Program-made: the position numbers and the translations under genes
Assembly (NCBI GenBank): GCA_028712255.1
Contig: JAQTQJ010000002.1
Location: forward strand, 22,846 to 86,845
Direction: 5' to 3'
DNA: 64,000 bases
Origin: Candidatus Omnitrophota bacterium
Lineage (GTDB): Bacteria; Omnitrophota; Gorgyraeia; Gygaellales; Profunditerraquicolaceae
Notes under the pieces: generated by a model
The model's database searches: none
The model's input: the letters and a program-made list of their open reading frames with translations, nothing else
What the model was told of the DNA's origin: nothing
Shown: one piece after another, positions 1-64,000 of the stretch
How the letters are laid out: every line of letters starts with the position of its first letter
Position numbering within the stretch: the first letter of the stretch is position 1

Positions 1-48
1 TCGGCCGGAGCCTGCACTGAGCGAAGCGAATGTGGCCTCAGAATGACG
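1..48. repeat. Partial copy (3' half) of a nested-palindrome intergenic repeat (…tgagcgaagcgaa…cctcagaatgacg), truncated by the window edge
   Basis: Shares the gagcgaagcga core and the cctcag(a/g)atgac arm with the copies at 9219-9304 and 10396-10460. Confidence 0.4.
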
Positions 49-89
49 CAAGATTAGTAATTTTGTAACAGTTCAAGGAAAGGGTGCTG

Positions 90-572
90 ATGCAATATAA
101 AGTTGGTATAGGTTACGATATTCATCGTTTAATTGAAGGCAGGCCTCTGTTTTTAGGGGCAGTTGAAATCCCTTATTTTAAAGGCCTTTTGGGACATTCC
201 GACGGCGATGCTTTGATACATGCGCTTTGTGATGCCTTATTGGGCGCCTTGGCATTGGGCGATATTGGAGAGCATTTTCCAGATACTGACCCTAAGTATC
301 AGGGAATCGCAAGTAGTAAGTTGCTGATGAGTGTTAAAGGATTGGTGGAAAAAAGCGGCTATAAAATCAATAATCTTGATTTAATTATTATTGCCCAGGA
401 ACCAACGCTTATTCCATTTAAGAAACAGATGAGGGAAAAGATTTGTGCCCTTTTGGATATTACGGAAGAGGCTGTAAATATAAAGGCCAAAACAAACGAG
501 GGATTGGGCGCGGTGGGAAACAAGGAGGCAATTGCCTGTTATGCGGTAGTTTCTTTGGTCAAAGGAGGATAG
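90..572 (+). CDS. ispF: 2-C-methyl-D-erythritol 2,4-cyclodiphosphate synthase
   Basis: Translation [11 protein letters not shown]…[11 protein letters not shown]…FPDTDPKY matches the IspF signature. ATG at 90 lies behind an aaggaaaggg RBS. The ORF track's 84 start is an upstream GTG. Confidence 0.9.
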
Positions 573-574
573 AG

Positions 575-1261
575 ATGCTTTCTATTATTATAAATATATT
601 AATTATATTGTTAGCGCTTATTTTGATTAAGCTTGCGCTTATTTCCATAATTTTTTATGCAGACATAAGGGCGGCGCAAAGAAGAGACCCTGCGGCAAAA
701 AGTTTTATGGAGGTAATTTTTCTGTATCCAGGGCTGCATGCTTTGATCTATTATCGTATCGCGCATTTTTTATATCAGGCGCATTTATTTTTTCTGGCGC
801 GCCTTTTATCGCAAATCGCCAGGTTTTCTACCGGTATTGAGATTCACCCCGGAGCAAAAATCGGCAAAAGGTTTTTTATTGATCATGGTTTAGGTGTAGT
901 GATCGGAGAGACTGCGGTTATCGGAGATGATGTTCTGCTTTATCAAGGGTCAACTTTAGGCGGTACGGGGATTGTTAAGGGGAAACGCCATCCTACTGTT
1001 GGTAATAATGTGGTAGTCGGAGCAGGAGCGAAAGTCTTGGGTAATATTACTATCGGAGATAATTCTTATATAGGGGCAAATGCGGTGGTAATCAAAGATG
1101 TTCCTGCCAACTCCACGGTGGTAGGCGTTCCCGGGAGGATTACTAAGCAGGACGGTAAAAAAATAGATGTAAGCCTGGATCATATGCATACATTGGATCC
1201 GATCATGCAGTCAATCGAAGAGCTGCAGGATAGGATTAAAGAGTTAGAAAAGAATAAATAA
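575..1261 (+). CDS. cysE: Serine O-acetyltransferase
   Basis: RDPAAKS…LYPG(L)HAL motif, then left-handed hexapeptide repeats ([11 protein letters not shown]…[13 protein letters not shown]…). The long ORF 443-1261 overlaps ispF, so the internal ATG at 575 is the likely true start. Confidence 0.85.
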
Positions 1262-1325
1262 GTTTTAAGCCGTAAGCTTAAAGCTTATAACTTACAACTT
1301 ATAGCTTATTTTGGCTTTAATAATC

Positions 1326-2786
1326 ATGCCTATTTTTATATATAATTCCCTCACAAGAAAAAAAGAAGAGTTTGTTCCTTTAAATCATCCGAAAGTAAAT
1401 ATCTATACTTGCGGCGTAACCGTTTATGACGATAGCCATATCGGGCATGCACGAAGTCTTTATATCTTCGATATAATCAGGAGATATTTAAAATACAGAG
1501 GTTTTGATGTTAAGTTTGTGCGCAACATTACCGATGTTGATGATAAAATTATCAACCGCGCAAACGAACTTAAAGTGCACTGGCAGGAATTGGTAAAAAA
1601 ATATATCGGCAGGTATTACCAAGATTTGGCGGCACTTGGTATTGAAAAAGGAGATTTTGAACCGCAGGCAACCGAGAATATCCCCGATATGGTTAGGTAT
1701 ATACAAACATTAATTGATAAAGGTTATGCTTATGCAGCAGGCGGCGATGTATATTTTAATGTGAGGAAATTTTCCGGCTATGGTTTGTTATCCGGGCAAA
1801 GCATAGATCAAATGGAAACCGGAGTCAGGATCGGCCCTTCGGAACTAAAGCATGATTCTCTGGATTTTGCGTTATGGAAAAAATCAAAAACTGGGGAGCC
1901 GTCCTGGGATAGTCCTTGGAGCCAAGGCAGGCCAGGTTGGCATATTGAATGTTCCGTAATGTCGCAGAAATTTTTGAAGACAGATACGCTTGATATACAC
2001 GCTGGCGGAAGAGACTTGATTTTTCCGCATCATGAAAATGAAATCGCCCAGGCTGAGGCACTCACCGGTAAACAGTTTGCCAAATACTGGATACATCACG
2101 GACTGCTGACAATTAATGGCCAGAAAATGTCCAAGTCGCTGGGGAATTTTGTTACGATAAAAGATGCATTAAGAAAATATCATCCCGATGTTTTAAAGTT
2201 GTTTTATCTTCAAGCTCATTATTCTAGTCCTATCGATTTCTCTGAGAAAAAGATGACTGAAGAAAAGCATCGATATATATCTTTTGTGCGCTTAAATGAT
2301 ATTTATAAAGAGTATAGAGCAAAGAATTTGAAAAAGGTACTAAGATTAAAAGATGTAGATATCGTAACCGTAAAAGAATATGAACATAAGTTTGAGAGTG
2401 CGATGGACGATGATTTTAATACACCACAAGTTTTAGCCGTTTTGGAACAGTTAAAGTCATATGCATATCATCTTCATGCCGATGATATAGTTAAGAATTG
2501 GCCTCAATTTAAATATTCGGTAGATACAATGAATCGTTTACTTCGTGATATTTTCGGTATGCATCCCGATATGGCCGACCTTATGGTGGATTCGAGATTC
2601 AGGGATATAATTGATGAAAATCTTAAAGATACTAAAATAATAGATGAAATGGTTAAAGAGCGTACGAGATTAAAGAAAGAAAAGAGTTTTACCGAGGCAG
2701 ATAAGATTAGGAAAGATTTAGAAGTAAAAGGTATTATATTAGAAGATAGGAAAGACGGTAAAACAGTTTGGAGATGGAATTTCTAG
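1326..2786 (+). CDS. cysS: Cysteine--tRNA ligase
   Basis: Class I aaRS HIGH motif (YTCGVTVYDDSHIGHARS) and KMSKS motif (KMSKSLGN). Start is ambiguous between 1311 (TTG) and 1326 (ATG). Confidence 0.9.
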   Translation: MPIFIYNSLTRKKEEFVPLNHPKVNIYTCGVTVYDDSHIGHARSLYIFDIIRRYLKYRGFDVKFVRNITDVDDKIINRANELKVHWQELVKKYIGRYYQDLAALGIEKGDFEPQATENIPDMVRYIQTLIDKGYAYAAGGDVYFNVRKFSGYGLLSGQSIDQMETGVRIGPSELKHDSLDFALWKKSKTGEPSWDSPWSQGRPGWHIECSVMSQKFLKTDTLDIHAGGRDLIFPHHENEIAQAEALTGKQFAKYWIHHGLLTINGQKMSKSLGNFVTIKDALRKYHPDVLKLFYLQAHYSSPIDFSEKKMTEEKHRYISFVRLNDIYKEYRAKNLKKVLRLKDVDIVTVKEYEHKFESAMDDDFNTPQVLAVLEQLKSYAYHLHADDIVKNWPQFKYSVDTMNRLLRDIFGMHPDMADLMVDSRFRDIIDENLKDTKIIDEMVKERTRLKKEKSFTEADKIRKDLEVKGIILEDRKDGKTVWRWNF

Positions 2787-2870
2787 CAGATGGTCGAAGT
2801 TATAAAGGATCAAGACGCTGTTGGTATTTTTTTATGAATGCATCGGGTTTAAGAGCGTTGATTTTGTAGC

Positions 2871-3278
2871 GTATCCCCCTCCCCTTGTGGGAGGGGAAAG
2901 GGGCGGGGTAGGTGAAGGGCAAATTGACATCCACTGCCAGGAAGTTAAGGAATAATTCCACAGAAACTGAAAAATGCCTCTGGCAGGCGCTTCGTTACCA
3001 TGGGCTTGGGGTTAAGTTTCGCAGGCAGGCTGTTATCGGCCGGTATATCGTTGATTTTGTATGTTTTGAAAAGAAATTGATTATTGAAGTTGACGGTGGA
3101 CAGCATTCATCATCACAGGAAGATATTGAACGTGATCAATGGCTGCTTAAGCAGGGGTTCAAGATTTTAAGGTTTTGGAATCATGATGTGCTTGGCAATC
3201 AAGAGGGAGTTTTATCTAAGATAGTTGATTCTTTAAAATTGCCCCCTCCCTATCCCTCCCCACAAGGGGGAGGGTATC
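2871..3278 (+). mobile_element. Compact DUF559-endonuclease cassette bounded by ~37-bp GC-rich imperfect inverted repeats, each itself a palindrome
   Basis: Left arm at 2871-2908 is gtatccccctccccttgtgggaggggaaaggggcgggg. The reverse complement of the right arm at 3241-3278 aligns to it at roughly 30 of 36 positions. The arms are far more GC-rich than their surroundings. Confidence 0.45.
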
Positions 3279-3298
3279 TCAATGGGATAAAATTATGA
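2912..3298 (+). CDS. DUF559 (endonuclease-domain, Vsr-like fold) protein
   Basis: Core VDF…EVDGGQH…D..RD..L…G..ILRF.N..V is typical of DUF559. GTG start sits directly after the left repeat. The C-terminal tail LPPPYPSPQGGGY is encoded by the right repeat and the stop overlaps the tmk ATG. Confidence 0.7.
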   Translation: MKGKLTSTARKLRNNSTETEKCLWQALRYHGLGVKFRRQAVIGRYIVDFVCFEKKLIIEVDGGQHSSSQEDIERDQWLLKQGFKILRFWNHDVLGNQEGVLSKIVDSLKLPPPYPSPQGGGYLNGIKL

Positions 3299-3903
3299 AA
3301 GGTAAATTCATTACATTCGAAGGGTCTGAGGGCTGCGGGAAGAGTACGCAGTCAAAAATGCTCTTTGACTGTCTTTTAGCAAAGGGGTTAAAGGTGATTT
3401 ATCTTCGCGAGCCCGGAGGTGTCAATGTAAGTGAAATGATTAGGGAGATATTGCTTAATCCTAAAAATAAGATATCTGCCGAAGCCGAGACTTTGCTTTA
3501 TATGGCTGCCCGCGCTCAAGTAGTTGAAGAGATTATTAAACCTGCGCTTATGGCGGAAAAAATAGTTATTTGCGATAGATTCATGGATTCAACTATTTGT
3601 TATCAGGGTTATGGATTAGGCATAGATATAAAATTAATTAAATCCATCGGTAATTTTGCTACTAGCGGTATAAGCCCTGATTTAACTATTTTTTTGGATC
3701 TACCTGTTAAAAGTGGGCTTAAATATCGGCATAAGTGCAAAGATCGTATCGAACAACGCTCTATCGGCTATCATGAGAAGGTGAGGAAAGGGTATCTTAG
3801 GCTTGTTAATAATGAGCCAGGAAGAATTAAGATAGTTAAGGTAGAAGAGAATAAATTTGAAACTCAAGCTAAAGTCAGGGAGATTGTGAATGCACTTTTC
3901 TGA
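3295..3903 (+). CDS. tmk: Thymidylate kinase
   Basis: P-loop FITFEGSEGCGKSTQ and the DRF…S motif. Confidence 0.9.
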   Translation: MKGKFITFEGSEGCGKSTQSKMLFDCLLAKGLKVIYLREPGGVNVSEMIREILLNPKNKISAEAETLLYMAARAQVVEEIIKPALMAEKIVICDRFMDSTICYQGYGLGIDIKLIKSIGNFATSGISPDLTIFLDLPVKSGLKYRHKCKDRIEQRSIGYHEKVRKGYLRLVNNEPGRIKIVKVEENKFETQAKVREIVNALF

Positions 3904-4849
3904 TATTTTAGGGCACAAAAAATCCTTAAACATAATCAATGCTTATATAGAAGGATCAAGCTTTTCCGGCGGATTTATCTTTAGCGGACCGGAAGGAATT
4001 GGTAAAAGAATGGTTGCCCAAGTTTGCGCTCAAAAATTAAATTGTACGGCTCAAAATGATAAACCATGCGGCTTATGTGTTGCCTGCCGCAAAATTGAAA
4101 AGCTAGAGCATCCCGATCTACATATTATCCAAAATGGCCAGTCGCAGATAAAAATTGAGGATATTCGTGGTATTTTGCGGGAGGCCAATTTTCGCCCGTA
4201 TGAGGGATCGATGAAGATTTTTATTATCGATAACGCGCATAAGCTTAATATAGAGGCGGCAAACTCACTGCTTAAAACGCTGGAGGAGCCACCCAAAGAT
4301 GTATTGATTATTTTAATAACGCATAAACCACAGAATATCATTAAAACTATTAGTTCTCGCTGTAAGCAAATAAAATTTTCTCCACTCGTAAGGGGGGAGC
4401 TTGAAACCATTTTGATTAAGGATTATTCTTTGGACAAGGCTGCTGCGCATTTCCTTAGTTTTTATTCCGAAGGCAGATTAGGCCTGGCTTTGAGATTAAA
4501 GGACTCTTTGTATCTGGCTCAAAAAAATAAGATATTTGATTCTTTTGTACTTTCTTCAAAGCCCCTTGAGCCTAATTTGATGGGGCAAAATAAGGAAGAG
4601 CTGCGTTCTTGTTTAAATATTCTTGCTTCCTGGTTCAGGGATATATATCTAATTAAGGCAGGATGTCCAGATAAAGAAATAATACATTTGGATAGGATTG
4701 GCGATTTATCAAAAATACACCTAAGATTTTCATTTAAACAGCTCGATGATATTATGGCGACTATATCGGATAGCTCGCTGTATTTGGAAAAAAATATTAA
4801 CAGTAAGTTACTCTTACACAACTTAGGAGCATTATGGCAGAGAACATGA
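3890..4849 (+). CDS. holB: DNA polymerase III delta-prime subunit
   Basis: AAA+ clamp-loader fold: GPEGIGK Walker A, a CGLCVACRKI zinc module, and the SRC motif (SSRCKQIKF). Confidence 0.85.
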   Translation: MHFSDILGHKKSLNIINAYIEGSSFSGGFIFSGPEGIGKRMVAQVCAQKLNCTAQNDKPCGLCVACRKIEKLEHPDLHIIQNGQSQIKIEDIRGILREANFRPYEGSMKIFIIDNAHKLNIEAANSLLKTLEEPPKDVLIILITHKPQNIIKTISSRCKQIKFSPLVRGELETILIKDYSLDKAAAHFLSFYSEGRLGLALRLKDSLYLAQKNKIFDSFVLSSKPLEPNLMGQNKEELRSCLNILASWFRDIYLIKAGCPDKEIIHLDRIGDLSKIHLRFSFKQLDDIMATISDSSLYLEKNINSKLLLHNLGALWQRT

Positions 4850-5649
4850 TTTTGGTACAGCTTAGGAATTCCGGCTTGGTTGGCCTGTATCAAGCAGGGA
4901 ATTTAATTTTAAAAGCCGGTGATTGTGTGATTGTTGAGCATGACAGGGGATTAGATTACGGGAGTGTTGTTTTACCAGGGCATGCCCGTTGTTGTGCTAC
5001 TACTGAGGAGGGGGCAAAAGAGCCAGCGAAGAGGATAATTCGTCTGGCTAAGGAAAGCGATCTTAAGCAGATTGAAGATAATTTATCTAAAGCTAAGGAA
5101 GCATATAATGTTTGCGAGAAAAAAATCCTTGAGCATAAACTGGATATGAAATTAGTAAAGGCAGAGTATTCCTTTGACCGCTCAAAAATCTTGTTTTATT
5201 TTACTTCAGACGGCAGGGTAGATTTTCGTAACTTAGTCAAAGATTTGGCCAAGATGTTTAAGGCGCGTATTGAATTAAGGCAGATTGGGGTAAGGGATGA
5301 GGCCAGGCTTTTTGGTGGATATGGTTCATGCGGCCGGGAACTTTGCTGTAAAAAATTCCTGAAGGATTTTGAGCCGGTAACTATTAAAATGGCTAAAGAA
5401 GAAGGGCTGCCTTTGAATCCGCCTAAGATTTCTGGTCTCTGCGGCAGGCTTATGTGCTGCCTCTCTTATGAATATGAAACCTATAAGTTACTTTCTAAAG
5501 GCTTGCCGCATGAAGGAGAACATATAAGCACACAGCAAGGCAAGGGTAAGGTCATTAGTGTAAATGTTTTTAAGCGCATAGTCGGTGTTGAGCTTGAAGA
5601 GGGCGGTTATTTAGAAGTAAGTTATAAAGAAAAAGAGCATGGCAAATAA
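4834..5649 (+). CDS. ricT: PSP1-domain protein (YaaT/RicT-like)
   Basis: PSP1 C-terminal domain with the conserved Cys-rich GSCGRELCCKKFL…GLCGRLMCC segment. Sits directly after holB as in many bacteria. Confidence 0.75.
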   Translation: MAENMILVQLRNSGLVGLYQAGNLILKAGDCVIVEHDRGLDYGSVVLPGHARCCATTEEGAKEPAKRIIRLAKESDLKQIEDNLSKAKEAYNVCEKKILEHKLDMKLVKAEYSFDRSKILFYFTSDGRVDFRNLVKDLAKMFKARIELRQIGVRDEARLFGGYGSCGRELCCKKFLKDFEPVTIKMAKEEGLPLNPPKISGLCGRLMCCLSYEYETYKLLSKGLPHEGEHISTQQGKGKVISVNVFKRIVGVELEEGGYLEVSYKEKEHGK

Positions 5650-7216
5650 ATTTTATATCACTACTCCTATTTATTATGTGAATGCATCCCCGCATATCGG
5701 CCATTCATATACAAATATTGCCGCAGACACCCTTGCCCGCTATAACCGTAATATTCTAGGAAAAGAAAATGTCTGGTTTCTTACCGGGACCGATGAACAC
5801 GGCCAAAAAATAAAGAAAGCTGCCGATGATGCAGGGCTTTCACCAATTGAATTTGTCGATAAAGTAGTACTGCAGTTTAGGGATCTATGGAAGAAGCTTG
5901 AGATATCCAATGACGATTTCATCCGCACGACTCAAGGCAAGCATATTAAGTGCGTACAAAAGGCGCTTCAGATTGTATATGACAAAGGGGATATTTATGA
6001 AGGTAAATATGAAGGCTGGTATTGTACTCCTTGTGAGACATTCTGGCCCCTTTCGCAAATTACTGATAAGCCGCACGGCAATGGTTTGGCCTCCACTGGC
6101 CAAAGCCATAGCCTTTGTCCGGATTGTAAACGGCCACTTGAAAAAATAGTTGAAACTAATTTTTTCTTCAAATTATCAAAATATCAAGATTGGCTGATTA
6201 AATACATTAAAGATACTGATAATAATCCAGAGCGTATTCATTATATCCAACCGGCTTCCAGAAGGAATGAAGTCTTGGGTTTTTTAGAGAATAATAAACT
6301 GGAAGATCTTTGTATTTCCCGCCCCATAGAACGGCTCAGCTGGGGTATACCTTTACCTTTTAGCGCAAAGCATGTTACTTATGTTTGGTTTGATGCCCTG
6401 ATTAATTATATCAGCGCGGTTGGGGAGTTTGACGCGCAAAATATCTATCGCTCCGCTTGGTGGGATAAGGATGTAAGGGTTGTACATTTGGTAGGTAAAG
6501 ATATTTTAAGGCATCATGCTGTTTACTGGCCGATTATGTTGGAGGCTCTGGGTATAAGGCAGCCGGACACAATATTTGCTCATGGCTGGTGGATGATTAA
6601 CGAAGATAAAATGTCCAAGTCACGCGGTAATATGGTTAATCCAGTTGAAATGGTAGATAAATTTGGCATAGACGTATACCGTTATTTTCTTCTGCGTGAT
6701 GTGCCATTTGGTTTAGATGGTAATTTTTCAGAAGAAGCTATAATTAAAAGATTCAACGGTGATTTAGCCAATGATTTAGGCAATCTGATATATCGCACAC
6801 TAACGATGATCGAGAAATATTATTCGGGTAAAATACCGGATTTGGATATTTATAATACTGGTTATGATGTTAGTGGCCAGAATATAAAAGATACGATAAA
6901 AAATCTGCATCAAGCAGTTTATGCTTCTTTAAATTGGGGTAATGATTTTAGCCTGGCACTTGAGAAAATTTGGGAGGTTATAGGTATAACAAATAAGTAT
7001 GTTGAAGAGACCAAGCCCTGGAACCTGGTAAAAGAGGGTAAGGTTGAGCAGTTGCAAGCTTTTATCTGTTTATTAGTTGAGGCGATTAGAAAAATTGGCA
7101 TAGAGATTGCTCCTTTTATGCCAAAGACCGCAGAATCTATTTTTTTGCAATTAGGCGGCAAAGAGATTAAAAAAGGAGCGCCTTTATTCCCTCGTATTGA
7201 AACCAAAAAGAAATAA
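5639..7216 (+). CDS. metG: Methionine--tRNA ligase
   Basis: HIGH motif (PHIGHSYT), KMSKS motif (KMSKSRGN) and a CPDC zinc knuckle. Confidence 0.9.
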   Translation: MANKFYITTPIYYVNASPHIGHSYTNIAADTLARYNRNILGKENVWFLTGTDEHGQKIKKAADDAGLSPIEFVDKVVLQFRDLWKKLEISNDDFIRTTQGKHIKCVQKALQIVYDKGDIYEGKYEGWYCTPCETFWPLSQITDKPHGNGLASTGQSHSLCPDCKRPLEKIVETNFFFKLSKYQDWLIKYIKDTDNNPERIHYIQPASRRNEVLGFLENNKLEDLCISRPIERLSWGIPLPFSAKHVTYVWFDALINYISAVGEFDAQNIYRSAWWDKDVRVVHLVGKDILRHHAVYWPIMLEALGIRQPDTIFAHGWWMINEDKMSKSRGNMVNPVEMVDKFGIDVYRYFLLRDVPFGLDGNFSEEAIIKRFNGDLANDLGNLIYRTLTMIEKYYSGKIPDLDIYNTGYDVSGQNIKDTIKNLHQAVYASLNWGNDFSLALEKIWEVIGITNKYVEETKPWNLVKEGKVEQLQAFICLLVEAIRKIGIEIAPFMPKTAESIFLQLGGKEIKKGAPLFPRIETKKK

Positions 7217-7218
7217 AT

Positions 7219-7992
7219 TTGTTTTTTATGCTTATCGATACTCATTGCCATCTTGATTTTCCTGCATTCAACGTGGACCGCGACGCGGTTATCCAGCGGG
7301 CAACCGATGCGGGAATAGCCTATTTTATAAATATCGGCGCTACTCTTGAATCTTCAATTGCTTCCTGTGAATTAGCCAAAAAATATACGCAAATTTATGC
7401 CAGCGTGGGTGTGCATCCGCATGATGCAGATGGTTTTGATGTTCGAGCAGAAAATAAATTAAGGGAGCTTGCGCAAAGTAACAAGGTCGTTGCTATCGGT
7501 GAAACAGGCCTTGATTATTATCGCAATTTGTCTAACCCGGATAATCAGAAAGAAGCGTTTATTAAACAAATTGAATTAGCCAAAGAATTAAAATTGCCAT
7601 TGGTGATTCACTGCCGCCAGGCTGAAGCTGATGTTATACAGATTATAAAAAGCGCTTTGCCTTTGGCTGCTGTGGTGCATTGTTTTTCCGGAGATGAAAA
7701 ATTTTTACAAGAATGCCTGGAATGCGGATTCTTTATCTCTTTTACCTGTAATATTACTTACAAAAAGGCTCAAAACTTAAGGGAGATGGTTCACTTAGCT
7801 CCCCTTGATAGATTGATGTTGGAAACCGATGCCCCATATTTGTCCCCGGAAGGATTCCGAGGGTTACGTAATGAGCCGCTTCAGATAAAATTATTGGCAG
7901 AGGAGGTTAGCCGGATAAAAGGGGTTAGTTTTGGGGAGATTGCAAACAAAACAAGCCAAAACGCAAAGAAATTCTTTAATTTAAAGGAATAA
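7219..7992 (+). CDS. tatD: TatD-family metal-dependent hydrolase
   Basis: LIDTHCHLD N-terminal signature and the later GETGLDY, HCR, ETDAPY motifs. Confidence 0.85.
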   Translation: MFFMLIDTHCHLDFPAFNVDRDAVIQRATDAGIAYFINIGATLESSIASCELAKKYTQIYASVGVHPHDADGFDVRAENKLRELAQSNKVVAIGETGLDYYRNLSNPDNQKEAFIKQIELAKELKLPLVIHCRQAEADVIQIIKSALPLAAVVHCFSGDEKFLQECLECGFFISFTCNITYKKAQNLREMVHLAPLDRLMLETDAPYLSPEGFRGLRNEPLQIKLLAEEVSRIKGVSFGEIANKTSQNAKKFFNLKE

Positions 7993-8050
7993 AAGGAACC
8001 GTTTCTATTTTTTAGAACGGAACTCGAAAAAATAGAAACGGTCCCTTTTA
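7993..8050 (+). terminator. Long hairpin followed by a T-run; member of the gaaccgt/acggttc hairpin family
   Basis: aaaaggaaccgtttctatttttt…aaaaaatagaaacggtccctttt forms an ~18-bp stem, then ttttatt. Followed by a gagaaccgtcccctt half-site. Confidence 0.5.
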
Positions 8051-8066
8051 TTAGAGAACCGTCCCC

Positions 8067-9200
8067 TTGATATTTAAAATGAATGCTAAAGTTTCTATAG
8101 TTAGATGTGGTAGTTATGAACCAAAAGCCGTCCAACAGGCAATAAGTGATATGCTTGGTTTTTTAGGCGGAATCACAGCTTTTATTAAACCGGGTTCCTT
8201 AGTACTGGTAAAACCAAATCTTCTGATGGCTAAGGAGCCGGAGAGCGGCATTACTACGCATCCGGAAGTCGTCAGGGCGGTTATCCGTATATTAAAAGAA
8301 ATAAATTGCAAGATTATCATTGGTGACGGGCCAAGCGTCTGGGGTAAATATGTGGAAAATGTAGATGGTGTTTATGATATTACCGGGATAAAGAAGGTTT
8401 GTCAGGATGAAGGGGTTGGCCTGGTAATTTTCGATAAGCGCAGGATGCGTGATAAATTTCCGTTGACCACCTGGCTAGATGATTGCGATTATTTAGTGAA
8501 CTTGCCTAAATTTAAAACTCATGAATTTACTTTACTTACCGGCTCAATCAAAAATCTTTTTGGTTTGGTTTCCGGAACCTACAAAACCGAACTGCATAAA
8601 AATTATTTTGAGCCTGCGGAATTTGCCAAGATTCTTGTAGATATATATGAACAAGCTAAACCTGCTCTAACGATTATCGATGGGATCTTAGCCATGGAGG
8701 GAGATGGCCCGGCAACTAGCGGCAAAACTCGCCAGCTTGGCCTTTTATTGGGCGGTTCTGATTGTGTGGCGCTGGATACGATTATGGCTAAAATAATGGG
8801 GATTACTAATCAGGAGATTTTATCGACAAAAGAAGCAGCAAGGCGCGGCCTGGGAGAAAATCAGGTACGTAGAATTAAAATAGAAGGAGAGGATATTAAT
8901 AAATTGAATATTCGGCCGTTTATCATGCCGACAAATTCTATAATGATAAGCAGGCTGCCGGCGCCGATTAAAAAAATGCTTAAGCCTTTGATTCGGTATT
9001 ATCCATATTGCCTTAATGCAAAATGTATCCGTTGTGGGCATTGCGTTGAGGTTTGCCCGCGCCGATGCATTAAGCTAAAAAAGAACGGTGTTCGTTTTGA
9101 TTATAAAAATTGTATTGCCTGTTTTTGTTGCCAGGAGACTTGTCCACAAGCGGCAATTAAAGTGAAAAAGAGTATCTTGGCTAAGCTCATAGGGTTATAA
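8067..9200 (+). CDS. DUF362-domain protein with a C-terminal 2x[4Fe-4S] ferredoxin module
   Basis: Two CxxCxxCxxxCP motifs at the C-terminus (CIRCGHCVEVCP, CIACFCCQETCP) after a DUF362-like body. Confidence 0.7.
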   Translation: MIFKMNAKVSIVRCGSYEPKAVQQAISDMLGFLGGITAFIKPGSLVLVKPNLLMAKEPESGITTHPEVVRAVIRILKEINCKIIIGDGPSVWGKYVENVDGVYDITGIKKVCQDEGVGLVIFDKRRMRDKFPLTTWLDDCDYLVNLPKFKTHEFTLLTGSIKNLFGLVSGTYKTELHKNYFEPAEFAKILVDIYEQAKPALTIIDGILAMEGDGPATSGKTRQLGLLLGGSDCVALDTIMAKIMGITNQEILSTKEAARRGLGENQVRRIKIEGEDINKLNIRPFIMPTNSIMISRLPAPIKKMLKPLIRYYPYCLNAKCIRCGHCVEVCPRRCIKLKKNGVRFDYKNCIACFCCQETCPQAAIKVKKSILAKLIGL

Positions 9201-9218
9201 TGTTAGCGGGTTATTATT

Positions 9219-9304
9219 CGTCATTCTGAGGAGCCCCGCCAAAGGCGGGACGACGAAGAATCTTAGAAGCGAGATCCTTCGGGCCTATGGCCCTCAGGAT
9301 GACA
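9219..9304. repeat. Nested-palindrome intergenic repeat (cgtcattctgagg…gaagaatc…gatccttcg…cctcaggatgac)
   Basis: Outer 12-bp inverted arms plus inner hairpins (ccccgcc aaa ggcggg; gaagaatc/gatccttc). A second full copy sits immediately downstream of mtnA. Confidence 0.5.
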
Positions 9305-9320
9305 GCCACCCACTAATAAA

Positions 9321-10385
9321 ATGAATATGAATATCATAACTATAGACTGGAAGAATAATAAAATCAGGTTAATTGATCAAACTAAATTGCCTCTTGAGTT
9401 AGTATATATTGATATTGATAACTTAAAAAGTTTATGGAGCGCAATTAAAGAGCTAAAGGTGCGCGGAGCTCCGGCATTGGGAGCGGCTGCCGGTTTAGGG
9501 ATGTATCTGGGAATAAAAGATTATCCGGGCTCTGATTGGGGAAGTTTTAACCGTAAATTAAAAACAGTAGCTAAATATATTGCAAGTAGCCGTCCAACAG
9601 CCAGGAATTTATTCTGGGGTATTGAGAGGATATGCGAAGTTGTTTTAAAGAATAAAAATAAACCTATTCTTGAGATTAAACAAATAATTTTTTCTGAAGC
9701 CAAAAAAATTATGCGTGAGGATATGATCTCTTGCCGTAAAATGGGCGACTATGGCGCCAAACTGTTAAAGAACCATGATACAGTTTTAACAATCTGTAAT
9801 GCTGGGATTCTTGCCACAATCGATTACGGTACTGCTTTGGGGGTTATTTATTCTGCCGCAAAGCTGGGTAAAAAAATAAAAGTTTTCTCTTGTGAAACTC
9901 GCCCTCTTTTACAGGGGTCACGTTTATCTGCCTGGGAATTGCATAAACAAGGCGTGGATGTTACAATGATTGCCGATAATACCGCAGCGCATCTTATGCA
10001 TAAAGGAGAAGTAGACGCGGTAATTGCCGGAGCAGACCGGATTGCCTCAAACGGCGATTCCGCCAATAAAATCGGAACTTTTAACTTAGCAATTTTGGCT
10101 AAATACCATAAAATTCCTTTCTATATCGTAGCTCCCAAGAGTACCTTTGACCTGAAAATTAAAAACGGGCATGGTATTGAAATTGAGATGCGCACAAGAG
10201 AAGAAGTAGTCAAGATTCTCCTAAAAAAAGATACTGCTCCTTTTGGTGTGAAAGTGTTAAATCCCGCTTTTGATGTTACACCATCTTCGTTAATTAGTGG
10301 CATTATTACTGATTATGGAGTTATTCGGAGGCCGTATGTTTTAAATATTAAGAAAATTTTAAAAGGCAAGACTATCGCGAAATGA
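9321..10385 (+). CDS. mtnA: Methylthioribose-1-phosphate isomerase (eIF-2B alpha/beta/delta family)
   Basis: LKVRGAPALGAAA…, CNAG…T, GADRIA.NGD motifs. Confidence 0.85.
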   Translation: MNMNIITIDWKNNKIRLIDQTKLPLELVYIDIDNLKSLWSAIKELKVRGAPALGAAAGLGMYLGIKDYPGSDWGSFNRKLKTVAKYIASSRPTARNLFWGIERICEVVLKNKNKPILEIKQIIFSEAKKIMREDMISCRKMGDYGAKLLKNHDTVLTICNAGILATIDYGTALGVIYSAAKLGKKIKVFSCETRPLLQGSRLSAWELHKQGVDVTMIADNTAAHLMHKGEVDAVIAGADRIASNGDSANKIGTFNLAILAKYHKIPFYIVAPKSTFDLKIKNGHGIEIEMRTREEVVKILLKKDTAPFGVKVLNPAFDVTPSSLISGIITDYGVIRRPYVLNIKKILKGKTIAK

Positions 10386-10395
10386 AATTTGTATT

Positions 10396-10460
10396 GTCAT
10401 TCTGAGGGAGCGAAGCGACCGAAGAATCCAGATCCTTCGCCCTTCGGGCTCAGGATGACG
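10396..10460. repeat. Second full copy of the nested-palindrome repeat
   Basis: gtcattctgagggagcgaagcgaccgaagaatccagatccttcgcccttcgggctcaggatgac. Confidence 0.5.
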
Positions 10461-10496
10461 GAAAATGGTATTTTACAACAGTGCCAAGGTAGATAA

Positions 10497-11393
10497 ATGC
10501 AATTAAATAAAATTGGTGAATTTGGTTTAATTGAAAGGTTTCAGAGGATGATTAAAACTAATTCTTCTGTAATCCAGGGTAGCGGTGATGATTGCGCGGT
10601 TTTAAAGCTGGATAAGTTTAATTACCAGTTGTTTACTACCGATATGATAATTGAGGGGATAGATTTTAAAAAAAATGAAAATCTCAAGCTTGTAGGCAGA
10701 AAGTCCCTGGCTATCTCAATCAGCGATATTGCCGCCTGCGGTGGTATTCCTATGCATGCGGTAGTTGCCCTTGGCCTGCCGCAAAATATGCAGGTTAAAC
10801 AGGTTGACCTATTGTCTAGGGGTATATTTGATTTGGCGAAAAAATTTAATATTAATATTGTCGGAGGGGATATCAGCGTCTCGGATAAATTGATTATTAA
10901 TGTGAGTATGTTGGGCAGTGTTGAAAAAGATAAACTTTGCTTGCGCCTTGGCGCAAAAATAGGCGATATTATTATGGTTACCGGTGAGTTTGGCGGTTCG
11001 ATAAAAGGGAAGCATCTAAAATTCATTCCTCGCCTGAAGGAGGCGCGTTTTTTAGTGAATAATTTTAAAATTAATTCAATGATTGATGTTTCTGACGGGT
11101 TAATCCAGGATTTAGGGCATATTTTAGAACAGAGTTTGGTGGGAGCGGTTTTATATGAGAGCCTTATTCCGCAAAGCAAGGAGGCCAAAGGGCTAGAGGA
11201 TGCGCTTTATTCAGGTGAGGAGTTTGAATTGGTTTTTACGGCGTCAAGAGATCAGGCAAAAAAAATTATTCAAAATTCTAAATATTATTTTAAAGTTATC
11301 GGTGAAATTATGCCGGTATCATTTGGTTTAAAAATGATTAATCTTAAGGATAAATACTCTAAGATCAGGCTGCAGGGGTTTAAACATTTTTAA
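10497..11393 (+). CDS. thiL: Thiamine-monophosphate kinase
   Basis: GEFGLIERF…GDDCAVL N-terminus typical of ThiL, with PurM-like fold. Confidence 0.85.
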   Translation: MQLNKIGEFGLIERFQRMIKTNSSVIQGSGDDCAVLKLDKFNYQLFTTDMIIEGIDFKKNENLKLVGRKSLAISISDIAACGGIPMHAVVALGLPQNMQVKQVDLLSRGIFDLAKKFNINIVGGDISVSDKLIINVSMLGSVEKDKLCLRLGAKIGDIIMVTGEFGGSIKGKHLKFIPRLKEARFLVNNFKINSMIDVSDGLIQDLGHILEQSLVGAVLYESLIPQSKEAKGLEDALYSGEEFELVFTASRDQAKKIIQNSKYYFKVIGEIMPVSFGLKMINLKDKYSKIRLQGFKHF

Positions 11394-11861
11394 ATGGAAA
11401 AAATATCTACTTCGGTTAATCAAACATTAAAAATAGGCAGTAAACTGGCAGGCTATCTTCGCGGAGGTGAAATTATTCTTTTATCCGGTTGCCTCGGTGC
11501 AGGCAAGACGGTTCTGGCTAAAGGGATTGCTCAGGGATTAGGGATTAACAAAGATTTTGTAATTAGCCCGACTTTTGTCCTCTTGCGCGTACATAAAGGT
11601 AAGCATCTGCTGCAGCATTTTGATCTTTACCGTTTGAAATCTATCGAGGATATTTTTGCTTTAGGATATGAAGAATATTTTTACTCGCAGGCCGTAACGC
11701 TTATTGAATGGCCCCAACGGTTGAAATTTCTCTTGCCAAAGGAATTTTTAAAGATTATTCTATCTGTGAAAACTAAAAATAAAAGGCTAATTAAATTCAT
11801 CGCAAAAGGAAGAAAGCATAAAGAATTATTGGAGAAAATTCATGAATCCCGCACCTTCTAG
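11394..11861 (+). CDS. tsaE: tRNA threonylcarbamoyladenosine biosynthesis protein TsaE
   Basis: P-loop GCLGAGKT in a ~150-aa YjeE-family protein. Adjacent to tsaB. Confidence 0.85.
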   Translation: MEKISTSVNQTLKIGSKLAGYLRGGEIILLSGCLGAGKTVLAKGIAQGLGINKDFVISPTFVLLRVHKGKHLLQHFDLYRLKSIEDIFALGYEEYFYSQAVTLIEWPQRLKFLLPKEFLKIILSVKTKNKRLIKFIAKGRKHKELLEKIHESRTF

Positions 11862-11915
11862 AAATTTAACTATTAAAGCCGTATGGTTTGATGAATTAAG
11901 TAAGAAAGAAGGTGC

Positions 11916-12593
11916 ATGATGAAGATACTGGGTATTGATACTACTACTAAAATTCTCTGCCTTGGGGTTTATATAGACGGAAGGCTTTACGAATATAATC
12001 TCGAAGTAGGAAGGCACCTTTCAGAGTTATTGGTTCCGACTATCCTAAGAGTAGTAACGGCAGTAGGATTAAAAATTGCGGATATCGATTATTTTGCCTG
12101 CGGTCTTGGCCCGGGGTCTTTTACCGGCATGCGCATAGGGTTGGCTACGATAAAAGGATTAAGCATTGTAAGGAATAAACCGGTTATCGGGGTATCCTCG
12201 TTGGATATTTTGGCTAAGAACACAGACTCGACAGAGCGCTTAATTGTTACTGCTCTTGATGCCAGGCGCAACTTTATTTATTGCAGTTCTTATAAATATG
12301 AAAAGGGTTGCCTTAAACGTAAAAGTGGATATTTACTTTTAGGCCTGGATGAATTTCTAAAAAAATTTGACAATAAGCCAATAGTTTTAGGAGACGCCAT
12401 ATCTTTGTATGGCGATAAAATATCAACTCGTATAAAAGGCGCAATTCTTCTGGATAAGGATTATTGGCCCCTTAAGGCGCATAATCTTATGGAACTTGCC
12501 CTTATGAAAATTCAAGCCAAGCAATTTACTTCGGCTCTCAATGTAAAACCAATTTATTTATACCCAAAAGAATGTCAAATAAAGAAAAAATAG
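11916..12593 (+). CDS. tsaB: tRNA threonylcarbamoyladenosine biosynthesis protein TsaB
   Basis: ILGIDTTT N-terminus of the YeaZ/Kae1-like ASKHA fold. Confidence 0.8.
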   Translation: MMKILGIDTTTKILCLGVYIDGRLYEYNLEVGRHLSELLVPTILRVVTAVGLKIADIDYFACGLGPGSFTGMRIGLATIKGLSIVRNKPVIGVSSLDILAKNTDSTERLIVTALDARRNFIYCSSYKYEKGCLKRKSGYLLLGLDEFLKKFDNKPIVLGDAISLYGDKISTRIKGAILLDKDYWPLKAHNLMELALMKIQAKQFTSALNVKPIYLYPKECQIKKK

Positions 12594-13693
12594 GTTATCG
12601 GCCCACTTGGGCAGAGGTAAACCTTAATAATTTAGAGCATAATTTTAAAGAGGTTAAATCTTGCCTTGGTCTCCAGACAAAAATCCTGGTTACCGTAAAA
12701 GCTGATTCCTATGGCCACGGATTAATTGCTGTATCAAAAAGATTATCTGATTGTAATGTAGATTACTTAGGAGTTGCCTCGATTGATGAAGGGATTAAAT
12801 TAAGAAAGGCCGGTATAAAGACGCCGATCTTACTTCTTGGCCTGATCCTGAAAAAAGATATCCAGCCGCTTTTTACCTATCAGCTTACTCCGACTGTTTG
12901 TGATAAAGAACTGGCATCTGCTATAAACAGCAAAGCCGCTAAGCTAAAAGAAAAAAAAGCGTTGCATATCAAAGTAGACACCGGAATGGGTAGAATTGGA
13001 GTCTTACATGATGAGGCGTTTTGTTTAGTAAGGCAGGTGCATAAGCTTAAAAATATTATCATTGAAGGCGTCTTTACGCATTTTGCCTTCGCGGATATTA
13101 ACCGTGAATTTACAGATTACCAAATCAGTTTATTTAATAAGTTGATCATTGATTTAAAGAAAAGCGGTATAGTTATTCCGCTGGTGCATGCCGCCAATAG
13201 TATCGGGTTAATTGATTATAAACATAGTCACTTTACGATGGTTAGGCCGGGGTTAGTAATTTACGGGTTACATCCAAAGGGTGGCTTGAGTATAAAATTA
13301 AAACCGGTCTTGAGTTTAAAGACGCGTATCATTTTTATTAAGAAGCTCAAAAAAGGAAACAGTATAAGCTATGCAGGTACTTATATAACTAATCGCACAA
13401 GCAATATTGTTACTTTACCTATTGGTTATGGTGATGGATATCCTCGCAATCTTTCTAATTTAGCTCCGCTTTTGATTTCAGGAAAGCGATTTCATATCGC
13501 AGGCCGGATTTGTATGGACCAGGTTATGGTTGATGTGGGAAATTTTAAACCGAAAATCGGAGATGAAGTGGTTCTAATCGGCAGGCAGGGTAAGCAAAAA
13601 GTTACCGCTGAGGAGCTTGCGGATTTATCCGGTACGATTTCCTACGAGATTGTCTGTGGCTTAGGCAGCCGCATTCCTAGGATTTATAAATAA
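12572..13693 (+). CDS. alr: Alanine racemase
   Basis: PLP-lysine motif VKADSYGHG, with the later GRICMDQ C-terminal segment. Confidence 0.9.
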   Translation: MSNKEKIGYRPTWAEVNLNNLEHNFKEVKSCLGLQTKILVTVKADSYGHGLIAVSKRLSDCNVDYLGVASIDEGIKLRKAGIKTPILLLGLILKKDIQPLFTYQLTPTVCDKELASAINSKAAKLKEKKALHIKVDTGMGRIGVLHDEAFCLVRQVHKLKNIIIEGVFTHFAFADINREFTDYQISLFNKLIIDLKKSGIVIPLVHAANSIGLIDYKHSHFTMVRPGLVIYGLHPKGGLSIKLKPVLSLKTRIIFIKKLKKGNSISYAGTYITNRTSNIVTLPIGYGDGYPRNLSNLAPLLISGKRFHIAGRICMDQVMVDVGNFKPKIGDEVVLIGRQGKQKVTAEELADLSGTISYEIVCGLGSRIPRIYK

Positions 13694-13738
13694 AGGGGAC
13701 GGTTCTCTTGAAGAAGAGAACCGTCCCCTTTATTTTAT
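13693..13738. terminator. Bidirectional rho-independent terminator between alr (+) and lptG (-)
   Basis: Perfect hairpin aaaggggacggttctctt gaa gaagagaaccgtccccttt, flanked by T-runs on both strands. Confidence 0.6.
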
Positions 13739-14835
13739 GGTAATCTTGCTATAAGATAGAGGCTGGTGGATAAAACGATTATGTGGCTTAGTGATGCAGC
13801 TAGAAATGGCATAAGTAACCCGGATTTTCCAATCGCCAGGCATATGGCGTCTAAGACGTAATAGAGGAATCCTACGCTAATTGATATTCCGATAGCCGAC
13901 ATTCCCGTGGCACGTTTATGCATCAAGAGAGAAAAAGGAATTCCTAAGAGGATAATTATTATACTTGTAAACGGAGAAGTAAAACGTTGGTAAAGGTCTA
14001 CTTTTAAGTTTCGGATTACTCCGGTTGCTCCGCTTTTAGAAAGCCTCCAGATATAATTTTGCATCTGGCGTATGTTCATTTGTTCCGGTTTTTGTCTTAA
14101 CGATGCCATGTCCTCCGGGGTTTCTGGTATGGCCATAATTTCTTCTTCCATATAAAGCGGCTCATCGATTACCTGTCCATTTTGGTCAAAACTATATGTA
14201 ATAGTCTGAAAAAACCTCCATAATCCGTCCCGATACGCTCCTTTTGAAGCGATGATCTTACTGGTTAAGTTTTGGTTTTGATCATGTTCTAAAATAGTGA
14301 TTCCTTCCATAGTTTTTTTACTGGGTGAAAATTTACTGATAAAAAATAATCTATTCCTTAGGCCGTACATGGAAAGGTTTACAATTTCGTCAGACTTTTG
14401 TAGTTTACTTTTTAGCGAGCCTTCATCAATTTGGGCTTTAATTTTCTGGTTCTCAGCTAAAGAGGAGGGAACAAACCTGTCGCTTACCCAAAATACCGCA
14501 AAGCTAATAAGTAGGCCAAAAATCAGAGCATTTCTGGCGATATCAAATATACCTAGCCCACTTGAACGCATGGCAATAATTTCATTATTGTGATTGAGTT
14601 TTCCGAATGTGTAAACTGTGCTTAAGAGGCAGGCAAAAGGAGAGACCTGCACAAACATTATCGGTAAATATGAAAAATAGTAGCGTATTAAGAGTAAAAG
14701 TGTGGTTTGGTGTTTTATTATTTCATCCAGGTTTGTAAGCAGGTCGATGACAACATAAAGGAATAGGAAAACAAAGATACAGGAAATAAATATAGAGACA
14801 ATCGATTTTAAAATGTAGCGGTCTAAGATGCGCAT
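13735..14835 (-). CDS. lptG: LptF/LptG-family LPS export permease
   Basis: YjgP/YjgQ architecture: N-terminal TM helices, a periplasmic beta-jellyroll, and C-terminal TMs. Paired with the adjacent paralog. Confidence 0.75.
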   Translation of the reverse strand: MRILDRYILKSIVSIFISCIFVFLFLYVVIDLLTNLDEIIKHQTTLLLLIRYYFSYLPIMFVQVSPFACLLSTVYTFGKLNHNNEIIAMRSSGLGIFDIARNALIFGLLISFAVFWVSDRFVPSSLAENQKIKAQIDEGSLKSKLQKSDEIVNLSMYGLRNRLFFISKFSPSKKTMEGITILEHDQNQNLTSKIIASKGAYRDGLWRFFQTITYSFDQNGQVIDEPLYMEEEIMAIPETPEDMASLRQKPEQMNIRQMQNYIWRLSKSGATGVIRNLKVDLYQRFTSPFTSIIIILLGIPFSLLMHKRATGMSAIGISISVGFLYYVLDAICLAIGKSGLLMPFLAASLSHIIVLSTSLYLIARLP

Positions 14836-15926
14836 AGTTTATAGGTCAAGTATCCTGCTACGGCAGTAAAGATAATATTTGGAAGCCAGCAGGCAAGGGC
14901 CGCAGGAAGAATTCCCTCCATTGCCAGCGCCACTAGGCCAATATACAAAGGATAGTAGCAGACAATAACTAATACAGCGATTCCGATGTTAATAGATTTT
15001 TCGCGCCTGCGCGTAATAATTCCCAGTGAAGACCCCAGGAGCATAAATACTAAGCAAGTGAATGCAAGGGCTAATTTTTCGTGGATTTTAGTGATTAGTG
15101 GAGCCGGGCTGATTCCCTCGCTTTTTAATTTTTTTGCCTCTCTTTTTAATTCTTTAATTGTCATCTCTTTGTATTTTTTATCTACGACCTTATCCTGCAT
15201 TTGTGCCATATCCAGGTTCATAAAGTAAGTGCGGAAATTAAGTTTATAAAAGTTAGTAGGGTTTTCCGGATCGGGCTCATCGCTTGTACCGTCGATAAGT
15301 TTCAATTTAATGATATTCTTTCCGGGTATGGTAATAAATTCTCCTGCCTTGGCGACAATCGTGCGTGTAGGCTTATCATCTCCTTGAGGTTCATAGATGC
15401 GGATATTATTTAGGCGGTTTTTCTTTTGATCCACATGATAGATAAAAAGAATATATTTTTGAAAGGAATCGATAAATACGCCTTCCTCAAAAGCTGCGGT
15501 GGGATTTTTTATCCCCATTTCTTGTAGAACCCTGCGGTAAGCAAAATGCGCATATGAGGCAGCCTGGTCATTAAAAACTGCCAGAGCTAAACTTAAGGCT
15601 AGGCCGATGGCCAATAAAGGCAGAATTAATTTAAACAGGTTTACGCCGCTGGCGCGGATAGCAATTACTTCGTTATCTCCGGATAACCTGCCCAAAGCAA
15701 GCAATATCGCTACCAGTATTGATATGGGTAAGGTATAGGTGACGATGTAGGGGGTAAGATAGATAAAAATTTGTATAACACTAAATAAATCGACACCTTT
15801 ATTAATGACTAAGTCGGCAATACGTTTTAAGTTACCGATTAATACCATAACGAATGTCAATACTCCAAGGCATAAGAGAAGCGGCCCAACAAATTCCCTT
15901 AAGATGTAATTACGCAATATTTTCAT
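14823..15926 (-). CDS. lptF: LptF/LptG-family LPS export permease
   Basis: Same family as the downstream gene. The 13-nt overlap suggests an operon. Confidence 0.75.
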   Translation of the reverse strand: MKILRNYILREFVGPLLLCLGVLTFVMVLIGNLKRIADLVINKGVDLFSVIQIFIYLTPYIVTYTLPISILVAILLALGRLSGDNEVIAIRASGVNLFKLILPLLAIGLALSLALAVFNDQAASYAHFAYRRVLQEMGIKNPTAAFEEGVFIDSFQKYILFIYHVDQKKNRLNNIRIYEPQGDDKPTRTIVAKAGEFITIPGKNIIKLKLIDGTSDEPDPENPTNFYKLNFRTYFMNLDMAQMQDKVVDKKYKEMTIKELKREAKKLKSEGISPAPLITKIHEKLALAFTCLVFMLLGSSLGIITRRREKSINIGIAVLVIVCYYPLYIGLVALAMEGILPAALACWLPNIIFTAVAGYLTYKLCAS

Positions 15927-15928
15927 AT

Positions 15929-16654
15929 TTAGTTAGCTAAAGTCATAAGAAGCACCATTTTTGCCCCGGCTTCCTTTAGGCTTTTGGCTGCTTCGTTTGA
16001 GGTGGAACCGGTAGTTAAGACATCGTCGATTAACAGTAAATTCATATTTTTAATTAAATCCGGCTTAGCAACTAAGAAACTCATTTCTACGTTTTGACGG
16101 CGTTGCTGTGGAGTTAATTCTGTCTGAGTTTTGGTTGCTTTCCTGCGGATGAGTATATCACTTGCTATTTTTTTGTTAAATTCACCTGCAACCTGCTGAG
16201 CTAAGAGATTGGCTTGGTTGAATTCTCTTTCCCTTTGACGGCTTTTATGCAACGGGACAGGAATAATGAAATCAAGATATTCAATAGGCAGGTTATAATC
16301 CCTGATGAATGTATTCATGATGGATCCCAGAGGTTTTTTAAGGTAATCTTTACCGTTATATTTGAATTCATGTATCAATTTTTTTATTACTCCTGTATAT
16401 ACACATGGGCAAAACGCGCGGTCAAAATAAAATTTTGCGTTTGAACAATGTAAACAGGTATTTTTATCTATCGCTTTTATGTCCAAATGCCTGCCGCATG
16501 TTGCGCAGAAAGGAGGCAGGTTTTTTTCGATTCTTACCCAGCAGCTAGCGCAGATTGAGCCCTGTTCTTCTGTTAAATTTATCCTGTTTCCGCAGCTCAA
16601 ACAGCAGTTTGGGTAAATTAAATCCTTTAATCCTTTAAGCAAACCGGACAGCAT
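15929..16654 (-). CDS. comF: ComF-family protein (phosphoribosyltransferase domain with N-terminal zinc finger)
   Basis: CxxC…CxxC N-terminus and the PRTase motif LLIDDVLTTGST. Confidence 0.75.
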   Translation of the reverse strand: MLSGLLKGLKDLIYPNCCLSCGNRINLTEEQGSICASCWVRIEKNLPPFCATCGRHLDIKAIDKNTCLHCSNAKFYFDRAFCPCVYTGVIKKLIHEFKYNGKDYLKKPLGSIMNTFIRDYNLPIEYLDFIIPVPLHKSRQREREFNQANLLAQQVAGEFNKKIASDILIRRKATKTQTELTPQQRRQNVEMSFLVAKPDLIKNMNLLLIDDVLTTGSTSNEAAKSLKEAGAKMVLLMTLAN

Positions 16655-16729
16655 AAAGCTATAATAACAATGAAAATAAGCTTTGTCAAAGTAATTGACA
16701 GCCAGCTTTGGCGATAGTAGAATAACATT

Positions 16730-17290
16730 ATGAAAAACTTAAAAACCATGCAATTAAAAGATAAATTATTTGAATTATTGAATAAAGAGGCTTTAAAAAG
16801 AGGAAAATTTGTGCTTTCTTCAGGTAAAAAAAGCAATTATTACCTTGATGGCCGGGTAATTACTTTGGATCCTGAAGGTGCCTATCTGGTTGCCGATATA
16901 ATATTGGATATGGTTAAAGATGAAGCTTTGGATGCTATCGGCGGGCCGACTTTAGGAGCTGATCCTATTGTAGGGGCATTGGCTGCTTTAAGTTATATCA
17001 ATAAACAGCCAATTAAAACTTTTATTGTGCGTAAACAGGCAAAAGAGCATGGAACGCAGAGGCAGGTGGAAGGTCCGGAATTAAAAAAAGGCCAACGTGT
17101 GATTCTTATAGATGATGTAGCTACTAGTGGAAAAGCAATCCTGGAAGCCAAACAGGCTTTGGATAAAATAGGAGTAGTCGCCGAGAAGGCAATTGTGATT
17201 GTTGACCGCAACCAAGGGGCTGCTGAAAATTTAGCTAAAGCAGGTTTGAAGCTAGAGTCAATTTTTAAGATCGCCGATTTCGGTCTCTAG
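16730..17290 (+). CDS. pyrE: Orotate phosphoribosyltransferase
   Basis: GKFVLSSGKKSNYYLD and the PRPP-binding motif ILIDDVATSG. Confidence 0.9.
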   Translation: MKNLKTMQLKDKLFELLNKEALKRGKFVLSSGKKSNYYLDGRVITLDPEGAYLVADIILDMVKDEALDAIGGPTLGADPIVGALAALSYINKQPIKTFIVRKQAKEHGTQRQVEGPELKKGQRVILIDDVATSGKAILEAKQALDKIGVVAEKAIVIVDRNQGAAENLAKAGLKLESIFKIADFGL

Positions 17291-17298
17291 ATATTCTT

Positions 17299-18582
17299 GT
17301 GAAAAAAATAAAAATTGTAGTAGTTGGAGCAGGGCCGTCAGGGATGATGGCGGCAATCCATGCAGCATCTTTAGGCCGGGAGGTCATCCTTCTTGAAAGG
17401 AAGGCTACCTTAGGCAATAAACTTCTCTTAAGCGGCAAAGGCCGCTGCAATCTCACTAATACCGAAGAGCTGCAATATTTTCTGAAACGTTTCTCTAACG
17501 GAGATTTTTTAAGAGATGCATTTAAGAAATTCTTTTCCCCAGAATTAATCTCCTTTTTTGAGGAACGCGGTTTAAAGTTAAAAGTTGAGCGTCAAATGCG
17601 CGTATTCCCTCAGAGTGACCGATCATCTAGTGTCTTAGACATATTAAAAAAAGAATTAATTAAACAAAAAGTAGAAATCATTTGTAAAAGTAAAGTAGTT
17701 GATTTGCTTGTTGCTAATGGCGCAGCCAGAGGAGTGCGCTTAGAGGATCAAAAAGATATTGCGGCTGACCGGATAATTTTAGCCGGGGGAGGGGCAAGTT
17801 ACAGTTTTACCGGTTCCGACGCATCACTAATAAATATCGCCAAGAGATTCGGGCATACGATTGTTCCTCTAAAAGCAGGTTTAGTGCCGCTTGATGTGAA
17901 ACAAAGTTATCTTAAAAAAATAGAAGGCCTCACTTTGCGTAATATCAGGTTTTCCGCCAAAGTCCTTGGCGGATCCGCCACGATTTGTGGCGGAAAATTT
18001 TCCGATGGTAAAACACAGATTAACTCTGAAATAGGAGAACTGGTTTTTACGTCGACCGGAATATCCGGGCCGCTTGTAATTTCTTTAAGCGGCAAGGTAA
18101 GCGATTTATTGGGGCCAGGCAAAAAAGTTTATGTGGATATAGATCTAAAACCGGCATTATCGATTGAGCAGTTGGATGGGCGCTTGCTTAGAGAGTTTAA
18201 ATCCAACTCCAAAAAAATTATTCAGAATATGCTCAAAGAATTATTGCCTTTACGTTTAATTAAAGTTTTTACAAATATTACAGGAATCAACCCGCTTAAA
18301 AAATGCAGCCAGATTACGCAAGGCGAAAGGCAAAAGATCATTTCCTTGCTTAAAGGTTTTCGCATGGAGATTTCTGGTCCCCGTCCCATTGAAGAAGGTA
18401 TGGTTACCCGGGGAGGAGTGAGTCTAAAGGAAATAAACCCGCGCACTATGGAATCACGCCTGATTAAGGGATTATATTTCTGCGGAGAGATGATTGATAT
18501 AGACGCGGATACCGGCGGATTTAACCTTCAGGCAGCTTTTTCGACGGGGTATTTGGCGGGGGAGAGCGTGGCGATAAGTTAA
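17299..18582 (+). CDS. NAD(P)/FAD-dependent oxidoreductase, HI0933/BaiN-like (aminoacetone-oxidase family)
   Basis: GAGPSG dinucleotide fold followed by GKGRCNLTN, characteristic of the HI0933 family. Confidence 0.8.
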   Translation: MKKIKIVVVGAGPSGMMAAIHAASLGREVILLERKATLGNKLLLSGKGRCNLTNTEELQYFLKRFSNGDFLRDAFKKFFSPELISFFEERGLKLKVERQMRVFPQSDRSSSVLDILKKELIKQKVEIICKSKVVDLLVANGAARGVRLEDQKDIAADRIILAGGGASYSFTGSDASLINIAKRFGHTIVPLKAGLVPLDVKQSYLKKIEGLTLRNIRFSAKVLGGSATICGGKFSDGKTQINSEIGELVFTSTGISGPLVISLSGKVSDLLGPGKKVYVDIDLKPALSIEQLDGRLLREFKSNSKKIIQNMLKELLPLRLIKVFTNITGINPLKKCSQITQGERQKIISLLKGFRMEISGPRPIEEGMVTRGGVSLKEINPRTMESRLIKGLYFCGEMIDIDADTGGFNLQAAFSTGYLAGESVAIS

Positions 18583-18594
18583 GCAAATGATAGT

Positions 18595-19938
18595 ATGAAA
18601 ATCTATTTAGCATCAAAATCAAAAGCCAGAAAAAAATTGTTAGATAAGTTTGGCTTGAAATTCAAAGCCTTTCCTTCTAAAGTCAAAGAAGTAAATAAAC
18701 GCGGTAATTTATCTTATGCGCAATTAGTTAAGAATAATGCGCGCAATAAGGCCAAAGATGTAGCTTCGAAAGTAAAAGAGGGCATTATTATTGCCGCCGA
18801 TACTATTTGCGTACAGAATGGGTTGATATTTGGCAAACCTAAAAATATTCAAGATGCCCGTCGAATGCTTAAAAAACTATCCAGCGCCCCGCAGTGGCTT
18901 TATACTGGGATAGCAGTGATCAAAAAAGACAAAAGCACAGAAAAGTTAGTATTAGATTATGAAAAAACAAAAGTCCATATGGACAGATTAAACGATAAAG
19001 AAATCAGTAAATATTTTAAACAGGTATCTCCAATGGATAAAGCAGGGAGTTTTGATATACAGGGGAAGGGGGCGTTTTTTATTAAGAAGATAGATGGCTG
19101 TTTTTATAACGTCGTAGGTTTGCCTTTACGAAAACTTTATCATATCTTTAAAAGGTTTGGGGTACTCTCTGTAATCTGTTTTGTCTTATTGCTTTGTGGC
19201 TGTTCTACCGAGTATAATCTTGTCACTAAACAGGAGGAGCAATATTATTACAGTACAGATAAAGAAGTGGCGATGGGACAGGCGATTAACCGCCAGGTAG
19301 AAAAAGAATTAAAATTCTCTAATGACCCTTTGCAGAAAAAACGCCTGGAGGATATCGGTAAGAAGATCGTCGCAGTAAGCGATAGAAAAGAGATCGATTA
19401 TTATTTTCAGGTTTTGCAGGATGATACCGTGAATGCCGTTTCTTTGCCCGGAGGCTACATCTACGTAAATACCGGATTATTGGATAAAGTTTCTAGTGAT
19501 GATGAGTTGGCTTGCGTTTTGGCGCACGAAGTCGGCCATATCGTTGCCCGGCATTCTATTAAAAAACTTCAGGCAATGCAAAGCTTTTCTATATTAAGAT
19601 TGTTGGTAGCTGTAGCTCCTACTGGCGGCTCAGGAGAAATCGGTAATGCCGCCGATATTGCTTTTACCCAATTTCTCCTTGGATATAGCCGGGAGGATGA
19701 GTTGCTGGCGGATCAATTGGGGGCCCGTTATGCTAAGCGGGCCGGCTATGATCCGCACGCGATGATTACTTTTTTAAATAAACTGCAGGATATAAACCGT
19801 AGGATGCCACTTCAGGAACAATCATATTTTAAAACCCACCCCTATGTTCCTGACAGGATTAGAATTGTTAAGCAGGAAATTGGCGAGCCAATTAAATTTA
19901 GCGATTATATCAATATTGAACAGAAGCCGCATGAATAA
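18595..19938 (+). CDS. Single ORF joining an N-terminal Maf nucleotide pyrophosphatase domain to a signal-peptide/TM segment and an M48 zinc metallopeptidase (HEVGH)
   Basis: Residues 1 to about 188 are Maf-like (IYLASKS…GLPL). Then VLSVICFVLLLCGC (lipoprotein-like signal), then the M48 HExxH motif HEVGHIVARH. No stop or plausible internal start lies between the domains. Confidence 0.7.
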   Translation: MKIYLASKSKARKKLLDKFGLKFKAFPSKVKEVNKRGNLSYAQLVKNNARNKAKDVASKVKEGIIIAADTICVQNGLIFGKPKNIQDARRMLKKLSSAPQWLYTGIAVIKKDKSTEKLVLDYEKTKVHMDRLNDKEISKYFKQVSPMDKAGSFDIQGKGAFFIKKIDGCFYNVVGLPLRKLYHIFKRFGVLSVICFVLLLCGCSTEYNLVTKQEEQYYYSTDKEVAMGQAINRQVEKELKFSNDPLQKKRLEDIGKKIVAVSDRKEIDYYFQVLQDDTVNAVSLPGGYIYVNTGLLDKVSSDDELACVLAHEVGHIVARHSIKKLQAMQSFSILRLLVAVAPTGGSGEIGNAADIAFTQFLLGYSREDELLADQLGARYAKRAGYDPHAMITFLNKLQDINRRMPLQEQSYFKTHPYVPDRIRIVKQEIGEPIKFSDYINIEQKPHE

Positions 19939-21064
19939 GTTAATTTGTTCTTTAGCGATAATTTTATTAGTTTTTATTTATTTTTATGCAGGCCTACCTG
20001 TTGGGCGGGTAGGGAAAATTTTACCGCAAGAAAAATTGGATAAAGATTTAATAAAATTAAATAAAATAAATATGGATAATCCTTTCGGGGTTCTTGAATT
20101 TCTACATTGGAATCATTCTTGGAATAATTACAAATATCCCAGCAATCTTGACCTAGAAAAGGCCGTCTCTCTGATGCAAAGTGCCGGAGTTGGTTGGATA
20201 AGATTGGATTTCCTATGGGAAGATATCGAGCCGGCTGAGGGTAACTTTGATTTTGCAAAATATGATAATATTGTTAAATTAGTTAGGAGTAAAGGAATCT
20301 ATATTCTAGGTATATTGCATTACAGTACAGGTTGGGCTTCCTCATGCAGAGAATGGAATTGTCCGCCTAAAGATAACACTTTATTTATTAATTACACAAA
20401 CAAAGTTATCCAACGCTATAAGGAACAGATTAAATACTGGGAGATTTGGAATGAGCCGGATTCTGTTACCTATTGGAAACAACAGGATGGCCTTAAGTCT
20501 TACTGCGTTTTATTAAAAGAAGTATATCTTGCGGCTAAGAAAATTGATCCGGATTGTAAAATTTTAAATGGCGGCCTTGCTAATGGGCTCTCAAGTATCA
20601 ACCATCTTTATGATAACGGCGCAAAAGATTATTTTGACATATTAAACCTGCATTTTTTTCAAAACCCATTATTCGGGAACAATGCCATGAGAGCTATAGC
20701 CACTTTCCCTAAGCTTGCTTATAAGATAATGGTGCGTAACGGGGATGCAAATAAGAAAATATGGATAACTGAAATTGGTTGTCCGGGAGTAAGGACGGGA
20801 TTACAAACAAATAACTGGTGGCTGGGAGATAATCCCAGTGAATCTGAGCAGTCCAGGTGGCTTAAAGATGTGTATATTGAATTGTTAAAAAATCCGCGGG
20901 TAGAGAAGATTTTTTGGGCATTTTTCCGGGATACTAAAGATCACTGGAAAAATGGAGTGGATTATTTTGGTTTAGTGCGTTGGGATTATTCGTGTAAACC
21001 TTCTTTTAAGGCTTATCAAGAATGTTTTAAAGAATGGAAAAGAGATAAGAATTTAAAAAAATAA
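19931..21064 (+). CDS. Secreted glycoside hydrolase, clan GH-A TIM barrel (GH5-like)
   Basis: N-terminal signal anchor, catalytic acid motif WEIWNEPD, and putative nucleophile region WITEIG. Confidence 0.6.
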   Translation: MNKLICSLAIILLVFIYFYAGLPVGRVGKILPQEKLDKDLIKLNKINMDNPFGVLEFLHWNHSWNNYKYPSNLDLEKAVSLMQSAGVGWIRLDFLWEDIEPAEGNFDFAKYDNIVKLVRSKGIYILGILHYSTGWASSCREWNCPPKDNTLFINYTNKVIQRYKEQIKYWEIWNEPDSVTYWKQQDGLKSYCVLLKEVYLAAKKIDPDCKILNGGLANGLSSINHLYDNGAKDYFDILNLHFFQNPLFGNNAMRAIATFPKLAYKIMVRNGDANKKIWITEIGCPGVRTGLQTNNWWLGDNPSESEQSRWLKDVYIELLKNPRVEKIFWAFFRDTKDHWKNGVDYFGLVRWDYSCKPSFKAYQECFKEWKRDKNLKK

Positions 21065-21095
21065 TGGTATACTTAAAGTAAGGGGGGTGATTTTC

Positions 21096-21482
21096 TTGAA
21101 AAAGAAAATAATGATAATTGATGATGAAGAGAATTTCGCCTTATTACTTAAAATACGCCTTGAGTATTCCGGTAGTTACGAAGTTATGGCTGCCACCGAG
21201 GCAAAAGATATAATTGAACGTATCCATGTTTTTAAGCCGGATGTTATTCTGTTAGATTTACTTATGCCTGGTATCGGAGGGTTGGATGTTTGCGAAATGC
21301 TTAATAATGACCCTTTTGGCCAGGCTATTCCGATAATAGTAGTTTCGGGATTAGATAAAAGTGCGGATAAGATTGAGGCTTTTAAATTGGGAATTACTGA
21401 TTATTTTGTTAAGCCTGTTGATGATGCCAAGCTTATTGAAGCGATAGAAAAAGCTATAAAATCTAAATCAGAGCAATCCTAA
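21096..21482 (+). CDS. Stand-alone response-regulator receiver-domain protein (CheY-like)
   Basis: IMIIDDEE…DVILLDLLMPG…KP motifs. Start is ambiguous: GTG 21087, TTG 21096 or ATG 21111. Confidence 0.75.
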   Translation: MKKKIMIIDDEENFALLLKIRLEYSGSYEVMAATEAKDIIERIHVFKPDVILLDLLMPGIGGLDVCEMLNNDPFGQAIPIIVVSGLDKSADKIEAFKLGITDYFVKPVDDAKLIEAIEKAIKSKSEQS

Positions 21483-21493
21483 GTTTTAATTAG

Positions 21494-21574
21494 TGCGGAG
21501 GAAGAGACTTGAACTCTTATGGGTTGCCCCACACGCTTCTGAGACGTGCGCGTCTGCCATTCCGCCACCCCCGC
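21494..21574 (-). tRNA. tRNA-Leu (anticodon CAG)
   Basis: Reverse complement folds as a cloverleaf. Acceptor GCGGGGG/CCUCCGC, anticodon loop CUCAGAA, long variable arm, T-arm AAGAG-TTCAAGT-CTCTT. No encoded CCA. Confidence 0.8.
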
Positions 21575-21630
21575 AAAAATCAGATTTAAGTATATCTTAG
21601 CTCACTAATCCTGTCAACCGGTTAAAACTA

Positions 21631-21683
21631 GGGGACGGTTCTGCTTTTCTCGAGGCTAACGCTAGAAAAGTAGAACCGTCCTC
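21631..21683. terminator. Long imperfect hairpin of the ggggacggttct family
   Basis: ggggacggttctgcttttctcg…tagaaaagtagaaccgtcc forms an ~19-bp stem, followed by ttgattt. Confidence 0.45.
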
Positions 21684-21768
21684 TTGATTTAAATGAATTG
21701 CGGCTGCGTTTTTTTGCTGTTATAATACGAGTTTACTAAGGAGCCTGCCTGCCGGCAGGGAGAAAAGA

Positions 21769-22725
21769 GTGTTTTTGGAACATTTTAAGATTACCGGTTT
21801 TGCTATGGCCCAGATATTTATTTTGGGGGCTTTAGGTTATATTTTGGTGAGGAAAAATATGCTTTCCCACTCCGGCCTTGACGCTTTAAGCCGTTTGGTG
21901 ATACAGGTTATTTTTCCAGCGATGATTTTTACTCAGTTGATGCAGAATTTTAGCTTTAGTCTTTATCCGAATTGGTGGATTTTCCCTCTGGTTAGCCTAG
22001 TAATCACTGCTTGTGGACTGTTGGTAGGTTTCTTTTTACTCAAGCTTATTAAATTAAAAAATCATAAATTGCAATTTTTAAGCCTTGTAGGTTTTCAGAA
22101 CTCCGGGTATTTACCTTTGGCGATGGTAGCATCGATATTTTCAGGTCAACAGATGAGCAGTATTTTTATTTATATATTTCTATTTCTATTGGGTTTTGAT
22201 CTGGTGGCTTGGTCATTGGGAATGTATATGCTTACCTACGATAAAGAGGCAAAGTTTAAACTTCAGCATATTTTTAGCCCCCCGGTAATTGCAAATTTAT
22301 CGACCCTCGCTCTTATCGCGCTGGGTTTAAATAAATTTATTCCGGCTGTTTTATCGAAGCCTATTCAAATGGTGAGTAATTGCGCTTTGCCTTTGGCTTT
22401 AATTGTCGTCGGGGGAAATGTCGCTTTAGTGCAGCTGAAGAATATTGATAAAAAAACTGTCTTCTTTTTCCTTCTGGGGAAGTTGATTATTCTGCCGGCA
22501 TTAGGCATATGGGTGGTACTTAAATTGGGGCTACCGCAATTATTTGGTTTTTTAATCGTTATGCAGCTAGCTATGCCTTCGGCGACTTCTTTATCGGTGA
22601 TTATTCGCCATTACAATAAAGAAGATGCTTTGATTAGCCAAGGAGTATTTTTTAGCCACGTCATTAGCCTGGTTACTATACCGTTATTTTTAGGTTTATA
22701 TTTATCGCTGGTTGTGCTAAAATGA
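21769..22725 (+). CDS. AEC-family (auxin efflux carrier-like) membrane transporter
   Basis: About 10 predicted TM helices in two halves, with a glycine/proline-rich loop pattern typical of the AEC family. Confidence 0.65.
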   Translation: MFLEHFKITGFAMAQIFILGALGYILVRKNMLSHSGLDALSRLVIQVIFPAMIFTQLMQNFSFSLYPNWWIFPLVSLVITACGLLVGFFLLKLIKLKNHKLQFLSLVGFQNSGYLPLAMVASIFSGQQMSSIFIYIFLFLLGFDLVAWSLGMYMLTYDKEAKFKLQHIFSPPVIANLSTLALIALGLNKFIPAVLSKPIQMVSNCALPLALIVVGGNVALVQLKNIDKKTVFFFLLGKLIILPALGIWVVLKLGLPQLFGFLIVMQLAMPSATSLSVIIRHYNKEDALISQGVFFSHVISLVTIPLFLGLYLSLVVLK

Positions 22726-23177
22726 GTAAGATTATTATAACTAACCGCAAAGCCTATAGGGATTATGAAGTTCTGGAGTCTATAGAAAGCGGCATCGAGC
22801 TTAAGGGCTCAGAAGTAAAATCCCTGCGCGCAGGGAAAATTAATTTAGACGATAGCTTTGCTCGTCCTGAGAAAGAAGAACTTTTCTTATATAACGCCCA
22901 TATTAGCCATTATACAGAGGCTAGTTATTTAAATGTTGATCCGGACCGGCCTCGTAAGCTTCTTTTGCATAAGAATCAGATTCAAAGAATTATTGGAAAA
23001 CTTACCCAAAAAGGCCTGACTCTAGTTCCATTAAAGATCTATTTCAATGACCGGGGTTTTGTTAAGGTGGATTTAGCGCTTTGTCGTGGAAAGAAACTTT
23101 ATGATAAGCGAGCAAGTATTAAGCGCAGGGAAACAGACCGTGAAATGCGCAGGGCAGTAAAGAGTAGAAGAAAATAG
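22722..23177 (+). CDS. smpB: SsrA-binding protein
   Basis: IAxNRKAxxDY…GxEVKS signature and a basic C-terminal tail. Followed immediately by tmRNA. Confidence 0.9.
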   Translation: MSKIIITNRKAYRDYEVLESIESGIELKGSEVKSLRAGKINLDDSFARPEKEELFLYNAHISHYTEASYLNVDPDRPRKLLLHKNQIQRIIGKLTQKGLTLVPLKIYFNDRGFVKVDLALCRGKKLYDKRASIKRRETDREMRRAVKSRRK

Positions 23178-23181
23178 GTAT

Positions 23182-23586
23182 GGGGGTGAAAGGGTTCGAC
23201 TTAAGATATGTCGGATAAAAGCAGCATGCCGCGGACGCATGGTTAGCCGCGTTAATAATCCGTGCACAATTCAAACGCAAACACGACAGTGTCACGTTTA
23301 GGAACATTTGTCCAGCCGTCTTTTGCGGCTAGACCGATGTTTCTTCCAGCCTACTGCCCTAATTAAGGCAGTAGCCTCTAACCGTCCAGCCTACGGGATG
23401 GATTAGGGCCTTGGTAGGATAGTCTCGGCGGTTAGCCTTCCAAACTGGGATGAAATCGAAAAGGCTGCGCTTTGCAAATCCTGCCTTATAGAAGTTGCAA
23501 AGCTAAGACAAATTATAAGGCTAAGCATGTAGCGGCTTCTATTCGATTACTTAGGGACGGCGGTTCAATTCCGCCCACCTCCACCA
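23182..23586 (+). ncRNA. ssrA: Transfer-messenger RNA (tmRNA)
   Basis: 5' end GGGGGUGAAAGGGUUCGAC and 3' end GGACGGCGGUUCAAUUCCGCCCACCUCCACCA form a tRNA-Ala-like acceptor/T-arm with encoded CCA. The gene lies immediately downstream of smpB. The tag ORF could not be resolved. Confidence 0.85.
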
Positions 23587-23593
23587 AAAGTTT

Positions 23594-23959
23594 ATGGAAG
23601 AAAAACGTAAATCAATCAGAATTAGTAAACCGCTTCTTCTCAGGTTGAAGGACGCAGCCGGAAAATCTCAAATCCTTTATATTAGTAATATTAATCAGGA
23701 AGGGATTTGTTTTATCAGCCAGGTTCAGCTTCCGGAAGGAGGGTATGTTGAAGTGTCTTTAAAGCTTCCTGTCCTGCCGCATGAATGGCTTGATTGCAGG
23801 TGTAAAGTTTTAGAATCCAAAGACATAACAAAATTTCCCGGAGCTTTTATCAGTGGTTTCCGTAACCGCGTAAAATTTGATTCTATTTCTGAACAGACGA
23901 TGATATTCATTAAAGACTACTGCGATTTTGCCGTTAAACAGAACAGAGCGCATCTTTGA
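23594..23959 (+). CDS. PilZ-domain protein (putative c-di-GMP receptor)
   Basis: N-terminal RxxxR-like stretch (KRKSIRISKP) and a D/NxSxGG-like stretch (NINQEGICF) in a ~120-aa protein. Confidence 0.5.
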   Translation: MEEKRKSIRISKPLLLRLKDAAGKSQILYISNINQEGICFISQVQLPEGGYVEVSLKLPVLPHEWLDCRCKVLESKDITKFPGAFISGFRNRVKFDSISEQTMIFIKDYCDFAVKQNRAHL

Positions 23960-24021
23960 AGAGGCGTAAGTAAGGAAAATAACAAAAGGCCGATACCGGC
24001 ACCCATAAGTCAATAGTTGCT

Positions 24022-25107
24022 ATGATGATTAAAAAATTAAATATATTATTTTTCTTAGCCATACTTTTAATCTCTGGTTGCGTCACGGTTCCTACTGGCG
24101 AGAATATCGCGACGTATTCAATAGGCGGGAAAACTTATTATCCTTTGGTCAGTTTATGTGATTTACGCGGCGTCCAGATGCAGTATGAGCCGCTCACGCG
24201 CACTACCTATCTGAACAGAGATGCTAATTCCGTAAATCTAAGGGCGCAAGATACTTTGGTCTTAGTTAATAATAACGTAATGCATTTAAATTCTCCCATT
24301 GATATCTATCAAGGCACGATTGTGGTGCCTCAACAATTTAAGGAACAGGTTTTTGATGTATTATTTAGTCAAGCTACTATGGCCTATCACCGCCGGCCGG
24401 GTACAGGTAAAATAAAATTAACTAAGGTGGTTATCGATGCCGGCCATGGAGGCAATGATCCTGGGGCAATTGGTAGAAGTGGTTTGAGAGAGAAAGATGT
24501 AAATTTAGATATTGCCAAAAGATTAAGTAATCTTTTAAGGGCAGAAGGTGTTGTGACAGTGCTTACCCGTTCAAGTGACAGGTTTATTTCGTTATCCGGC
24601 CGGGTCAATATCGCCAATAAATCAGGGGCAGATTTATTTATCAGTATTCATTCTAATGCTGCGCGTAGCCGTTCGTTGAACGGTTTTGAAGTTTATTATG
24701 TTGCTCCCAGTGTAAGTGATTCTAAGCGCGCTGCCCTTACGGCAAGGAGCGCTTCATTAAATTTAAAAGACGCTGTTTTTGCCGGCAGCAATCAGGATTT
24801 AAAGGCGATTGTCTGGGATATGATTTATACCAATAGCCGGGCCGAATCAATAGAGCTATCCCGCTCTGTATGTAAGATTATGGATGGTTGTATTGATGCT
24901 AATATTTTAGGGGTAAAAAATGCGCGTTTTCAAGTATTAAAAGGGATTAGGATGCCCGGTGTATTGATTGAGGTTGGTTTTGTCTCTAATTCAAATGAAG
25001 AAAGATTGTTGAAGACTGGCGCATATCGTCAAAAATTAGCCGAAGGTATATTGGAAGGCCTGCGGGATTATTCACAAGATATGGCATTAGTAGAGTTATT
25101 AAAATGA
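24022..25107 (+). CDS. amiC: N-acetylmuramoyl-L-alanine amidase (Amidase_3, AmiC-like) lipoprotein
   Basis: Lipobox LLISGC, AMIN-like N-domain, then VIDAGHGG…D.GA and FISIHSNA motifs. Confidence 0.85.
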   Translation: MMIKKLNILFFLAILLISGCVTVPTGENIATYSIGGKTYYPLVSLCDLRGVQMQYEPLTRTTYLNRDANSVNLRAQDTLVLVNNNVMHLNSPIDIYQGTIVVPQQFKEQVFDVLFSQATMAYHRRPGTGKIKLTKVVIDAGHGGNDPGAIGRSGLREKDVNLDIAKRLSNLLRAEGVVTVLTRSSDRFISLSGRVNIANKSGADLFISIHSNAARSRSLNGFEVYYVAPSVSDSKRAALTARSASLNLKDAVFAGSNQDLKAIVWDMIYTNSRAESIELSRSVCKIMDGCIDANILGVKNARFQVLKGIRMPGVLIEVGFVSNSNEERLLKTGAYRQKLAEGILEGLRDYSQDMALVELLK

Positions 25108-25895
25108 GTTCAATCGGAGTTTTTGATTCAGGGGTAGGAGGGCTTACGGTAGCCAGGGAGATAATTCGCCAGCTGCCTAATGAAAATATAGTTTATTTCG
25201 GTGACACTGCCCGTGTCCCTTACGGGATTAAATCACCGCAGACGGTTATCCGTTTTTCGATTGAGAATATTTTATTTTTATTAAAACAGGATGTTAAGCT
25301 TATTTGTGTTGCTTGTAATACAGCGTCTAGCTTTGCTCTTCCGGTAATAAAAAATCATTTCCGCGCTCCAATTATCGGTGTCATTACTCCCGGAGTAAGA
25401 GAGGCAGTTTATGCCTCGCAGAATAAGCGCATCGGGGTAATCGGGACCAAAGGCACAATCAAAAGCCGTACTTACGAAATAGAGATTAAGCAGCTTGATC
25501 CTAAGGCTAAAGTTACCGTCGTAGCCTGTCCTTTGTTTGTTCCTTTTGTTGAAGAGGGTTGGCTTAGCGGTGAAGTTGTTTTGAGTGTGGCCAAAGAGTA
25601 TTTGAAACCGCTTCGAGAGGCTGGGGTGGATACAGTAATTTTAGGCTGCACGCATTATCCTTTGCTAAAACCGGTGATTCAGGAAATATTAGGTAAAAAT
25701 GTTACTTTAATTGATTCTGCTAAACAGGTTGCTTTTGAGGTCAAGAAAATTTTAGCCAGCGAAGATATGCTTAATCGCGGTAAGGGTGGTAAGCACAAAT
25801 TTTATGTCAGCGATAACCCGGAGTGGTTTAGTTCCTTGGCTCAGAGATTTATGGGTAGAAAATTAACTAACGTTAAGAAGGTGGATAATGTATAG
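25104..25895 (+). CDS. murI: Glutamate racemase
   Basis: IGVFDSGVGGLTV, CNTAS and GCTHYP motifs. Confidence 0.9.
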   Translation: MSSIGVFDSGVGGLTVAREIIRQLPNENIVYFGDTARVPYGIKSPQTVIRFSIENILFLLKQDVKLICVACNTASSFALPVIKNHFRAPIIGVITPGVREAVYASQNKRIGVIGTKGTIKSRTYEIEIKQLDPKAKVTVVACPLFVPFVEEGWLSGEVVLSVAKEYLKPLREAGVDTVILGCTHYPLLKPVIQEILGKNVTLIDSAKQVAFEVKKILASEDMLNRGKGGKHKFYVSDNPEWFSSLAQRFMGRKLTNVKKVDNV

Positions 25896-26244
25896 TTTAA
25901 AAATAGAAGGTACTTTTAGTTCCGCGCATAATTTAAGAGGCTACAAAGGTAAATGTGAGGATTTGCATGGCCATAACTGGCGCATAGAGGCAATCGTTAA
26001 ATCAGAGAAACTAAATAATATCGGTATAGTGGTAGATTTTAAAGAACTGAAGAAGAAATTAAATGCTGTTTTGGAAGAGTTGGACCATAAATATCTAAAT
26101 AAACTAGCTTATTTTAAAAAAGTAAACCCAACAAGCGAGAATATCGCAAAATATCTTTATAAGAAACTTGCAACCAAAATTCCCTTATTGAGTTCTGTGA
26201 CTGTTTGGGAGAATTCTACCAGTTGCGCTACTTATGAAGAATAA
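25888..26244 (+). CDS. queD: 6-carboxy-5,6,7,8-tetrahydropterin synthase
   Basis: SAHNL…CEDLHGHNW motif. Confidence 0.85.
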   Translation: MYSLKIEGTFSSAHNLRGYKGKCEDLHGHNWRIEAIVKSEKLNNIGIVVDFKELKKKLNAVLEELDHKYLNKLAYFKKVNPTSENIAKYLYKKLATKIPLLSSVTVWENSTSCATYEE

Positions 26245-26893
26245 ATTTCCCAAGCAGGCGGTGGTGCTGCTGTCGGGTGGCCTGGATTCGGCAACGGTTT
26301 TATATTTTGCCAAGGCACTTGGCTACACCTGCTACTGTTTAATTTTTGATTATGGACAGCTCCATAAAAAAGAAATCAATTGTGCTGTTAATGTCGCCAA
26401 AGCAAGCCGATCAATATATCGAATTTTAAAAATCGATTTTCCCTGGAAAGGCTCAGCGCTCTTAGATAAGAAAATAAAAGTTCCGGATAAAATTACTAAA
26501 GGTATTCCGGCCACTTACGTGCCGGCGCGTAACATTATATTTTTAAGTTTTGCTTTGTCATTTGCCGAAACAATTAATGCGCAGGCGATTTTTATTGGAG
26601 CGCACGCGCAGGATTATTCCGGATATCCTGATTGCCGGCCTGAGTTTTTTAGGGCTTTTGTTAAAATGGCCAAAGCTGGTACTTTAGGCGCAGGCAAGAT
26701 TAAAATTTTAGCTCCGTTGTTAAACCGGAAGAAAGCGCAGATTATAAGCCTGGGGCTTAAACTTAATGTACCTTATAAATTAACTTGGTCATGTTATCGT
26801 GGGGCAAAAATGCCTTGTGGAAAATGTGATAGTTGCCATTATCGTGCAAAAGGTTTTAAAGAGGCGGGTTTAGTCGATCCGTTAATCGATTGA
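26234..26893 (+). CDS. queC: 7-cyano-7-deazaguanine synthase
   Basis: PP-loop LLSGGLDS and C-terminal Cys cluster CGKCDSCHYR. Confidence 0.9.
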   Translation: MKNKFPKQAVVLLSGGLDSATVLYFAKALGYTCYCLIFDYGQLHKKEINCAVNVAKASRSIYRILKIDFPWKGSALLDKKIKVPDKITKGIPATYVPARNIIFLSFALSFAETINAQAIFIGAHAQDYSGYPDCRPEFFRAFVKMAKAGTLGAGKIKILAPLLNRKKAQIISLGLKLNVPYKLTWSCYRGAKMPCGKCDSCHYRAKGFKEAGLVDPLID

Positions 26894-27561
26894 AGGCCAG
26901 GATTTCCGAGATATTTGATAGCGTGCAGGGAGAAGGGCTGTATTTGGGTGAAAAACAGATCTTTGTGCGTTTTTTTAATTGTAACTTAAGCTGTACTTAC
27001 TGTGATACTAAACCAGACCGGTTTATAGAATATGAACCGCATGAACTTTTTGAAGAGATTAAGCTTTACCGTGATAAATACCATTCTGTTTCATTCACCG
27101 GAGGGGAACCGCTTTTATATAAAGATTTTTTAAAAGAGATATTGAAACTTACTTCAAAGCACGGCCATAAGCATTATTTAGAGACAAACGGCACATTATT
27201 TTTTGAGTTGGAGGATATAATCGACCGCATAGATATCGTGGCTATGGATCTAAAGTTTCCAAGTTCAAGCGGAATGGGAAATCTTTGGAATATGCACAGG
27301 AAGTTTCTTAAGGTTGCTGTTAATAAAGAAGTGTTCCTTAAAGCAATTATTTGCCTGGCTACGCAAAAAGAAGATTTGATGGAGGCACTGAGCCTGATTA
27401 GGGAGGTAAGCCCTTCCAGTGTTTTAGTTTTACAGCCGAACAGTTATGAAAATCAAGATGTTTTGAATGTAAAACTGTCGCAGTTTAGAGAGATAGCCAG
27501 CCGGCATAAAGTTACAGCGTGTGTTATACCACAGATTCATAAAATAGTGGGGTTACGATGA
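26890..27561 (+). CDS. queE: 7-carboxy-7-deazaguanine synthase (radical SAM)
   Basis: CNLSCTYCDT radical-SAM motif after the SVQGEG N-terminus. Confidence 0.85.
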   Translation: MKARISEIFDSVQGEGLYLGEKQIFVRFFNCNLSCTYCDTKPDRFIEYEPHELFEEIKLYRDKYHSVSFTGGEPLLYKDFLKEILKLTSKHGHKHYLETNGTLFFELEDIIDRIDIVAMDLKFPSSSGMGNLWNMHRKFLKVAVNKEVFLKAIICLATQKEDLMEALSLIREVSPSSVLVLQPNSYENQDVLNVKLSQFREIASRHKVTACVIPQIHKIVGLR

Positions 27562-27992
27562 AAAATAAACGAGGAAAAATGTCTGCCATAAATGGTGGCG
27601 GAAAGAAATCCGATTACGAAGGTTTACAGAGAAATATTCGAAAATTTAAAACTCCTTCTATTGAAGTTTGGCTTAATCAATACGCGGATAAGCTTTATAC
27701 GATTGACCTGGATATTCCGGAGTTTACTTGTATCTGTCCAAAAACGGGCTTACCGGATTTTGCGACTATTCGGATAGAATATTCTCCGGCTAAATTCTGC
27801 GTAGAGTTAAAATCTTTTAAGATGTATACTATATCTTTTCGCAATTTAGGGATTTTTCATGAGCATTTAATTAATAAAATGCTTGAGGATTTTGTGGCTG
27901 TGGTCAGGCCGCGCTGGTTAAAGATTAGTGGAATTTTTAATCCTCGGGGCGGTATTACTACGACTGTCTCAAGAGAATATAAAGCTAAATGA
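27558..27992 (+). CDS. queF: NADPH-dependent 7-cyano-7-deazaguanine reductase
   Basis: EFTCICPKTGLPDFATI catalytic Cys motif. The start may be the internal ATG around 27576. Confidence 0.85.
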   Translation: MKNKRGKMSAINGGGKKSDYEGLQRNIRKFKTPSIEVWLNQYADKLYTIDLDIPEFTCICPKTGLPDFATIRIEYSPAKFCVELKSFKMYTISFRNLGIFHEHLINKMLEDFVAVVRPRWLKISGIFNPRGGITTTVSREYKAK

Positions 27993-28834
27993 GAGAAATT
28001 AAAGCAACTCAAATAAGTGTGGCTGTTACTGAATTAGTGCGTCGCGCTAATTTTCTTTTGCGTAAGGATGTTTTATCTGCTTTATGTCGCGCTTATCGAT
28101 TAGAAAAAAATAAGCGTTCAAAAGCAATCCTTAAGGCGATACTGGATAATGCCGCTTATGCTAAGCAAAAAAACTTAGCTATTTGTCAGGATACCGGTAT
28201 GCCGGTTGTGTTTGCCGATGTTGGACAGGATGTAAAAATATCCGGAGATTTGAAAACAGCGATAAATAAGGGAGTCAAAGACGGATATAAAAAATATGCC
28301 TTAAGAAATTCCATTGTCGTTGATCCTCTTTTAAGAGGAAAATCTAAGTTTTCACCGTGCGTAATCCATACGGATGTAGTTAAAGGAAATAAAATTAAAT
28401 TAACGGTTTTACCTAAAGGTTTTGGCTGTGAGAATAAATCGCAATTAAAAATGTTTAAGCCTACAGCCAGCACAGAGGAGATCGCCAAATTTATAATTGA
28501 TGCAGTAAAAAACGCAGGTCCTGATGCTTGTCCTCCATATGTTGTCGGTGTGGGTATTGGAGGAACGGCAGATTACGCTGCTTTATTGGCTAAAAAGGCG
28601 CTTTTGAAAAGGATTAGACTACAGAGGGGACTGTCCCCGCAGGGGACTGTCCCCGGTTTTGAGCGGAAACTGTTATTTGAGATAAATAATCTTAATATCG
28701 GCCCGATGGGCCTGGGCGGTAAGACTACAGCTTTGGCGGTAAATATTGCAACATACCCGACACATATTGCCGGGTTACCGGTGAGTGTAAATATCAGCTG
28801 TCACGCCTTAAGAAGCGCCTCAGTAATTTTATGA
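27989..28834 (+). CDS. fumA: Fe-S hydro-lyase alpha subunit (class I fumarate hydratase / L(+)-tartrate dehydratase family)
   Basis: ICQDTGMPVVF and GVGIGGT motifs. Followed by the beta subunit. Confidence 0.85.
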   Translation: MREIKATQISVAVTELVRRANFLLRKDVLSALCRAYRLEKNKRSKAILKAILDNAAYAKQKNLAICQDTGMPVVFADVGQDVKISGDLKTAINKGVKDGYKKYALRNSIVVDPLLRGKSKFSPCVIHTDVVKGNKIKLTVLPKGFGCENKSQLKMFKPTASTEEIAKFIIDAVKNAGPDACPPYVVGVGIGGTADYAALLAKKALLKRIRLQRGLSPQGTVPGFERKLLFEINNLNIGPMGLGGKTTALAVNIATYPTHIAGLPVSVNISCHALRSASVIL

Positions 28835-29331
28835 AAAAATTCAATACTTTAAAAGCCGGCCAACAGATTTATTTTAACGGGACAATTTATACAGCCCGAG
28901 ACCAGGCGCATAAAAGAATGTTTGAGGCAATTAAAAAAGGAAAGCGGCTGCCTTTTGAATTAAAAGGAGCAATTATTTATTATTGCGGCCCAACGCAGGC
29001 ACCCAAGGGAAAAATTATCGGTTCCTGCGGTCCGACGACTAGTTCGCGTATGGATGAGTTTACTCCGTTATTGCTGACTAAAGGATTAAGCGCAACGATT
29101 GGCAAAGGAAGCCGTTCTAGAGAAGTAAGAGATGCGATAAAAAAACACAGAGGAGTTTATTTTGTGACTTACGCCGGCTGCGGTGCGTTATTAAGTAAAT
29201 ATGTTAAGAAGGCTAAAACAATTGCTTACCGTGATTTAGGCCCGGAGGCAATCTTAAAATTAGAAGTAAAGGATTTTCCTTTGATTGTGGCAATTGATGC
29301 TAACGGAGGGGATATTTATGATGCGTATTGA
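28831..29331 (+). CDS. fumB: Fe-S hydro-lyase beta subunit (fumarate/tartrate)
   Basis: Beta-subunit fold with YYCGP…G.G.TTS.RMD signature. Translationally coupled to the alpha subunit. Confidence 0.85.
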
Positions 29332-30034
29332 CGGACGCGGTAATGACAAAATCAGAAAAGTTAACATAACCAGAAATTATATTAAATTTCCGGAAGGCTC
29401 TTGTTTAATAGAATTAGGGAATACCAAAGTAATCTGTACTGCATCCGTTGATGAATTTGTCCCGCCGTTTTTAAGGGGCTCAGGCACAGGCTGGGTTACC
29501 GCCGAGTACGGAATGCTCCCTCGTTCATGCGGAACGCGTATCCCGCGCGGAAAAGATTCCGGCCGCACTTATGAAATTCAGCGTTTAATCGGCAGATCCC
29601 TTCGGGCAATTACCGAGATGAAGTATTTAGGTGAGCGTACCATTTGGATTGATTGTGATGTTATTCAAGGTGACGGCGGTACGCGTACCGCTTCAATTAC
29701 CGGAAGTTTCATTGCTTTAGTTGATGCTTTACAAAAACTTAAAAAAGATGGCAAGATTAGTAAGGTTCCCGTACAGGATTATGTTGCCGCAACCAGCGTT
29801 GGGATGCTAAATGGAGATTTGTTGTTAGATTTGTGTTATGAGGAGGATTCTAAAGCCGAAGTAGATATGAATGTGATTATGACTGGTTCGGGTGAATTTA
29901 TCGAAGTGCAGGGTAATGCGGAACGCAAGCCTTTTTCCAAAGAAAAAATGGATACAATGCTTGATTTCGCCAAAAAAGGAATTGAAGAACTTTTTAGTGT
30001 TCAGAGAAAACTTGTCGGAGACATATTGCTATAA
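29318..30034 (+). CDS. rph: Ribonuclease PH
   Basis: MRIDGRG…[13 protein letters not shown]…, then AEYGMLPRS and [14 protein letters not shown] motifs. ATG at 29318 lies behind an aacggagggg RBS. Confidence 0.9.
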
Positions 30035-30642
30035 TGAAGTTAGTAGTTGCTACACGAAACAAAAAGAAGTTGCTTGAGATAAAAGAAATTTTAAAGGGGA
30101 TGGATTTAACTTTATTGTCCCTTGACACCTATAAAAATTCTCCGAGAGTAGTTGAGAATGGCAAGACTTTCAAGGAGAATGCGGTAAAGAAAGCGGTGAA
30201 ATTAGCTCGATTTACAGGCGAGCTTTGCTTGGGCGAAGATTCCGGCTTGTGCGTCGACGCTCTGGATGGAGCTCCGGGGATTTATTCAGCGCGTTTCTCA
30301 GGGAAAGATAAAAGCGATATTAAGAATAATTTTAAATTACTTAAGTTACTTAAAGATATACCTTGGCAAAAAAGAAAAGCCCATTATGTTTGCGCTGTAG
30401 CGCTAGCCGATAAGCAGGAATTGATAGAAGTAGTTGAGGGAAGATGCAATGGTTTAATTGCCTTTGAACCTAAAGGCGCTGCCGGATTTGGATATGATCC
30501 GGTATTTTATATTCCAAAATATAAGAAGACATTCGCTCAAACGGGAGAAAAAATCAAGCATAAAATGAGCCACCGTTACCATGCTTTAAAAAAAGCCAAG
30601 CGGATAATCCAGAAATATATTGTTAAGCAAGTAGAGAGTTGA
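30034..30642 (+). CDS. rdgB: Non-canonical purine NTP pyrophosphatase (RdgB/HAM1)
   Basis: VATRN.KKL.E, GEDSGL.VDALDGAPG.YSAR and GFGYDP motifs. Confidence 0.9.
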   Translation: MKLVVATRNKKKLLEIKEILKGMDLTLLSLDTYKNSPRVVENGKTFKENAVKKAVKLARFTGELCLGEDSGLCVDALDGAPGIYSARFSGKDKSDIKNNFKLLKLLKDIPWQKRKAHYVCAVALADKQELIEVVEGRCNGLIAFEPKGAAGFGYDPVFYIPKYKKTFAQTGEKIKHKMSHRYHALKKAKRIIQKYIVKQVES

Positions 30643-30664
30643 TATAATAAAAGTTTACGCAATA

Positions 30665-30742
30665 CGGGGCGTGGCTCAGTTTGGCTAGAGCGTCCGCCAT
30701 TAGAACGTTGGCGGACGAGCGCCAAAGATTCAGTGGCGCTCG
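30665..30742 (+). other. 5' half of a tRNA-Pro-like gene (acceptor CGGGGCG plus D arm), followed by a 50-nt double-hairpin element, then disrupted
   Basis: cggggcg tg gctcagtttggctagagcg has the same D arm as the intact tRNA-Pro. Then tccgccattagaacgttggcgga + cgagcgccaaagattcagtggcgctcg. The matching 3' acceptor strand cgccccg is ~590 nt downstream at 31325-31331. Confidence 0.5.
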
Positions 30743-30748
30743 CCTGTT

Positions 30749-31000
30749 TTGATGATTATGTTTGTTTACGTATTAAGAAGTAAAAAAGATAAAAGTCTCT
30801 ATATAGGCTCAACAAAAAATGTAGATCAAAGGTTTAATAGCCATAATAGAGGAGAAAGTTTATCTACAAAATCGAAAAGACCGTGGGTATTAACTAGGGT
30901 TGAGGAATATAATAGTGATTCTTTAGCGTTAAAACGGGAAAAGTTTTTAAAAAGCGGTGAAGGTAGAAGGGTTCTTAAGAATCTAACTTTGTTTAAGTAA
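30749..31000 (+). CDS. Small GIY-YIG nuclease (YhbQ/UPF0213-like, nuclease domain only)
   Basis: GIY-YIG core FVYVLRS…SLYIGSTKNVDQRFNSHNRG, then SLAL.RE..K. Located inside the interrupted tRNA gene, 3 nt upstream of the intact tRNA-Pro. Confidence 0.75.
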   Translation: MMIMFVYVLRSKKDKSLYIGSTKNVDQRFNSHNRGESLSTKSKRPWVLTRVEEYNSDSLALKREKFLKSGEGRRVLKNLTLFK

Positions 31001-31003
31001 TAA

Positions 31004-31078
31004 CGGGGAGTGGCTCAGTTTGGCTAGAGCGCTTGCTTTGGGAGCAAGAGGTCGTGAGTTCAAGTCTCACCTCCCCGA
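31004..31078 (+). tRNA. tRNA-Pro (anticodon UGG)
   Basis: Cloverleaf with C1-G72 acceptor CGGGGAG/CUCCCCG, D arm GCUC-AGUUUGGCUA-GAGC, anticodon stem-loop CUUGC-UUUGGGA-GCAAG, T arm GUGAG-UUCAAGU-CUCAC, discriminator A. No encoded CCA. Confidence 0.85.
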
Positions 31079-31080
31079 CA

Positions 31081-31334
31081 TGTTAACGTATTGTATTTGG
31101 CTAGAGCGTCCGCCATTAGAACGTTGGCGGACGAGCGCCAAAGATTCAGTGGCGCTCGCTTGCTTTGGGAGCAAGAGGTCGTGAGTTCAAGTCTCACCTC
31201 CCCGACATGTTAACGTATTGTATTTGGCTAGAGCGTCCGCCATTAGAACGTTGGCGGACGAGCGCCAAAGATTCAGTGGCGCTCGCTTGCTTTGGGAGCA
31301 AGAGGTCACAGATTCAAGTCCTGTCGCCCCGATA
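31081..31334 (+). repeat. Two tandem ~127-bp units derived from the 3' three-quarters of tRNA-Pro, each carrying the identical 50-nt double-hairpin insert between tRNA positions 26 and 27
   Basis: Each unit is tgttaacgtattgta + tttggctagagcg + [50-nt insert] + cttgctttgggagcaag aggtc + T arm + acceptor 3' strand. Unit 1 ends ctcacctccccgaca, identical to the intact tRNA-Pro. Unit 2 ends acagattcaagtcctgtcgccccgata, complementary to the orphan 5' half at 30665. Confidence 0.6.
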
Positions 31335-31399
31335 AAATGTTTCGGGTAAGACCTCGCCAATGTTTAGTGGTGGGTCGCCCCGACTTTGAAAAATTAAAT

Positions 31400-31680
31400 G
31401 CGCCTGTAGCTCAAATGGATAGAGCACCTGCCTTCCAAAGGAGCCTCTATGGGGAAATAAAACTCATAGAGTGCATGTGGCTGTATGCAAGGAAATCCTT
31501 ATTTTTTAAGGATCACTTGCAGGCAACCCCCGCTATAAGCGGGGAGAGTCCTCAGAGACTATACGCCACACACCTGTAAAGGTGAAGACATAGTCCAGAC
31601 CGCAACAAGTGTTTCTGGCCGGAGTAATCCGGTGCGGTAAGCTAAGCCGGTTGTTGGCCGTTCGATTCGGCCCAGGCGCA
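31400..31680 (+). tRNA. tRNA gene interrupted in the anticodon loop by a ~207-nt group I intron; inferred tRNA-Arg (anticodon UCU) after splicing
   Basis: 5' acceptor GCGCCUG (31400-31406) and 3' strand CAGGCGC-A (31673-31680) are perfectly complementary across 281 nt. D arm GCUC-AAAUGGAUA-GAGC and T arm GGCCG-UUCGAUU-CGGCC are canonical. Exon 1 ends at …CCUGC-CUU (31434) and exon 2 begins after a G at CUAAGCCGG (31642). The anticodon assignment depends on the exact splice sites. Confidence 0.6.
31435..31641 (+). other. Putative group I intron (no ORF)
   Basis: Contains a P7-like pairing agACTAtacg … acaTAGTCcagac and several stem-loops (cctctatgggg/ctcatagag; cccgc-tataa-gcggg). Terminal G sits before exon 2 and a U before the 5' splice site. 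Size is comparable to the smallest known tRNA group I introns. Confidence 0.5.
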
Positions 31681-31817
31681 TTTAAATAGTATAAAGAATC
31701 GAACGGAAGGGGGTGTGGGGGAAAAGTGATGTCCCCCACGCTTTCGGGGTGACAGCGAACGAAGTGAGCGCCATAGGGGCAGAGCCCCTATGGGGAGCGA
31801 TCCGCCATAGGCGGAGC

Positions 31818-31846
31818 GCGACAAGTTCGATTCGGCCCAGGCGCAT
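31818..31846 (+). repeat. Direct repeat of the 3' end of the intron-containing tRNA (gttcgattcggcccaggcgcat), about 140 bp downstream
   Basis: A 22-nt exact copy of 31660-31681 preceded by a degenerate T-arm. The spacer is rich in small palindromes (cataggggcagagcccctatgg; tccgccataggcgga). Confidence 0.45.
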
Positions 31847-31853
31847 AAAATTT

Positions 31854-33080
31854 ATGGAAAACTGGAAAAAAATATTCACAATTATCGCAATTGTTGTTAT
31901 CTTTTTTAGCTTTGCCTATGCCTTTCTCTTAGTGGAAGCTAAAAATATAATTGCAGAAAAGATTGCACAGGTAACCGGCCACTCTACCACTATAAGTAAG
32001 CTGGATATTAAACCGCCGCTAAATCTTGAGATAAGAGACCTGGAGATCCAAGGCCTGCTGAAGGCTGGTTATATTTATATATCGCCGAGCATTCCTAACC
32101 TTTTATTTGGCAGAATTGCTCTTAATAAAGTTAAAATTGTAGGACCGCAGCTTACTTATCAGCGTTTAGCTGTGCCTGTTCCAGTACAAGAGAGCAGTAT
32201 CTTGGTTGTGGAAACTGTACCTGCGGCTGTTGCGCCTGCGCCTGTTATAACGCCTGCTCCTGCCGCCGCTGCGCAGCATAAAGTTTTGCCCGTAACCATA
32301 AAAAGCCTGAAAGTTTATTCTGGTAAGTTAGATTTTATCGATTCAACAGCAAAAAGCGGGGTCATAAAAGTTATGGTTAAGGATATTTACTTTTACCTAA
32401 CTAATTTATCTACTGTTGTTAAGGATTCCGTAACTAATTTTAGTTTAAAAGGCAATATTTCTTGGAATAGCGGTGAGCCTGACGGCAGGCTCCTTGCGCA
32501 GGGATGGATAAATGTTTATAAGAAGGATATGTTGGCTACTTTAAAGATTGAAAATATCGACGCCATTGTTTTTTATCCTTATTATTCAACTTGGGTGGAT
32601 TTGGAGAAGGCGCGCATTGATAAGGCTAAGTTAAATTTCAGCAGTAATATTAAAGGGGTAAATAATGATGTTGCGGCGGTTTGCCACTTAGAATTAGCTG
32701 ATATCGTGCGTAAGGTGCGGGCTCCTGAGGAGCCGCAGCAAAAGGCAGAGCGCCTGACTGACGCGGTGCTGGATATGTTTAAAAACATGAATCAAGGAAA
32801 AGTAGTTTTGGATTTTACTCTGCATACAAAAATGGATCAGCCGGTTTTTGGGTTTGGCGATATAAAATCCGCGTTTGAGGGAAAACTTATGCAGGGCAGG
32901 GCTCAAGCCGGCTTGCGGCCTCAAGACATGTTGCTATTTCCGGCTAAGATGCTGCAGAACGGAATTAAGAGCGGAGTAGATTTCTCTAGCGCCGCGGTTG
33001 ACGGAGTATTTGCTGTGGGTAATGGAATAAAGGAATTTTTTGAAGACGTTATAAATAAACCGGCTCCGGCGGCAAATTAG
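31854..33080 (+). CDS. Membrane-anchored DUF748/AsmA-like protein
   Basis: N-terminal signal anchor (IFTIIAIVVIFFSF), then a repetitive beta-rich body. Upstream ORF extension 31713-31853 overlaps the tRNA repeat and was discounted. Confidence 0.45.
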   Translation: MENWKKIFTIIAIVVIFFSFAYAFLLVEAKNIIAEKIAQVTGHSTTISKLDIKPPLNLEIRDLEIQGLLKAGYIYISPSIPNLLFGRIALNKVKIVGPQLTYQRLAVPVPVQESSILVVETVPAAVAPAPVITPAPAAAAQHKVLPVTIKSLKVYSGKLDFIDSTAKSGVIKVMVKDIYFYLTNLSTVVKDSVTNFSLKGNISWNSGEPDGRLLAQGWINVYKKDMLATLKIENIDAIVFYPYYSTWVDLEKARIDKAKLNFSSNIKGVNNDVAAVCHLELADIVRKVRAPEEPQQKAERLTDAVLDMFKNMNQGKVVLDFTLHTKMDQPVFGFGDIKSAFEGKLMQGRAQAGLRPQDMLLFPAKMLQNGIKSGVDFSSAAVDGVFAVGNGIKEFFEDVINKPAPAAN

Positions 33081-33096
33081 TTGTTTATAGAGATTT

Positions 33097-33160
33097 TCGT
33101 GGGTATAGCTTAGTTGTTTGCTCAGCGGTAGAGTCAGAGCGGTAGACTGTGGGCTATTTC
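33097..33160 (+). pseudogene. Degenerate duplicate of the 5' half of tRNA-His (acceptor through anticodon region)
   Basis: gtgggtatagcttag… matches the tRNA-His 5' end gtgggtatagctcag. Followed by gctcagcggtagag (D-arm-like) and gactgtgggc (anticodon-loop-like; intact gene has gactgtggctc). Confidence 0.45.
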
Positions 33161-33201
33161 ATTATTTTGATAAACTTATTGTTCTTTGATATAATTAAAT
33201 C

Positions 33202-33663
33202 ATGCCAAATCAAAAATGTAAGATTTGCGGTAAAGAATTCTATACAAAGCCTTTTCATGTGAAGAAAGGTTGGGGTAAATATTGTTCTATAAAATGTCGT
33301 TCTAAATCTCAATTTAATGGAAAATGGGTCAAATGCGTTAACTGCGGAAGGAAAATTTATAGGACCCCGCGTGATTATAGAAAATCAAAAAGCAAAAGAT
33401 TTTTTTGTTCAGTAGGTTGCCATTGTTCATGGGAAAATAAAAACGTGCGTTGTGGCGTTAATGCGCCAAATTGGATTGCTGGAGAAAATGCTTATAGGGA
33501 TATAATGAGAAGGTCCGGTATAGTAAAAAAATGTAATAAATGCGGAATAGATGATAAAAGAATTTTGGCAGTCCATCATAAAGACGGGAATAGAAAAAAT
33601 AATGTAATAGAAAATTTAGAATGGCTCTGTCGCAATTGTCATTTTATTGTTCATTGGTATTAG
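33202..33663 (+). CDS. HNH endonuclease
   Basis: N-terminal CxxC zinc knuckles (CKICGK, CVNCGR) and HNH core AVHHKDGNRKNNVIENLEWLCRNCH. Lies between the tRNA-His 5' fragment and the intact tRNA-His. Confidence 0.75.
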   Translation: MPNQKCKICGKEFYTKPFHVKKGWGKYCSIKCRSKSQFNGKWVKCVNCGRKIYRTPRDYRKSKSKRFFCSVGCHCSWENKNVRCGVNAPNWIAGENAYRDIMRRSGIVKKCNKCGIDDKRILAVHHKDGNRKNNVIENLEWLCRNCHFIVHWY

Positions 33664-33668
33664 TTTTT

Positions 33669-33746
33669 GGTGGGTATAGCTCAGCTGGATAGAGCACCTG
33701 ACTGTGGCTCAGGTTGTCGCGAGTTCGAATCTCGTTACCCACCCCA
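33669..33746 (+). tRNA. tRNA-His (anticodon GUG) with encoded G-1 and 3' CCA
   Basis: G-1 pairs with discriminator C73. Acceptor GUGGGUA/UACCCAC, anticodon stem-loop CCUGA-CUGUGGC-UCAGG, T arm GCGAG-UUCGAAU-CUCGU, then CCA. Confidence 0.9.
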
Positions 33747-34370
33747 TTTTTTATTTTGAGCATATAAAGCCTCCCAACTGGCCGTAGAATCAACGAGTTG
33801 CGTCGGTTCTAATCTGTTGTGGAGGCTTTGTACGTCAGGTGCCACACATTCGAACATGGCAAGGCACTTTTCCTGCTCAAATTGCAGTTTCTTGCCGTGT
33901 AAGACGAGTTTTGTGCCCAGACACGAGAGAACATACCGCTTGTCCTCTAAAGTGCCCGTGTCGAACCGTTTCTTGGCCGTTTGCGCGAACATAAACGCCT
34001 TATCCGCCCGATCCAGCCACGTTTCAGCCCTTGCCTGAGTATCGCCGATTAATTCCTCGTATTTCTGCTTTTCCTTGAGGATATCCTCTTTTTTCTTGGC
34101 GTATTCTTCCGCGCCGATCTCTTCGTTCAATCGCATATTAAAAAGCGCGTCTAATTTTTTAACGCAGGCGTCCAGATTATGCCGGTGCGCCTTGGTGATC
34201 TCATCGCGGTCGACTATTTCTTTTGATTGATCAGCTTTAAGTTGTTTTATCGCCCAATCCCGGAATTGCGGCGGTATGGTTATTTTGCCTAAAATGTCAC
34301 GGATTTGATTCTCAAGATCCTCTAAGCGTATAGGCGGCTCGGAGCAATCCCGTTTGATACTGCGCGCCCT
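33735..34370 (-). pseudogene. C-terminal fragment of a serine-recombinase-like protein (coiled-coil/zinc-ribbon region); N-terminal catalytic domain absent
   Basis: Open frame runs with no start codon from a TAA near 34370 to the first Met at 34136: …IRLEDLENQIRDILGKI…DEITKAHRHNLDACVKKLDALFNMRLNEE…. The 3' end overlaps the tRNA-His 3' end by ~12 nt, an integrase-next-to-tRNA arrangement. The family assignment is tentative. Confidence 0.45.
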
Positions 34371-34485
34371 TTATTGCACAGGAGGCTCCTTGTTAGAGGC
34401 TTATTCTATCAACTTTTCAAAGAACTTTTCGGCTCTTTAAAATCTAATAGTTGCACATAAATCGGGGAAGAACTTTAAAAAATTA

Positions 34486-34513
34486 TTGACATATTTAGTG
34501 AATATGCTAAACT
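34486..34513 (+). promoter_or_regulatory. Sigma-70-type promoter for the DUF134 operon, with a downstream operator-like palindrome
   Basis: TTGACA, 16-nt spacer, TAAACT. Followed by GTTATGcacatatgttCATAAC before the aggaggc RBS. Confidence 0.35.
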
Positions 34514-34550
34514 TGTTATGCACATATGTTCATAACGATAGGAGGCTATT

Positions 34551-34856
34551 TTGAGGCCAAAGAAAACTAGATGGGTAAAGTGTATTCCAGGTGAAAGGTG
34601 TTTTAAACCACTTTGTAAACCTTTAAATAAGCTGGAAGGGGTCTTTTTGACACTTGATGAGTTTGAGGCTGTGCGTCTAGCCTGTCTTGAAGGATTAAAA
34701 CAGGTAGAAGCGGCAAAGTTAATGAAGATTTCCCGGTCGACTTTCTCTAGAATTATTACTTTAGCGCACCGTAAGATAGCTGATGGATTAGTTAATATAA
34801 AAGCAATTAGGATTGAAGGCGGTTGCTGTAAGATTAAGGGGAGGGGCAAGCAATGA
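34551..34856 (+). CDS. DUF134 (UPF0251) predicted DNA-binding protein
   Basis: …CFKP…LTLDEFEA.RL..LEGL.Q.EAA..M.ISR.TF.RI…A.RK.ADALVNGKAIRIEGG is the conserved DUF134 pattern, a sigma region-4-like HTH. Confidence 0.75.
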   Translation: MRPKKTRWVKCIPGERCFKPLCKPLNKLEGVFLTLDEFEAVRLACLEGLKQVEAAKLMKISRSTFSRIITLAHRKIADGLVNIKAIRIEGGCCKIKGRGKQ

Positions 34857-36025
34857 AAGATTGGAAAAAGTTTCTATATATATTAGCAGCATTTCTGGCT
34901 TGTTTTTATCTGCCGGTAGAAAATATGCGTTTTAATAACGCGGTCTTTGAAGCATTAGCGCTTGTTAAGTGGTATGCGCGGGAGCACGTGCTCTTGTGTT
35001 TGGTTCCGGCTTTCTTTATTGCAGGAGCGATATCGGTGTTTGTCAGCCAAGCGTCAGTGATGAAGTATTTCGGCGCTAAGGCAAATAAATTTCTTTCCTA
35101 TAGCGTTGCCTCGGTATCGGGAACGATTCTAGCGGTATGCTCATGTACTGTGTTACCTTTATTCTCCGGTATTTATAAAAGAGGAGCTGGACTTGGTCCT
35201 GCGGTTGTGTTTCTTTATTCAGGGCCTGCCATAAATGTTTTGGCGATTATCCTAACAGCGCGTATTCTTGGCTGGCAGCTAGGGTTAGCACGAGCCATAG
35301 GCGCGGTTATTTTTAGTATTGTTATCGGATTGCTCATGCATTTAATTTTTCTTAAGGAGGAGCGCGCTCGCCATGCGAGCGGAGATTTACAATTAGGTGA
35401 GGTTAAAGTGACTCGGCCACTATGGAAAGATATTATTTATTTCTTCTCTATGGTCGCCATACTTGTTTTCGCCAACTGGGGGAGGCCTTTAGAAGGAGAT
35501 ACAGGAATTTGGAGTTTAATCTATGCTTCCAAATGGTGGATTACAGGATTTTTCTTAATAGTTTTAGGATTTAGTATTTTTAGGTGGTTTAAAAAGGATG
35601 AATTAAAGGAATGGACCGGAGCGACATGGGGTTTTGCGCTTCAGATTCTGCCGCTTCTTTTAGGAGGGGTGCTTGTATCTGGATTTCTTTTGGGAAGGGT
35701 TGGACATGAGGGGGTTATTCCTTCGCGGTTTGTTGAAATGCTGGTGGGAGGGAATTCCTTACGGGCGAATTTCTTTTCATCGATTGTTGCGGCATTTATG
35801 TATTTTGCCACATTAACCGAAGTACCTATTTTGCAGGGTCTTATTGGCTCCGGGATGGGCAAGGGGCCTGCTTTAGCGCTTCTTTTGGCGGGACCCGCTT
35901 TGAGTTTGCCGAGTATGCTGGTCATTCGGGGTATTATAGGTACTAAGAAAACGGTGGTATATGTGGCGTTGGTTGTGGTGATGGCGACCATAAGTGGCAT
36001 GATCTTTGGGGCGATAGTTAAGTAG
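34853..36025 (+). CDS. DUF318/ArsP-family permease (two-CxC membrane permease)
   Basis: Polytopic membrane protein with the intramembrane VCSCTVLPLF motif (compare the ArsP TPFCSC motif). Confidence 0.7.
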   Translation: MKDWKKFLYILAAFLACFYLPVENMRFNNAVFEALALVKWYAREHVLLCLVPAFFIAGAISVFVSQASVMKYFGAKANKFLSYSVASVSGTILAVCSCTVLPLFSGIYKRGAGLGPAVVFLYSGPAINVLAIILTARILGWQLGLARAIGAVIFSIVIGLLMHLIFLKEERARHASGDLQLGEVKVTRPLWKDIIYFFSMVAILVFANWGRPLEGDTGIWSLIYASKWWITGFFLIVLGFSIFRWFKKDELKEWTGATWGFALQILPLLLGGVLVSGFLLGRVGHEGVIPSRFVEMLVGGNSLRANFFSSIVAAFMYFATLTEVPILQGLIGSGMGKGPALALLLAGPALSLPSMLVIRGIIGTKKTVVYVALVVVMATISGMIFGAIVK

Positions 36026-36034
36026 ATAGGGAAA

Positions 36035-36919
36035 ATGCATAGAGAAAATAACAAAGAAAGTCGGCTAATTATATCTGCAGGGCTTAATTTGGTAACAACT
36101 GCAGCGCAAATTATCGGTGGTGTCTTTTCAGGAAGTCTTTCGCTGATCTCTGACGCGCTGCATAATTTAAGCGATACTGTGGCTTTGGTGATTAGTTTCT
36201 TTGCGGTGCGCCTCGCTAAGCGTAAGAATACCGAAGCCCAGACTTTCGGCTATAAGCGTGCTGAGATTCTGGCTGCGCTCTTTAATGCCTGCGCGCTGGT
36301 AGTAGTCTCAATATTTCTATTTAAGGAGGCCATTGCCAGATTTTCTCATCCGCACCCGATCAACGGCGTGCTTATGTTGTCTGTGGCTTCAGTTGGATTA
36401 ATTGCCAACATTGTTTCCGTATTTCTTCTTAAAGCGCATGCACATGAGGATTTAAATATACGGGCAGCATATGTACATCTTTTCTCTGATTTTCTTTCTT
36501 CTATTGCGGTAATTATTGGCGCCTTGGCGATTCTAATATCAAAAGCCTATTGGATTGACCCGGCTTTGACTATTCTTATTGGTATCTATGTATTGAGGGA
36601 AGGATATAAGATTATCGAAGAAAGCACCCGCATTCTCATGCAACATGTCCCAAAAAGAATAAACTTAAGGGAAATTCAGGCGCGCATAGAAGGAATTGAA
36701 GGAGTAAAAGACATTCACCACGCTCACCTGTGGGCGGTAACCGAACGGGATATTCATTTTGAAGCGCATATCAATGTATCGCGGGATATGCCGGTCAGCG
36801 AGACGTGTCTTTTAGTAAGGCAAGTAGAAGAAGCGCTTAAAGAAAGTTTCGCTATTACTCATGTGACTTTGCAGGTTGAGTTTAATTCGTGTAAAGGAGT
36901 TAGCTTGATTAAGGTCTGA
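36035..36919 (+). CDS. Cation diffusion facilitator (CDF) family metal efflux transporter
   Basis: Six TM helices with the HxxxD motif in TM2/TM5 (SDALHNLSD; HLFSDF) and a C-terminal cytoplasmic domain (HHAHLWAV). Confidence 0.85.
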   Translation: MHRENNKESRLIISAGLNLVTTAAQIIGGVFSGSLSLISDALHNLSDTVALVISFFAVRLAKRKNTEAQTFGYKRAEILAALFNACALVVVSIFLFKEAIARFSHPHPINGVLMLSVASVGLIANIVSVFLLKAHAHEDLNIRAAYVHLFSDFLSSIAVIIGALAILISKAYWIDPALTILIGIYVLREGYKIIEESTRILMQHVPKRINLREIQARIEGIEGVKDIHHAHLWAVTERDIHFEAHINVSRDMPVSETCLLVRQVEEALKESFAITHVTLQVEFNSCKGVSLIKV

Positions 36920-37113
36920 TATGGAGAAAAGAAAACTTATTATTCTTAATGAAGGAGATTTATTTAAAGTCGAGCAGATTGTTATTGACCGGGATAAAGA
37001 CGGAGCGCTGGATTTTGTTAAAGAAGTGATCAAGAAAAAAATCGACAGAGAAAATGCCTCAAAAATGAAACGGGAAGGTATATAGAAGGTATATAAGGAG
37101 GGTGGGTAATAAA

Positions 37114-37347
37114 ATGAAAATAGAAATTTTAGGGGTAGGTTGCCCAAAGTGTAAGCAATTAACCGCAAATGCAGAAAGCGCACTTAAGGAGCTTGGTATT
37201 TGCGTGGATATTGCCAAGATTACCGATATCGGTAAGATCACCGAATATGGGGTGATGATGACGCCGGCATTAGCAATTGACGGCACGGTGGTTTCGGCGG
37301 GTAAGGTATTAAGTAAGGATGAGATTAAAAAGATTCTCTCAAAATAG
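37114..37347 (+). CDS. Small thioredoxin-fold protein (TM0996/MTH895 redox-active disulfide protein 2 family)
   Basis: MKIEILGVGCPKC has the N-terminal CxxC, in a ~78-aa Trx-like protein. ATG 37114 lies behind a taaggaggg RBS. Confidence 0.65.
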   Translation: MKIEILGVGCPKCKQLTANAESALKELGICVDIAKITDIGKITEYGVMMTPALAIDGTVVSAGKVLSKDEIKKILSK

Positions 37348-37359
37348 GAAAGGATAAAA

Positions 37360-37770
37360 ATGTCAGCTAAAAATTGTATGTGTCAGGAAACAGGATTGTT
37401 GGTTTTTCCTTGTTCAGGCAGCTCGGATGTAGGAGAATTGTCTGATCGGGTTGGCAGAGCGATTGCCAAGTGCGGCCAGGCAAAGATGTTTTGTCTTGCC
37501 GGTATTGGGGCACATATTTCCGGGATGATTGAATCTGCCAAGGCAGCCAAGAAAATTATCTCTATTGATGGCTGCCCGGTTTCATGCGCCAAGAAGACGC
37601 TTGAGCATGCCGGCTTTAAAATCGAAGCATATAATCTCAAAGATTTGGGGTTTGAGAAAGGTAAGACCAAAGTCGATGAAAATTCTATTAAAAGTGCGAC
37701 ATCAAAAATAACAGGAGGAAAAATTGAAGAAACTATTACTCGTTCTTCTGGCGGTTGTTGTACTAAGTAG
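37360..37770 (+). CDS. DGC-domain putative zinc-binding protein
   Basis: IDGCPVSCA motif and additional conserved Cys (FPCSGSS; CCTK C-terminus). Confidence 0.65.
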   Translation: MSAKNCMCQETGLLVFPCSGSSDVGELSDRVGRAIAKCGQAKMFCLAGIGAHISGMIESAKAAKKIISIDGCPVSCAKKTLEHAGFKIEAYNLKDLGFEKGKTKVDENSIKSATSKITGGKIEETITRSSGGCCTK

Positions 37771-38161
37771 CGTTGGCATAATTTTTTCACCTCTAGCTCA
37801 AGCAGTAGAGAATGTGAATGGTGCGCATGTGGTTGTTTATTATTTCCATGGACAGATGCGGTGTCCGACCTGCCACAAGTTGGAGCAGTATTCAAAGGAA
37901 GTAATAGAAACTAACTTTAAGGATGCGCTTGCGTCCGGAAAACTGGAGTTTAAGGTTGTTAATGTGGAGGATAAAGGCAATGAGCATTATGGGAAGGACT
38001 ATCAGCTTTACACTAAATCTCTTATTCTGTCCTTAGTCAAAGATGGGAAGGAAGTAAAGTGGACTAATATGGATAAGATTTGGGAGTATGTTAGTAATAA
38101 GCCGAGATTTATTGATTATGTAAAGAGCGGGGTTACCGATTTATTAAGGGAAGCTAAATGA
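37724..38161 (+). CDS. Secreted thioredoxin-like protein
   Basis: Signal peptide (LLLVLLAVVVLSSVG), then a CPTC redox motif in a Trx-like context (VVYYFHGQMRCPTCHK). Confidence 0.5.
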   Translation: MKKLLLVLLAVVVLSSVGIIFSPLAQAVENVNGAHVVVYYFHGQMRCPTCHKLEQYSKEVIETNFKDALASGKLEFKVVNVEDKGNEHYGKDYQLYTKSLILSLVKDGKEVKWTNMDKIWEYVSNKPRFIDYVKSGVTDLLREAK

Positions 38162-38847
38162 CAGAGATGTTTATAAGCCTTGCGTCAGCTTTGTGGTTGG
38201 GAATTTTAACTTCCATTAGTCCGTGCCCTTTAGCCAGTAACGTGGCTGCCATTTCGTTTCTCTCTAAGAAAATAGCGCATCCGGCGCTGGTGTTTATTTC
38301 AGGTTTGGCGTATACGCTTGGGCGGATGGTTTCTTATGCTGTCCTGGGATGGATTATTATTAATTCACTATTAAGTGTTCCTCAAGTTGCCCAGTTCTTG
38401 CAGAAGTATATGGGTAAAGCTTTAGGGCCGCTGTTAATCTTTACCGGCCTCGTGCTGCTTGAGATAATACCACTTCGTCTTCCCGGGCTGTTGCTATCGC
38501 AAAAGCATCATAATAAGCTTGTAGAATCCGGCGCTCCGGGTGCCTTTTTGCTTGGTTTTATTTTTGCTCTGGCATTTTGCCCTATTTCTGCTGCGTTATA
38601 CTTCGGGAGTTTTATTCCTTTAGCGATTAACAGTGAAAGCGGTATCGCACTGCCATTCATTTACGGAATTGGAACAGGTTTGCCGGTTTTTGCATTTGCT
38701 GTTGCCATTGCCTTAGGCGTGACATCATTGAGTCATTGGTTTAATAAAATCACAAGGCTCGAATACTATACCCGAAAGATTACCGGGATCATATTTATCC
38801 TTGTTGGCCTGTACTATGCAGGAATATATATTCTGAGGTTATTTTAA
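38158..38847 (+). CDS. ccdA: CcdA/DsbD-family transmembrane thiol:disulfide electron transporter
   Basis: Six TM helices with the SPCP motif in TM1 (ISPCPLAS) and a second Cys in TM4 (FCPIS). Confidence 0.75.
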   Translation: MTEMFISLASALWLGILTSISPCPLASNVAAISFLSKKIAHPALVFISGLAYTLGRMVSYAVLGWIIINSLLSVPQVAQFLQKYMGKALGPLLIFTGLVLLEIIPLRLPGLLLSQKHHNKLVESGAPGAFLLGFIFALAFCPISAALYFGSFIPLAINSESGIALPFIYGIGTGLPVFAFAVAIALGVTSLSHWFNKITRLEYYTRKITGIIFILVGLYYAGIYILRLF

Positions 38848-38850
38848 GGT

Positions 38851-39663
38851 GTGCGATTGGAAATAAACAAGAGCAAACAGTATGAAATTATTGTTTTTCC
38901 GAATCAAGATGAGGGTTTAAAAGCCCAGGGAATCTTGATTTCTAAAGGGTTAGATTTTAAGCATATTTCTACTTTGGCAGTAGTTGTTACTGAAGAACAC
39001 AAAGAGACGGCGTGTTTGACTATTATTGATGGGGATGTGCTGATTAGCGGGTGCTATCCGTTTTTATATCGTGATTATGAAGAAGATTATTTTAAAAAAG
39101 CGCAAGAATATAAGGCGCTGGAATCAGACGATGAATTTCTAAAGAGTATCACGTTGTGCTATGTGGCTCCCTGCATGGCCGATGAAAAGAAAATCCGGCT
39201 CATCGGATACCTTGACCGGGATATTACGGAAATCTTGCCGTATATTAATGCTGTTATTAAGGGCGCTTCATATAACAAGAACGCTTCCACATTGACCTAC
39301 GCCAAAGAACGTCAAATGATTAATCTTTATAATATTAAGATTACCGTTGCCAAGGCAGGCGATATTATTGATGCCTGGGTCGTTTTAGATGAAGTTAAGA
39401 AGTTGATTAACGACACGTATCGTAGACGCGATAGCATCAAGCCTAATTACGAAGAAAAAGTTAAAGTAACGGCGCTTCAAATCTATGGTTGGCTTCCTAA
39501 AACTAATTGTAAGGCATGCAGGGAAGCGACATGCCTTGCTTTTGCGTGCAGGCTTTTATTGGGAGAACAGAAACTTTCAAACTGTACACCACTGTCAACG
39601 GAACCAAAATTTTCCGAGAATAATAAAATTATGCAGGAGATGGCAGAAGCATTAGGTGTTTAA
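38851..39663 (+). CDS. Hypothetical protein with a C-terminal Cys cluster ([14 protein letters not shown])
   Basis: GTG start. No family recognised. The Cx2Cx4Cx4C tail and position between ccdA and acr3 suggest a metal(loid)-binding role. Confidence 0.4.
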
Positions 39664-40864
39664 AGATAGTGAAAGAAAGGATAAAAACATGGAGAGAGCT
39701 GTTCATGAAGAAAGGCATCTAGGAGTATTTGAGAAATATCTCACGCTTTGGGTTTTTGTATGTATTGGATTAGGTGTATTGACCGGTAAAGTTGCTCCGC
39801 AGGCGGCCAAGTTGCTTGATGGTATGGCGATTTATGTAAATGGAGCCCCGGTAGTTTCAATTCCGATCGCGATCTGTTTATTTTTCATGATGTATCCCAT
39901 AATGGTCAAGATTGATTTTGCCGAAGTCATCAAAGCCGGGAAATCCCCAAAACCGGTATGGCTTACACTTTTCGTGAATTGGGCAATCAAGCCTTTTACG
40001 ATGTATGCCATAGCTTATATTTTTCTGGGAATTTTGTTTAAAGGGTTTATTGGTGTAGAGGCGATGGATTTTGTTAAGCTTCCTCCCGGGGCTGACTGGT
40101 TGTTGGGTTCCATCCATGGTTCAGGAACAGTGGTCATGCATGAAGGTTTAAAGGTTCTTCAGGTGCCGCTGTGGCGTAGTTATTTCGCGGGTTGTATTCT
40201 GCTGGGGATTGCTCCCTGTACCGCCATGGTTTTAGTTTGGGGTTTTTTGGCTAAAGGCAATGATGGTCATACCTTGGTGATGGTGGCGATTAATTCACTA
40301 ACTATGCTTTTGCTTTACGGAGTTTTAGGCGGGTTTCTTTTGGGTGTTGGAAGGATGCCGGTTCCCTGGCAGGCGTTATTATTATCGATCGTTATTTATG
40401 TGGCATTGCCTCTTATCACAGGATACTTTTCGCGGAAGTTGATTGTAGCGCTAAAAGGTATAGAATGGTTTAATAAGAAATTTTTACATGTATTGAGCCC
40501 GGTTTCAATTATTGCGCTCTTGTTTACGCTTGTGCTTTTGTTTTCCTTTAAAGGGGAGATTATCCTTGGGCAGCCGTTAACTATCCTTTGGATAGCGGTT
40601 CCGCTTTTTATCCAGACTTGTTTAATATTTATAGTCACCTATTGGCTGGCTAAAAAGTTAAAATTAAAATATGAGGATGCGGCTCCTTCAGCGATGGTGG
40701 GGGCAAGTAATCATTTTGAGGTGGCGATTGCTACCGCAACCATGCTATTTGGTATTTCTTCAGGGGTAGCGCTGGCGACCGTGGTCGGGGTATTGATTGA
40801 AGTGCCGGTAATGCTGATGTTAGTCAAGTTTTGCTTGCGGACACGCAGTTGGTTTACGCGTTAG
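39656..40864 (+). CDS. acr3: ACR3-family arsenite efflux transporter
   Basis: …[12 protein letters not shown]… and 10-TM BART-superfamily topology typical of Acr3/ArsB(ACR3). Confidence 0.8.
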
Positions 40865-40898
40865 CGATATTCACAACCTTGCTTTAACAGGAGAAAAC

Positions 40899-41321
40899 AT
40901 GATGGACAAAAAACGGGTTTTATTTATTTGTGTGCATAATTCGGCAAGGTCTCAAATGGCCGAGTCCTTTTTAAAAGAGATGGCGGGGTATAAGTTTGAG
41001 GTTGAAAGTGCTGGCCTTGAGCCGGGCAAGCTAAATCCCGTAGTTGTCGAGGTCATGAGAGAGGTAGGTATAGACATTTCGCAGAATAAGACCAAGAGCG
41101 TTTTTGATTTCTATAAACAGGGCAAACAATATGATTACGTCATTACTGTCTGCGACGAATCGCAGTCAGGCGCATGTCCTGTGTTTCCTGGTAAGGGCGA
41201 GCGGCTTCATTGGGGATTTGATGATCCTTCTGGGTTTCAGGGAACATGGGAGGAGAAGCTAGAGAAAATAAGGCAAGTGCGAGATAAGATAAAACAAAAA
41301 ATTATCGAATGGCTTAAATGA
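40899..41321 (+). CDS. arsC: Arsenate reductase (LMW-PTPase family, thioredoxin-coupled)
   Basis: VLFICVHNSARSQMAE P-loop (CX5R) with downstream Cys pair (CDES…C). Confidence 0.85.
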   Translation: MMDKKRVLFICVHNSARSQMAESFLKEMAGYKFEVESAGLEPGKLNPVVVEVMREVGIDISQNKTKSVFDFYKQGKQYDYVITVCDESQSGACPVFPGKGERLHWGFDDPSGFQGTWEEKLEKIRQVRDKIKQKIIEWLK

Positions 41322-41328
41322 ATGATCC

Positions 41329-41781
41329 ATGTGGGAGTCATACAGAGACATCATCCGGAGCTATCCTAGAATTCCCCTCTTTGAAGAAAGGCGTTTGATT
41401 CTCAAAGCTCAAAAAGGTTCAAAGAAGAGTAAAGATGAGCTTGTCCTTAGCCACGTTAGTTTTTTAATCTTTAGAATCCATAAAATCGCATTTCCTTCGT
41501 TGGTTCGGTCCTTTGGAGAGGATCTACTAGCAGAAGCTATCCTTATCGTTTATAAGAAGATCGAAAGCTATGACCTTAATTACTGTGATAAGCATGGCAA
41601 TCCTAATCCAGTTAAATTTACTTCTTACATTTGGAAGCGAATCGATGGGTTCATAATCGATGCTTTAAAGAAAGAGCTCAGCGAGTCAAATTATTACGAT
41701 AGATACAGCGGATACGTCCTTAAAAATGGGGATTTATCGTTTATGTCCGGGTCAATAGAGTCGGACAATTTTATCTCTTGA
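41329..41781 (+). CDS. Sigma-70 region-2-only protein (sigma-factor-like; region 4 absent), paralog 1
   Basis: EERRLILKAQKGSKKSKDELVLSHVSFLIFRIHKIA…GEDLLAEAILIVYKKIESYD…FTSYIWKRIDGFI follows the sigma-70 region 1.2/2.1-2.4 pattern. The ~150-aa length leaves no room for regions 3 and 4. Confidence 0.55.
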   Translation: MWESYRDIIRSYPRIPLFEERRLILKAQKGSKKSKDELVLSHVSFLIFRIHKIAFPSLVRSFGEDLLAEAILIVYKKIESYDLNYCDKHGNPNPVKFTSYIWKRIDGFIIDALKKELSESNYYDRYSGYVLKNGDLSFMSGSIESDNFIS

Positions 41782-41994
41782 TTTATCAGAGAGTTACGAA
41801 ATTCCGAGCCAAAAAAGACCGGACAAAACGGACATATTGGCGAGGAAATGCCTTCTCTAAACCTAGAATATTCTTGATATATTGAGGTATCGCGCCTATA
41901 ATTAGTCTAATAAATTAAGAGAGGTTTCCCCTCAGGTAATACGAGAGTGACGCCATTTCTAAATGGAAGTAGCATATTAGGAGAAAAGGGAAGA

Positions 41995-42576
41995 ATGATG
42001 GAGAATAAAAGGTTAGTTGGTAAAAATATCTTAGTTACCTTAATAAGCAAAATTTTAATTGTGATTTTGATTTTCAGTATTGTTCTAATTGGAGAATTGT
42101 GGATTTGTAACAAACCAATCTTTGCCGAGAATCAGGGAGTAACAATAACTACCGACAAAACAGAATATAGTCAGGGAGATACAGTGACAATAATAGGGAG
42201 AAATGGCCTAGATAAATCAATATGGGGTTTTAATTCTTGCGGTGGTAGGCCGTTTTGGGGTCTTCAGAAATTAACCGATGGAACATGGAAAAATCTGGAT
42301 TTATGTCTCCCATTAAAGAATAAAAAAGACTGGGAATGTATCATGGTGCTTTGCGAGAGGTCAGAACCCCGAGAGCTAAAATCAAAATTAGAGATTAAGG
42401 ATGAGTGGCACATTACATTTTTTTGCGACTTTATTAACGAAAAAGGCATTTTATTGGATAAACCTAAAGAAAGAATAATTAAAAAAGGCATTTATAGATT
42501 GGTATTATCTTACGTATTTGATGAAGATAGTATTGATAGGGAAATTATCTATTCTAACGAATTTAAGATTAAATAA
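41995..42576 (+). CDS. Hypothetical membrane-anchored/secreted protein
   Basis: N-terminal hydrophobic anchor, then a Cys-containing beta-rich domain. Flanked by short gagaggtttccc(c/t)tc direct repeats at 41918 and 42721. Confidence 0.4.
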   Translation: MMENKRLVGKNILVTLISKILIVILIFSIVLIGELWICNKPIFAENQGVTITTDKTEYSQGDTVTIIGRNGLDKSIWGFNSCGGRPFWGLQKLTDGTWKNLDLCLPLKNKKDWECIMVLCERSEPRELKSKLEIKDEWHITFFCDFINEKGILLDKPKERIIKKGIYRLVLSYVFDEDSIDREIIYSNEFKIK

Positions 42577-42838
42577 AAATTATCCTTGATGGTTATCGGG
42601 AAAATAGGGATAGCGGCCATTTCATATCTCATCACCCCAGTAATCAGCGAGGAATTACCTTTCTAAAGTCGCAGTATTGGGCATATATCAAGGTAATTTC
42701 TATATATAAGTGTTATTTGGAAGCAGAGAGGTTTCCCTTCGGCTCACAGGAGAGGGACCCCCCCATATCTTCGTTTACCGTTTCGGCGAGGGTTTCTCTG
42801 CCAGAATTATTTGTTATTTAGGTTGTCAATAAAAATAG

Positions 42839-42886
42839 TTGACATCGTTCTCAAATATGATACAATTGTTCTCAAAAGGAGAACAA
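42839..42886 (+). promoter_or_regulatory. Promoter (TTGACA, 16 nt, TACAAT) plus a perfect 8-bp inverted-repeat operator overlapping the RBS
   Basis: TTGTTCTC aaaag GAGAACAA sits immediately before the ATG at 42888. A gttctcaaa half-site is repeated upstream. Confidence 0.4.
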
Positions 42887-42887
42887 T

Positions 42888-43460
42888 ATGCTGCAAAGCT
42901 TAATAGCTTCAAAAACTCGTCAAACTCTTCTTAAGGCATTCTTTGAGGCGCCTGAGATAGAGTATTATACCCGCCAATTAGCTAGTAAATACCATATGTC
43001 TGTTGGGACGCTTCATAGGGAACTGCAAAAACTGAGTACCTCTGGGATACTTAAATCACGTAAAATCGGTAACATAAAGCTGTTTTCCTTAAATAAACAA
43101 AATTCTATTTATGAAGAAATTAAAAACATTATTTCTAAAACGCAAGGGGTAATAAGGTTTATAAAAGATGCCTTATTTGGCATAAAAAGCATTAAAGTTG
43201 CTTTTATATACGGTTCTCTTGCTAAAGGAGATGAGCGGCAAGACAGCGATGTAGATATATTTTTGATAGGGGATAGTATAGATGATAATGAATTGGTGAT
43301 AAAAATTAGCAGTCTGGAAAAGAAATTATTTAAAGAAGTTAATTATACATGTTATACAGAAAATGAATACAAAAAGGAAAAAAAGAAAAAGAATTCGTTT
43401 GTTTTAGAAGTAATAAAGGGCAAAAAGATATTTATCAAAGGAGATGAAGGTGACCTCTGA
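42888..43460 (+). CDS. Winged-HTH plus minimal nucleotidyltransferase (MNT-type antitoxin-like) protein
   Basis: N-terminal HTH (…LASKYHMSVGTLHRELQKL…), then the nucleotidyltransferase motif GSLAKGDERQDSDVDIF. Confidence 0.7.
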   Translation: MLQSLIASKTRQTLLKAFFEAPEIEYYTRQLASKYHMSVGTLHRELQKLSTSGILKSRKIGNIKLFSLNKQNSIYEEIKNIISKTQGVIRFIKDALFGIKSIKVAFIYGSLAKGDERQDSDVDIFLIGDSIDDNELVIKISSLEKKLFKEVNYTCYTENEYKKEKKKKNSFVLEVIKGKKIFIKGDEGDL

Positions 43461-43541
43461 TAGCTTTTTGAATGAGTATATAGAAAAAAATTTATAAAAC
43501 CGGAAAAGATAGGCCTTGATCAGATTGAAAAATTCGATTAT

Positions 43542-43697
43542 ATGAGGAAAAATCGTAATAATTTTATCTATGAACCTTGGAAAATCAATATTTCCATGAC
43601 TGACGCAAAAAGTGCTTTAAAATTAGCTCAGGAATTTGTCAAGATTATTAAAGACGAAATTCAGCGAGAACATCCGCAGATTAATTTTAAATTTTAA
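43542..43697 (+). pseudogene. Possible decayed HEPN-domain partner of the upstream nucleotidyltransferase
   Basis: Short ORF (MRKNRNNFIYEP…ALKLAQEFVKIIKDEI) resembling the C-terminal half of HEPN domains. The upstream part of that frame is closed by a stop at 43473. Confidence 0.3.
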
Positions 43698-43910
43698 GTT
43701 TTGTTTTTTGCCACTTAAAAATTGCGGCGGTTTTTTGAAAAGATAACGCTAGGCGAGGCGCGGGGCATTATAGATGTTTCATTAAGCACCTTGGCCTATT
43801 GGATATAGCCAAGTGTCCTGCATTCTGCAGGAAGATCAGCTTTACTCCCCGGGGGGTACAAATAGTTCTCTTTGGGTTTTATGGAAAATTTTCTTAAAAG
43901 GAGAGAGGCC

Positions 43911-45134
43911 ATGTTCAAACAATTCATTGCTGGTAGTTGCTACTCTTATATTTTAAGTTCAAATGAAGAAGCATTAGTTATCGATCCGCATATCAGCCTG
44001 TTGGATGAATACAGCGAATATTTAAAGAAAAATAGGCTTATGCTGAAGCTTATCATAGACACGCACACACATGCCGACCATTTTTCTTTAGCATCCGTAT
44101 TAAAGAAGAAATTTGGTGCGCAGGTATTGATGCATGAAAAAGCAATTTCTAGCGTTGCGGATAGGCGCTTAAAGGATAATGAGCAAGTCGCCATAGGCTC
44201 CAGTAGCTTTAAAGTCATATATACTCCTGGTCATACAGATGATGCCGTTAGTTTATACGGCGAAAATAAATTATTTTCCGCAGATGCCCTCTTAATCGGC
44301 AGTGTCGGCCGTACGGATTTTCAGAATGGTTCTCCTGAGTCTATGTTTGATACATTAAAAAAGCTTAAAGCTTTTCCGGGAGAGACGGTAATTTTTCCCG
44401 GCCATGACTATCATGAAAAACGTTCGTCTACATTAGCTAAAGAGAAAGGAGAAAATCCTTTTTTAAAAGAAGAGGATAAAGAGGCATTTGTTAAAAACAT
44501 GCGTTCAAAGGTTATTCCCAAGCCTTTTAATATAGACAATATTATCCGCGTAAACCAGAAAGGCCAAGTCGCGGCATTAGAGATGATTGAGCCTAGGGAT
44601 GCCCTGGTAATTATAGAGAAAGATCCTCAGGCCAAATTACTGGATGTACGTTCTGCCTTGGAATTCAGTGAAGTGCATATTAAAGATTCAATTAATATCC
44701 CCATAGATATGCTTTCTGCTAAAATCAATGACCTAAGTCAATCTATGCAAAGCTATATTGTCCTTTGCCGCACCGGTAATCGTTCCCCTATGGCTGCGGA
44801 TATGTTAATACAGTCTGGTATTCATGGCGTTAAGGTAATGCAAGGCGGTATGACGCGTTGGCAGAAGGAAAGGTTACCTGTTATCAAAGGTGAGGGCGGC
44901 ATATCACTAGAACGCCAGGTCCGGCTTATTGCCGGAAGTTTAGTGTTATTGGGGATACTTTTATCATGGATTGTGCATTGGGTGTTTATTTTTATCCCGG
45001 TATTTGTCAGCTGCGGCCTTATTTTTTCCGGCTTGACTGATAACTGCATAATGGGTATGCTGTTAATGAAATTGCCTTATAACAAAAAATTATATAAAAT
45101 AAAACTTGGCGGTGGAACATGTGCCATGGGATAA
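43911..45134 (+). CDS. Three-domain MBL-fold hydrolase (persulfide-dioxygenase-like) + rhodanese + DUF2892 membrane tail
   Basis: HTHADH metal motif, rhodanese active-site loop CRTGNRS, and a C-terminal two-helix DUF2892/YgaP-like segment. ATG 43911 lies behind an aaaaggagagagg RBS. Confidence 0.75.
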   Translation: MFKQFIAGSCYSYILSSNEEALVIDPHISLLDEYSEYLKKNRLMLKLIIDTHTHADHFSLASVLKKKFGAQVLMHEKAISSVADRRLKDNEQVAIGSSSFKVIYTPGHTDDAVSLYGENKLFSADALLIGSVGRTDFQNGSPESMFDTLKKLKAFPGETVIFPGHDYHEKRSSTLAKEKGENPFLKEEDKEAFVKNMRSKVIPKPFNIDNIIRVNQKGQVAALEMIEPRDALVIIEKDPQAKLLDVRSALEFSEVHIKDSINIPIDMLSAKINDLSQSMQSYIVLCRTGNRSPMAADMLIQSGIHGVKVMQGGMTRWQKERLPVIKGEGGISLERQVRLIAGSLVLLGILLSWIVHWVFIFIPVFVSCGLIFSGLTDNCIMGMLLMKLPYNKKLYKIKLGGGTCAMG

Positions 45135-45226
45135 TAAAATAATGCTTTCCTAAAAAGTGTTATATAATGCCTAGTAAGAGATTGAGAAAGGTTATGCCGT
45201 TAGCATGAGATTGTGCCGTGATAAAC

Positions 45227-46675
45227 ATGAATAAAAAAATAGCTATAATAGGAGCGGGAGTGGGAGGGTTGGCTGCTGCTGCCCGGTTAGCCAAACAGGG
45301 ATATTCTGTTGAGGTTTTTGAGAAGCTGGGTGAATGCGGCGGCAGGAACCATTTGCTTGAAGACAAGGGCTTTAAGTTTGACATGGGGCCTTCGTTTGTG
45401 CTTATGCCGGATTTTTTCGAGGAGGTTTTTTCTTACTGCCGGGAGGATATAAAAGAATATTTGGATCTAAGAGCGATAGATCCTGGTTATACGATCTTTT
45501 TTCCTGACGGAGATTCACTTACGGTTTATAAGGATAGCGCAAGGACCAAAAATGAGCTTGAGAAGATAGAGCCGGGAAGCAGTATTGGTTTTGACGGTTT
45601 TATGCGGGAAACCGCCAAGATCTACCGAACAGTCAGGCCTCTGCTTTACGATTGTTTTACCACTAAGGCGGTATTTAACCCCCGTTATTGGGGGCTGCTG
45701 GGAAAAATCCGGGCTTTTGATTCTTACTGGCAACTGGCAAAAAAGTTCTTTAAGAGCGAGAAACTTTGTTATGCCTTTACCTTCGAGGCGATGTTTATGG
45801 GCGTTTCCCCATTTAATGCCCCGGCATTTTATAGCATAATCAGTTATGCTGACCACGTACAGAAAATATTTCATCCTATGGGCAGTATGTATCAGATTCC
45901 TCTGGCTTTGGAAAAGATGGCGAAAAAATTCGGAGCCCGGTTTCAGTACAATTCAGAGGTGAAGAAAATCAAGCCCAGTGGCGGGGAACTTATTTTGGAA
46001 TTAGACGGCCGGGAAGAGGCTTTTGATAAAGTGGTGGTGAATGCCGATTACGCTTACGCGCAGAGCGAGCTTTTAGGAAGGCGTATATCCAATTATAAGT
46101 ACTCTTGTTCGGTTTATCTTATCTATCTGGGATTAAAGCAAAAGGTAAGTGGGTTCGCTCACCATAATTTATTTTTTTCCAACGACCTTAAGAAAAACCT
46201 AAGCCAAATATTTAAAGAAAAGGCAATGCCTGATAATCCCTCTTTTTACGTGCATGTGCCGACAGTGACAGATTCCTCTTTGGCGCCTGTAGGCAAAGAG
46301 ATATTTTACATATTGGTTCCGGTAGCGAACCTGGAAAAGAACAAAGAAGATATTTCTAGGTATGAAGAGATGTTGCGCAAAATTACTTTTGACAAAATTA
46401 GCGAAAAATTAGGCAGCAGGATTGAGGATTTGATTGAGGTGGAACATAGATTCTACCCTAAGGATTTTATCGGCCGTTATAATATCAAATACGGCGCTAC
46501 TTTTGGCCTGGCGCATAATTTGATGCAAAGCGCTTTTTTTAGGCCCCCCAATTTTGACCATAAGATTAAAAATCTTTATTTTGTAGGAGCCAGCACCCAG
46601 CCGGGAGGAGGGCTACCCGTAGTAATTGCCGGTTCCCGGATTGTTGCTGATTTGATTACAGGCAAGGCGAAATAG
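45227..46675 (+). CDS. crtI: Phytoene desaturase-family FAD-dependent oxidoreductase (CrtI/CrtN-like)
   Basis: IAIIGAGVGGLAAAARLA…E…GGR dinucleotide-binding fold and a C-terminal GASTQPGGG-type motif. Confidence 0.75.
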   Translation: MNKKIAIIGAGVGGLAAAARLAKQGYSVEVFEKLGECGGRNHLLEDKGFKFDMGPSFVLMPDFFEEVFSYCREDIKEYLDLRAIDPGYTIFFPDGDSLTVYKDSARTKNELEKIEPGSSIGFDGFMRETAKIYRTVRPLLYDCFTTKAVFNPRYWGLLGKIRAFDSYWQLAKKFFKSEKLCYAFTFEAMFMGVSPFNAPAFYSIISYADHVQKIFHPMGSMYQIPLALEKMAKKFGARFQYNSEVKKIKPSGGELILELDGREEAFDKVVVNADYAYAQSELLGRRISNYKYSCSVYLIYLGLKQKVSGFAHHNLFFSNDLKKNLSQIFKEKAMPDNPSFYVHVPTVTDSSLAPVGKEIFYILVPVANLEKNKEDISRYEEMLRKITFDKISEKLGSRIEDLIEVEHRFYPKDFIGRYNIKYGATFGLAHNLMQSAFFRPPNFDHKIKNLYFVGASTQPGGGLPVVIAGSRIVADLITGKAK

Positions 46676-47525
46676 GAAGGTTGTTTAAGGTTGCCTTTTT
46701 TATGTAGGCAATGATTTCTTTTGTGGTATCATCAGGGGTCGATGCCCCAGCAGTAATCCCCACCGAATTTACCCCTTTAAACCAGGCAGGCTTTATATCT
46801 TTTTTTGATCGGACCCAATAGCTCCTATCGTTTAGCGATTTTGAGATTTCGTAAAGCCTTTTAGTATTAGCGCTGGTCTTTGAACCGATAATAATCATAA
46901 CGTCATTTTCCAAAGGCATATTTTTCATCTCTTGCTGTTTTAAACGCGTCGGGAGGCAGATAGTATTAAATAATTTTAATTCTTTGATATGCGGTTTTAA
47001 TAGATCAAAAATTTTCATTACCTTTTCAATATTCTGCGTAGACTGAACTACAAGAGTAGCCTTTTTTATTTTTTTGATCTTTTTCAAATGTACGCTTTGC
47101 AGGCTATCGATTAGTATTGGTTTCTTTTTCAGCTGCCCTATGATTCCGATTACCTCGTCATGGTTTTTATCTCCGATTAATATAACCGTCTGTCCATGGC
47201 TCTGGGCATTATGGGCGATTTTATGGATTTCCTTTACCATGGGGCAAGTAGCATCGACAATTTTGTATCCGAGCTTACGGGCTTGTTCGATAATATTAAG
47301 GCCGGCTCCGTGGGCGCGGATTAAAAAGATTTTATTTTTTCCGCAGCCGAGCCCCTGAGTTTTTTTTAAGCCCGCCTTTTCCAGCCTTTTAGCCACCTCT
47401 TCGTTATGCACAATATTGCCGAGCATATAGACGTTCTTATTACCGGCGAGTGTTTTATAGGCGATGTCAATCGCCCTTTTTACGCCAAAACAGAAACCTG
47501 CTGATTTAGCCAGATTTATTTTCAT
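46656..47525 (-). CDS. ispH: 4-hydroxy-3-methylbut-2-enyl diphosphate reductase
   Basis: MKINLAKSAGFCFGVKRAI N-terminus and conserved Cys (…DATCPMV…, …NTIC…). Confidence 0.9.
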   Translation of the reverse strand: MKINLAKSAGFCFGVKRAIDIAYKTLAGNKNVYMLGNIVHNEEVAKRLEKAGLKKTQGLGCGKNKIFLIRAHGAGLNIIEQARKLGYKIVDATCPMVKEIHKIAHNAQSHGQTVILIGDKNHDEVIGIIGQLKKKPILIDSLQSVHLKKIKKIKKATLVVQSTQNIEKVMKIFDLLKPHIKELKLFNTICLPTRLKQQEMKNMPLENDVMIIIGSKTSANTKRLYEISKSLNDRSYWVRSKKDIKPAWFKGVNSVGITAGASTPDDTTKEIIAYIKKATLNNLPISPCL

Positions 47526-48367
47526 AGATACTTTCCTTTAAATATTATCTTTGAGACAGCGATTATTTTTTTCGGGGTGCTTACGCAGGCACGTTTGGTA
47601 AAGACATCAAAATCATTTTTTTCTATGGAGTTTAGTATTCCGGAGTAGATGTCAGCCATAGCGCAGGCCACAAAACGGGAATTTAGGTCAGCAAGCATCT
47701 TTATCCCTTGTTTGGCTTTTTCGTAATATTCTCTTGAGCGGGCTATTTGGAATTTCATCAATGCTTTAAAATTCTCATTTATTTGTGAACGAAAGATATC
47801 GCTTTCTGATACTTGAAAGCGCTGCATTTCATCTTCAGGGAGGTAGATCCTGTTTCGATTAAAATCTTCTTTGATGTCGCGCAGGATATTAGTTAATTGC
47901 ATGGCTACGCCCAAACTTATGGCATAATCTGCTGCCTTTGGGTTTGTGTAGCCGAATATCTCTAACATGATTAGCCCCACTACGCCGGCTGCCTTGTAAC
48001 AGTAATCATATAATTCCTCAAAGTTTTTGTAGCGGTTCTTATATAAATCCATATACATGCCTTCTATGAGGGCGTCAAAATATTTTTTTTGGACATGGTA
48101 TTTGTTTATAGATTGCTGAAAGGCTAATAAGAGAGGATCGGCAGGGGGCGCGTTTTTGTAGACAGAATCAATTTTTTGTTGAAGTATAGCTAGGCTGCCT
48201 AAGGTTGAAGGATCTCGTTTACCATCTACAGCTTCATCGCTGATGCGGCATATTGCATATACCGCATATGCGGCGGATCTTTTTTCTTTTTTTAGGAATC
48301 GGGAAGAAAAATAGAATGTTTTGGCATGTTGTTTGGTGATCGCCTCTGCTAATAGCAAACCTTCCAT
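47522..48367 (-). CDS. crtB: Phytoene/squalene synthase-family protein (CrtB/CrtM-like)
   Basis: Head-to-head prenyltransferase motifs: YAICRISDEAVD (first DxxxD region), MQLTNILRDIKED (second Asp-rich region). Confidence 0.8.
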   Translation of the reverse strand: MEGLLLAEAITKQHAKTFYFSSRFLKKEKRSAAYAVYAICRISDEAVDGKRDPSTLGSLAILQQKIDSVYKNAPPADPLLLAFQQSINKYHVQKKYFDALIEGMYMDLYKNRYKNFEELYDYCYKAAGVVGLIMLEIFGYTNPKAADYAISLGVAMQLTNILRDIKEDFNRNRIYLPEDEMQRFQVSESDIFRSQINENFKALMKFQIARSREYYEKAKQGIKMLADLNSRFVACAMADIYSGILNSIEKNDFDVFTKRACVSTPKKIIAVSKIIFKGKYL

Positions 48368-48452
48368 GATTATATTCTACAATAAATAATCTAAAATCAA
48401 AACCAAATTTTACCTTTGAAAAACACAATATTTGCAATACAATATATGTGTT

Positions 48453-48761
48453 ATGTCAGAATATATGGTAGTTTTAATTTTGTCCATAGTAGTGCCTTTT
48501 CTGTTAAGTTTTTGGCCCGGACTTAAATTTTACCGCAATATCCGTTCCCTTTTTATCAGCGTATTTCTCATAGTTATTATCTTCGGCAGTTGGGATATAT
48601 TCGCAACATATAGAGGCCACTGGTACTTTAATCCAAGAGGCGTCTGGGGTTTTAGGGTTATTAACCTTCCGCTGGAAGAGGTATTGTTTTTTGTGGTTAT
48701 ACCTTTTTGTTGTATTTTTACTTGGGAAGCGATTAAGTATCTTGGGGGAAGATTTAAATGA
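48453..48761 (+). CDS. Lycopene cyclase-domain small membrane protein (heterodimeric CrtYc/CrtYd type)
   Basis: ~100-aa, 3-TM protein with PLEE motif (NLPLEEVLFFVVIP). Translationally coupled to a second homologous half. Confidence 0.6.
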   Translation: MSEYMVVLILSIVVPFLLSFWPGLKFYRNIRSLFISVFLIVIIFGSWDIFATYRGHWYFNPRGVWGFRVINLPLEEVLFFVVIPFCCIFTWEAIKYLGGRFK

Positions 48762-49057
48762 AAGAGTATACTATCTTAGGTATAGCCGCGGTTTTATTGA
48801 CTGTCTACTTAGATAAGGCCAGCCATATTAACCTGCTTAAGAAAAAGGGGTACTATGTATTTATCCTGGTAATTCTATTTTTTAAAATGTTGGTGAACGG
48901 TTATTTAACCGGCAAGCAAATTGTAATGTATCGGCCGCAATTTTTTTTGGGATTAAGGATAGGGAGTATTCCTCTGGAAGATTTTTTATTTGGCTTTAGC
49001 ATGGTAACCATGACCATAATTTTCTGGGAGTATTTTAAAAAGAGGCAGGCATGTTAA
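48758..49057 (+). CDS. Lycopene cyclase-domain small membrane protein (second half)
   Basis: Paralogous ~99-aa membrane protein with PLED motif (IPLEDFLFGFSM). Confidence 0.6.
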   Translation: MKEYTILGIAAVLLTVYLDKASHINLLKKKGYYVFILVILFFKMLVNGYLTGKQIVMYRPQFFLGLRIGSIPLEDFLFGFSMVTMTIIFWEYFKKRQAC

Positions 49058-49947
49058 AAAGATCAATATTATTTTTCGTTGCATTTTCTTTTTTAGGGAT
49101 AAATTTATCTTACGGTTTAGATTGGAAAGAGTTGCATGAAAAAGCAGATAATATGATTTTATCGGATATCTTAGCCGATGTTAAGGCAAGGCCTGATTCT
49201 ATAAATGATTTATATGTTCTGGGTTTGGTCTATTTGAATTTACATAAGGATAAAGAAGCAGGAGAGGCTTTTAATAAAGTTTTAACTTTAGACCCTAGGG
49301 CAATCGAGGCAAAATGGGGAAAGGCTGAAGTCCTGCGCCGGCGGCATCAGCCGCAGAAAAGCGAAGAGCTGTTAAGCGGGGTATTAAAACAGAATCCCGA
49401 TTTCCCCCCGGCCTCTATAACCCTGGCTTATATAAGATACACCCAGATGAATTTTAAAGCAGCGGTCAGATTGGCTATAACGGTATTGAGACAGGGAGAA
49501 AAAAATGTTGACCGGGGCAATCAGGTGCGTGCCCATTTGATATACGGAGGTACAAAGGGTATGATCGCGCACTACGGAGGCCCTCTCTCAAAGATCATCA
49601 ATGGCACAGCGGTATTACCGAGCTTAAAGGCGGCGGAGAGATTACAGCCTGAATCAGCGGAGGTCAAATTTGGCTTGGGTAGTTTTTATCTTTTGGCGCC
49701 TGCTTTAGCCGGGGGAAATTTGGAAAAGGCAGAAGCTTATCTCAAAAAAGCAGTTGAAAATGATCCGCTATTTGCTGATGCTTATGTAAGATTGGGTCAG
49801 CTTTATAAAGTTAAGGGTGATGACGTAAGATATAATAAATATTTAAATAAAGCGCTGGAGATTGATCCTCAGAACGAATTAGCACTGGATATCAAAAGTG
49901 GCACATGTAAATTTATTTGTTTTAATAAAGGCATAGAATCAAATTAG
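49051..49947 (+). CDS. Secreted TPR-repeat protein
   Basis: Signal peptide, then several TPR-like helical repeats (…AGEAFNKVLTLDP…, …AEAYLKKAVENDP…, …NKYLNKALEIDP…). Confidence 0.5.
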   Translation: MLKRSILFFVAFSFLGINLSYGLDWKELHEKADNMILSDILADVKARPDSINDLYVLGLVYLNLHKDKEAGEAFNKVLTLDPRAIEAKWGKAEVLRRRHQPQKSEELLSGVLKQNPDFPPASITLAYIRYTQMNFKAAVRLAITVLRQGEKNVDRGNQVRAHLIYGGTKGMIAHYGGPLSKIINGTAVLPSLKAAERLQPESAEVKFGLGSFYLLAPALAGGNLEKAEAYLKKAVENDPLFADAYVRLGQLYKVKGDDVRYNKYLNKALEIDPQNELALDIKSGTCKFICFNKGIESN

Positions 49948-50196
49948 TTGTAAGTTTACCGGTCGCTGTTCGATGTAAAAGTATAACCGATTACGGAATA
50001 GGAAAGGCCCCCAAGCAATATCGTTCTCTGGTGGTAACTATTTTTGGGATTTTTATGTATGAAAAAATAGCGTAGCGGCATTGGAGCAGGCCAGGACGGT
50101 GGCAGTTAATGTGCTTGTTTTCGGAGAACTTTTTCATCTTTTTAGCTGCCGGTCTCTAACCCGGTCGATGTCCGCTCTCGGAGTGTTCTCTAACAG

Positions 50197-50628
50197 GTGG
50201 ATATTCTTCGGCGTTATCCTAGAATTTCCCTATCTGAAGAAAGACGTTTGATTCACAAGGCTCAAAATGGTTCAAAGAAAAGCAAGGAAGAGCTTGTATT
50301 GCGTCATGTTGGCTTTGTAATTTTTAGAATTCACAAAGTAGCGTTTCCTGCCTTGATCCAGAGATTTGGAGACGACCTGCTTGAAGAAGCCATCCTGATT
50401 ATCTATAAAAAAATCGAAAGCTATAACCTTGATTACCGCGATAAGAAAGGCAATCCTAATCCGGTGAAATTTACCTCTTACATTTGGAAACGGATCGATG
50501 GTTTTATAATCGTTTCATTAAAGAAGGAGCTTGGCGAGTCAAATTATTACGATAGGTATAGCGGATATGCCCTTAAAATTTATAAAAAGACACTTTCCAG
50601 CATAAAATTGGTGCAGTTTTCTGATTGA
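50197..50628 (+). CDS. Sigma-70 region-2-only protein, paralog 2
   Basis: About three-quarters identical by eye to the 41329 paralog over the whole protein (EERRLIHKAQNGSKKSKEELVLRHVGFVIFRIHKVA…FTSYIWKRIDGFII). GTG start. Confidence 0.55.
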   Translation: MDILRRYPRISLSEERRLIHKAQNGSKKSKEELVLRHVGFVIFRIHKVAFPALIQRFGDDLLEEAILIIYKKIESYNLDYRDKKGNPNPVKFTSYIWKRIDGFIIVSLKKELGESNYYDRYSGYALKIYKKTLSSIKLVQFSD

Positions 50629-50892
50629 GATGGAAAGCGTCTGTATCTTTGTATTTTCAATAGCGGTTGTAGGTCTTTTTATGTTGCGATGTTTCTGGAG
50701 TTAGGGTATTGCGTTTATTAGTTGTATATCGGCCGTATTCCTAGGTGTTTTTACGGATTCACCCCTTCAAAAAAAGTTAAGAAAAGGTCTAAATACACTA
50801 AATACATATAAGATTAGAGTATAAACTCTAAAAACTAATGCTATAATTATAGAAATGACCTTTCAAGTGAATTTGGAGAAATATTTAACTAT

Positions 50893-51642
50893 ATGTTAAT
50901 GCCATCTATATTATCTGGTACTTTGTTAACATCGGATCATCAAAAGATAGCGTATTGTCATTATAAGGTTGGTCACGATAAAGTAGTTATTATAGTTCAC
51001 GGTTTTTATAATAGTAAAGACGCCGTAATATTAAAGAAATTCGCTGAGGTTCTGTATGATGATTATGATATATTTATGTTCGATTTTAGAGGGCACGGGA
51101 AGAGCAGTGGATTTTTTTCATGGACAAGTAAAGAGGGTATAGATTTAGAAGTAGCGCTGGACTATATGGATGGAAAATATAAGAAAATAGCCATGCTCGC
51201 TTTTTCTTTTGGAGCAAGCGTAGCTATCAATACCTTAGCGTACGATAAACGGGTCGATTCGCTTATATGTGTAAGTTCTGTATCAGATCCTAACAAAATT
51301 GATTATCAGTTTTGGGAGTTGGATTTAAAAGGTGACTTAGCATATACTTTGTTTACTTTCGAAGGCCTTAAAGGAAGAGGATTTCGTCTCGGGCCATTTT
51401 GGCTTAAAAAAGAAAAGCCTATTGATAATGTAGCTAAAATACAAATTCCTATCCTATATATTCACGGAGACAGGGATTGGGTGATTAAGCCATGGCATTC
51501 TCAAGCGCTTTATGATAAAACGCAGTCTAAGAAAAGGATGGCCATTATTAAAGGCGGGCCACATGCGGAATATTTAATAAGAGATTATTTCACGCAATTT
51601 ATGACTGAAACTAAAAATTGGTTTCAGGAAACATTAACATAA
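50893..51642 (+). CDS. Alpha/beta-fold hydrolase
   Basis: VHGFYNS oxyanion region, nucleophile elbow AFSFGAS (GxSxG), and a C-terminal HGDRD/His region. Confidence 0.65.
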   Translation: MLMPSILSGTLLTSDHQKIAYCHYKVGHDKVVIIVHGFYNSKDAVILKKFAEVLYDDYDIFMFDFRGHGKSSGFFSWTSKEGIDLEVALDYMDGKYKKIAMLAFSFGASVAINTLAYDKRVDSLICVSSVSDPNKIDYQFWELDLKGDLAYTLFTFEGLKGRGFRLGPFWLKKEKPIDNVAKIQIPILYIHGDRDWVIKPWHSQALYDKTQSKKRMAIIKGGPHAEYLIRDYFTQFMTETKNWFQETLT

Positions 51643-51651
51643 GGAGATATA

Positions 51652-52395
51652 GTGAAAAGTATATTTATTACTATTGGCCAACTTATTTTCTCGTTGGTTA
51701 TGTATATTATTGGAACAGTATATTTTGGTTTAGCATTAATTCCCAGTATTGCTATTGTTTTAAAAGCTTGGAATGCAGGCCTGTTAATGCAGCCGATTAG
51801 CCGTTATGCGCTTTTAGGATTTTCATTAGCTGGGGGATATTTTGTTTTTGGTTTTTCTATGATTATACTTGCAGGCTTAACAAGGACGATTTTAGGTTTA
51901 CGACTTAAAGAGGGAAATTATCCAATTTTTTCTCCGATGGCTTTAAAATGGGCTTTTGTTAGTGCCCTGTATCTTTTTATTAATTTTACCTTCGTTGATT
52001 TTATTCTTCTTACTCCCTTTGCTAATTTGTTGCAGCGACTTTTAGGTGCTAAGCTAGGGAAAAATGTTCAAATAAATTCAAAATTCGTATTTGATGCCAC
52101 TCTTCTTGAGATTGGCGATAATACAGTAGTCGGAGGCGGTGCAATTATTATTGGGCATGTGGTAGAACGAGGTATTCTTAAACTTAAAAGAGTAAAAATT
52201 GGGAAAAATGTAACCATTGGTTCTCACGCTACAATTATGCCGGGATGCGAGATTGGTGATAATGCAATCATTGGTGCAAGCGCAGTCCTTTTGAAAAATA
52301 CCAAAGTTGAATCGAGGGCGGTGTATTTTGGTGTACCCGCCGAGCAGCTTAAGCCTCATCATCATAAAGAGGAAACTGATAATGCCCAACGTTAG
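51652..52395 (+). CDS. Membrane-anchored hexapeptide-repeat (left-handed beta-helix) acyl/acetyltransferase
   Basis: Four N-terminal TM helices, then an LbH domain (GDNTVVGGGAIIIG…IGKNVTIGSHATIMPGCEIGDNAIIGASAVL). GTG start behind an aaggag RBS. Confidence 0.6.
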   Translation: MKSIFITIGQLIFSLVMYIIGTVYFGLALIPSIAIVLKAWNAGLLMQPISRYALLGFSLAGGYFVFGFSMIILAGLTRTILGLRLKEGNYPIFSPMALKWAFVSALYLFINFTFVDFILLTPFANLLQRLLGAKLGKNVQINSKFVFDATLLEIGDNTVVGGGAIIIGHVVERGILKLKRVKIGKNVTIGSHATIMPGCEIGDNAIIGASAVLLKNTKVESRAVYFGVPAEQLKPHHHKEETDNAQR

Positions 52396-55081
52396 CTTTA
52401 AAGATTTAAAGATAATTGATCTTATGGTTGCAATTAACCAGCGTTTTTCTGATATCCCTGCTTTACAGATCAAAGAATATGGTAAGTTTAGGGCTCTTTC
52501 TTATATTGATCTTGGGAGGCGGACCGCAGATACCGCTCATAATTTAAAAAAATTGGGAGTAGATCGAGGAAATAGAGTAGCTATTTTGTCTGAAAGTAGG
52601 CCTGAATGGGCCATCGCTTTCTTTGGCATTGTTTCTTGCGCTGGCATTACTGTTCCAATGGATGTGAAATTGAGTGATGCAGAAGTAGAATTTATTATTA
52701 ATGATTCTGGTGCTAAGTGTATTTTTATTTCCAATAAGTTTTTGGAAAGGATTAAAGGGCTAAGGCCAAAGCTTAAATTTATTGAACATATTATTTGTTT
52801 AGATAATGATGCAAAAGAAGATGTAATACTATTGAAAGATTTCAAAGTTTCCGAAAAGGAAGTTACGTATAGAGAAATAAAGGAAGATGATGTTGCAGTA
52901 ATAGTTTATACTTCCGGGACAACAGGTGTTGCTAAGGGCGTAGAACTAACTTATAAGAATTTATTGTTCGAAGTTACCTCTTTACACGATTTGATTAATT
53001 TTAATGACAAGGATGAGTTTTTATCCATTTTGCCTCTTAATCACATGCTTGAGTTAACAGGTGGTCTCCTTGGCCCTCTGTATGCGGGTGCGACAGTAAC
53101 TTATTGTGATAGTTTAAAACCTACAAATATCCTTCAATTGATGAACGAAACAAAATCGACAGTTATGATTTGCGTTCCTCTTGTTTTGAAGATGTTTCAT
53201 AATAGCATAATGAATAAAATATATGATCTGCCGGAAATTAAAAGGCTATTTGTTAAAACCTTACTTAATATTTCAAGATTTTTGCTAAAATTTCATATAC
53301 GAGTTGGTAAAGTTTTATTTATGTCAATACATAAGCAATTTGGATCAAATATACGTGGTTTTGTTTCCGGAGGCGCCCCGTTAGATGCAATTGTAGAACT
53401 TAATTTCAACGCTATGGGTTTTAGGATATTGCAAGGTTATGGTTTAACAGAAACAGCTCCAGTAATTACAGTTAATAATTTTGAAGATTGCAAATATGGA
53501 TCTGTCGGCAAGCCTTTGCCTGGAGTTGATGTAAAGATTATTCCAAATAACGAAACTGGTGGTAAGGATGGAGAGATTGTCGTTTGCGGTCCGAATGTCA
53601 TGAAAGGTTATTATAAAAGCGAAGAAAAGACAAAAGAAGTTTTAAAAGAAGGCTGGTTTCATACTGGTGATATTGGTTATTTTGATGTGGATGGTTTTTT
53701 ATTCATTTCGGGGAGAATAAGAAACTTGATAGTTTTAGGTTCAGGGAAGAAGGTATTTCCAGAAGAGATTGAAGAAGTAATGTCGGCCAGCCAGTATATA
53801 AAAGAAATATGTGTTTTAGGAAAGGTTGCCCAGCAAGGAATAAGAAAAGGTTGTGAAGAAGTTTATGCAGTTGTTGTCCCAAATTTAGATATGTTTGATA
53901 AAGAAAATAGAGTAAATAAAGAGTTTGTTAGGGAAAAGATCAATTCTGAGATATTAAGGTTGGGAGCAAATTTGGCTGAATATAAAAGAATAATGAATTT
54001 TGATATTTTTTATGATGAGTTGCCAAAGACATCAACGCGTAAAATAAAAAGGAAGGTTCTGTTGGAGCTTATTTCGAAAGCTGGAGTAGAGACAGAAAAG
54101 GAAGAATTTATTGAATCTACCCAGATCATGGAAGATGATTTTACCTTAAAATTAAGAAAAATAATTTCTGATTTAGCAAAGATTTCTCCTGAGAGAATAA
54201 CTCTTAATGCAGCACTTTATAATGATTTAGGGGTTGATTCTCTAATGAAAGTAGAGATTTTGACAAGTATACAAAAAGAACTCGGCATTAATATTCCGGA
54301 TAGTTTGAGTTATGAAATTAATACTCTTGGAGATTTAATAAAATTTGCTAAAGAATATAAAGCTGGTAGGAGTGGTGATGAGGAAGGAGAAAATAAAGAG
54401 GTTAATGATTTTGTAAATAAAAGGGTAAAATTCAAGTTAACACATGATGCCGCATATTTTATTTTTAAGTCCTTTTTTAAGATTTATTTTAATAAAACCG
54501 TATTTGGGTTAGAAAATATACCTCGTAATGGTTCATTTATTATTGCTGCAAATCATACCAGCTTATTGGATTTTCCTTTAATTATGACCAGTTTGCCTTA
54601 TGAGAAAATGAAAAACGTATTTGCTCCTGCCGCACAAGATTATTTTTATGTTAAGAAATATCGTAGAGCAATAATAGAATTATTATTTAATACGTTTCCT
54701 TTCGAAAGAATGGGAGATTTTGTAAAAGGATTAAAGATATGTGAGGCCCTTGTTAAAAACAATTGTTCGATAATTCTCTTCCCGGAAGGCACAAGAGTCA
54801 TGTCTGATCAATTACAGCCGTTTAAACCTGGATTAGGATCTTTGGCTTTAAATTTAAATGTTCCAATTTTACCAGTTTATATTGAAGGTGCTTTTAGGGC
54901 TATGCCAAAAGGGAAAGCTTTTCCTTCGCCAAGCAAGATTGAAATAATATTTGGGAAGGCTATATACCCAGATAAAATGGATTTATCAAATATTGTAAAT
55001 AATTACGAAAAATATGTTTATCTTTCTAAGGTATCTTTTGATGAAGTAGTTAAATTAAAAGAAAGAGGGCGAGGAAAATGA
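52382..55081 (+). CDS. Triple fusion: AMP-dependent acyl-CoA/acyl-ACP synthetase + acyl-carrier-protein domain + lysophospholipid (PlsC-type) acyltransferase
   Basis: AMP-binding motifs (YTSGTTGVAKGV; GYGLTETA; TGDIGYFD…GR), a phosphopantetheine site (LGVDSLMKVE), then acyltransferase motifs NHTSLLD (HX4D) and FPEGTR. ATG 52382 lies behind an agaggaaa RBS. Confidence 0.75.
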   Translation: MPNVSFKDLKIIDLMVAINQRFSDIPALQIKEYGKFRALSYIDLGRRTADTAHNLKKLGVDRGNRVAILSESRPEWAIAFFGIVSCAGITVPMDVKLSDAEVEFIINDSGAKCIFISNKFLERIKGLRPKLKFIEHIICLDNDAKEDVILLKDFKVSEKEVTYREIKEDDVAVIVYTSGTTGVAKGVELTYKNLLFEVTSLHDLINFNDKDEFLSILPLNHMLELTGGLLGPLYAGATVTYCDSLKPTNILQLMNETKSTVMICVPLVLKMFHNSIMNKIYDLPEIKRLFVKTLLNISRFLLKFHIRVGKVLFMSIHKQFGSNIRGFVSGGAPLDAIVELNFNAMGFRILQGYGLTETAPVITVNNFEDCKYGSVGKPLPGVDVKIIPNNETGGKDGEIVVCGPNVMKGYYKSEEKTKEVLKEGWFHTGDIGYFDVDGFLFISGRIRNLIVLGSGKKVFPEEIEEVMSASQYIKEICVLGKVAQQGIRKGCEEVYAVVVPNLDMFDKENRVNKEFVREKINSEILRLGANLAEYKRIMNFDIFYDELPKTSTRKIKRKVLLELISKAGVETEKEEFIESTQIMEDDFTLKLRKIISDLAKISPERITLNAALYNDLGVDSLMKVEILTSIQKELGINIPDSLSYEINTLGDLIKFAKEYKAGRSGDEEGENKEVNDFVNKRVKFKLTHDAAYFIFKSFFKIYFNKTVFGLENIPRNGSFIIAANHTSLLDFPLIMTSLPYEKMKNVFAPAAQDYFYVKKYRRAIIELLFNTFPFERMGDFVKGLKICEALVKNNCSIILFPEGTRVMSDQLQPFKPGLGSLALNLNVPILPVYIEGAFRAMPKGKAFPSPSKIEIIFGKAIYPDKMDLSNIVNNYEKYVYLSKVSFDEVVKLKERGRGK

Positions 55082-55689
55082 TTACGGTTTACGATTTAAA
55101 ACCGCGTTTTCAAAAAATTCTACAACCAACTATGCAATATCTTATCAAAAAAGGGGTAACTCCTAATATTGTTACTTTTATGGCGCTTTTAGGATCTTTT
55201 TTAGTAGCGATTTTTTCCATTATTCTTAAAGATCGTGCTTGGATTTTGTTAATTTTACCTATGTGGTTATTCATTAGGATGGCTTTAAACGCAATTGATG
55301 GAATGATGGCTCGACAATTTAATTTATCTTCTCGTCTTGGCGCTGTCTTAAATGAAACAGGAGATATCCTTTCTGATATTTTTCTTTATCTTTCTTTAAT
55401 TGTTTTCTACCCTGGTGTATTATGGGCTATATATCTTTTCGTTATTTTAGCTATTTTAACAGAATTCTGTGGAGTTTTAGGACAAGCTCTGGGGGTTGGC
55501 CGTTGTTATGACGGGCCGATGGGTAAAAGCGATAGAGCTTTTTTTGTTGGCTTACTAGCGGTTATTTCTTTTATTTTCCCTTCAGTATTTAAATTGTGGA
55601 GCTATTTTTTTTATGGAGTTTCTTTCTTAAGTATTTTAACCTGTTGGAATAGACTCCGTCATAGTTTAAAAAGTAGGGAGCAAGGATGA
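55078..55689 (+). CDS. CDP-alcohol phosphatidyltransferase-family protein
   Basis: DG(x)2AR…G(x)3D(x)3D signature: AIDGMMARQFNLSSRLGAVLNETGDILSD. Confidence 0.8.
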   Translation: MITVYDLKPRFQKILQPTMQYLIKKGVTPNIVTFMALLGSFLVAIFSIILKDRAWILLILPMWLFIRMALNAIDGMMARQFNLSSRLGAVLNETGDILSDIFLYLSLIVFYPGVLWAIYLFVILAILTEFCGVLGQALGVGRCYDGPMGKSDRAFFVGLLAVISFIFPSVFKLWSYFFYGVSFLSILTCWNRLRHSLKSREQG

Positions 55690-56639
55690 AAGAACTCTTT
55701 TTATCTCTTACGTTGACACAGCAAGGCGGAATCATTGTTTTATTTTTATTGATACCTGCCTCAGCTATTCTTTATATTTTAAAGAAGATTCGTCCAGATA
55801 CTGACTGGGCCGAACTTGGTAATCGTATAAAGGCTTGGTGGATTATGGCCGTAGTTTTTCTTACAGCTATGTCAGTGAACCGTAATATTTCAATCGTTTT
55901 TTTCGCTCTTTTAAGTTTTTTAGCTTTGAAAGAATATTTTTCCATTTTTAAAACGAGATTGGTTGATCAACGCGCTATTTTTTGGGCATTTTTAACCATA
56001 CCTATTCAATATTATTGGATTGTCACACAGTGGTATGGTATGTTCTTGATTTTTATTCCTGTTTATATGTTTTTATTTCTTCCAGTTCGTCTGGTTTTGG
56101 TCGGAGAAATGCAAGGCTTTTTAGCGGCGGCTTCCAGGATTCAATGGGGTATTATGGCATTTGTATTTGGTTTGGGCCACATTGCCTATCTTTTAACTTT
56201 ACCACAACTTTCTGGTATTAAGGTTAGCGGAACCTCCTTGGTTTTCTTTCTCGTTTTAATGACCGAGTTGGGTGATGTTTCTCAATATATTTGGGGTAAG
56301 ATTTTGGGGAAACATAAAATCCTGCCATTGGTGAGTCCTAAAAAGACGTGGGAGGGATTTTTAGGTGGGGTTTTTTCAGCGATGATTCTTGGTGCCGTGT
56401 TTAGATTTTTAACTCCTTTTTCAGTAGCCAGCGCTATTGTAATAGGAGCTATTATTGCGATTGTTGGTTTTTGTGGGGATGTGGTTATGTCTGCCGTTAA
56501 AAGAGATGCAGGTGTTAAGGATTTCGGACAACTGATTCCAGGCCACGGTGGAATGCTAGATCGTGTTGACTCTCTATGTTTTACTGCGCCTGTATTCTTT
56601 CACATTGTAGTATTTTTTTATTACTCTCACTTATCATAA
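55686..56639 (+). CDS. cdsA: Phosphatidate cytidylyltransferase-family protein (CdsA-like, N-terminally extended)
   Basis: C-terminal CdsA signature KRDAGVKDFGQLIPGHGGMLDRVDS. Confidence 0.75.
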   Translation: MKELFLSLTLTQQGGIIVLFLLIPASAILYILKKIRPDTDWAELGNRIKAWWIMAVVFLTAMSVNRNISIVFFALLSFLALKEYFSIFKTRLVDQRAIFWAFLTIPIQYYWIVTQWYGMFLIFIPVYMFLFLPVRLVLVGEMQGFLAAASRIQWGIMAFVFGLGHIAYLLTLPQLSGIKVSGTSLVFFLVLMTELGDVSQYIWGKILGKHKILPLVSPKKTWEGFLGGVFSAMILGAVFRFLTPFSVASAIVIGAIIAIVGFCGDVVMSAVKRDAGVKDFGQLIPGHGGMLDRVDSLCFTAPVFFHIVVFFYYSHLS

Positions 56640-56923
56640 TAATTGTGTGATTTCAATAAAGAGGGGGTCTCCCTTGATTAGGATTATTTTTTTTATGGGG
56701 ATTTTTTCAGGCTACTATTTTTTTCTTAGCTCCTGACGTTTATTTAACGGGAGTTGTTCTAAAGGCTGATTTAAAGAAAACATTAGGGGCTCTTTTAGTG
56801 GGAGCTCTTGTATATTATTTTGCTTTCATGTATCCTTTGAAAACATTAAATTGGTTCGATCATATTCCGGGAATTTTTGTAAAACTAATTCAGGATGTCC
56901 GCTTTTTATTGAAAGGAGAGGCC

Positions 56924-57301
56924 ATGTTAATGAGAATGATGGGAGTTATTTTATTAACCCTAATTATAGGAGGCTGCGCGACAGGCGTAAAGAAACAAAC
57001 AACGCAGCAATCAGACTATCAGTGGCCTTCGCAAACATATCAACAAAATACTTCTTCTTGGGATTATGAAGATGTCCAGCCAGCCAAAAGCACAACATAT
57101 TCCGTTCCTGTTAACTTAAGTGCGAAGCAAATTCAAAGGGCATTAAAAAGCGCCGGTTTTTATCAAGGAGCGGTTGACGGTAAAATCGGGCCCAAGACTA
57201 AGAGTGCTATCATAAAATTTCAGAAAGCACATAATCTTAAGGCAGATGGTGTTGTAGGCAAGAGAACATCGATGGAGCTAAATAAATATTTATCTGAATA
57301 A
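56924..57301 (+). CDS. Lipoprotein with C-terminal peptidoglycan-binding (PG_binding_1) domain
   Basis: Lipobox LIIGGC, then GFYQGAVDGKIGPKTKSAIIKFQKAHNLKADGVVG. ATG 56924 lies behind a gaaaggagag RBS. The upstream in-frame extension to 56798 is discounted. Confidence 0.65.
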   Translation: MLMRMMGVILLTLIIGGCATGVKKQTTQQSDYQWPSQTYQQNTSSWDYEDVQPAKSTTYSVPVNLSAKQIQRALKSAGFYQGAVDGKIGPKTKSAIIKFQKAHNLKADGVVGKRTSMELNKYLSE

Positions 57302-57371
57302 TGAAAGCAAAGGTAAAAGCGCAATAGTATAGAGCGATAATCTAGTATTCGGTTTAGTTCTAGGATTTTGT

Positions 57372-58412
57372 TTGAGAAAGGATTCTATGGTTAAAACTAA
57401 GATAATCTGCACGCTTGGCCCGGCATCATCAAGGGCGAGGATACTTAGAAAAATGATTCTTGCCGGCATGGATGTCGCCCGTTTGAACTTCTCGCACGGT
57501 AAACCGCGGGAGTTACTTGATAGAATAGGCTTCATTCGGATATTAAACGCGAAATACCGTAGGCACATAAAGCTTCTAGGCGATCTTCAGGGGCATCGAA
57601 TAAGGATAGGAGAGCTCGTTGCTCCAGCTTTGCTTAAAAAAAGCCGGATTGTATGGCTTACTCAGCAAAACATAAAAGGATCGCATGAAATTATACCTTT
57701 GGATTACCGCGGCCCGCTAATCAGTATTAAGAACGGCCACCGGATATTCATCGATGATGGAAATATTGGTTTAGAAGTGATCGGTAGGGCTAAAAACAAA
57801 CTTAAGGCCAAGGTGATAACCGGCGGCCTGCTTAAGGAGCATAAGGGCGTAAATATCCCGGAGGCAAGGCTTGAATTCGGTGGTATAAGCCAGAAGGATA
57901 TGCAGGATATATCTTTTTGCGAAAAACATGGCGTGGAATATATCGCCCAGTCATTCGTGCGCACAAAGAGGGATATAATGGATGTAAGAGGGGTTCTCGG
58001 GGAAAGCTCTCAGATTAAGATTATCGCTAAAATCGAGAATAGGGAGGGCATAAAGAATGTCGATGAAATAATTAAGGTTTCCGATGGCATTATGATAGCG
58101 CGCGGAGATATGGGGGTATCGCTGCCCATCTATGAAATACCCGTTATCCAAAAGATGATTATAAAAAAATGTAACCGTGCAAGAAAGTTTGTTATTACCG
58201 CAACCCAGATGCTTGAGAGCATGACTGAAAATCTTAGGCCTACCCGCGCTGAGGTAACGGACGTGGCAAATGCCATAATCGACGGCACTGATTTTGTGAT
58301 GCTTTCGGCAGAATCAGCCGTGGGTAAATACCCGGTTGAAACGGTTGCTATGATGAATAATATCATAAAATTTACGGAAGGTTATTTAAAAGAAAAGAAA
58401 GCTTCAGAATAG
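57372..58412 (+). CDS. pyk: Pyruvate-kinase-like protein lacking the C-terminal domain (A + B domains only)
   Basis: PK N-terminal signature [10 protein letters not shown]…[13 protein letters not shown] and TIM-barrel motifs (KIIAKIEN; MIARGDMGV; ATQMLESM). Ends after the A-domain at 346 aa, where canonical PKs continue with a further C-terminal domain. Confidence 0.7.
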
Positions 58413-58465
58413 ATACCTCGCGCTAATTGGTATTGCGCGAGTGTTGTCTAGGTAGACAAGGAGCT

Positions 58466-58528
58466 CATGATGACCAGATTAAGAAAGTATTTTATAACCG
58501 GGCTAGCAGTGATAGTGTTGGTTTTTTG
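58466..58528 (+). pseudogene. Truncated duplicate of the 5' end of the DUF502 gene (MMTRLRKYFITGLAVIVLVF*)
   Basis: Roughly 48 of 57 nt identical by eye to 60040-60100, the start of the intact DUF502 gene. Closed by a stop after 20 codons. Confidence 0.4.
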
Positions 58529-58832
58529 ACGACTTAATTTGGCTGAATAGAATATTATTTTGATTTACTATTTTGATAAATTAGCCTAATTGTTAAAGTT
58601 TCTATTGTATAAAACTAGGTTTTAAAACAAACGGAGGAATTAAATGTTTAGGGTGAACATTCTCGAAGCAGAGGATTACTCAGCCTGAGTCCGTCAGAAG
58701 GTCAGAAGACTGTGGTTTGGTTTTGGTAGCCAAAATCACTAACCTCATAAATTTAAAAAAATAATATGGGTAGAGTATTTATTTTTAGGTTTTTTATTTA
58801 ATTTATGCGGGATACAAAAGGAGAATGTAAAA

Positions 58833-59459
58833 ATGTGGGGATTAATAGTTAAGGGCGGTCCTGTAATGATACCCATAATAATGGGTTCAATAATCGGCTG
58901 GGCGTTAGTTTTGGAAAGGCTTTGGGTTTTTAGAAAAATGAGTACTTTGAATAGCTATGAATTTGTGCAGGAGATTTTTAGAAATATAAAATCCCGCGAT
59001 ATTAAATCTGCTATGCAGTTATGCGAAGAGAACATAAAACATCCTATTGCAGCCGTATTTAAGGTGGGCATTGAAAGAAGGTTGCTGCCGATGGATAGGT
59101 TAGAGAAAATTCTTGAACAGGTTGGGAATAATCAGGTTGAAAGGCTGGAAAAATTTCTCGGCGTCATCGCTTCAGTTATTTCCATAGAGCCTCTTTTGGG
59201 GTTTTTAGGCACTATAACAGGTTTAATCAAAGCTTTTATGTCTTGGGAACATGCGGGAGCGGATATAACGGTGAATGTTCTTGCGGGCGGAATCTACGAA
59301 GCTATGATTACCACAGCCGCGGGATTGATTATTGCCATACCTCTTTATCTTTTTTATAACTATCTCATTAATTGTATTAAGCGCATTTCAAATAGTCTTA
59401 ATAACCACACAATACAGCTTATAGAATTGTTCTCTGAAACTAATGAGTCAACACGGTAA
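58833..59459 (+). CDS. tolQ: MotA/TolQ/ExbB-family proton channel
   Basis: Three TM helices with the conserved GFLGTITGLIKAF… segment. Confidence 0.8.
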   Translation: MWGLIVKGGPVMIPIIMGSIIGWALVLERLWVFRKMSTLNSYEFVQEIFRNIKSRDIKSAMQLCEENIKHPIAAVFKVGIERRLLPMDRLEKILEQVGNNQVERLEKFLGVIASVISIEPLLGFLGTITGLIKAFMSWEHAGADITVNVLAGGIYEAMITTAAGLIIAIPLYLFYNYLINCIKRISNSLNNHTIQLIELFSETNESTR

Positions 59460-59471
59460 GGAAAATAGGAT

Positions 59472-59882
59472 ATGAATATTTCTGGCAAACGTGATTATAC
59501 GATTAGTTTGGAATCAGTGGTAATGACGGATATCGTGCTCAATATGTTTATTTTCTTTTTCATATCTTTCAGCCTTTTGTATACCATAAATCCTTGGAAA
59601 AAACTGGATATGAAATTACCTAAGGCAGAACATGCCTCTACCATTAAGGATAAAGGGCAGATTAACATCACTATTAGTGCCGACGGCCCCGTTTACTTAA
59701 ACAAAGAGTTGGTTACTATGAAAGAACTAAAAGAAAGAGTTTTATTACGATACAAAGCTAATCTCGACGTTTCTGTGCTGTTATGCGCTGATAAACGCCG
59801 TTCTTTTAGGGATGTTGTGCGTGTATTGGATATATTAAGTGGTATTGGAATCACCCGACTTGATATCGCAGCTGTTGAATAA
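59472..59882 (+). CDS. tolR: ExbD/TolR-family biopolymer transport protein
   Basis: Single N-terminal TM, then the ExbD periplasmic domain (…QINITISADGPVYLNKE…). Confidence 0.8.
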   Translation: MNISGKRDYTISLESVVMTDIVLNMFIFFFISFSLLYTINPWKKLDMKLPKAEHASTIKDKGQINITISADGPVYLNKELVTMKELKERVLLRYKANLDVSVLLCADKRRSFRDVVRVLDILSGIGITRLDIAAVE

Positions 59883-60035
59883 GAATAGAGCAAAAATTTA
59901 TTCTAGCGTTTTTTCTACAGAAAGTATTTAAAACCGAGCCCTTAGTAAACTTTGGTTGGTTTTTTGTATTCGGGATTCCTTCACTTCTTTTGTGGGCAAT
60001 GGATGTTTGGAATGGGGACAAAATGAGGATCTTTT

Positions 60036-60626
60036 ATGAATAGATTAAGGAGATATTTTATAACTGGATTGGCAGTGGTAGTACCGGTTTTTTTGACGGT
60101 TTATATTTTGGTGGCCTCATTCCGTTTTATCGATAATATCTTAGGTAGGTTTTTAAACGTTTATTTCAAAAATACCCTGGGATTTTATATTCCCGGTTTA
60201 GGTATTCTAATTTTTATTTTACTCATACTTTTGGTCGGATTTTTAGCTAATCGTTATATAGGTAAAAGGATTTTTCCTTTTATTGATAAGTGGTTCTCTA
60301 ACTTACCCTTAATCAGGAATATTTATCCTACCTTTAAGCAAGTTATTTCATTTATTTTAGCGCAAAAAGAATTCGGATTTAAGAAGGTGGTCTTAGTAGA
60401 GTATCCTTCAAAAGGTATACGGTCTTTAGGATTTTTAACAAACGAAGAATTCCCGAAATTAAGCCAAATATCAAATAAGGCTATGGTATCAATTTTTATG
60501 CCTACTTCTCCCGGGCCATTTACCGGAGTTGTTATTTTTGTAGCCAAAGAAGATTTAAATTTTCCGGATATCTCTATCGCGGACGCCTTCAAAATTATTA
60601 TTTCTGGGGGTGTTTTTAAGCCATGA
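60036..60626 (+). CDS. DUF502-domain membrane protein
   Basis: N-terminus MNRLRRYFITGLAVVVPVFLTVYIL and the DUF502 core (…GFLTNE…FMPTSPGPFTG…). Confidence 0.75.
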   Translation: MNRLRRYFITGLAVVVPVFLTVYILVASFRFIDNILGRFLNVYFKNTLGFYIPGLGILIFILLILLVGFLANRYIGKRIFPFIDKWFSNLPLIRNIYPTFKQVISFILAQKEFGFKKVVLVEYPSKGIRSLGFLTNEEFPKLSQISNKAMVSIFMPTSPGPFTGVVIFVAKEDLNFPDISIADAFKIIISGGVFKP

Positions 60627-60704
60627 TTCACTAATGTTTACCCCAAAGAAATGGACAAGATATAACACTTTATTTTTAAGATAGTTGTGCAATTTCTATC
60701 CAAG

Positions 60705-60755
60705 GGCATGATGGATAATATTATAAAATTTACGGAAGAATATTTAAAGGAATAG
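60705..60755 (+). repeat. Duplicate of the last ~17 codons of the pyruvate-kinase-like gene, placed directly before the P-type ATPase start
   Basis: ggcatgatggataatattataaaatttacggaagaatatttaaaggaatag matches gctatgatgaataatatcataaaatttacggaaggttatttaaaagaa…tag at 58349-58412, about 40 of 45 nt by eye. Confidence 0.4.
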
Positions 60756-60758
60756 AGC

Positions 60759-63500
60759 ATGCCTGGTGAAATACTAGATTTTACTAAAGAATTTTGGCAT
60801 TCGTTGCCTGTTGATGAAGCTGTTAAGCGGCTCGAAGTAGATATTTCTGTTGGTTTATCTTCGGATGAGGTTAGGAAACGCAAGGAACGCTTTGGTTTAA
60901 ATCAAATCACTCCTAAAAAAGGCATACCCCTGTGGCTGCGTTTCTTGCTGCAATTTCATCAGCCTCTCATATATATTCTTCTGGCGGCGACTGCGACCAC
61001 GCTATTCTTAAAAGAATGGGTTGATGCTTCGGTAATTTTTGGAGTCATTCTTATCAATGCCATAGTTGGTTTTCTGCAGGAAGCCAAGGCCTTAAAAGCC
61101 CTTGAAGCCCTTTCTCGCTCTATGACATCTTCTGTTTCTGTGTTAAGAGACGGTAAGGAACAGCATATTACCTCTACCGAGTTGGTTCCTGGGGATGTGG
61201 TTATGATTGCTTCCGGTGATAAAATTAGCGCAGATATGCGTCTTATTTATAGTAGGGATATGCAAGTTAATGAATCGCCTCTCACAGGTGAGTCTATTCC
61301 GGTTGAGAAGCAAATCGATTCCCTCGATGTTAAAACCGTTTTGGCAGATAGATTAAATATGCTTTATGCCTCTACTTTTGTTACCTATGGCCGGGGTAAG
61401 GCCATTGTTACCGCCACAGGAGATGCCACCGAGGTCGGGCGAATCTCAGAGTTGATTACTGCGGCTGAAGATTTAGAAACTCCTCTTACAATTAAAATAG
61501 CCCACTTTAGCCGTTACCTCTTATTTGTTATCATGGGGTTGGCAGCATTTACTTTTGTTGTGGGTGTGCTTCGGGGCAAATCATCTGCGGAAATGTTTAT
61601 GGCTGCGATTGCACTTGCGGTAGGGGCGATTCCTGAGGGACTGCCTGCGGCGGTAACGATAACGCTCGCGATAGGCGTGGCAAGAATGGCTAAGCGCCGT
61701 GCCATTATTCGTAAGCTGCCAGCAGTGGAGACGCTCGGTAGTACCGGCGTTATTTGTTCTGATAAAACCGGAACGCTTACCGAGAATCAAATGACCGTGC
61801 AGGAGATTTTTAGCGCAGGCCAGACATATCAGGTTTCAGGAGTGGGATATAGTTTTGAGGGCGCTATTCAAGGGCTTTCGCGAACGCCCGGAGAGAAATC
61901 TTCCGTAGCTCTTAAGGAATGCCTGGCCGCAGGTATATTGTGTAATGACAGCAGAATTGTGGATAAGAAAGGGGTGTTTCAGGTTGAGGGTGACCCGACA
62001 GAAGCGGCGCTTATTGTATCCGCGAGTAAAGGGAAGAGTTTATTTCCCGAGGGTATGCCTGCGTTGCCGCGCAAAGATTCTATTCCGTTTGAATCGGAAT
62101 ATCAATACATGGCGACATTTCATATTTTACCCAACGGGGACGGAGTTGTTTATTTAAAAGGTTCAGTAGAAAAGATTTTAGCCAAATGCGCTAATCATCT
62201 CGATGAAAATGGCGATATCCGTCCTTTGAAACGTGCCCTAGTTGAGCATCAGATTGAACTTATGGCGGCAAGAGGGCTAAGAGTGCTTGCCTTTGCCCGT
62301 GGCAGTATTTCTTCGCAGAAAGATAGGATTGATCATGGCGATATTACTGAGTCTCTAACCTTTTTAGGGCTACAGGGAATGATAGATCCTCCGCGCAAAG
62401 AAGCGATTGAGGCTGTGCGGCGTTGTCATTCCGCAGGAATTCTTGTGAAGATGATAACTGGAGATCATGCGCTAACGGCTAAAGCCATTGCTGAGCAATT
62501 AAACCTAAAAAGTCGTCTTGGCGAGGAAGGGTCAATTAAAGGTCTAGTGGCGTTGAGCGGAAGCGAACTTGAAAATATGAACGATGAGGAATTACAGGAA
62601 TCTGTTGATCGGGTCAGTGTTTTTGCCCGCGTGACTCCGGAACAGAAGCTGCGGCTTGTTAAAGCGATCCAAACAAGAGGTTATATTGTAGCTATGACCG
62701 GAGACGGCGTCAATGATGCCCCGGCTCTTAAACAAGCTAATATAGGCGTTGCTATGGGGCGTACAGGCACAGAGGTTGCCAAAGAAGCTGCGGATATGGT
62801 TTTAACCGATGATAATTTTGCTTCAATTGAGGCTGCGGTCGAGGAGGGACGGTGCGTTTTTGATAACCTAAGAAAATTCATTGTCTGGACATTGCCGACA
62901 AACTTAGGCGAAGCCCTTGCTATCATGGTTGCCATTTTTGCAGGTATTGTGCTTCCCGTTGCGCCGGTTCAATTACTTTGGATAAATATGACTACCGCTC
63001 TATGTTTGGGTATGATGTTAGCTTTTGAGTCTAAGGAACCCGATTTGATGCAACGGCCTCCCCGTGATCCTAAAATGCCGATTATGACAGGAGAGCTTAT
63101 CTCTCGGACAATTTCGGTAGGCGTACTTTTAGCTCTTGGGGTTTTTGGGCTCTTTTTCTATGAAAGAAATAACAGACTAAGCATTGCGGAGGCGCGAACT
63201 GCGGCTGTCGGCGTGTTGGTCATGGGCGAGCTTTTCTATCTTCTTAATTGCCGTTCCTTGTCGAAGTCAATATTCGCTTTGGGGGTATTTTCGAACCGTT
63301 GGTTGATTTCCGGGGTCTTAATCATGATAGGTTTACAGATGCTTTTTACCTATACTCCCGCTATGAATCGTTTTTTCCATAGCGCGCCGATTTCATTTGA
63401 TGCTTGGGTGCGGATTTTCTTGATAGGCTTGTCGATTTACGGTATTATAGAAGTGGAAAAGTGGGGCCGCAGGTGGTTCTTAAATCGAAAACGGCCATGA
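60759..63500 (+). CDS. P-type (P2, Ca2+/cation-transporting) ATPase
   Basis: Phosphorylation motif CSDKTGTLTEN, MITGDH, GDGVNDAPALKQANIGVAMG, and 10-TM topology. Confidence 0.9.
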   Translation: MPGEILDFTKEFWHSLPVDEAVKRLEVDISVGLSSDEVRKRKERFGLNQITPKKGIPLWLRFLLQFHQPLIYILLAATATTLFLKEWVDASVIFGVILINAIVGFLQEAKALKALEALSRSMTSSVSVLRDGKEQHITSTELVPGDVVMIASGDKISADMRLIYSRDMQVNESPLTGESIPVEKQIDSLDVKTVLADRLNMLYASTFVTYGRGKAIVTATGDATEVGRISELITAAEDLETPLTIKIAHFSRYLLFVIMGLAAFTFVVGVLRGKSSAEMFMAAIALAVGAIPEGLPAAVTITLAIGVARMAKRRAIIRKLPAVETLGSTGVICSDKTGTLTENQMTVQEIFSAGQTYQVSGVGYSFEGAIQGLSRTPGEKSSVALKECLAAGILCNDSRIVDKKGVFQVEGDPTEAALIVSASKGKSLFPEGMPALPRKDSIPFESEYQYMATFHILPNGDGVVYLKGSVEKILAKCANHLDENGDIRPLKRALVEHQIELMAARGLRVLAFARGSISSQKDRIDHGDITESLTFLGLQGMIDPPRKEAIEAVRRCHSAGILVKMITGDHALTAKAIAEQLNLKSRLGEEGSIKGLVALSGSELENMNDEELQESVDRVSVFARVTPEQKLRLVKAIQTRGYIVAMTGDGVNDAPALKQANIGVAMGRTGTEVAKEAADMVLTDDNFASIEAAVEEGRCVFDNLRKFIVWTLPTNLGEALAIMVAIFAGIVLPVAPVQLLWINMTTALCLGMMLAFESKEPDLMQRPPRDPKMPIMTGELISRTISVGVLLALGVFGLFFYERNNRLSIAEARTAAVGVLVMGELFYLLNCRSLSKSIFALGVFSNRWLISGVLIMIGLQMLFTYTPAMNRFFHSAPISFDAWVRIFLIGLSIYGIIEVEKWGRRWFLNRKRP

Positions 63501-63525
63501 TTGGGCAAGAATTATAATTATCCTT

Positions 63526-63561
63526 GACAATGGACTTAATAATTGTAAGATAGTTGCATAT
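63526..63561 (+). promoter_or_regulatory. Sigma-70-type promoter (TTGACA, 16 nt, TAAGAT) ahead of a structured leader/possible small RNA
   Basis: ttgacaatggacttaataattgtaagat. Followed by three hairpins and a T-run before the hflK RBS. Confidence 0.3.
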
Positions 63562-63700
63562 AGCTAAGATTTTATAGTCTCATAAAAATGGGTTCAGGAG
63601 TATCTTCCTGAAGGTTTAGATGGTCGGGCCGCCATCTGCGATTATCGCAGGTGTCGGTTTTTTATTTTTTAGCGTTTAAGTTAAAAGAAAGGAGTCTTTT

Positions 63701-64000
63701 ATGGATTGGCAGAATATTCCTAATCCGGATGATATAATTGATATAGGCAAAAAGAAGTTTCTTAATTATGGTAAATATATCCCTTGGATAGTATTAGGCC
63801 TGATTCTTATTGTGGGGCTAAAAGGTGTAATCTATTCAATAGGCCCGGATGAGGTAGGCGTAATCCAGAGGTTCGGTAAATATCTTGGTTTAAGCTCGCC
63901 AGGGCTGCATACGAAGATTCCTTTTGGAATTGACAAAGTAACTCCTATCAAGGTAGAAAAGATTTTTAAAGAAGAATTTGGGGTTAGAAACATAAACACA
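63701..64000 (+). CDS. hflK: SPFH/band-7 protein (HflK-like), 5' partial at window edge
   Basis: N-terminal TM then SPFH signature …GPDEVGVIQRFGKYLG…PGLHTKIPFGID. ATG behind an aaaggag RBS. Continues beyond the window. Confidence 0.75.
   Translation, partial: MDWQNIPNPDDIIDIGKKKFLNYGKYIPWIVLGLILIVGLKGVIYSIGPDEVGVIQRFGKYLGLSSPGLHTKIPFGIDKVTPIKVEKIFKEEFGVRNINT

Follow-up and report, generated by a model that had tools for sequence, protein, structure and literature searches.

The DUF559 proteins, with E. coli YcjD as a member, form a large nuclease family of "unknown function". BoxC/PIT/TM motifs have been known since 1992 and occur in large numbers in E. coli, cyanobacteria and a wide range of other bacteria; we know of no function and no spreading mechanism found for them to date. 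Descriptions under the names BoxC, PIT element and TMECO are reportedly those of Bergler in 1992 and of Hoyne and Maher in 2000 and 2002. By definition the motif comprises a C-rich stem, a loop of 3-6 nt, a complementary G-rich stem, a 3-nt loop and a second G-rich block (PMC4666352). The E. coli version (the TMECO intrastrand-triplex motif; Holder et al. 2015, PMC4666352) forms the triplex in vitro on isolated single strands; stable triplex was absent in double-stranded DNA and in vivo, and a mobility-related gene was never seen near the motifs (PMC4666352). RAYT/REP/REPIN systems (REPtrons; Nunvar 2010, PMC2817692; Bertels and Rainey 2011, PMC3116915) combine one small nuclease gene, lying between inverted copies of a GC-rich palindromic repeat, with further copies of the repeat dispersed elsewhere as singles and inverted doublets; the gene is often single-copy and vertically inherited, and repeat copy number goes with its presence. 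Other systems of relevance are the Vsr-like EDxHD homing endonucleases, such as I-Bth0305I (PDB 3R3P; Taylor 2011, as named in PMC3424549 and PMC9403480), the Vsr enzymes, and MITEs with their parent insertion sequences (e.g. the Correia elements of Neisseria).

The locus described here lies in a 64-kb stretch of Omnitrophota DNA (the window). A unit of roughly 400 bp, consisting of a nuclease gene and two inverted repeats, is wedged between cysS and tmk:

1326..2786, + strand: cysS (cysteine-tRNA ligase), upstream neighbour; Pfam tRNA-synt_1e, E = 3.1e-131; context only, outside the cassette
2787..2872, no strand: spacer of 86 nt from the cysS stop to the left arm
2873..2908, + strand: left arm, BoxC/PIT/TM-type motif, sense; 36 nt (motif detector: 2875-2906)
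2912..3298, + strand: DUF559 ORF, 128 aa, GTG start; Pfam PF04480
3242..3277, - strand: right arm, same motif as the left, antisense; 36 nt (motif detector: 3244-3275)
3295..3903, + strand: tmk (thymidylate kinase), downstream neighbour; Pfam Thymidylate_kin, E = 2.1e-45

An NCBI protein of Candidatus Omnitrophica (P0121) is 100% identical to the cysS product. In the repeat search the two arms, 78% complementary and 333 nt apart, align properly as inverted repeats, and the DUF559 stop overlaps the tmk ATG within the four letters ATGA (3295-3298). The anatomy proposed in an earlier note on this DNA is borne out by these data in all its parts: a 128-codon DUF559 ORF between cysS and tmk, two imperfect inverted repeats of ~37 bp around it, each itself palindromic (an 8-bp hairpin in both arms), a GC-rich element in an AT-rich setting (G+C 0.55 locally vs 0.39 for the window), a GTG start at 2912 just 3' of the left arm that ends at 2908, C-terminal codons read through the right arm, and a stop that overlaps the start of tmk. 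Besides the two arms, the 64-kb window contains no further arm-like C-block/loop/G-block structure.

Beyond its first ~15 nt the spacer has no alignable counterpart in the 74 nt that separate cysS and tmk in the closest relative, and some of it may therefore have come in together with the cassette. The sole non-trivial similarity upstream of the left arm is a 13-nt exact copy, at 2856-2868, of the ORF region that encodes the VDF motif (3049-3061; repeat family D6). Its match score of 26 was equalled by 5/1000 shuffles and by 1/140 other window segments (p ~0.005). An older DUF559 3' end left as a relic 5' of the left arm, an idea prompted by the window repeat families D1 and D7, was rejected: tblastn with 120 homologues gave no match there.

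The ORF matches PF04480 over profile positions 2-108 of 109 (E = 2.4e-39; 134 bits, cut-off 20.6), and the domain takes up residues 4-108 (2921-3235). DUF559 and REase_MTES_1575 are the only Pfam matches of the protein, and no known transposase class (DDE, HUH, serine or tyrosine) is among them. An endonuclease-like protein of N. gonorrhoeae (PDB 3HRL) matches residues 14-107 with E = 5e-22. In an alignment of 20 sequences D48, E59, G62-G63-Q64-H65, D71 and R74 are invariant and D61 is nearly so (at least 90%). With its conserved acidic, histidine and arginine positions kept, the ORF is a predicted Vsr-like PD-(D/E)XK nuclease. The last 20 codons (residues 109-128, KLPPPYPSPQGGGYLNGIKL) lie past the Pfam domain and are the right arm read through, and an in-frame TAG (2909-2911) separates the left arm from the GTG. 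The protein is 53-64% identical to proteins of Chlamydiae, Doudnabacteria, Clostridia and Proteobacteria; in contrast to these cross-phylum matches, the named best matches of CysS come from Omnitrophota only. This points to horizontal spread of the DUF559 cassette, which we count as support for the reading preferred below.

The left arm is laid out as a C-block CCCCTCCCC, a loop TTGT, a G-block GGGAGGGG, a 3-nt loop AAA and a further G-block GGGGCGGGG. On the + strand the right arm reads C-block CCCCCTCCC, TAT, C-block CCCTCCCC, loop ACAA and G-block GGGGGAGGG. In the left arm CCCCTCCC pairs with GGGAGGGG to form the 8-bp hairpin, and in the right arm CCCTCCCC pairs with GGGGAGGG. Both arms have the three-block architecture of the BoxC/PIT/TM motif, with the same 9-nt C-block, 3-6 nt loop, G-block, 3-nt loop and second G-block as BoxC, PIT and TMECO, and in the left arm's third block a single C stands opposite a stem A, which is equivalent to Holder's one-mismatch type. 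The exact TMECO consensus, CCCTCNCCC N3-6 GGGNGAGGG N3 GGGNGAGGG, is not matched by the blocks CCCCTCCCC, GGGAGGGG and GGGGCGGGG. Judged by sequence, the arms are a variant of the BoxC/PIT/TM class and not the E. coli subtype. The likeness extends to the way in which the known motifs occur (intergenic, on either strand, often as inverted doublets and in many bacteria, with TMECO #9 beside ycjD), and the locus differs from them, apart from being off the exact consensus, in that two copies bracket a gene and lie 333 nt apart.

The motif is predicted to be able to form a hairpin or cruciform. As DNA the arms fold with about -9.5 to -9.9 kcal/mol and z-scores of only -1.2 to -2.1 against dinucleotide shuffles; the z-scores are low because a composition of C-runs and G-runs folds well even when shuffled. 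The left arm shares the reading frame of the ORF; translated, it gives IPLPLWEGKGAG*, which can be aligned gap-free with N-terminal extensions found in homologues, and the spacing between arm and ORF is constant across the family. Its G-blocks lie 4-20 nt 5' of the GTG and could serve as ribosome-binding site. Searches for a known RNA family, promoter or terminator at the cassette returned nothing above noise.

The same arrangement recurs far beyond this genome. Among 80 homologous loci from many phyla, a sense motif lies at most 170 nt upstream of the gene in 62 and an antisense motif at its 3' end in 67, against a background of 39 motifs in 390 kb elsewhere in these loci (0.1 per kb). Alignments of left against right flank score at least 30, and up to 147, in about 60/78 evaluable loci (controls: 13-30), and seven loci have an inter-arm distance of 331-335 nt. 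Between loci whose ORFs share 70-74% of their nucleotides and 50-59% of third codon positions, the arms are still 88-93% identical, and among close homologues the right-arm DNA is translated in all three frames (PPP*/PPPxPSPQGGG, PLPNPPHKGEG and PSLTLPTRGRE). These comparisons indicate that the arms are conserved as DNA, and more strongly than the gene, and that the cassette is, as far as sequence can tell, the usual layout throughout a large DUF559 subfamily that spans phyla and has E. coli ycjD among its members. Chance or artefact is ruled out, since the arm-gene-arm unit recurs family-wide. The earlier note missed both the BoxC/PIT/TM-type architecture of the arms and this family, which shows the cassette to be no local oddity.

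Inverted repeats of this length can recombine, and "DUF559 domain-containing protein" is 14-fold enriched among the targets of programmed inversion predicted by a systematic survey (PMC9881135). The cassette could accordingly be imagined as an invertible switch, in which the 36-nt repeats would flip the 333-nt segment and turn DUF559 expression on and off. Such a switch is highly improbable. A recombinase gene is not adjacent in the window or in L087-L089, there is no promoter-like site within the cassette for an inversion to connect or disconnect, and gene and neighbours point the same way in about 65-70% of loci and not in 50%. The survey enrichment would also arise simply from inverted repeats that overlap the coding sequence. 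Arm polarity, constant in 62-67/80 loci, would be left unchanged by flipping and is uninformative on inversion.

At the syntenic junctions of relatives the block is absent, in keeping with the earlier note, which had regarded it as inserted. The two closest relatives (L081 and L082; CysS 88% identical) share the gene order of the window (ispD-ispF-hexapeptide-cysS-tmk-holB-PSP1), and their cysS-tmk gap measures 74 nt, without ORF and without C/G motif. In a third relative (L083) the gap of 283 nt contains no DUF559, and on the contig of P0123 cysS and tmk overlap without the block. From these sequence comparisons the cassette is best described as having been inserted whole into the cysS-tmk operon within this Omnitrophota lineage. 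The arms would have come with the gene, because the relative's empty site has no doublet and the 64 kb hold no other motif. Base-exact breakpoints cannot be placed in the window because the relative's 74-nt spacer is too diverged and aligns only at its coding ends. No target-site duplication is apparent: the longest direct repeat between the flanks fits the null in 58/59 loci, the window included, the lone exception being a 10-nt repeat at L003, and palindromic flanks (e.g. TTA...TAA) are indistinguishable from an extension of the inverted repeat.

The insertion thus far combines traits of several element classes. Terminal inverted repeats, as in insertion sequences, are present as 36-nt arms conserved across the family, and presence or absence at a conserved site among close relatives, as in homing endonuclease genes, is seen as well. 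One cognate target common to all insertions was not found, and the flanking genes vary between copies (cysS/tmk, glycosyltransferases, aroK/dprA, molybdopterin oxidoreductase). Elsewhere in Omnitrophota the copies occupy other sites, squeezed tightly in between genes that share one orientation. In Bradyrhizobium the cassette occupies one orthologous site in several species (shared flanks), which looks like vertical inheritance and not activity. The cassette of the window genome looks like a lone insertion, possibly no longer active, with no sign of dispersal in the 64 kb. A collection of plasmids yielded E. coli, Neisseria and Azospirillum loci and no clean filled/empty pair, its matches being mostly chromids or mislabelled chromosomes. 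Phage carriage was rejected, since 2.9 million viral contigs gave only 17 mostly weak matches; the motif lies downstream of the gene in 2/6 viral loci examined.

In metagenomes the exact left-arm hairpin has no DUF559 within 500 nt in 101/108 evaluable occurrences. Its distance to an inverted partner is bimodal, with either 14-89 nt (gene-less doublets) or 338-355 nt (DUF559-loaded), so that arms occur as gene-less singles, as tight inverted doublets and in the gene-loaded form. In the family as a whole, the inverted copies on either side of the gene belong to a repeat that also occurs, dispersed, without the gene; the window has no other copy. The further arm copies for which the earlier note had proposed a search do recur elsewhere, with and without DUF559 ORFs, but none more is present in the 64-kb window.

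The features listed above for RAYT/REPIN systems have their likeness here, except that a dependence of repeat abundance on gene presence is only suggested, by a comparison within one species that is phylogenetically confounded. The differences are that the window genome lacks a dispersed repeat population in the visible 64 kb and that the cassette enzyme is of the PD-(D/E)XK, Vsr-like type and not an HUH/Y1 IS200-type transposase, and single-strand transposition chemistry can therefore not be assumed. By analogy, the cassette would be RAYT-like in its working but not a RAYT member, its enzyme being a predicted PD-(D/E)XK nuclease. With the EDxHD homing endonucleases it has in common the nuclease clan, the position of a small gene squeezed in among conserved housekeeping genes, presence and absence between close relatives, the lack of a target-site duplication and a patchy cross-phylum distribution. 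In contrast to them, its insertion contexts vary by copy, so that no single cognate target gene exists, and conserved 36-nt inverted repeats on both sides are foreign to homing endonuclease genes; any homing of the cassette would need the repeat doublet itself as its target. MITEs and their parent insertion sequences resemble the cassette in their terminal inverted repeats and in short gene-less derivatives whose ends are common to a longer coding form. They differ in that the cassette has neither a target-site duplication nor a recognisable transposase, and its coding form measures only about 400 bp.

The comparison with Vsr (very-short-patch repair endonuclease) and with Caulobacter VsrA (PMC12907096) rests on the PD-(D/E)XK fold and on DUF559/Vsr kinship, and nicking is plausible; a difference is that Vsr genes have no flanking triplex motifs. 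A different view of the locus is that of a host repair or defence nuclease (Vsr-like or restriction-like) whose arms would be expression or insulation elements. A 5' RNA hairpin would occlude the ribosome-binding site and a 3' hairpin would stabilise, gene and elements would travel together by horizontal transfer or recombination, and the gene-less motifs would be unrelated uses of a stable structure. In agreement with this, the left arm abuts the start codon at a fixed spacing, its G-blocks resemble a Shine-Dalgarno sequence and its RNA folds with -24.6 kcal/mol; target-site duplications are absent, inheritance in Bradyrhizobium looks vertical, and the DUF559-containing VsrA acts as a chromosomal Vsr-like enzyme (PMC12907096). 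Nevertheless we consider a host gene of this kind unlikely. Two regulatory roles require neither identical inverted arms nor arms more conserved than the gene, and the motif is mostly gene-less and also found in tight inverted doublets of the same polarity as the cassette ends. In E. coli, PIT elements acted neither as promoters nor as terminators (Hoyne and Maher 2002, as summarised in PMC4666352). The partner cytosine methyltransferase is missing next to the cassette, where the neighbours are cysS and tmk; no cytosine-5 methyltransferase gene is adjacent in L087-L089 either.

E. coli offers the closest view of gene and repeat together. Its ycjD is 44-45% identical to the window protein, the 3' end of ycjD falls inside a degenerate antisense motif, and about 170 nt downstream lies TMECO #9, which is identical to #16, #19 and #22 (Table 1 of PMC4666352). 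Motif-matching places number 5-19 (mean about 12) in 42 ycjD-positive and 1-7 in 17 ycjD-negative genomes, a comparison within one species, made on a spread sample of matching genome records, that is phylogenetically confounded and comprises few independent events. Of all 5426 E. coli genomes, 651 have no matching place. By the count of Holder et al., strain 55989 has 29 motifs and IHE3034 has 1 (PMC4666352). The gene ycjD occurs in phylogroups A, B1 and C, and eefRABCD takes its place in eef-positive lineages such as B2.

The E. coli data also bear on a third explanation, in which the motifs would act on their own as hotspots of instability, with replication slippage and recombination as the means by which they spread or arise. 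DUF559 would have been captured between the arms of a doublet, or selected beside them as a resolver, and would protect the genome and not propagate the repeats. Motif loci in E. coli are indeed unusually rearranged (PMC4666352), the ycjD locus is a replacement hotspot that carries ycjD or eefRABCD, lineages without ycjD keep up to 7 motif copies, and gene-less doublets far outnumber loaded cassettes. On the other hand, the arms arrived with the gene, as the relative's site without a doublet and the window without another motif suggest, and the fixed inner distance (331-335 nt) together with the fixed in-frame spacing from arm to start points to a co-evolved unit and not to repeated capture. 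Also, an enzyme of this kind has no need to be flanked by its own substrates. A mere caretaker is, in our view, distinctly unlikely.

The reading that we prefer, and to which we would give about an even chance, is that of a selfish nuclease-repeat cassette, RAYT/REPIN-like by analogy, in which a Vsr-like gene is bracketed by BoxC/PIT/TM-type arms and was inserted as a unit. Points against it are the absence of target-site duplications and of a known transposase class, the lack of a further motif copy in the 64 kb, the single orthologous site in Bradyrhizobium, the copies kept by E. coli lineages without ycjD, the confounded E. coli correlation, the unplaced breakpoints, and the absence of stable triplex in double-stranded DNA and in vivo. 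Of the "small selfish or recombination-prone element" that the earlier note had suspected, insertion and conservation of the cassette are thus upheld, while its selfishness stays inferred. Judging from the anatomy, transcription would probably reach the cassette from cysS by read-through, with the G-rich left arm supplying the ribosome-binding site and the overlapping stop and start coupling DUF559 translation to that of tmk. The nuclease may recognise the structured arms and nick or cut them. Host break repair or gene conversion, with the arms as homology, could then copy a gene-loaded or gene-less unit elsewhere, and propagation would proceed by break-induced copying and not by transposase chemistry.

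Since the nuclease-repeat unit recurs across bacterial phyla, DUF559 may be the partner of the triplex repeats. We tentatively suggest, as a possibility that we rate somewhat short of probable, that YcjD-type DUF559 nucleases are the missing enzyme of the BoxC/PIT/TM repeats and form with them a second, PD-(D/E)XK-based replicator across many phyla. Cutting of the structured repeat by the nuclease would be followed by repair of the break, which would copy gene-less doublets or the loaded cassette. Literature linking DUF559 or ycjD with boxC/intrastrand-triplex repeats was not found in a search that covered few subscription journals, and earlier notice is possible. If true, cutting by YcjD-type enzymes would also account for the genome instability reported at triplex motifs. 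If gene and repeat have co-evolved, both questions raised at the outset become testable in E. coli K-12 with one deletion and the purified 117-residue protein. A practical point for annotation is that the P/G-rich tails and the N-terminal extensions of thousands of DUF559 proteins are DNA repeat read-through and not protein sequence.

The DUF559 gene of the window lies at the cysS-tmk junction. Its product and CysS are each 100% identical to an NCBI protein. A full-length DUF559 domain was identified by Pfam profile match (PF04480, E = 2.4e-39, residues 4-108), and the protein also matches the solved N. gonorrhoeae “endonuclease-like protein” 3HRL (E = 5e-22). The locus is organized as follows:

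2786: end of cysS
2873-2908, sense: left arm, 36 nt (repeat search)
2912-3298: DUF559 ORF, GTG start, 128 codons
3242-3277, antisense: right arm, 36 nt (repeat search)
3295: start of tmk, overlapping the DUF559 ORF stop as ATGA

The earlier note had described this ORF as bounded by GC-rich inverted repeats with palindromes of their own, and our analysis bears this out: the arms are 78% complementary, stand 333 nt apart and each carry their own 8-bp C/G hairpin. Its reading of the gene borders was likewise correct. The GTG follows the left arm, with an in-frame TAG between the two, the last 20 codons (beyond the DUF559 domain) are a read-through of the right arm, and since tmk begins at 3295 and the ORF ends at 3298, stop and start overlap. 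For cysS, the mechanical ORF begins at TTG 1311 and the database protein (486 aa) at ATG 1326. Apart from this locus, a GC-rich tandem palindrome at 28631-28660 (GGGGACTGTCCCC GCA GGGGACTGTCCCC, then GGTTTT) shows no relation to the arms and possibly serves as a terminator or protein-binding site.

Comparison with the closest relatives shows the block to be an insertion. Two contigs of separate sample origin, L081 and L082, carry the nearest CysS relative (88% identical) and share the synteny of the window (ispD, ispF, hexapeptide transferase, cysS, tmk, holB, PSP1); here cysS and tmk are spaced by just 74 nt, with neither an ORF nor a C/G motif between them. In the next relative (CysS 71% identical) cysS overlaps tmk, and in a third (L083, 68% identical) the two genes are 283 nt apart, with no DUF559 between them. 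Because the block is missing at the cysS-tmk junction of these relatives, a gain in the window's lineage is the parsimonious scenario; the spacers of window and relative are too diverged for the insertion breakpoints to be placed. Two side observations concern these spacers. An intergenic piece directly after the cysS stop, GG(G/A)TGG(C/A)TTGGGT..TTT(C/T)GAGCGG.G.AAG, is common to L081 (4608-4645) and L083 (1860-1895) and has left only a faint trace at window 2790-2802; this piece is possibly a short RNA or regulatory element preceding tmk, displaced when the cassette inserted. In addition, a 13-nt exact direct repeat, CGTTGATTTTGTA, has one copy between cysS and the left arm (2856-2868) and another within the ORF (3049-3061), where the conserved IVDFV motif is encoded. 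Translated in frame, the sequence at the first copy gives IGFKSVDFVAY and that at the second IGRYIVDFVCF; 5 of 1000 shuffles reached the score of this repeat, and the first copy could be due to chance or be the remains of a further, truncated DUF559 gene that came with the cassette.

The + strand sequence of the left arm is CCCCTCCCC-TTGT-GGGAGGGG-AAA-GGGGCGGGG, and the right arm is its reverse complement. The same architecture characterizes a motif first named BoxC in the envM (fabI) sequence (Bergler 1992), later PIT element (Hoyne and Maher 2000) and then TM/TMECO (Holder et al. 2015, PMC4666352), with the E. coli consensus CCCTCNCCC N3-6 GGGNGAGGG N3 GGGNGAGGG (PMC4666352). In sequence, the window arms are a variant of this class and not the E. 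coli TMECO subtype. The census of Holder et al. gives 3610 copies for 262 proteobacterial genomes and 23 for E. coli K-12, of which five stand in inverted pairs; the isolated strand forms a stable triplex in vitro, but not in duplex DNA and not in vivo (PMC4666352).

Arm, gene and arm form a conserved unit across phyla. From 584 confirmed homologues (one genome per GTDB species) the best 80, 46-64% identical to the window protein, were examined. The gene is patchily distributed across phyla, and the hosts examined include Omnitrophota, Chlamydiae, Doudnabacteria, Alpha-, Beta-, Gamma- and Deltaproteobacteria, Clostridia, Nitrospirota, Chloroflexi, Aminicenantes, Elusimicrobiota and others. Alignment of each left flank with its reverse-complemented right counterpart gave scores of at least 30 and up to 147 in about 60 of 78 evaluable loci, with gene-body controls at 13-30. 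Our motif detector found a sense motif within 170 nt upstream of the gene in 62 of the 80 loci and an antisense motif at its 3' end in 67, against a background of 39 motifs in the other 390 kb of these loci. Near-identical arms occur on three other Omnitrophota contigs, each time at another site: one copy lies between glycosyltransferase genes, one between aroK and dprA, and one follows a molybdopterin oxidoreductase gene, all of them wedged tightly between co-oriented genes; by a crude ORF heuristic, neighbours are co-oriented in about 65-70% of all loci. Alphaproteobacterial arms are 65-85 nt long, with a second GC hairpin in place of the 3-nt loop.

In N. gonorrhoeae (L086, NZ_CP119142.1), where the DUF559 gene probably corresponds to PDB 3HRL, a block of about 85 nt ending in a motif-type hairpin flanks the gene on both sides in direct orientation; downstream motifs at 2099, 2380 and 2661 recur with an exact period of 281 nt, as though a longer unit were arrayed in tandem. 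In the Azospirillum brasilense chromid (L085), unlike the standard cassette, an antisense and a sense motif form a back-to-back pair upstream of the gene (2356-2463), with no motif downstream.

Constraint on the arms acts at the level of nucleic acid and not of peptide. Loci with ORFs 70-74% identical in nucleotides (50-59% at third codon positions) have arms that are 88-93% identical, and the inter-arm distance is 331-335 nt in seven loci. The three P/G-rich C-terminal tail types of close homologues (PPP-stop or PPPxPSPQGGG; PLPNPPHKGEG; PSLTLPTRGRE) correspond exactly to one DNA sequence read in its three frames, and N-terminal extensions such as SPPLVGGxRGG and PLPLWEGxGxG represent the left arm translated in two frames. 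Alignment to homologues places the left arm at a fixed, in-frame spacing from the start codon. An ordinary host nuclease with the arms as its expression elements appears rather unlikely to us. Inversion of the unit as a switch is highly improbable: DUF559 is 14-fold enriched among predicted programmed inversions (PMC9881135), but such enrichment is expected anyway from inverted repeats overlapping coding sequence.

Arms of this type also exist as discrete gene-less doublets and singles. Further copies of the arms, for which the earlier note suggested searching the genome, occur in metagenomes, with and without DUF559, but not in the 64-kb window, which holds no arm-type structure besides the two arms. 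The exact left-arm hairpin CCCCTCCCCTTGTGGGAGGGG matches at least 120 metagenome contigs. Among the matches listed, DUF559 is absent within 500 nt in 101 of 108 evaluable occurrences, and those without the gene are mostly complete three-block motifs. The nearest downstream antisense partner lies at 14-89 nt in 35 gene-less doublets and at 338-355 nt in 6 DUF559-loaded cases, with none between 89 and 338 nt; a further 42 are single motifs. The doublets share the polarity of the cassette ends (sense, then antisense). Holder et al. describe motif surroundings as unusually variable and explicitly report having found no mobility gene associated with the motif (PMC4666352). Passive capture of the gene, or a caretaker nuclease at autonomous instability hotspots, is an explanation we regard as improbable.

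In E. coli the homologue is YcjD, 44-45% identical to the window protein. The K-12 ycjD stop falls inside a degenerate antisense motif 12 nt shorter than that of KE47 (L084), in keeping with a 12-nt insertion that has been reported for the 3' end of ycjD in ST69 and ST182 (PMC12817139). The fabI-sapF interval holds ycjD in phylogroups A, B1 and C and in ST69 and ST182, and eefRABCD instead in eef-positive lineages such as B2 (PMC12817139). Downstream of K-12 ycjD (L108, NC_000913.3, 1351040-1351406, ycjD orientation), a relic duplicate of about 70 nt of the ycjD 3' end with a degenerate motif is followed by intact TMECO #9, which is identical to #16, #19 and #22 (PMC4666352). Among 5426 complete E. 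coli genomes, 3332 contain the full ycjD 3' end with the query's two motifs and 651 lack any match. In a spread sample of matching records, ycjD-positive genomes (n=42) have 5-19 matching places (mean about 12) and ycjD-negative genomes (n=17) 1-7, a suggestive but phylogenetically confounded correlation of motif copy number with ycjD. Motif counts given by Holder et al. are 29 for strain 55989, one for IHE3034 and none for Salmonella (PMC4666352).

Simple transposition is disfavoured, since 58 of 59 loci match the null distribution for target-site duplications and Pfam revealed no known transposase class in the cassette. The sole candidate duplication is a 10-nt direct repeat, ACAATTAAGT, in an Omnitrophota locus (L003, JAKLQX010000103.1), which adjoins the left arm directly and is separated from the right arm by 3 nt. 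Viral contigs yielded only 17 hits, mostly weak; the cassette showed no promoter-like site, terminator-like site or Rfam family, and the window has no further motif copy. Because cassette flanks are common to several species of Bradyrhizobium and relatives, vertical inheritance is indicated there.

For the unit as a whole we infer, at roughly even odds, a composite scenario: the structured arms would be the substrate of the nuclease, and the unit would be copied by gene conversion or by break repair of the host, the arms supplying both recognition and homology. The proposed logic resembles RAYT/REPIN systems, the proposed chemistry homing endonucleases. Both components, DUF559 and the BoxC/PIT/TM motif, are already known; we found no paper tying DUF559 or YcjD to the motif, although literature coverage was incomplete and earlier notice is possible. 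The interest lies mainly in the family-level link between DUF559 and the motif, less in the single window copy.

Follow-up and report, generated by a model that had tools for sequence, protein, structure and literature searches.

A GIY-YIG nuclease gene and an imported tRNA-Pro, probably a homing-type cassette, in a split chromosomal tRNA-Pro gene of an Omnitrophota bacterium

The DNA that we analysed is a 64,000-nucleotide stretch (hereafter the window) from Candidatus Omnitrophota bacterium, in which a chromosomal tRNA-Pro(UGG) gene is split around a small nuclease gene and a second, complete tRNA-Pro. We consider it probable that a free-standing cassette of the homing-endonuclease type entered and split the resident gene. 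Such a cassette would consist of an 80-aa GIY-YIG gene and a complete, functional tRNA-Pro of the other allele, and would also bring a tRNA-derived downstream tail with a 50-nt double-hairpin element, here called E. The cassette was installed by recombination within the tRNA sequence, with the left junction after native position 35; the right junction is in the variable-loop/T-stem region, and the native 5' part and the T arm with the 3' end stay as orphans. The imported tRNA is predicted to be the one on which the cell depends. Exact look-up of the window's own proteins matched no record, and their context was drawn from homologues.

Organization of the split tRNA-Pro locus

All features of the locus lie on the + strand. 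A promoter-like site at 30620..30648 (TTGTTA, a 17-nt spacer and TATAAT, with TG ahead of the -10; 10/12 matches) now stands ahead of the orphan, the ORF and the intact tRNA, and no further + strand promoter-like or terminator-like site was found as far as the intact tRNA. The same box (TTGATATAAT) occurs at equal distance before the plain tRNA-Pro in empty-site relatives. The site is probably the native tRNA-Pro promoter, and it probably drives the orphan, the nuclease gene and the tRNA as a single transcript.

The orphan 5' piece of the native tRNA-Pro (30665..30692), assigned by allele comparison, comprises the acceptor strand CGGGGCG, the D arm and G26. E copy 1 (30693..30742) follows it directly, between tRNA positions 26 and 27, and is defined as a 50-nt double hairpin by its three exact copies, covariation and fold. 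Then comes the native anticodon stem/loop remnant CCTGTTTTG (positions 27-35; 30743..30751), which departs from the native CCTGCTTTG at one position and from the cassette allele at two. Since these 9 nt of tRNA stand after the first E, the ORF junction lies in the anticodon loop. The minimal, free-standing GIY-YIG nuclease gene (30758..31000; PF01541) encodes 80 aa, and the intact tRNA-Pro(UGG) of the cassette allele (31004..31078) starts 3 nt past its stop codon; the acceptor, anticodon and T stems of this tRNA are CGGGGAG/CTCCCCG, CTTGC/GCAAG and GTGAG/CTCAC. Between the orphan pieces, no integrase or recombinase was found, and the GIY-YIG gene is the only ORF with a domain match.

Downstream of the intact tRNA, two 127-bp units form a tandem array (period 127, 2.2 copies, 100% matches). 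Unit 1 (31079..31205), which Rfam scores as a partial tRNA with 28 bits, begins with a 17-nt linker (CATGTTAACGTATTGTA) and a 13-nt D-arm 3' piece (31096-31108); E copy 2 (31109-31158) comes next, and the 3' half that closes the unit (31159-31205) is cassette-type. Unit 2 (31206..31332) repeats the linker, the D-arm piece and E (copy 3, 31236-31285), and allele comparison reveals a chimeric 3' half in which 31286-31307 is cassette-type, whereas the T arm and acceptor 3' strand (31308-31332) are native and carry a G53-to-A change. This unit ends in ACAGATTCAAGTCCTGTCGCCCCGA, and its acceptor strand is complementary to the upstream CGGGGCG. A 42-nt spacer with a degenerate H2-like hairpin (CTCGCCAATGTTTAGTGGTGGG) and a second native 3' end occupy 31333..31383; the second native copy is TCGCCCCGA (31375-31383), with the native flank CTTTGAAAA next to it, and the flank 3' of the locus is of the same kind as in the empty sites (CGCCCCGACTTTGAAAATTAAT). 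The native tRNA-Pro is split accordingly, with positions 1-35 upstream of the ORF and the T arm and 3' end ~550 nt downstream. A single copy of the 127-bp unit is also present in L001/L003, L015 and L128.

A sequence-only reading of this DNA had already described a tRNA 5' half with the 50-nt element directly after it, an intact tRNA-Pro(UGG) 3 nt past the ORF stop, and pairing of the last unit's end with the orphan 5' half. All three were borne out, the intact tRNA by an ARAGORN run and an Rfam score of 67.7 bits. Its two tandem 127-bp units also stand, with a linker of 17 nt rather than 15, and its 83-codon nuclease-only ORF does carry the GIY-YIG domain, the annotated protein being 80 aa long from the ATG at 30758. 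The invasion point that it placed at the D-arm/anticodon-stem junction is right for E at 26/27 but not for the ORF, whose junction falls after position 35 in the anticodon loop.

The window is from a metagenome-assembled genome and the unit number (two) is given as assembled, so that a chimera or a mis-resolved repeat of ordinary tRNA genes or co-existing strains has to be considered; the units are 100% identical, their period of 127 is a common assembler k-mer and the last unit is a hybrid of two alleles. We hold such an artefact to be extremely improbable. Independent assemblies made at other k values (L001/L003 with k141, L015, L100, L128) reproduce the parts, their order and the 127-nt spacing, the arrangement of the wider family is also found in a complete isolate genome (L052), and the covarying differences of E between genomes point to real evolution. 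The period itself was rejected as a k-mer artefact on the same 127-nt spacing in the independent MEGAHIT k141 assembly (L001/L003). In the single-unit genome, the intact tRNA and the orphan share only 24 nt; no assembly-graph loop would be expected, and therefore the junction between E and the cassette-type 3' half was presumably present in the reads.

Native and imported alleles

Two relatives, L203 and L209, contain a plain tRNA-Pro(UGG) and then tRNA-Arg(UCU) at the same site. The order there is promoter, tRNA-Pro, tRNA-Arg and DUF748 gene, their Ham1 is 89-90% identical to the window's, and the synteny QueE-QueF-fumarase-RNase PH-Ham1 is common to all three. Neither the ORF nor E nor tRNA fragments were found at the tRNA-Pro site of L203 and L209. 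Because the empty sites have this structure, the resident gene is taken to be an ordinary tRNA-Pro without E. The ORF is thus polymorphic in presence and absence, standing behind the same Ham1 gene in the window, L001/L003, L015 and L100 and lacking in L203 and L209.

Comparison of alleles separated the imported parts from the resident ones. First, the intact tRNA-Pro is identical at 75/75 positions to that of L004, 74/75 to L002 and 73/75 to L003, which are more distant genomes whose tRNA-Pro adjoins the same ORF, and at only 62-63/75 positions to the native allele of the closest relatives. Second, the orphan pieces show 0-1 mismatch to the native allele, the 5' piece having 0 mismatches to the native allele (L204/L205) and 1 to the cassette allele. 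Third, unit 2 changes from one allele to the other: its anticodon arm agrees with the cassette allele throughout and departs from the native one at 2 positions, whereas its T arm and acceptor depart from the native allele at 1 position and from the cassette allele at 10. The switch from cassette to native sequence is at 31307/31308, which places the right recombination junction between AGGTC and ACAGA. Finally, the donor-type tRNA adjoins the ORF between recombinant junctions, as in co-transfer of flanking markers. Orphan remnants in L002, L003, L009, L010 and L012 also end at anticodon -1 to +3.

Since the intact tRNA is a non-native allele and the split pieces are native, we conclude that a foreign cassette of nuclease and replacement tRNA came in by recombination. 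A selfish endonuclease with a replacement tRNA in a resident tRNA-Pro had been proposed from the sequence, and with the empty sites and the allele match this core reading is kept. The target duplications invoked with it as the source of the units are dispensable; unequal crossing-over between repeated 3' halves fits, and the 127-bp units probably arose in this way. The ORF of the window and that of L003 are 79% identical in amino acids and the host Ham1 81%, distances that taken alone may be compatible with vertical descent and loss in some lineages.

From the anatomy and the presence/absence polymorphism, we infer that the cassette spreads by cleavage-driven homing. The nuclease probably cuts ORF-less tRNA alleles, and repair would then copy the cassette in. 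It counts against the homing reading that the intact cassette tRNA holds the whole presumed target region. The difference in the anticodon stem (CTTGC against the native CCTGC) is a candidate basis for self-immunity and fits this clade. As a general rule, anticodon-stem immunity was rejected, for the orphans of many other loci are identical to their intact tRNA.

A parallel case is found at the neighbouring tRNA-His (33099..33743, + strand), where the native gene survives as a degenerate orphan 5' part ending just past the anticodon (33099-33155); after it come an HNH ORF (33202-33663) and, at 33670-33743, an intact tRNA-His whose allele is foreign. Like the window, L205 has this site occupied, whereas L203, L204 and L209 have it empty, and the native anticodon stem is in the orphan, the foreign one in the intact gene; the recurrence of the same logic with an HNH enzyme, noticed beforehand in the sequence, is therefore upheld. 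In L012, the orthologous tRNA-His site is taken up by a GIY-YIG cassette instead, whose orphan contains E.

The GIY-YIG protein and its relatives

The predicted protein matches PF01541 with 65.3 bits (cutoff 22.6; E = 6e-18) over residues 4-70. The ATG start at 30758 gives 80 aa and an alternative TTG start at 30749 gives 83 aa. Its nearest solved structures are SLX1 (6seh) and UPF0213 BH0048 (1zg2), and by sequence it belongs to the Slx1/UPF0213-type minimal GIY-YIG nucleases. Residues Y4, Y15 and E61 are invariant and R25 and H29 are at least 90% conserved among 29 homologues, in alignment with the SLX1 motifs. The ORF is under purifying selection, with dN/dS values of 0.04-0.19. The domain spans nearly the whole protein without an extra domain, and the homologues are 79-116 aa long. 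Characterised GIY-YIG homing enzymes carry a separate DNA-binding domain; a module of the kind present in I-TevI and the Seg proteins is lacking in the 80-aa protein.

Relatives of the ORF were collected by a locus scan with a narrower alignment, the 29-sequence alignment being too diverse, and the resulting 77 loci are from Omnitrophota, Ignavibacteria, Bacteroidota, Patescibacteria and others. A same-strand tRNA lies within 160 nt of the ORF in 62/77 loci, after the ORF in 36 of these and before it in 26, and these tRNAs are of many different identities. Usually, an orphan 5' piece is upstream where the tRNA follows the ORF, and an orphan 3' piece downstream where it precedes. In the complete genome of Flavobacterium covae AL-02-36, three copies of ORF plus orphan are in tandem. 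The breakpoints in the tRNA vary by clade, and therefore the family has no single target position; a universal anticodon-loop breakpoint was rejected, since the range of anticodon -1 to +3 is true for the Omnitrophota Pro and His cassettes and fails in other clades. A protein scan of viral contigs found no relatives of the ORF, and in the literature searched we found no description of the small GIY-YIG family beside tRNA genes.

These loci also bear on the idea that the ORF and the hairpins are domesticated in tRNA operons, where they would serve RNA processing or repair, and that the orphans are incidental local duplications. Purifying selection on the ORF is strong, the ORF shares the tRNA strand in all cases and is tightly packed, with its stop often inside or a few nt before the tRNA, and the hairpin stands at the mRNA end that tRNA processing leaves undefined (5' if the tRNA follows, 3' if it precedes), all of which this idea would explain. 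We nevertheless judge it very unlikely. Very close relatives vary in presence and absence at one site, the imported tRNA allele is foreign, and the associated tRNAs have many identities; moreover, a single site can hold several ORFs, stacked or in tandem (L100, L052), and nucleases of other, unrelated families (HNH; PD-(D/E)XK inside an intron) are present in the same tRNA cluster.

Element E and related hairpins

The three copies of E are identical over 50 nt (30693-30742, 31109-31158 and 31236-31285), as the sequence-only reading had stated, and 0 copies were seen in 100 shuffles. E consists of two hairpins, H1 (TCCGCCA/TGGCGGA) and H2 (CGAGCGCCA/TGGCGCTCG), and its position at 26/27 was fixed by alignment to the empty site. 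With model R1, copy 1 scores 70.7 bits. The H1 stem TCCGCC/GGCGGA is invariant with a loop of 3 to 9 nt, and H2 covaries: 4/9 pairs are altered on both sides, and 96.9% of cells are paired compared with 88.7% in shuffles. Counts of 10 G·U and 9 A·C cells favour neither an RNA nor a DNA role of E. The further copies that had been suggested for a search do exist: orphan pieces that contain E derive from tRNA genes for Pro, His, Arg(CCG), Arg(UCG), Val and Ala, and no intact tRNA contained it. The hairpins break the orphans at the D loop, 26/27, the variable region and the T loop. More widely, a CCGCC-loop-GGCGG hairpin is beside the ORF in 48/77 loci, at 25x the density of the flanks and mostly on the orphan side of the ORF. 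A metagenome scan with the pattern 'D arm + H1' gave ~10/80 relevant loci, the rest being chance matches in GC-rich DNA, and in viral DNA the same pattern gave 4 matches, all by chance.

E-bearing orphans also occur next to intact tRNAs with no ORF in the searched DNA (L087, L098, L114, L145, L162), which covered up to 1500 nt on each side and for two contigs only 1.2-1.5 kb. The ARAGORN tRNA call of L114 begins within the hairpin module. In L011, the intact tRNA is separated from the E-bearing orphan by an ORF; with this arrangement as a hint, the linker CATGTTAACGTATTGTA might be the remnant of a deleted second ORF. A cloverleaf-like fold of the orphan with E, closed by a 4-bp helix, was dismissed as a coincidence: the helix uses the native anticodon-stem remnant, and no matching complementarity was read in the relatives' sequences.

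Two tandem 21-nt H1-type hairpins (17953..17994, + strand; R1 32-34 bits) are in frame (14 codons) in an FAD-dependent oxidoreductase gene of the window. An alignment with 11 homologues, which share 76-87% identity with the window protein there, shows the 14 encoded residues to be missing from all of them. Hairpins related to E can also insert elsewhere, and E is not strictly tRNA-specific. Read directly, no flanking duplication was seen at 26/27 or at 17953/17994. E shares with double-hairpin elements its adjacent conserved hairpins, several copies, insertion polymorphism and lack of flanking duplication. It behaves like a structured mobile hairpin module that is tied to the cassette family and settles in non-functional tRNA pieces. 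Its role could be that of a recognition or cutting site for the nuclease, a target disruptor in the orphans, or an mRNA-end stabiliser.

E had been read beforehand as either a miniature element or a non-canonical intron. The former describes it better, although E reaches beyond tRNA, and the latter is unsupported. If E were an intron or another processed insert, the split tRNA-Pro could be functional through splicing or trans-joining; its exact position between 26 and 27, its structure and the pairing of the upstream acceptor strand with the 3' end of the last unit would suit this. E is, however, confined to truncated copies, and the intact copy and the relatives' native gene lack it. Both pieces of the gene hold E in the same orientation without complementary leaders, and in the window's native T stem the G53-C61 pair of the native allele is replaced by an A53·C61 mismatch. 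No Rfam intron or ribozyme matched the element at E-values up to 5. The related hairpin pair is kept in frame in the protein gene and is therefore presumably translated, not removed, and mitochondrial double-hairpin elements are reported as staying in transcripts (PMC2800124). Based on these observations, we rejected E as an intron, and a functional split tRNA-Pro appears hardly credible.

A further explanation takes the hairpin modules as the primary mobile agent and the GIY-YIG protein as their nuclease, acting on hairpin or cloverleaf DNA structures. The parallel would be with REP/RAYT or mitochondrial double-hairpin elements, and the tRNA duplications and the position of the ORF would be by-products of repair. 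Much of the hairpin evidence agrees with it, namely the invariant H1 stem with its variable loop, the covarying H2 stem, the breaks of orphans at structural junctions, the hairpin-pair orphans without an ORF and the in-frame pair in a protein gene; the protein, too, lacks a DNA-binding domain and has a structure-specific endonuclease, SLX1, as its nearest neighbour. REP elements have a conserved GTAG head and are partnered by an HUH (RAYT) transposase; the hairpins of E start with TCCGCC, not GTAG. What makes the hairpins rather unlikely as the primary agent is that the foreign tRNA allele and the recombinant junctions indicate whole-cassette homologous exchange, not hairpin transposition, and that the HNH cassette at tRNA-His has the same architecture without such hairpins. 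In addition, there are only about 6 hairpin sites in the 64-kb window, and neither a target-site duplication nor defined element ends were seen.

The GIY-YIG protein and the TCCGCC-stem hairpin may also form a two-part mobile system in which a nucleic-acid structure supplies the target specificity missing from the domain-only nuclease, a proposal that we regard as unlikely. The target structure could be the system's own hairpin or cloverleaf-type DNA extruded at tRNA genes.

Implications

Stand-alone GIY-YIG proteins of ~80 aa are widespread and their role is undescribed in the literature searched; the present locus provides them with a testable biological context, in which they appear to be the cargo or the driver of small cassettes nested in partly duplicated tRNA genes of several phyla. 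Essential chromosomal tRNA genes of bacteria would be replaceable horizontally by an 'endonuclease plus spare tRNA' cassette, a strategy of endonuclease plus spare gene that was previously documented for phage tRNA clusters and mitochondrial protein genes. The cassettes are also a source of the tRNA fragments and tandem tRNA-like repeats that mislead tRNA annotation, and they expose a conserved double-hairpin module that even a protein gene can accommodate in frame. Where a nuclease reduced to its catalytic domain gets its apparent site preference is a mechanistic question that the locus raises. If the two-part system were true, it would be a new class of bacterial mobile element with a REP/RAYT-like logic on a GIY-YIG nuclease, spreading among many tRNA identities and phyla by breaking genes and supplying the replacement, and it would give a function to the large family of small 'GIY-YIG nuclease family proteins'.

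Comparison with known systems

The motif recognised by phage T4 SegB is conserved and lies in the T arm of tRNA genes (PMC2330249; also cited in PMC8421152); the enzyme drives the inheritance of itself and of flanking tRNA genes into ORF-less relatives (PMC2330249). Like segB, the window ORF is a GIY-YIG gene among tRNA genes and outside introns; it adjoins a co-imported tRNA, and ORF-less relatives exist. SegB, however, has a DNA-binding region, whereas the window protein is an 80-aa catalytic domain alone, and SegB is found in a phage between intact genes, whereas the window cassette is chromosomal and inside a tRNA gene. The cassette further differs in leaving orphan halves and conserved hairpins, and its cleavage activity is proposed by analogy.

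In fungal mitochondria, mobile endonuclease ORFs create gene hybrids (Allomyces atp6; Glomus atp6, atp9, cox2 and nad3). A GIY-YIG or LAGLIDADG ORF brings a foreign gene part that keeps the gene functional, and the native remnant downstream is like that of a close relative while the inserted part is divergent (PMC3630166). The window likewise shows a nuclease ORF, a foreign functional copy and a native remnant. Here, the host gene is a tRNA gene on a bacterial chromosome and not a protein gene of mitochondria; the orphan can be the 5' as well as the 3' part in the window family, no frame fusion is involved and the nuclease is far smaller.

In Rickettsia, palindromic elements are in frame within genes. 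Mitochondrial hairpin elements (Allomyces double-hairpin elements, yeast GC clusters, sponge elements) are short, GC-rich modules with one or two hairpins and conserved stems. They are found between genes, within RNA genes and occasionally within protein genes, leave no duplication at their flanks, vary in presence between close relatives and remain in transcripts (PMC2800124, PMC3787672). In their behaviour, the in-frame pair at 17953-17994 and E resemble both kinds. Unlike the mitochondrial elements, the window hairpins are bacterial and concentrated in orphan tRNA pieces by one nuclease family across phyla, and their H1 stem is conserved far past one genome.

When an integrase island enters a tRNA gene, an intact gene is regenerated at one end and the far end of the insert keeps an incomplete copy (PMC9897764), which resembles the intact gene and partial copy seen here. 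The insert in the window has no integrase or recombinase and measures ~0.3-0.6 kb compared with many kb, the cassette family leaves 5' halves as often as 3' parts, and the cassette junctions are recombinant between alleles rather than a fixed att core.

The anticodon loop after position 35, where the left junction of the cassette lies, is one site used by tRNA group I introns (PMC13011429), some of which travel with homing genes. In contrast to these, no ribozyme is found around the GIY-YIG ORF, with no group I ribozyme around such ORFs in 20 loci searched with Rfam, and what restores function is a second copy of the gene rather than splicing. The same cluster does contain a group I intron, in the tRNA-Arg(UCU) 400 nt downstream of the tRNA-Pro locus, and this tRNA-Arg intron is found with or without a PD-(D/E)XK ORF.

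Organization of the split tRNA-Pro locus

The sequence-only reading had described a tRNA-Pro gene with a GIY-YIG ORF and tandem repeats, and when we read positions 30400-31600, this layout proved to be real, with its parts in order. The gene upstream of the site is Ham1/RdgB (30034-30642), which has many close homologues. A tRNA 5' half (CGGGGCG, D arm and G26; 30665-30692) is followed by E, a 50-nt element formed by two hairpins, H1 and H2 (30693-30742), and by nine further tRNA-like bases, CCTGTTTTG (30743-30751), all three being read from the sequence. The GIY-YIG ORF (PF01541) ends at 31000, and an intact tRNA-Pro(UGG) is located at 31004-31078 (ARAGORN; Rfam 67.7 bits). Downstream of the intact gene, Tandem Repeats Finder detected two 127-nt units (period 127, 2.2 copies, 100% identity), each of which opens with a 17-nt linker and continues with the 13-nt piece TTTGGCTAGAGCG, E and a tRNA 3' half. 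A second native 3' end (TCCGCCCCGA-type end, TCGCCCCGA), belonging to the resident gene type of close relatives, is positioned at 31375-31383 and adjoins the native flank CTTTGAAAA. Exact copies of E occur three times in the whole window, all at the tRNA-Pro locus, against a chance expectation of none.

The site is likewise found after Ham1 in another genome, L001/L003, whose assembly used k = 141. There, the 5' half is followed by an E with a partial deletion, the remnant CTTGCTTT and an ORF 79% identical to that of the window, and then by tRNA-Pro, linker, D-arm piece, E and 3' half, with the same 127-nt spacing but in a single unit. The unit type of the window is also present in L015, L100 and L128, loci from other genomes. 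Since the architecture is seen in independent assemblies, it is real and not an assembly artefact, and the number of units in the window, two, is to be taken as assembled only. Extra units would come from unequal crossing-over between the repeated 3' halves.

In L100, the tRNA-Pro site behind Ham1 (10430-11230) contains two different GIY-YIG ORFs, one after the other, with acceptor-derived hairpins (GGGGCGTG..CCCGTTGC) and an E-bearing orphan, a leftover tRNA gene piece, between them. This arrangement looks like nested invasions.

Empty sites and two tRNA-Pro alleles

The surrounding DNA was compared for four Ham1 homologues (89-90% identical), and these relatives have the order QueE, QueF, fumarase, RNase PH and Ham1 in common. 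In L203 and L209, Ham1 is followed by the TTGATATAAT promoter box as in the window, a plain tRNA-Pro(UGG), a 13-14 nt spacer, a plain tRNA-Arg(UCU) and the DUF748 gene, and the site as read contains no ORF, no E and no tRNA fragments. These two loci are empty sites.

The native tRNA-Pro reads CGGGGCG..GAGCG CCTGC TTTGGGA GCAGG AGGTC ACAGG TTCAAGT CCTGT CGCCCCG A. When the pieces in the window were compared with this allele and with the cassette allele, the tRNA-Pro accompanying the ORF, the upstream orphan (positions 1-26) showed no mismatch to the native and one to the cassette allele, and the nine bases after E (positions 27-35) showed one and two, respectively. In the last unit, the anticodon arm has two mismatches to the native and none to the cassette allele, the T arm and acceptor (last 25 nt) have one and ten, and the change from cassette type to native type falls at 31307/31308. 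The intact tRNA-Pro of the window is identical to the native allele at only 62-63 of 75 positions, and to the tRNA-Pro adjoining the homologous ORF at 75/75 in L004, 74/75 in L002 and 73/75 in L003. Ham1 was identified in only one genome among L002-L004, that of L001/L003, where host genes have diverged further (Ham1 about 81%; P0160). As read from the alignment, every difference between the two alleles lies within stems, and both therefore look functional. Based on the empty sites, the allele mismatches and the switch at 31307/31308, comparison of the alleles directly shows that a foreign segment, the ORF with its own tRNA-Pro, entered the native gene and divided it, the insertion of this cassette having occurred by recombination within tRNA sequence.

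The GIY-YIG gene and its family

The ORF matches the GIY-YIG domain with 65 bits (PF01541, cutoff 22.6), and the publicly annotated protein (P0001, encoded in a metagenome-assembled genome of Candidatus Omnitrophica) is 80 aa long, with the ATG at 30758 as its start. The protein is the catalytic domain alone; among solved structures, SLX1 and the UPF0213 protein BH0048 are closest to it, and the catalytic Tyr, Tyr, Arg, His and Glu residues are kept in the family. The dN/dS values among close homologues were 0.04-0.19, indicating that the gene is preserved in protein-coding form.

A family profile scan using one genome per species yielded 77 loci from Omnitrophota, Ignavibacteria, Bacteroidota, Patescibacteria and other groups. 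Of the 77 loci, 62 have a same-strand tRNA gene no more than 160 nt from the ORF, and 7 more end beside the ORF, so that a tRNA neighbour is not judgeable there. The tRNA is located 3' of the ORF in 36 loci, often overlapping its stop codon, and 5' in 26, and the associated tRNAs include Pro, His, Asn, Asp, Ser, Met, Phe, Val, Gly, Leu and Cys. Loci in which the tRNA comes after the ORF usually have an orphan copy of the tRNA 5' part upstream of the ORF; where the tRNA comes first, an orphan copy of its 3' part is found downstream. In the complete isolate genome of Flavobacterium covae (CP067379; L052, 1150-2500), three tandem ORF-plus-orphan copies with a period of about 347 nt stand after three tandem tRNA-Met genes, each copy consisting of a terminator-like hairpin, the GIY-YIG ORF, a TCCGCCTCGGCGGA hairpin and an orphan T arm with 3' end. 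These comparisons show that the nuclease gene is conserved and that the pattern holds across the family. No group I ribozyme was detected around the ORF in 20 loci tested (0/20), indicating that the ORFs are free-standing, and no relatives of the protein were found in viral contigs.

A structured hairpin module

We aligned 22 copies of E from orphans of Pro, His, Arg(CCG), Arg(UCG), Val and Ala genes. H1 has the same stem throughout the alignment (TCCGCC/GGCGGA), and H2 is changed on both sides at 4 of 9 pairs, with one pair showing GC, CG, AU and UA. Paired cells amounted to 96.9%; shuffles gave 88.7%, and sliding the partners gave 31-57%. Full copies were found by the covariance model in Omnitrophota-type loci only. 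A simpler CCGCC-loop-GGCGG hairpin is more widespread: 48 of the 77 loci have it in the 200 nt before or the 300 nt after the ORF (in most of the 48 on the orphan side), and it is 25 times denser there than in the flanks. The insertion points in orphans are the D loop, 26/27, the variable region and the T loop, and no hairpin was seen in intact tRNAs among the loci examined. Some E-bearing orphans also adjoin intact tRNAs without any ORF (L087, L098, L114, L145 and L162). In addition, two tandem 21-nt H1-type hairpins (TCCGCCA..TGGCGGA; 17953-17994) lie inside the FAD-dependent oxidoreductase gene (17299-18582) as 14 extra in-frame codons (SAKVLGGSATICGG), which are absent from all 11 aligned homologues (76-87% identical). 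Based on the stem covariation, the insertion positions, the ORF-less orphans and the in-frame oxidoreductase pair, E is a structured module whose insertion leaves no flanking duplication; it differs from one relative to another and is tolerated within a reading frame. In these respects it is like the mitochondrial double-hairpin and repetitive hairpin elements, for which behaviour of this kind has been described (PMC2800124, PMC3787672). E could serve a structure-specific Slx1-like enzyme as its recognition or cutting site, disrupt the target within orphans, or protect the mRNA end left undefined by tRNA processing.

We also considered E as an intron; nothing supports this, the hairpins being seen only outside intact tRNAs.

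In L114 (330-410), a second 'tRNA-Val' called by ARAGORN starts inside the hairpin module of the orphan and is a false tRNA prediction produced by such structures.

Neighbouring tRNA-His and tRNA-Arg genes

A recurrence of the arrangement at tRNA-His with an HNH ORF had also been claimed from the sequence, and it is borne out by empty and occupied sites and by a native orphan stem that differs from the intact one. In L203, L204 and L209, tRNA-His stands directly after the DUF748 gene and the site is empty. In the window (33099-33743) and in L205 (4740-5400), the HNH ORF lies between a degenerate orphan 5' part, ending just past the anticodon, and the intact tRNA-His, and the anticodon stem is the native TTAGA in the orphan and CCTGA in the intact gene. 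The orthologous site of L012 (1395-1830) contains a GIY-YIG ORF and an E-bearing orphan, and its downstream flank is 88% identical.

The window tRNA-Arg(UCU) (31400-31680), missed by ARAGORN, contains a group I intron that scores 68.5 bits with Rfam; we place it at 31435-31641, where it separates anticodon positions 34 and 35. There is no intron in L203 and L209, another variant in L205 and L208, and in L204 the intron of the window together with a PD-(D/E)XK ORF. From the occupied tRNA-Pro, tRNA-His and tRNA-Arg sites, three unrelated nuclease families therefore occur in one tRNA cluster, which favours a selfish-element reading over a housekeeping reading.

Several smaller features were observed here. 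By eye, both HNH cassettes have a promoter-like TTGATA/TTGACA ... TATAAT before the ORF. A 133-aa ORF without Pfam match (33735-34136, minus strand) overlaps the tRNA-His 3' end on the opposite strand; since its flank is also present in L012 and is absent from L203, L204 and L209, the region downstream of tRNA-His may also be variable. At 31682-31846, the tRNA-Arg 3' end (GTTCGATTCGGCCCAGGCGCAT) is repeated 165 nt downstream, where it adjoins the native flank before the DUF748 gene, and the 143-nt spacer between the two ends is hairpin-rich (including CCGCCATAGGCGG) and has no ORF.

Proposed mechanism and known systems

We infer nuclease-driven homing of the cassette into ORF-less tRNA alleles, in which the nuclease would cut such alleles and repair would then copy the cassette in. 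The models for this cut-and-copy route are T4 SegB, which recognises a motif in the T arm of tRNA genes and drives the inheritance of tRNA genes nearby (PMC2330249), and mitochondrial endonuclease ORFs, which arrive with a foreign gene end, the native one staying behind (PMC3630166). Transcription probably runs from the native promoter through the orphan, the ORF and the tRNA, and such read-through would tie the only functional tRNA-Pro(UGG) at the locus to the cassette for its expression.

The underlying logic is already known from phage T4 and fungal mitochondria, and partial gene duplication is known from integrase islands in tRNA genes (PMC9897764). In the literature searched, whose coverage was incomplete, we found no description of bacterial chromosomal tRNA genes split and replaced by minimal GIY-YIG cassettes, of an association of this protein family with tRNA genes, or of the conserved hairpin module. 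The only tRNA link in a GIY-YIG phylogenomics paper is a fusion to a tRNA methyltransferase (PMC1564403).

Other features in the window

Compared with the family model, the tmRNA gene (23182-23586; Rfam 156 bits) contains some 50 nt of inserted sequence within or beside the tag-coding region, and the tag predicted by ARAGORN is unusual, VQPTGWIRALVG. An nhaA-I RNA motif was matched at 63590-63637 with 44.8 bits, compared with a gathering score of 37.

Follow-up and report, generated by a model that had tools for sequence, protein, structure and literature searches.

Does the segment at positions 31400-31680 of the window, the whole 64-kb stretch of DNA analysed here, hold a single tRNA gene interrupted by a group I intron, and if so, which tRNA is interrupted, where does the intron begin and end, and how does it relate to introns already described? 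Here we report with high confidence that the segment encodes tRNA-Arg(UCU) and that the anticodon is interrupted, after U34 and before C35, by a group I ribozyme of 207 nt, of the bacterial tRNA-intron type and IC3-like in architecture, vertically inherited and present in its ORF-less form. The original prediction of a compact, ORF-less group I intron in a tRNA anticodon loop is borne out by a match to the Rfam model RF00028, by in-silico splicing and by an alignment of homologues. Catalytic (splicing) activity of the window intron is predicted from these sequence comparisons.

A tRNA-Arg(UCU) gene interrupted in its anticodon loop

The RF00028 scan, which had been proposed as a check, gave a match of 68.5 bits at 31424-31617 against a gathering score of 50 (E = 2.9e-15), covering the full model from 1 to 253. 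The folding energy of the precursor lies well below that of shuffled sequences (z = -6.4), and the combined pattern of exons and core had no match in 100 shuffles of the window. A search for ORFs within the 207 nt found none belonging to the intron itself, only spurious overlapping ORFs that cross it.

The host tRNA becomes visible once the intron is removed. Neither ARAGORN nor the Rfam tRNA model calls a tRNA in the unspliced genomic sequence at 31400-31680, and after in-silico deletion of 31435-31641 ARAGORN reports tRNA-Arg(tct), 76 nt long, whose acceptor, D and T arms are canonical. A splice between positions 34 and 35 had been expected to leave the anticodon loop CUUCUAA and hence a UCU anticodon for arginine; joining 31434 to 31642 gives this loop and the tRNA-Arg(tct) call. 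The features on which the expectation was built are likewise present, namely perfectly complementary acceptor strands (GCGCCUG/CAGGCGC), canonical D and T arms in the ARAGORN drawing of the spliced tRNA, a U at the 5' splice site (U34, 31434) and a G at the end of the intron (31641). The predicted exon junction reads GCACCUGCCUU followed by CUAAGCCGGUUG, with CCUGCCUU and CUAAGCCGG immediately at the join, and an intron-less allele of the site would read GAGCACCTGCCTTCTAAGCCGGTTG. Coordinates of the exons, the intron and its helices are collected in Table 1.

Table 1. Exons, intron and modelled helices of the split tRNA-Arg(UCU) gene (positions in the window; helices from our own P1-P9 model; compensatory changes counted on the 19-sequence alignment described below).
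Feature	Positions	Strand	Sequence, conservation and basis
5' exon of tRNA-Arg(UCU)	31400-31434	+	35 nt; ARAGORN on the spliced sequence; conserved in 19/19 homologues; acceptor 5' strand, D arm GGAUAGAGC with A20, anticodon-stem 5' strand CCUGC, then C32 U33 U34; reads GCGCCUG UA GCUC AAAUGGAUA GAGC A CCUGC CUU
Group I intron	31435-31641	+	207 nt, no ORF of its own; RF00028 match, ends set by the tRNA exons
P1	31432-31435 with 31440-31443	+	C32-G31443, U33-A31442, U34.G31441 wobble, c31435-G31440; loop CAAA
P2	31445-31453 with 31463-31471	+	9-bp hairpin with conserved A-rich loop GAAAUAAAA; compensatory changes in 9/9 pairs
P3	31476-31481 with 31565-31570	+	UGUGGC/GCCACA; compensatory in 5/6 pairs
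P4	31486-31491 with 31516-31521	+	UGCAAG/CUUGCA; compensatory in 2/6; 100% paired
P5	31496-31501 with 31507-31512	+	Hairpin UCCUUA/UAAGGA, joined by J4/5 and J5/4; compensatory in 2/3 at its base
P6 and P6a	31522-31551	+	P6 (GG/CC) plus P6a hairpin; distal 17 nt are 31529-31545
P7, 5' strand	31555-31561	+	G, bulged A, GACUA (G31555, A31556 bulged); invariant in 19/19; RF00028 consensus AGACUA
P8	31571-31584	+	Hairpin CACC(U)-GUAA-(A)GGUG; compensatory in 2/4; 100% paired
P7, 3' strand	31591-31596	+	UAGUCC, after J8/7 GAAGACA; invariant; matches RF00028 consensus; pseudoknot with P3
P9	31599-31604 with 31633-31638	+	ACCGCA/UGCGGU; compensatory in 3/6; encloses a small variable hairpin and P9a
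P9a	31619-31632	+	CCGGA-GUAA-UCCGG, GNRA loop; compensatory in 5/5
omega-G	31641	+	Final intron nucleotide; invariant column G242; required for a 7-nt anticodon loop
3' exon of tRNA-Arg(UCU)	31642-31680	+	39 nt; sequence and ARAGORN on the spliced sequence; C35 U36 A37 A38, anticodon-stem 3' strand GCCGG, variable loop UUGUU, T arm, acceptor 3' strand, discriminator A, CCA not encoded; reads CUAA GCCGG UUGUU GGCCG UUCGAUU CGGCC CAGGCGC A

The spliced product has the nucleotides A20, C35, U36 and A73, which we take to be the arginine identity elements (a set known from E. coli ArgRS). Across the 44 long ORFs of the window, AGA accounts for 20% and AGG for 25% of arginine codons, and this tRNA reads AGA and probably AGG. 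Because of this codon usage, and because no second tRNA-Arg was found within the 64-kb window, splicing is probably needed for growth.

Conservation, intron variants and a lineage-specific mismatch

We searched 185,579 species genomes with a degenerate pattern of 26 bases built from an Arg-type D loop, CUU, J6/7-P7 and P7'. It matched 26 loci; 24 are complete, and in-silico splicing of each yields tRNA-Arg(tct). The intron lies at 34/35 and is 192-236 nt long in 18 of these 24, with MAG labels of Omnitrophota, Elusimicrobiota, Planctomycetia, Clostridia, Acidobacteria and Halothiobacillus. Six matched loci belong to Colwellia and Thalassotalea; the five complete ones have an Azoarcus-like intron at 36/37, and the other (L024) ends at a contig edge.

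The window and the 18 sequences with an intron at 34/35 were aligned (n = 19), and the P1-P9 and cloverleaf model was counted on this alignment. In it 98.9% of cells are paired, against 32-43% when partners are slid, and double-sided changes occur in 38 of 72 pairs, against 5-10 in the slid controls; none of 500 shuffles attains the observed values. The tRNA helices show compensatory pairs as well (T stem 4/5, acceptor stem 5/7), and every core position that is invariant in the family is intact in the window intron. This comparative evidence argues strongly for a group I fold and a tRNA that would both be functional. Counting all searches, the same intron at the same site was found in 18 further species genomes and in about 17 metagenome contigs, and the window intron is 70-80% identical to the Omnitrophota/Elusimicrobiota set.

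The metagenome contigs come from a scan with a pattern at the junction of P9 and the 3' exon, which yielded 20 contigs. L031 and L032 are close relatives of the window (RNase PH 95%, RdgB 85-89% identical). The gene order FumB / RNase PH / RdgB / tRNA-Pro / intron-bearing tRNA-Arg / DUF748 / tRNA-His is conserved in the relatives, and in L031, L032, L036, L040 and L043 the locus is simple, running from RdgB through tRNA-Pro, the intron-bearing tRNA-Arg and the DUF748 gene to tRNA-His wherever the contig extends that far. Among the named loci, the closest proteins are those of two from Omnitrophota (L008 and L010), which have the same synteny at 60-70% protein identity, so that the window probably belongs to that lineage. 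An exact-sequence search with the window's RdgB protein gave no match, and none of the 46 loci collected is identical to the window. Because close relatives show this simple, un-rearranged locus with the intron in place, the intron-bearing tRNA-Arg is ancestral at the locus in this clade, and the other oddities of the cluster are later insertions.

Within the clade the intron takes several forms. Four contigs (L037, L038, L042 and L044), compared with the window precursor after splitting at conserved anchors, are 94-96% identical to it outside distal P6, where about 450 nt replace the 17-nt tip of the window's P6a (31529-31545) and supply an AGGAGG ribosome-binding site and a 151-aa ORF. The encoded protein is a PD-(D/E)XK endonuclease (PF11645 PDDEXK_5, 101.9 bits), and its sole match of solved structure is PDB 2OST, presumably the homing endonuclease I-Ssp6803I, which is encoded by the tRNA-fMet intron of Synechocystis. 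Because four near-identical relatives carry an endonuclease gene in the P6 loop, the window intron is, on this comparison of sequences, the ORF-less form of a mobile intron.

A second core, which we call variant B, occurs in L030-L032, L034, L036, L039, L040 and L043. Its exons are identical to those of the window and its P1-P2 and P9 are similar; the P3-P8 core is different, with P7 reading GACUU/AAGUC. The core may thus have been replaced, or have recombined, at a single site of insertion. At E <= 0.1, RF00028 did not detect the variant-B introns or the intron of L026, and it scored the endonuclease-bearing forms at only 23-25 bits; all of these were identified instead by their exon framing and by alignment. 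The endonuclease-bearing, ORF-less and variant-B forms look like stages of a homing cycle at one site, within which we infer the order of gain and loss of the endonuclease gene.

The anticodon stem of the tRNA, CCUGC/GCCGG, contains a U29.C41 mismatch (31428 and 31648) and so departs from the five Watson-Crick or G.U pairs of a canonical elongator tRNA. In the 19-sequence alignment this mismatch is the sole unpaired anticodon-stem cell, and more distant homologues all have U-A at 29-41. Because the 3' exon with C41 is found in 17 of the 20 metagenome contigs, and CCUGC in every contig whose 5' exon is visible, the mismatch is best read as a fixed trait of the lineage, neither an error nor recent decay. 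A paper on tRNAs with a 4-bp anticodon stem (PMC13092985) was considered as support and set aside; it dealt with the 27-43 pair, and with neither tRNA-Arg(UCU) nor introns.

The mismatch is also a ground for suspecting a decaying relic, that is, an intron that no longer splices or a tRNA that no longer functions, with AGA and AGG read by a gene outside the window. The odd variable loop UUGUU, the loss of the homing endonuclease gene relative to the four contigs that carry it, and the heavy rearrangement of the tRNA cluster around the intron could all be taken in the same sense. We consider decay very unlikely, for the intron retains the complete invariant core of its family, and the C41 exon persists in combination with two intron cores and both with and without the endonuclease gene, which indicates selection. 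Moreover, the Levitt pair still covaries (A15 with U48), and no second tRNA-Arg turned up within the 64 kb. An intact, intron-bearing tRNA-Arg(UCU) gene with an inherited mismatch is the reading that we carry forward.

Ribozyme fold, splice junctions and known relatives

The precursor would fold into P1-P9 as laid out in Table 1. The U.G pair of P1 at the 5' splice site is present in 19/19 sequences, and the fourth P1 pair is C-G in 16 of them and U.G in 3. The guide had been expected to pair with CCUGCCUU; this holds for C32-U33-U34, paired by GAG (31441-31443), together with one base pair of the intron itself, and the guide does not extend to the remainder of CCUGCCUU. A P10 is possible, in which G31440 and A31439 would pair with C35 and U36. 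The P7-like pairing already noticed in the letters is present as GACUA (31557-31561) with UAGUC (31591-31595), and the presumed guanosine-binding pair, G31557-C31595, adjoins the bulged A31556 and is invariant in 19/19.

By analogy with the mechanism established for the family, a free guanosine bound in P7 would attack the phosphate after U34, which would be held in its U.G wobble by the guide. The terminal G31641 would then occupy the guanosine site, and the 3'-OH of U34 would attack the 3' splice site, so that CCUGCCUU would be joined to CUAAGCCGG and the anticodon loop CUUCUAA formed.

A real intron with its ends elsewhere, either a 5' junction after U33 or a 3' end at 31617, would agree with the cmscan alignment, which pairs U33 with G and ends at G31617. 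Cutting after U33 leaves an anticodon loop of 6 nt that ARAGORN cannot assign, and ending the intron at 31617 gives no intron-free tRNA in silico, so both ends were rejected. The P1 register of the covariance model, with its wobble at U33, was discarded for the same 6-nt loop; the U34.G31441 register is equally long, closes a 4-nt loop and, together with omega-G31641, is invariant in 19/19. P9 and P9a, which lie beyond 31617, covary. The RF00028 match stops at 31617 because the model is without the extended P9/P9a and omega-G, the latter in keeping with the report that RF00028 does not model omega-G (Williams 2020, bioRxiv 10.1101/2020.01.27.920355). We regard displaced junctions as highly improbable, and place the splice sites at 31434/31435 and 31641/31642.

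A UCU-Arg host and so small a size had both been thought unusual, and neither view survives comparison with published introns. Williams 2020 raised the number of bacterial tRNA intron types from the four classical ones to 21, and its seed alignment includes an Arg.3Ug type represented by Rba190.Arg.3Ug, whose P1 is CUUC-AAUA-GGAG. Among the entries consulted in Table S5 of PMC13011429 (mSystems 2026), the 'Arg (TCT) 34/35' introns come from Bacillota and Bacteroidota, and most are labelled IC3, one IB3. In the same survey tRNA group I introns span 184-894 bp and average 257, a range that takes in the window intron as does the 192-236 nt of our homologues, and it reports PD-(D/E)XK endonuclease genes in tRNA-Arg(UCU) introns. 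Our search of the literature found nothing on tRNA introns in Omnitrophica.

The window intron shares with these Arg.3Ug or Arg (TCT) 34/35 introns the host tRNA, the 34/35 site, the U at -1 and the G at omega, and has a similar P2, P7-P8-J8/7 and P9 with GNRA loop. Its P1 is the same as that of Rba190.Arg.3Ug (CUU before the splice site, then C...GGAG), and it is 64% identical overall to the Bacteroidota intron of GCF_000246855.1. It differs in coming from an Omnitrophota-like lineage, where the examples in the consulted portion of the table are from Bacillota and Bacteroidota; in its P4-P6 domain, which reads UAUGCAAGG...CUUGCAGGCAACC instead of the UAUCGGUGAA...CCGAGGAAAC of the listed introns; and in adding the conserved U29.C41 mismatch in its exons. 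The PD-(D/E)XK genes reported for tRNA-Arg(UCU) introns in that survey have counterparts in the relatives described above, whereas the window intron has none. As to subgroup, P2, the lack of P2.1 and P5abc, and the GNRA loop of P9 are IC3-like, and the P4-P6 sequence resembles introns labelled IB2 in PMC13011429. The window intron is a further member of the known Arg(UCU) 34/35 class, and neither its host nor its size is unusual.

Likenesses extend to the better-known tRNA introns. The cyanobacterial and plastid tRNA-Leu(UAA) intron (Leu.3Ug) interrupts the anticodon loop at the same site after U34, behind an exon that also ends in CUU, and is an ORF-less, compact ribozyme like that of the window. 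It differs in its tRNA, its P2 and its P4-P6, and identity to an acidobacterial Leu(TAA) example is about 55%. The introns of Azoarcus tRNA-Ile(CAU), about 205 nt and thus comparable to the 207 nt found here, and of alpha-proteobacterial tRNA-Arg(CCU), both IC3, are likewise small anticodon-loop ribozymes with P2, a P9 with GNRA loop and no P5abc, but they lie at 36/37 and the window intron at 34/35. An Azoarcus-like core (GUCAAAUUCGGGGAAACC...GGCAAUCC.GAGCCAAGC) is present in the Colwellia and Thalassotalea introns at 36/37 and in Halothiobacillus L011, and absent from the window intron. The Synechocystis tRNA-fMet intron (I-Ssp6803I) houses a PD-(D/E)XK gene in a peripheral loop, as do the relatives of the window intron; its tRNA and site (33/34) differ, and the window intron is without an ORF.

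The surrounding tRNA cluster and what the intron means

Partial tRNA duplications abound in the cluster (tRNA-Pro, a 5' fragment of tRNA-His and a 22-nt repeat of the tRNA-Arg 3' end) and might invite the view that there is no intron at all, only half-tRNA fragments of a split or permuted tRNA, or insertion debris, on either side of an unrelated structured RNA; this is hardly credible, given that the intervening RNA exceeds the group I gathering threshold, that several phyla share the same exon-intron-exon unit, whose helices covary in the tRNA as well as in the intron, and that the closest relatives carry the unit in a simple, un-rearranged locus. The fragments and inserts near the interrupted tRNA-Arg gene are described here in their own right.

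Directly after tRNA-Arg lies a hairpin-rich insert of 143 nt (31682-31824; MFE -62 kcal/mol, no Rfam match), on either side of which the last 22 nt at the tRNA 3' end stand as a perfect direct repeat (31660-31681 and 31825-31846). The insert is absent in L029-L032 and L040; a homologue of it, with the same repeat, is found in L028, and L037 and L042 have in its place an unrelated insert of about 74 nt with a 15-nt repeat. It looks like a small non-autonomous element targeting the tRNA 3' end, or the remnant of an att site.

Upstream, an ancestral tRNA-Pro(UGG) is split across 30665-31333, with its 5' part at 30665-30692 and its 3' part at 31284-31332. At tRNA-Pro position 26/27 stand three identical 49-nt double-hairpin units (30693-30741, 31109-31157 and 31236-31284), and an 80-aa GIY-YIG ORF (30758-31000; Pfam, 65 bits) begins in the anticodon arm, which is degenerate. 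Another tRNA-Pro, this one intact (31004-31079), has different acceptor and T stems, and the region also contains two 127-nt repeats; the relatives have a single, plain tRNA-Pro. The arrangement resembles a GIY-YIG cassette directed at tRNA genes, which would supply a tRNA of its own in place of the one it disrupts.

Fragments of a similar kind occur in other contigs. About 330 nt upstream of tRNA-Arg in L039 (oriented positions about 3180-3508) is a 5' tRNA-Arg fragment with a 20-nt D-loop palindrome that ends at the anticodon CUU, followed by an ORF of about 79 aa, GIY-YIG by eye, and then by the complete intron-containing tRNA-Arg. L037, L042 and L044 show 5' tRNA fragments of 12-14 nt and small inserts upstream of complete tRNA genes. 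In the window, the region 33091-33746 holds a tRNA-His 5' fragment (about 33098-33116), which matches the beginning of the real gene at 85%, and an ORF for an HNH endonuclease of 153 aa (33202-33663; HNH_3, 27.5 bits) just upstream of the intact tRNA-His (33670-33746); in the relatives, tRNA-His comes directly after the DUF748 gene.

Farther away, a tmRNA gene at 23182-23586 (156 bits) is predicted to encode an unusual tag, which closes with GWIRALVG where LAA would be typical, and it carries some 50 inserted nt that the Rfam model lacks; the tag of L031 is AKPLTVLPTGWIRDLVG. In L037, a weak RF00028 match on the minus strand (10446-11088; 30.8 bits, below the gathering score) abuts a tmRNA gene at 11077-11458; it may represent a further group I intron, or what is left of one, beside or within the tmRNA gene. 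An nhaA-I riboswitch match lies at 63590-63637 in the window (44.8 bits against a gathering score of 37), and the element is also found in L031.

It is unlikely, in our estimate, that the clade-wide U29.C41 mismatch is other than neutral, tied either to the intron and endonuclease system or to the decoding of AGA and AGG. If it were, the altered exon might, for instance, spoil the near-palindromic DNA target at which the PD-(D/E)XK endonuclease cuts, or adjust how the precursor folds; alternatively, a looser anticodon stem would let one tRNA-Arg(UCU) read both AGA and the commoner AGG. The tRNA cluster could then be viewed as an arena in which tRNA genes are contested by small repeat-flanked inserts and by endonucleases of three families: PD-(D/E)XK (intron), GIY-YIG (tRNA-Pro and tRNA-Arg) and HNH (tRNA-His).

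General knowledge of group I introns is unchanged by the window intron; what it adds is that the Arg(UCU) 34/35 class is now documented in Omnitrophota-like and neighbouring lineages. For annotation, standard tRNA finders overlook the intron-split tRNA-Arg(UCU) gene, since neither ARAGORN nor the Rfam tRNA model recognises it before the intron is removed, and the genome would therefore seem to be without a decoder for AGA and AGG, which make up 45% of arginine codons. With identical exons at one site, the endonuclease-bearing form, the ORF-less form and the second core variant provide a compact natural series for the homing cycle.
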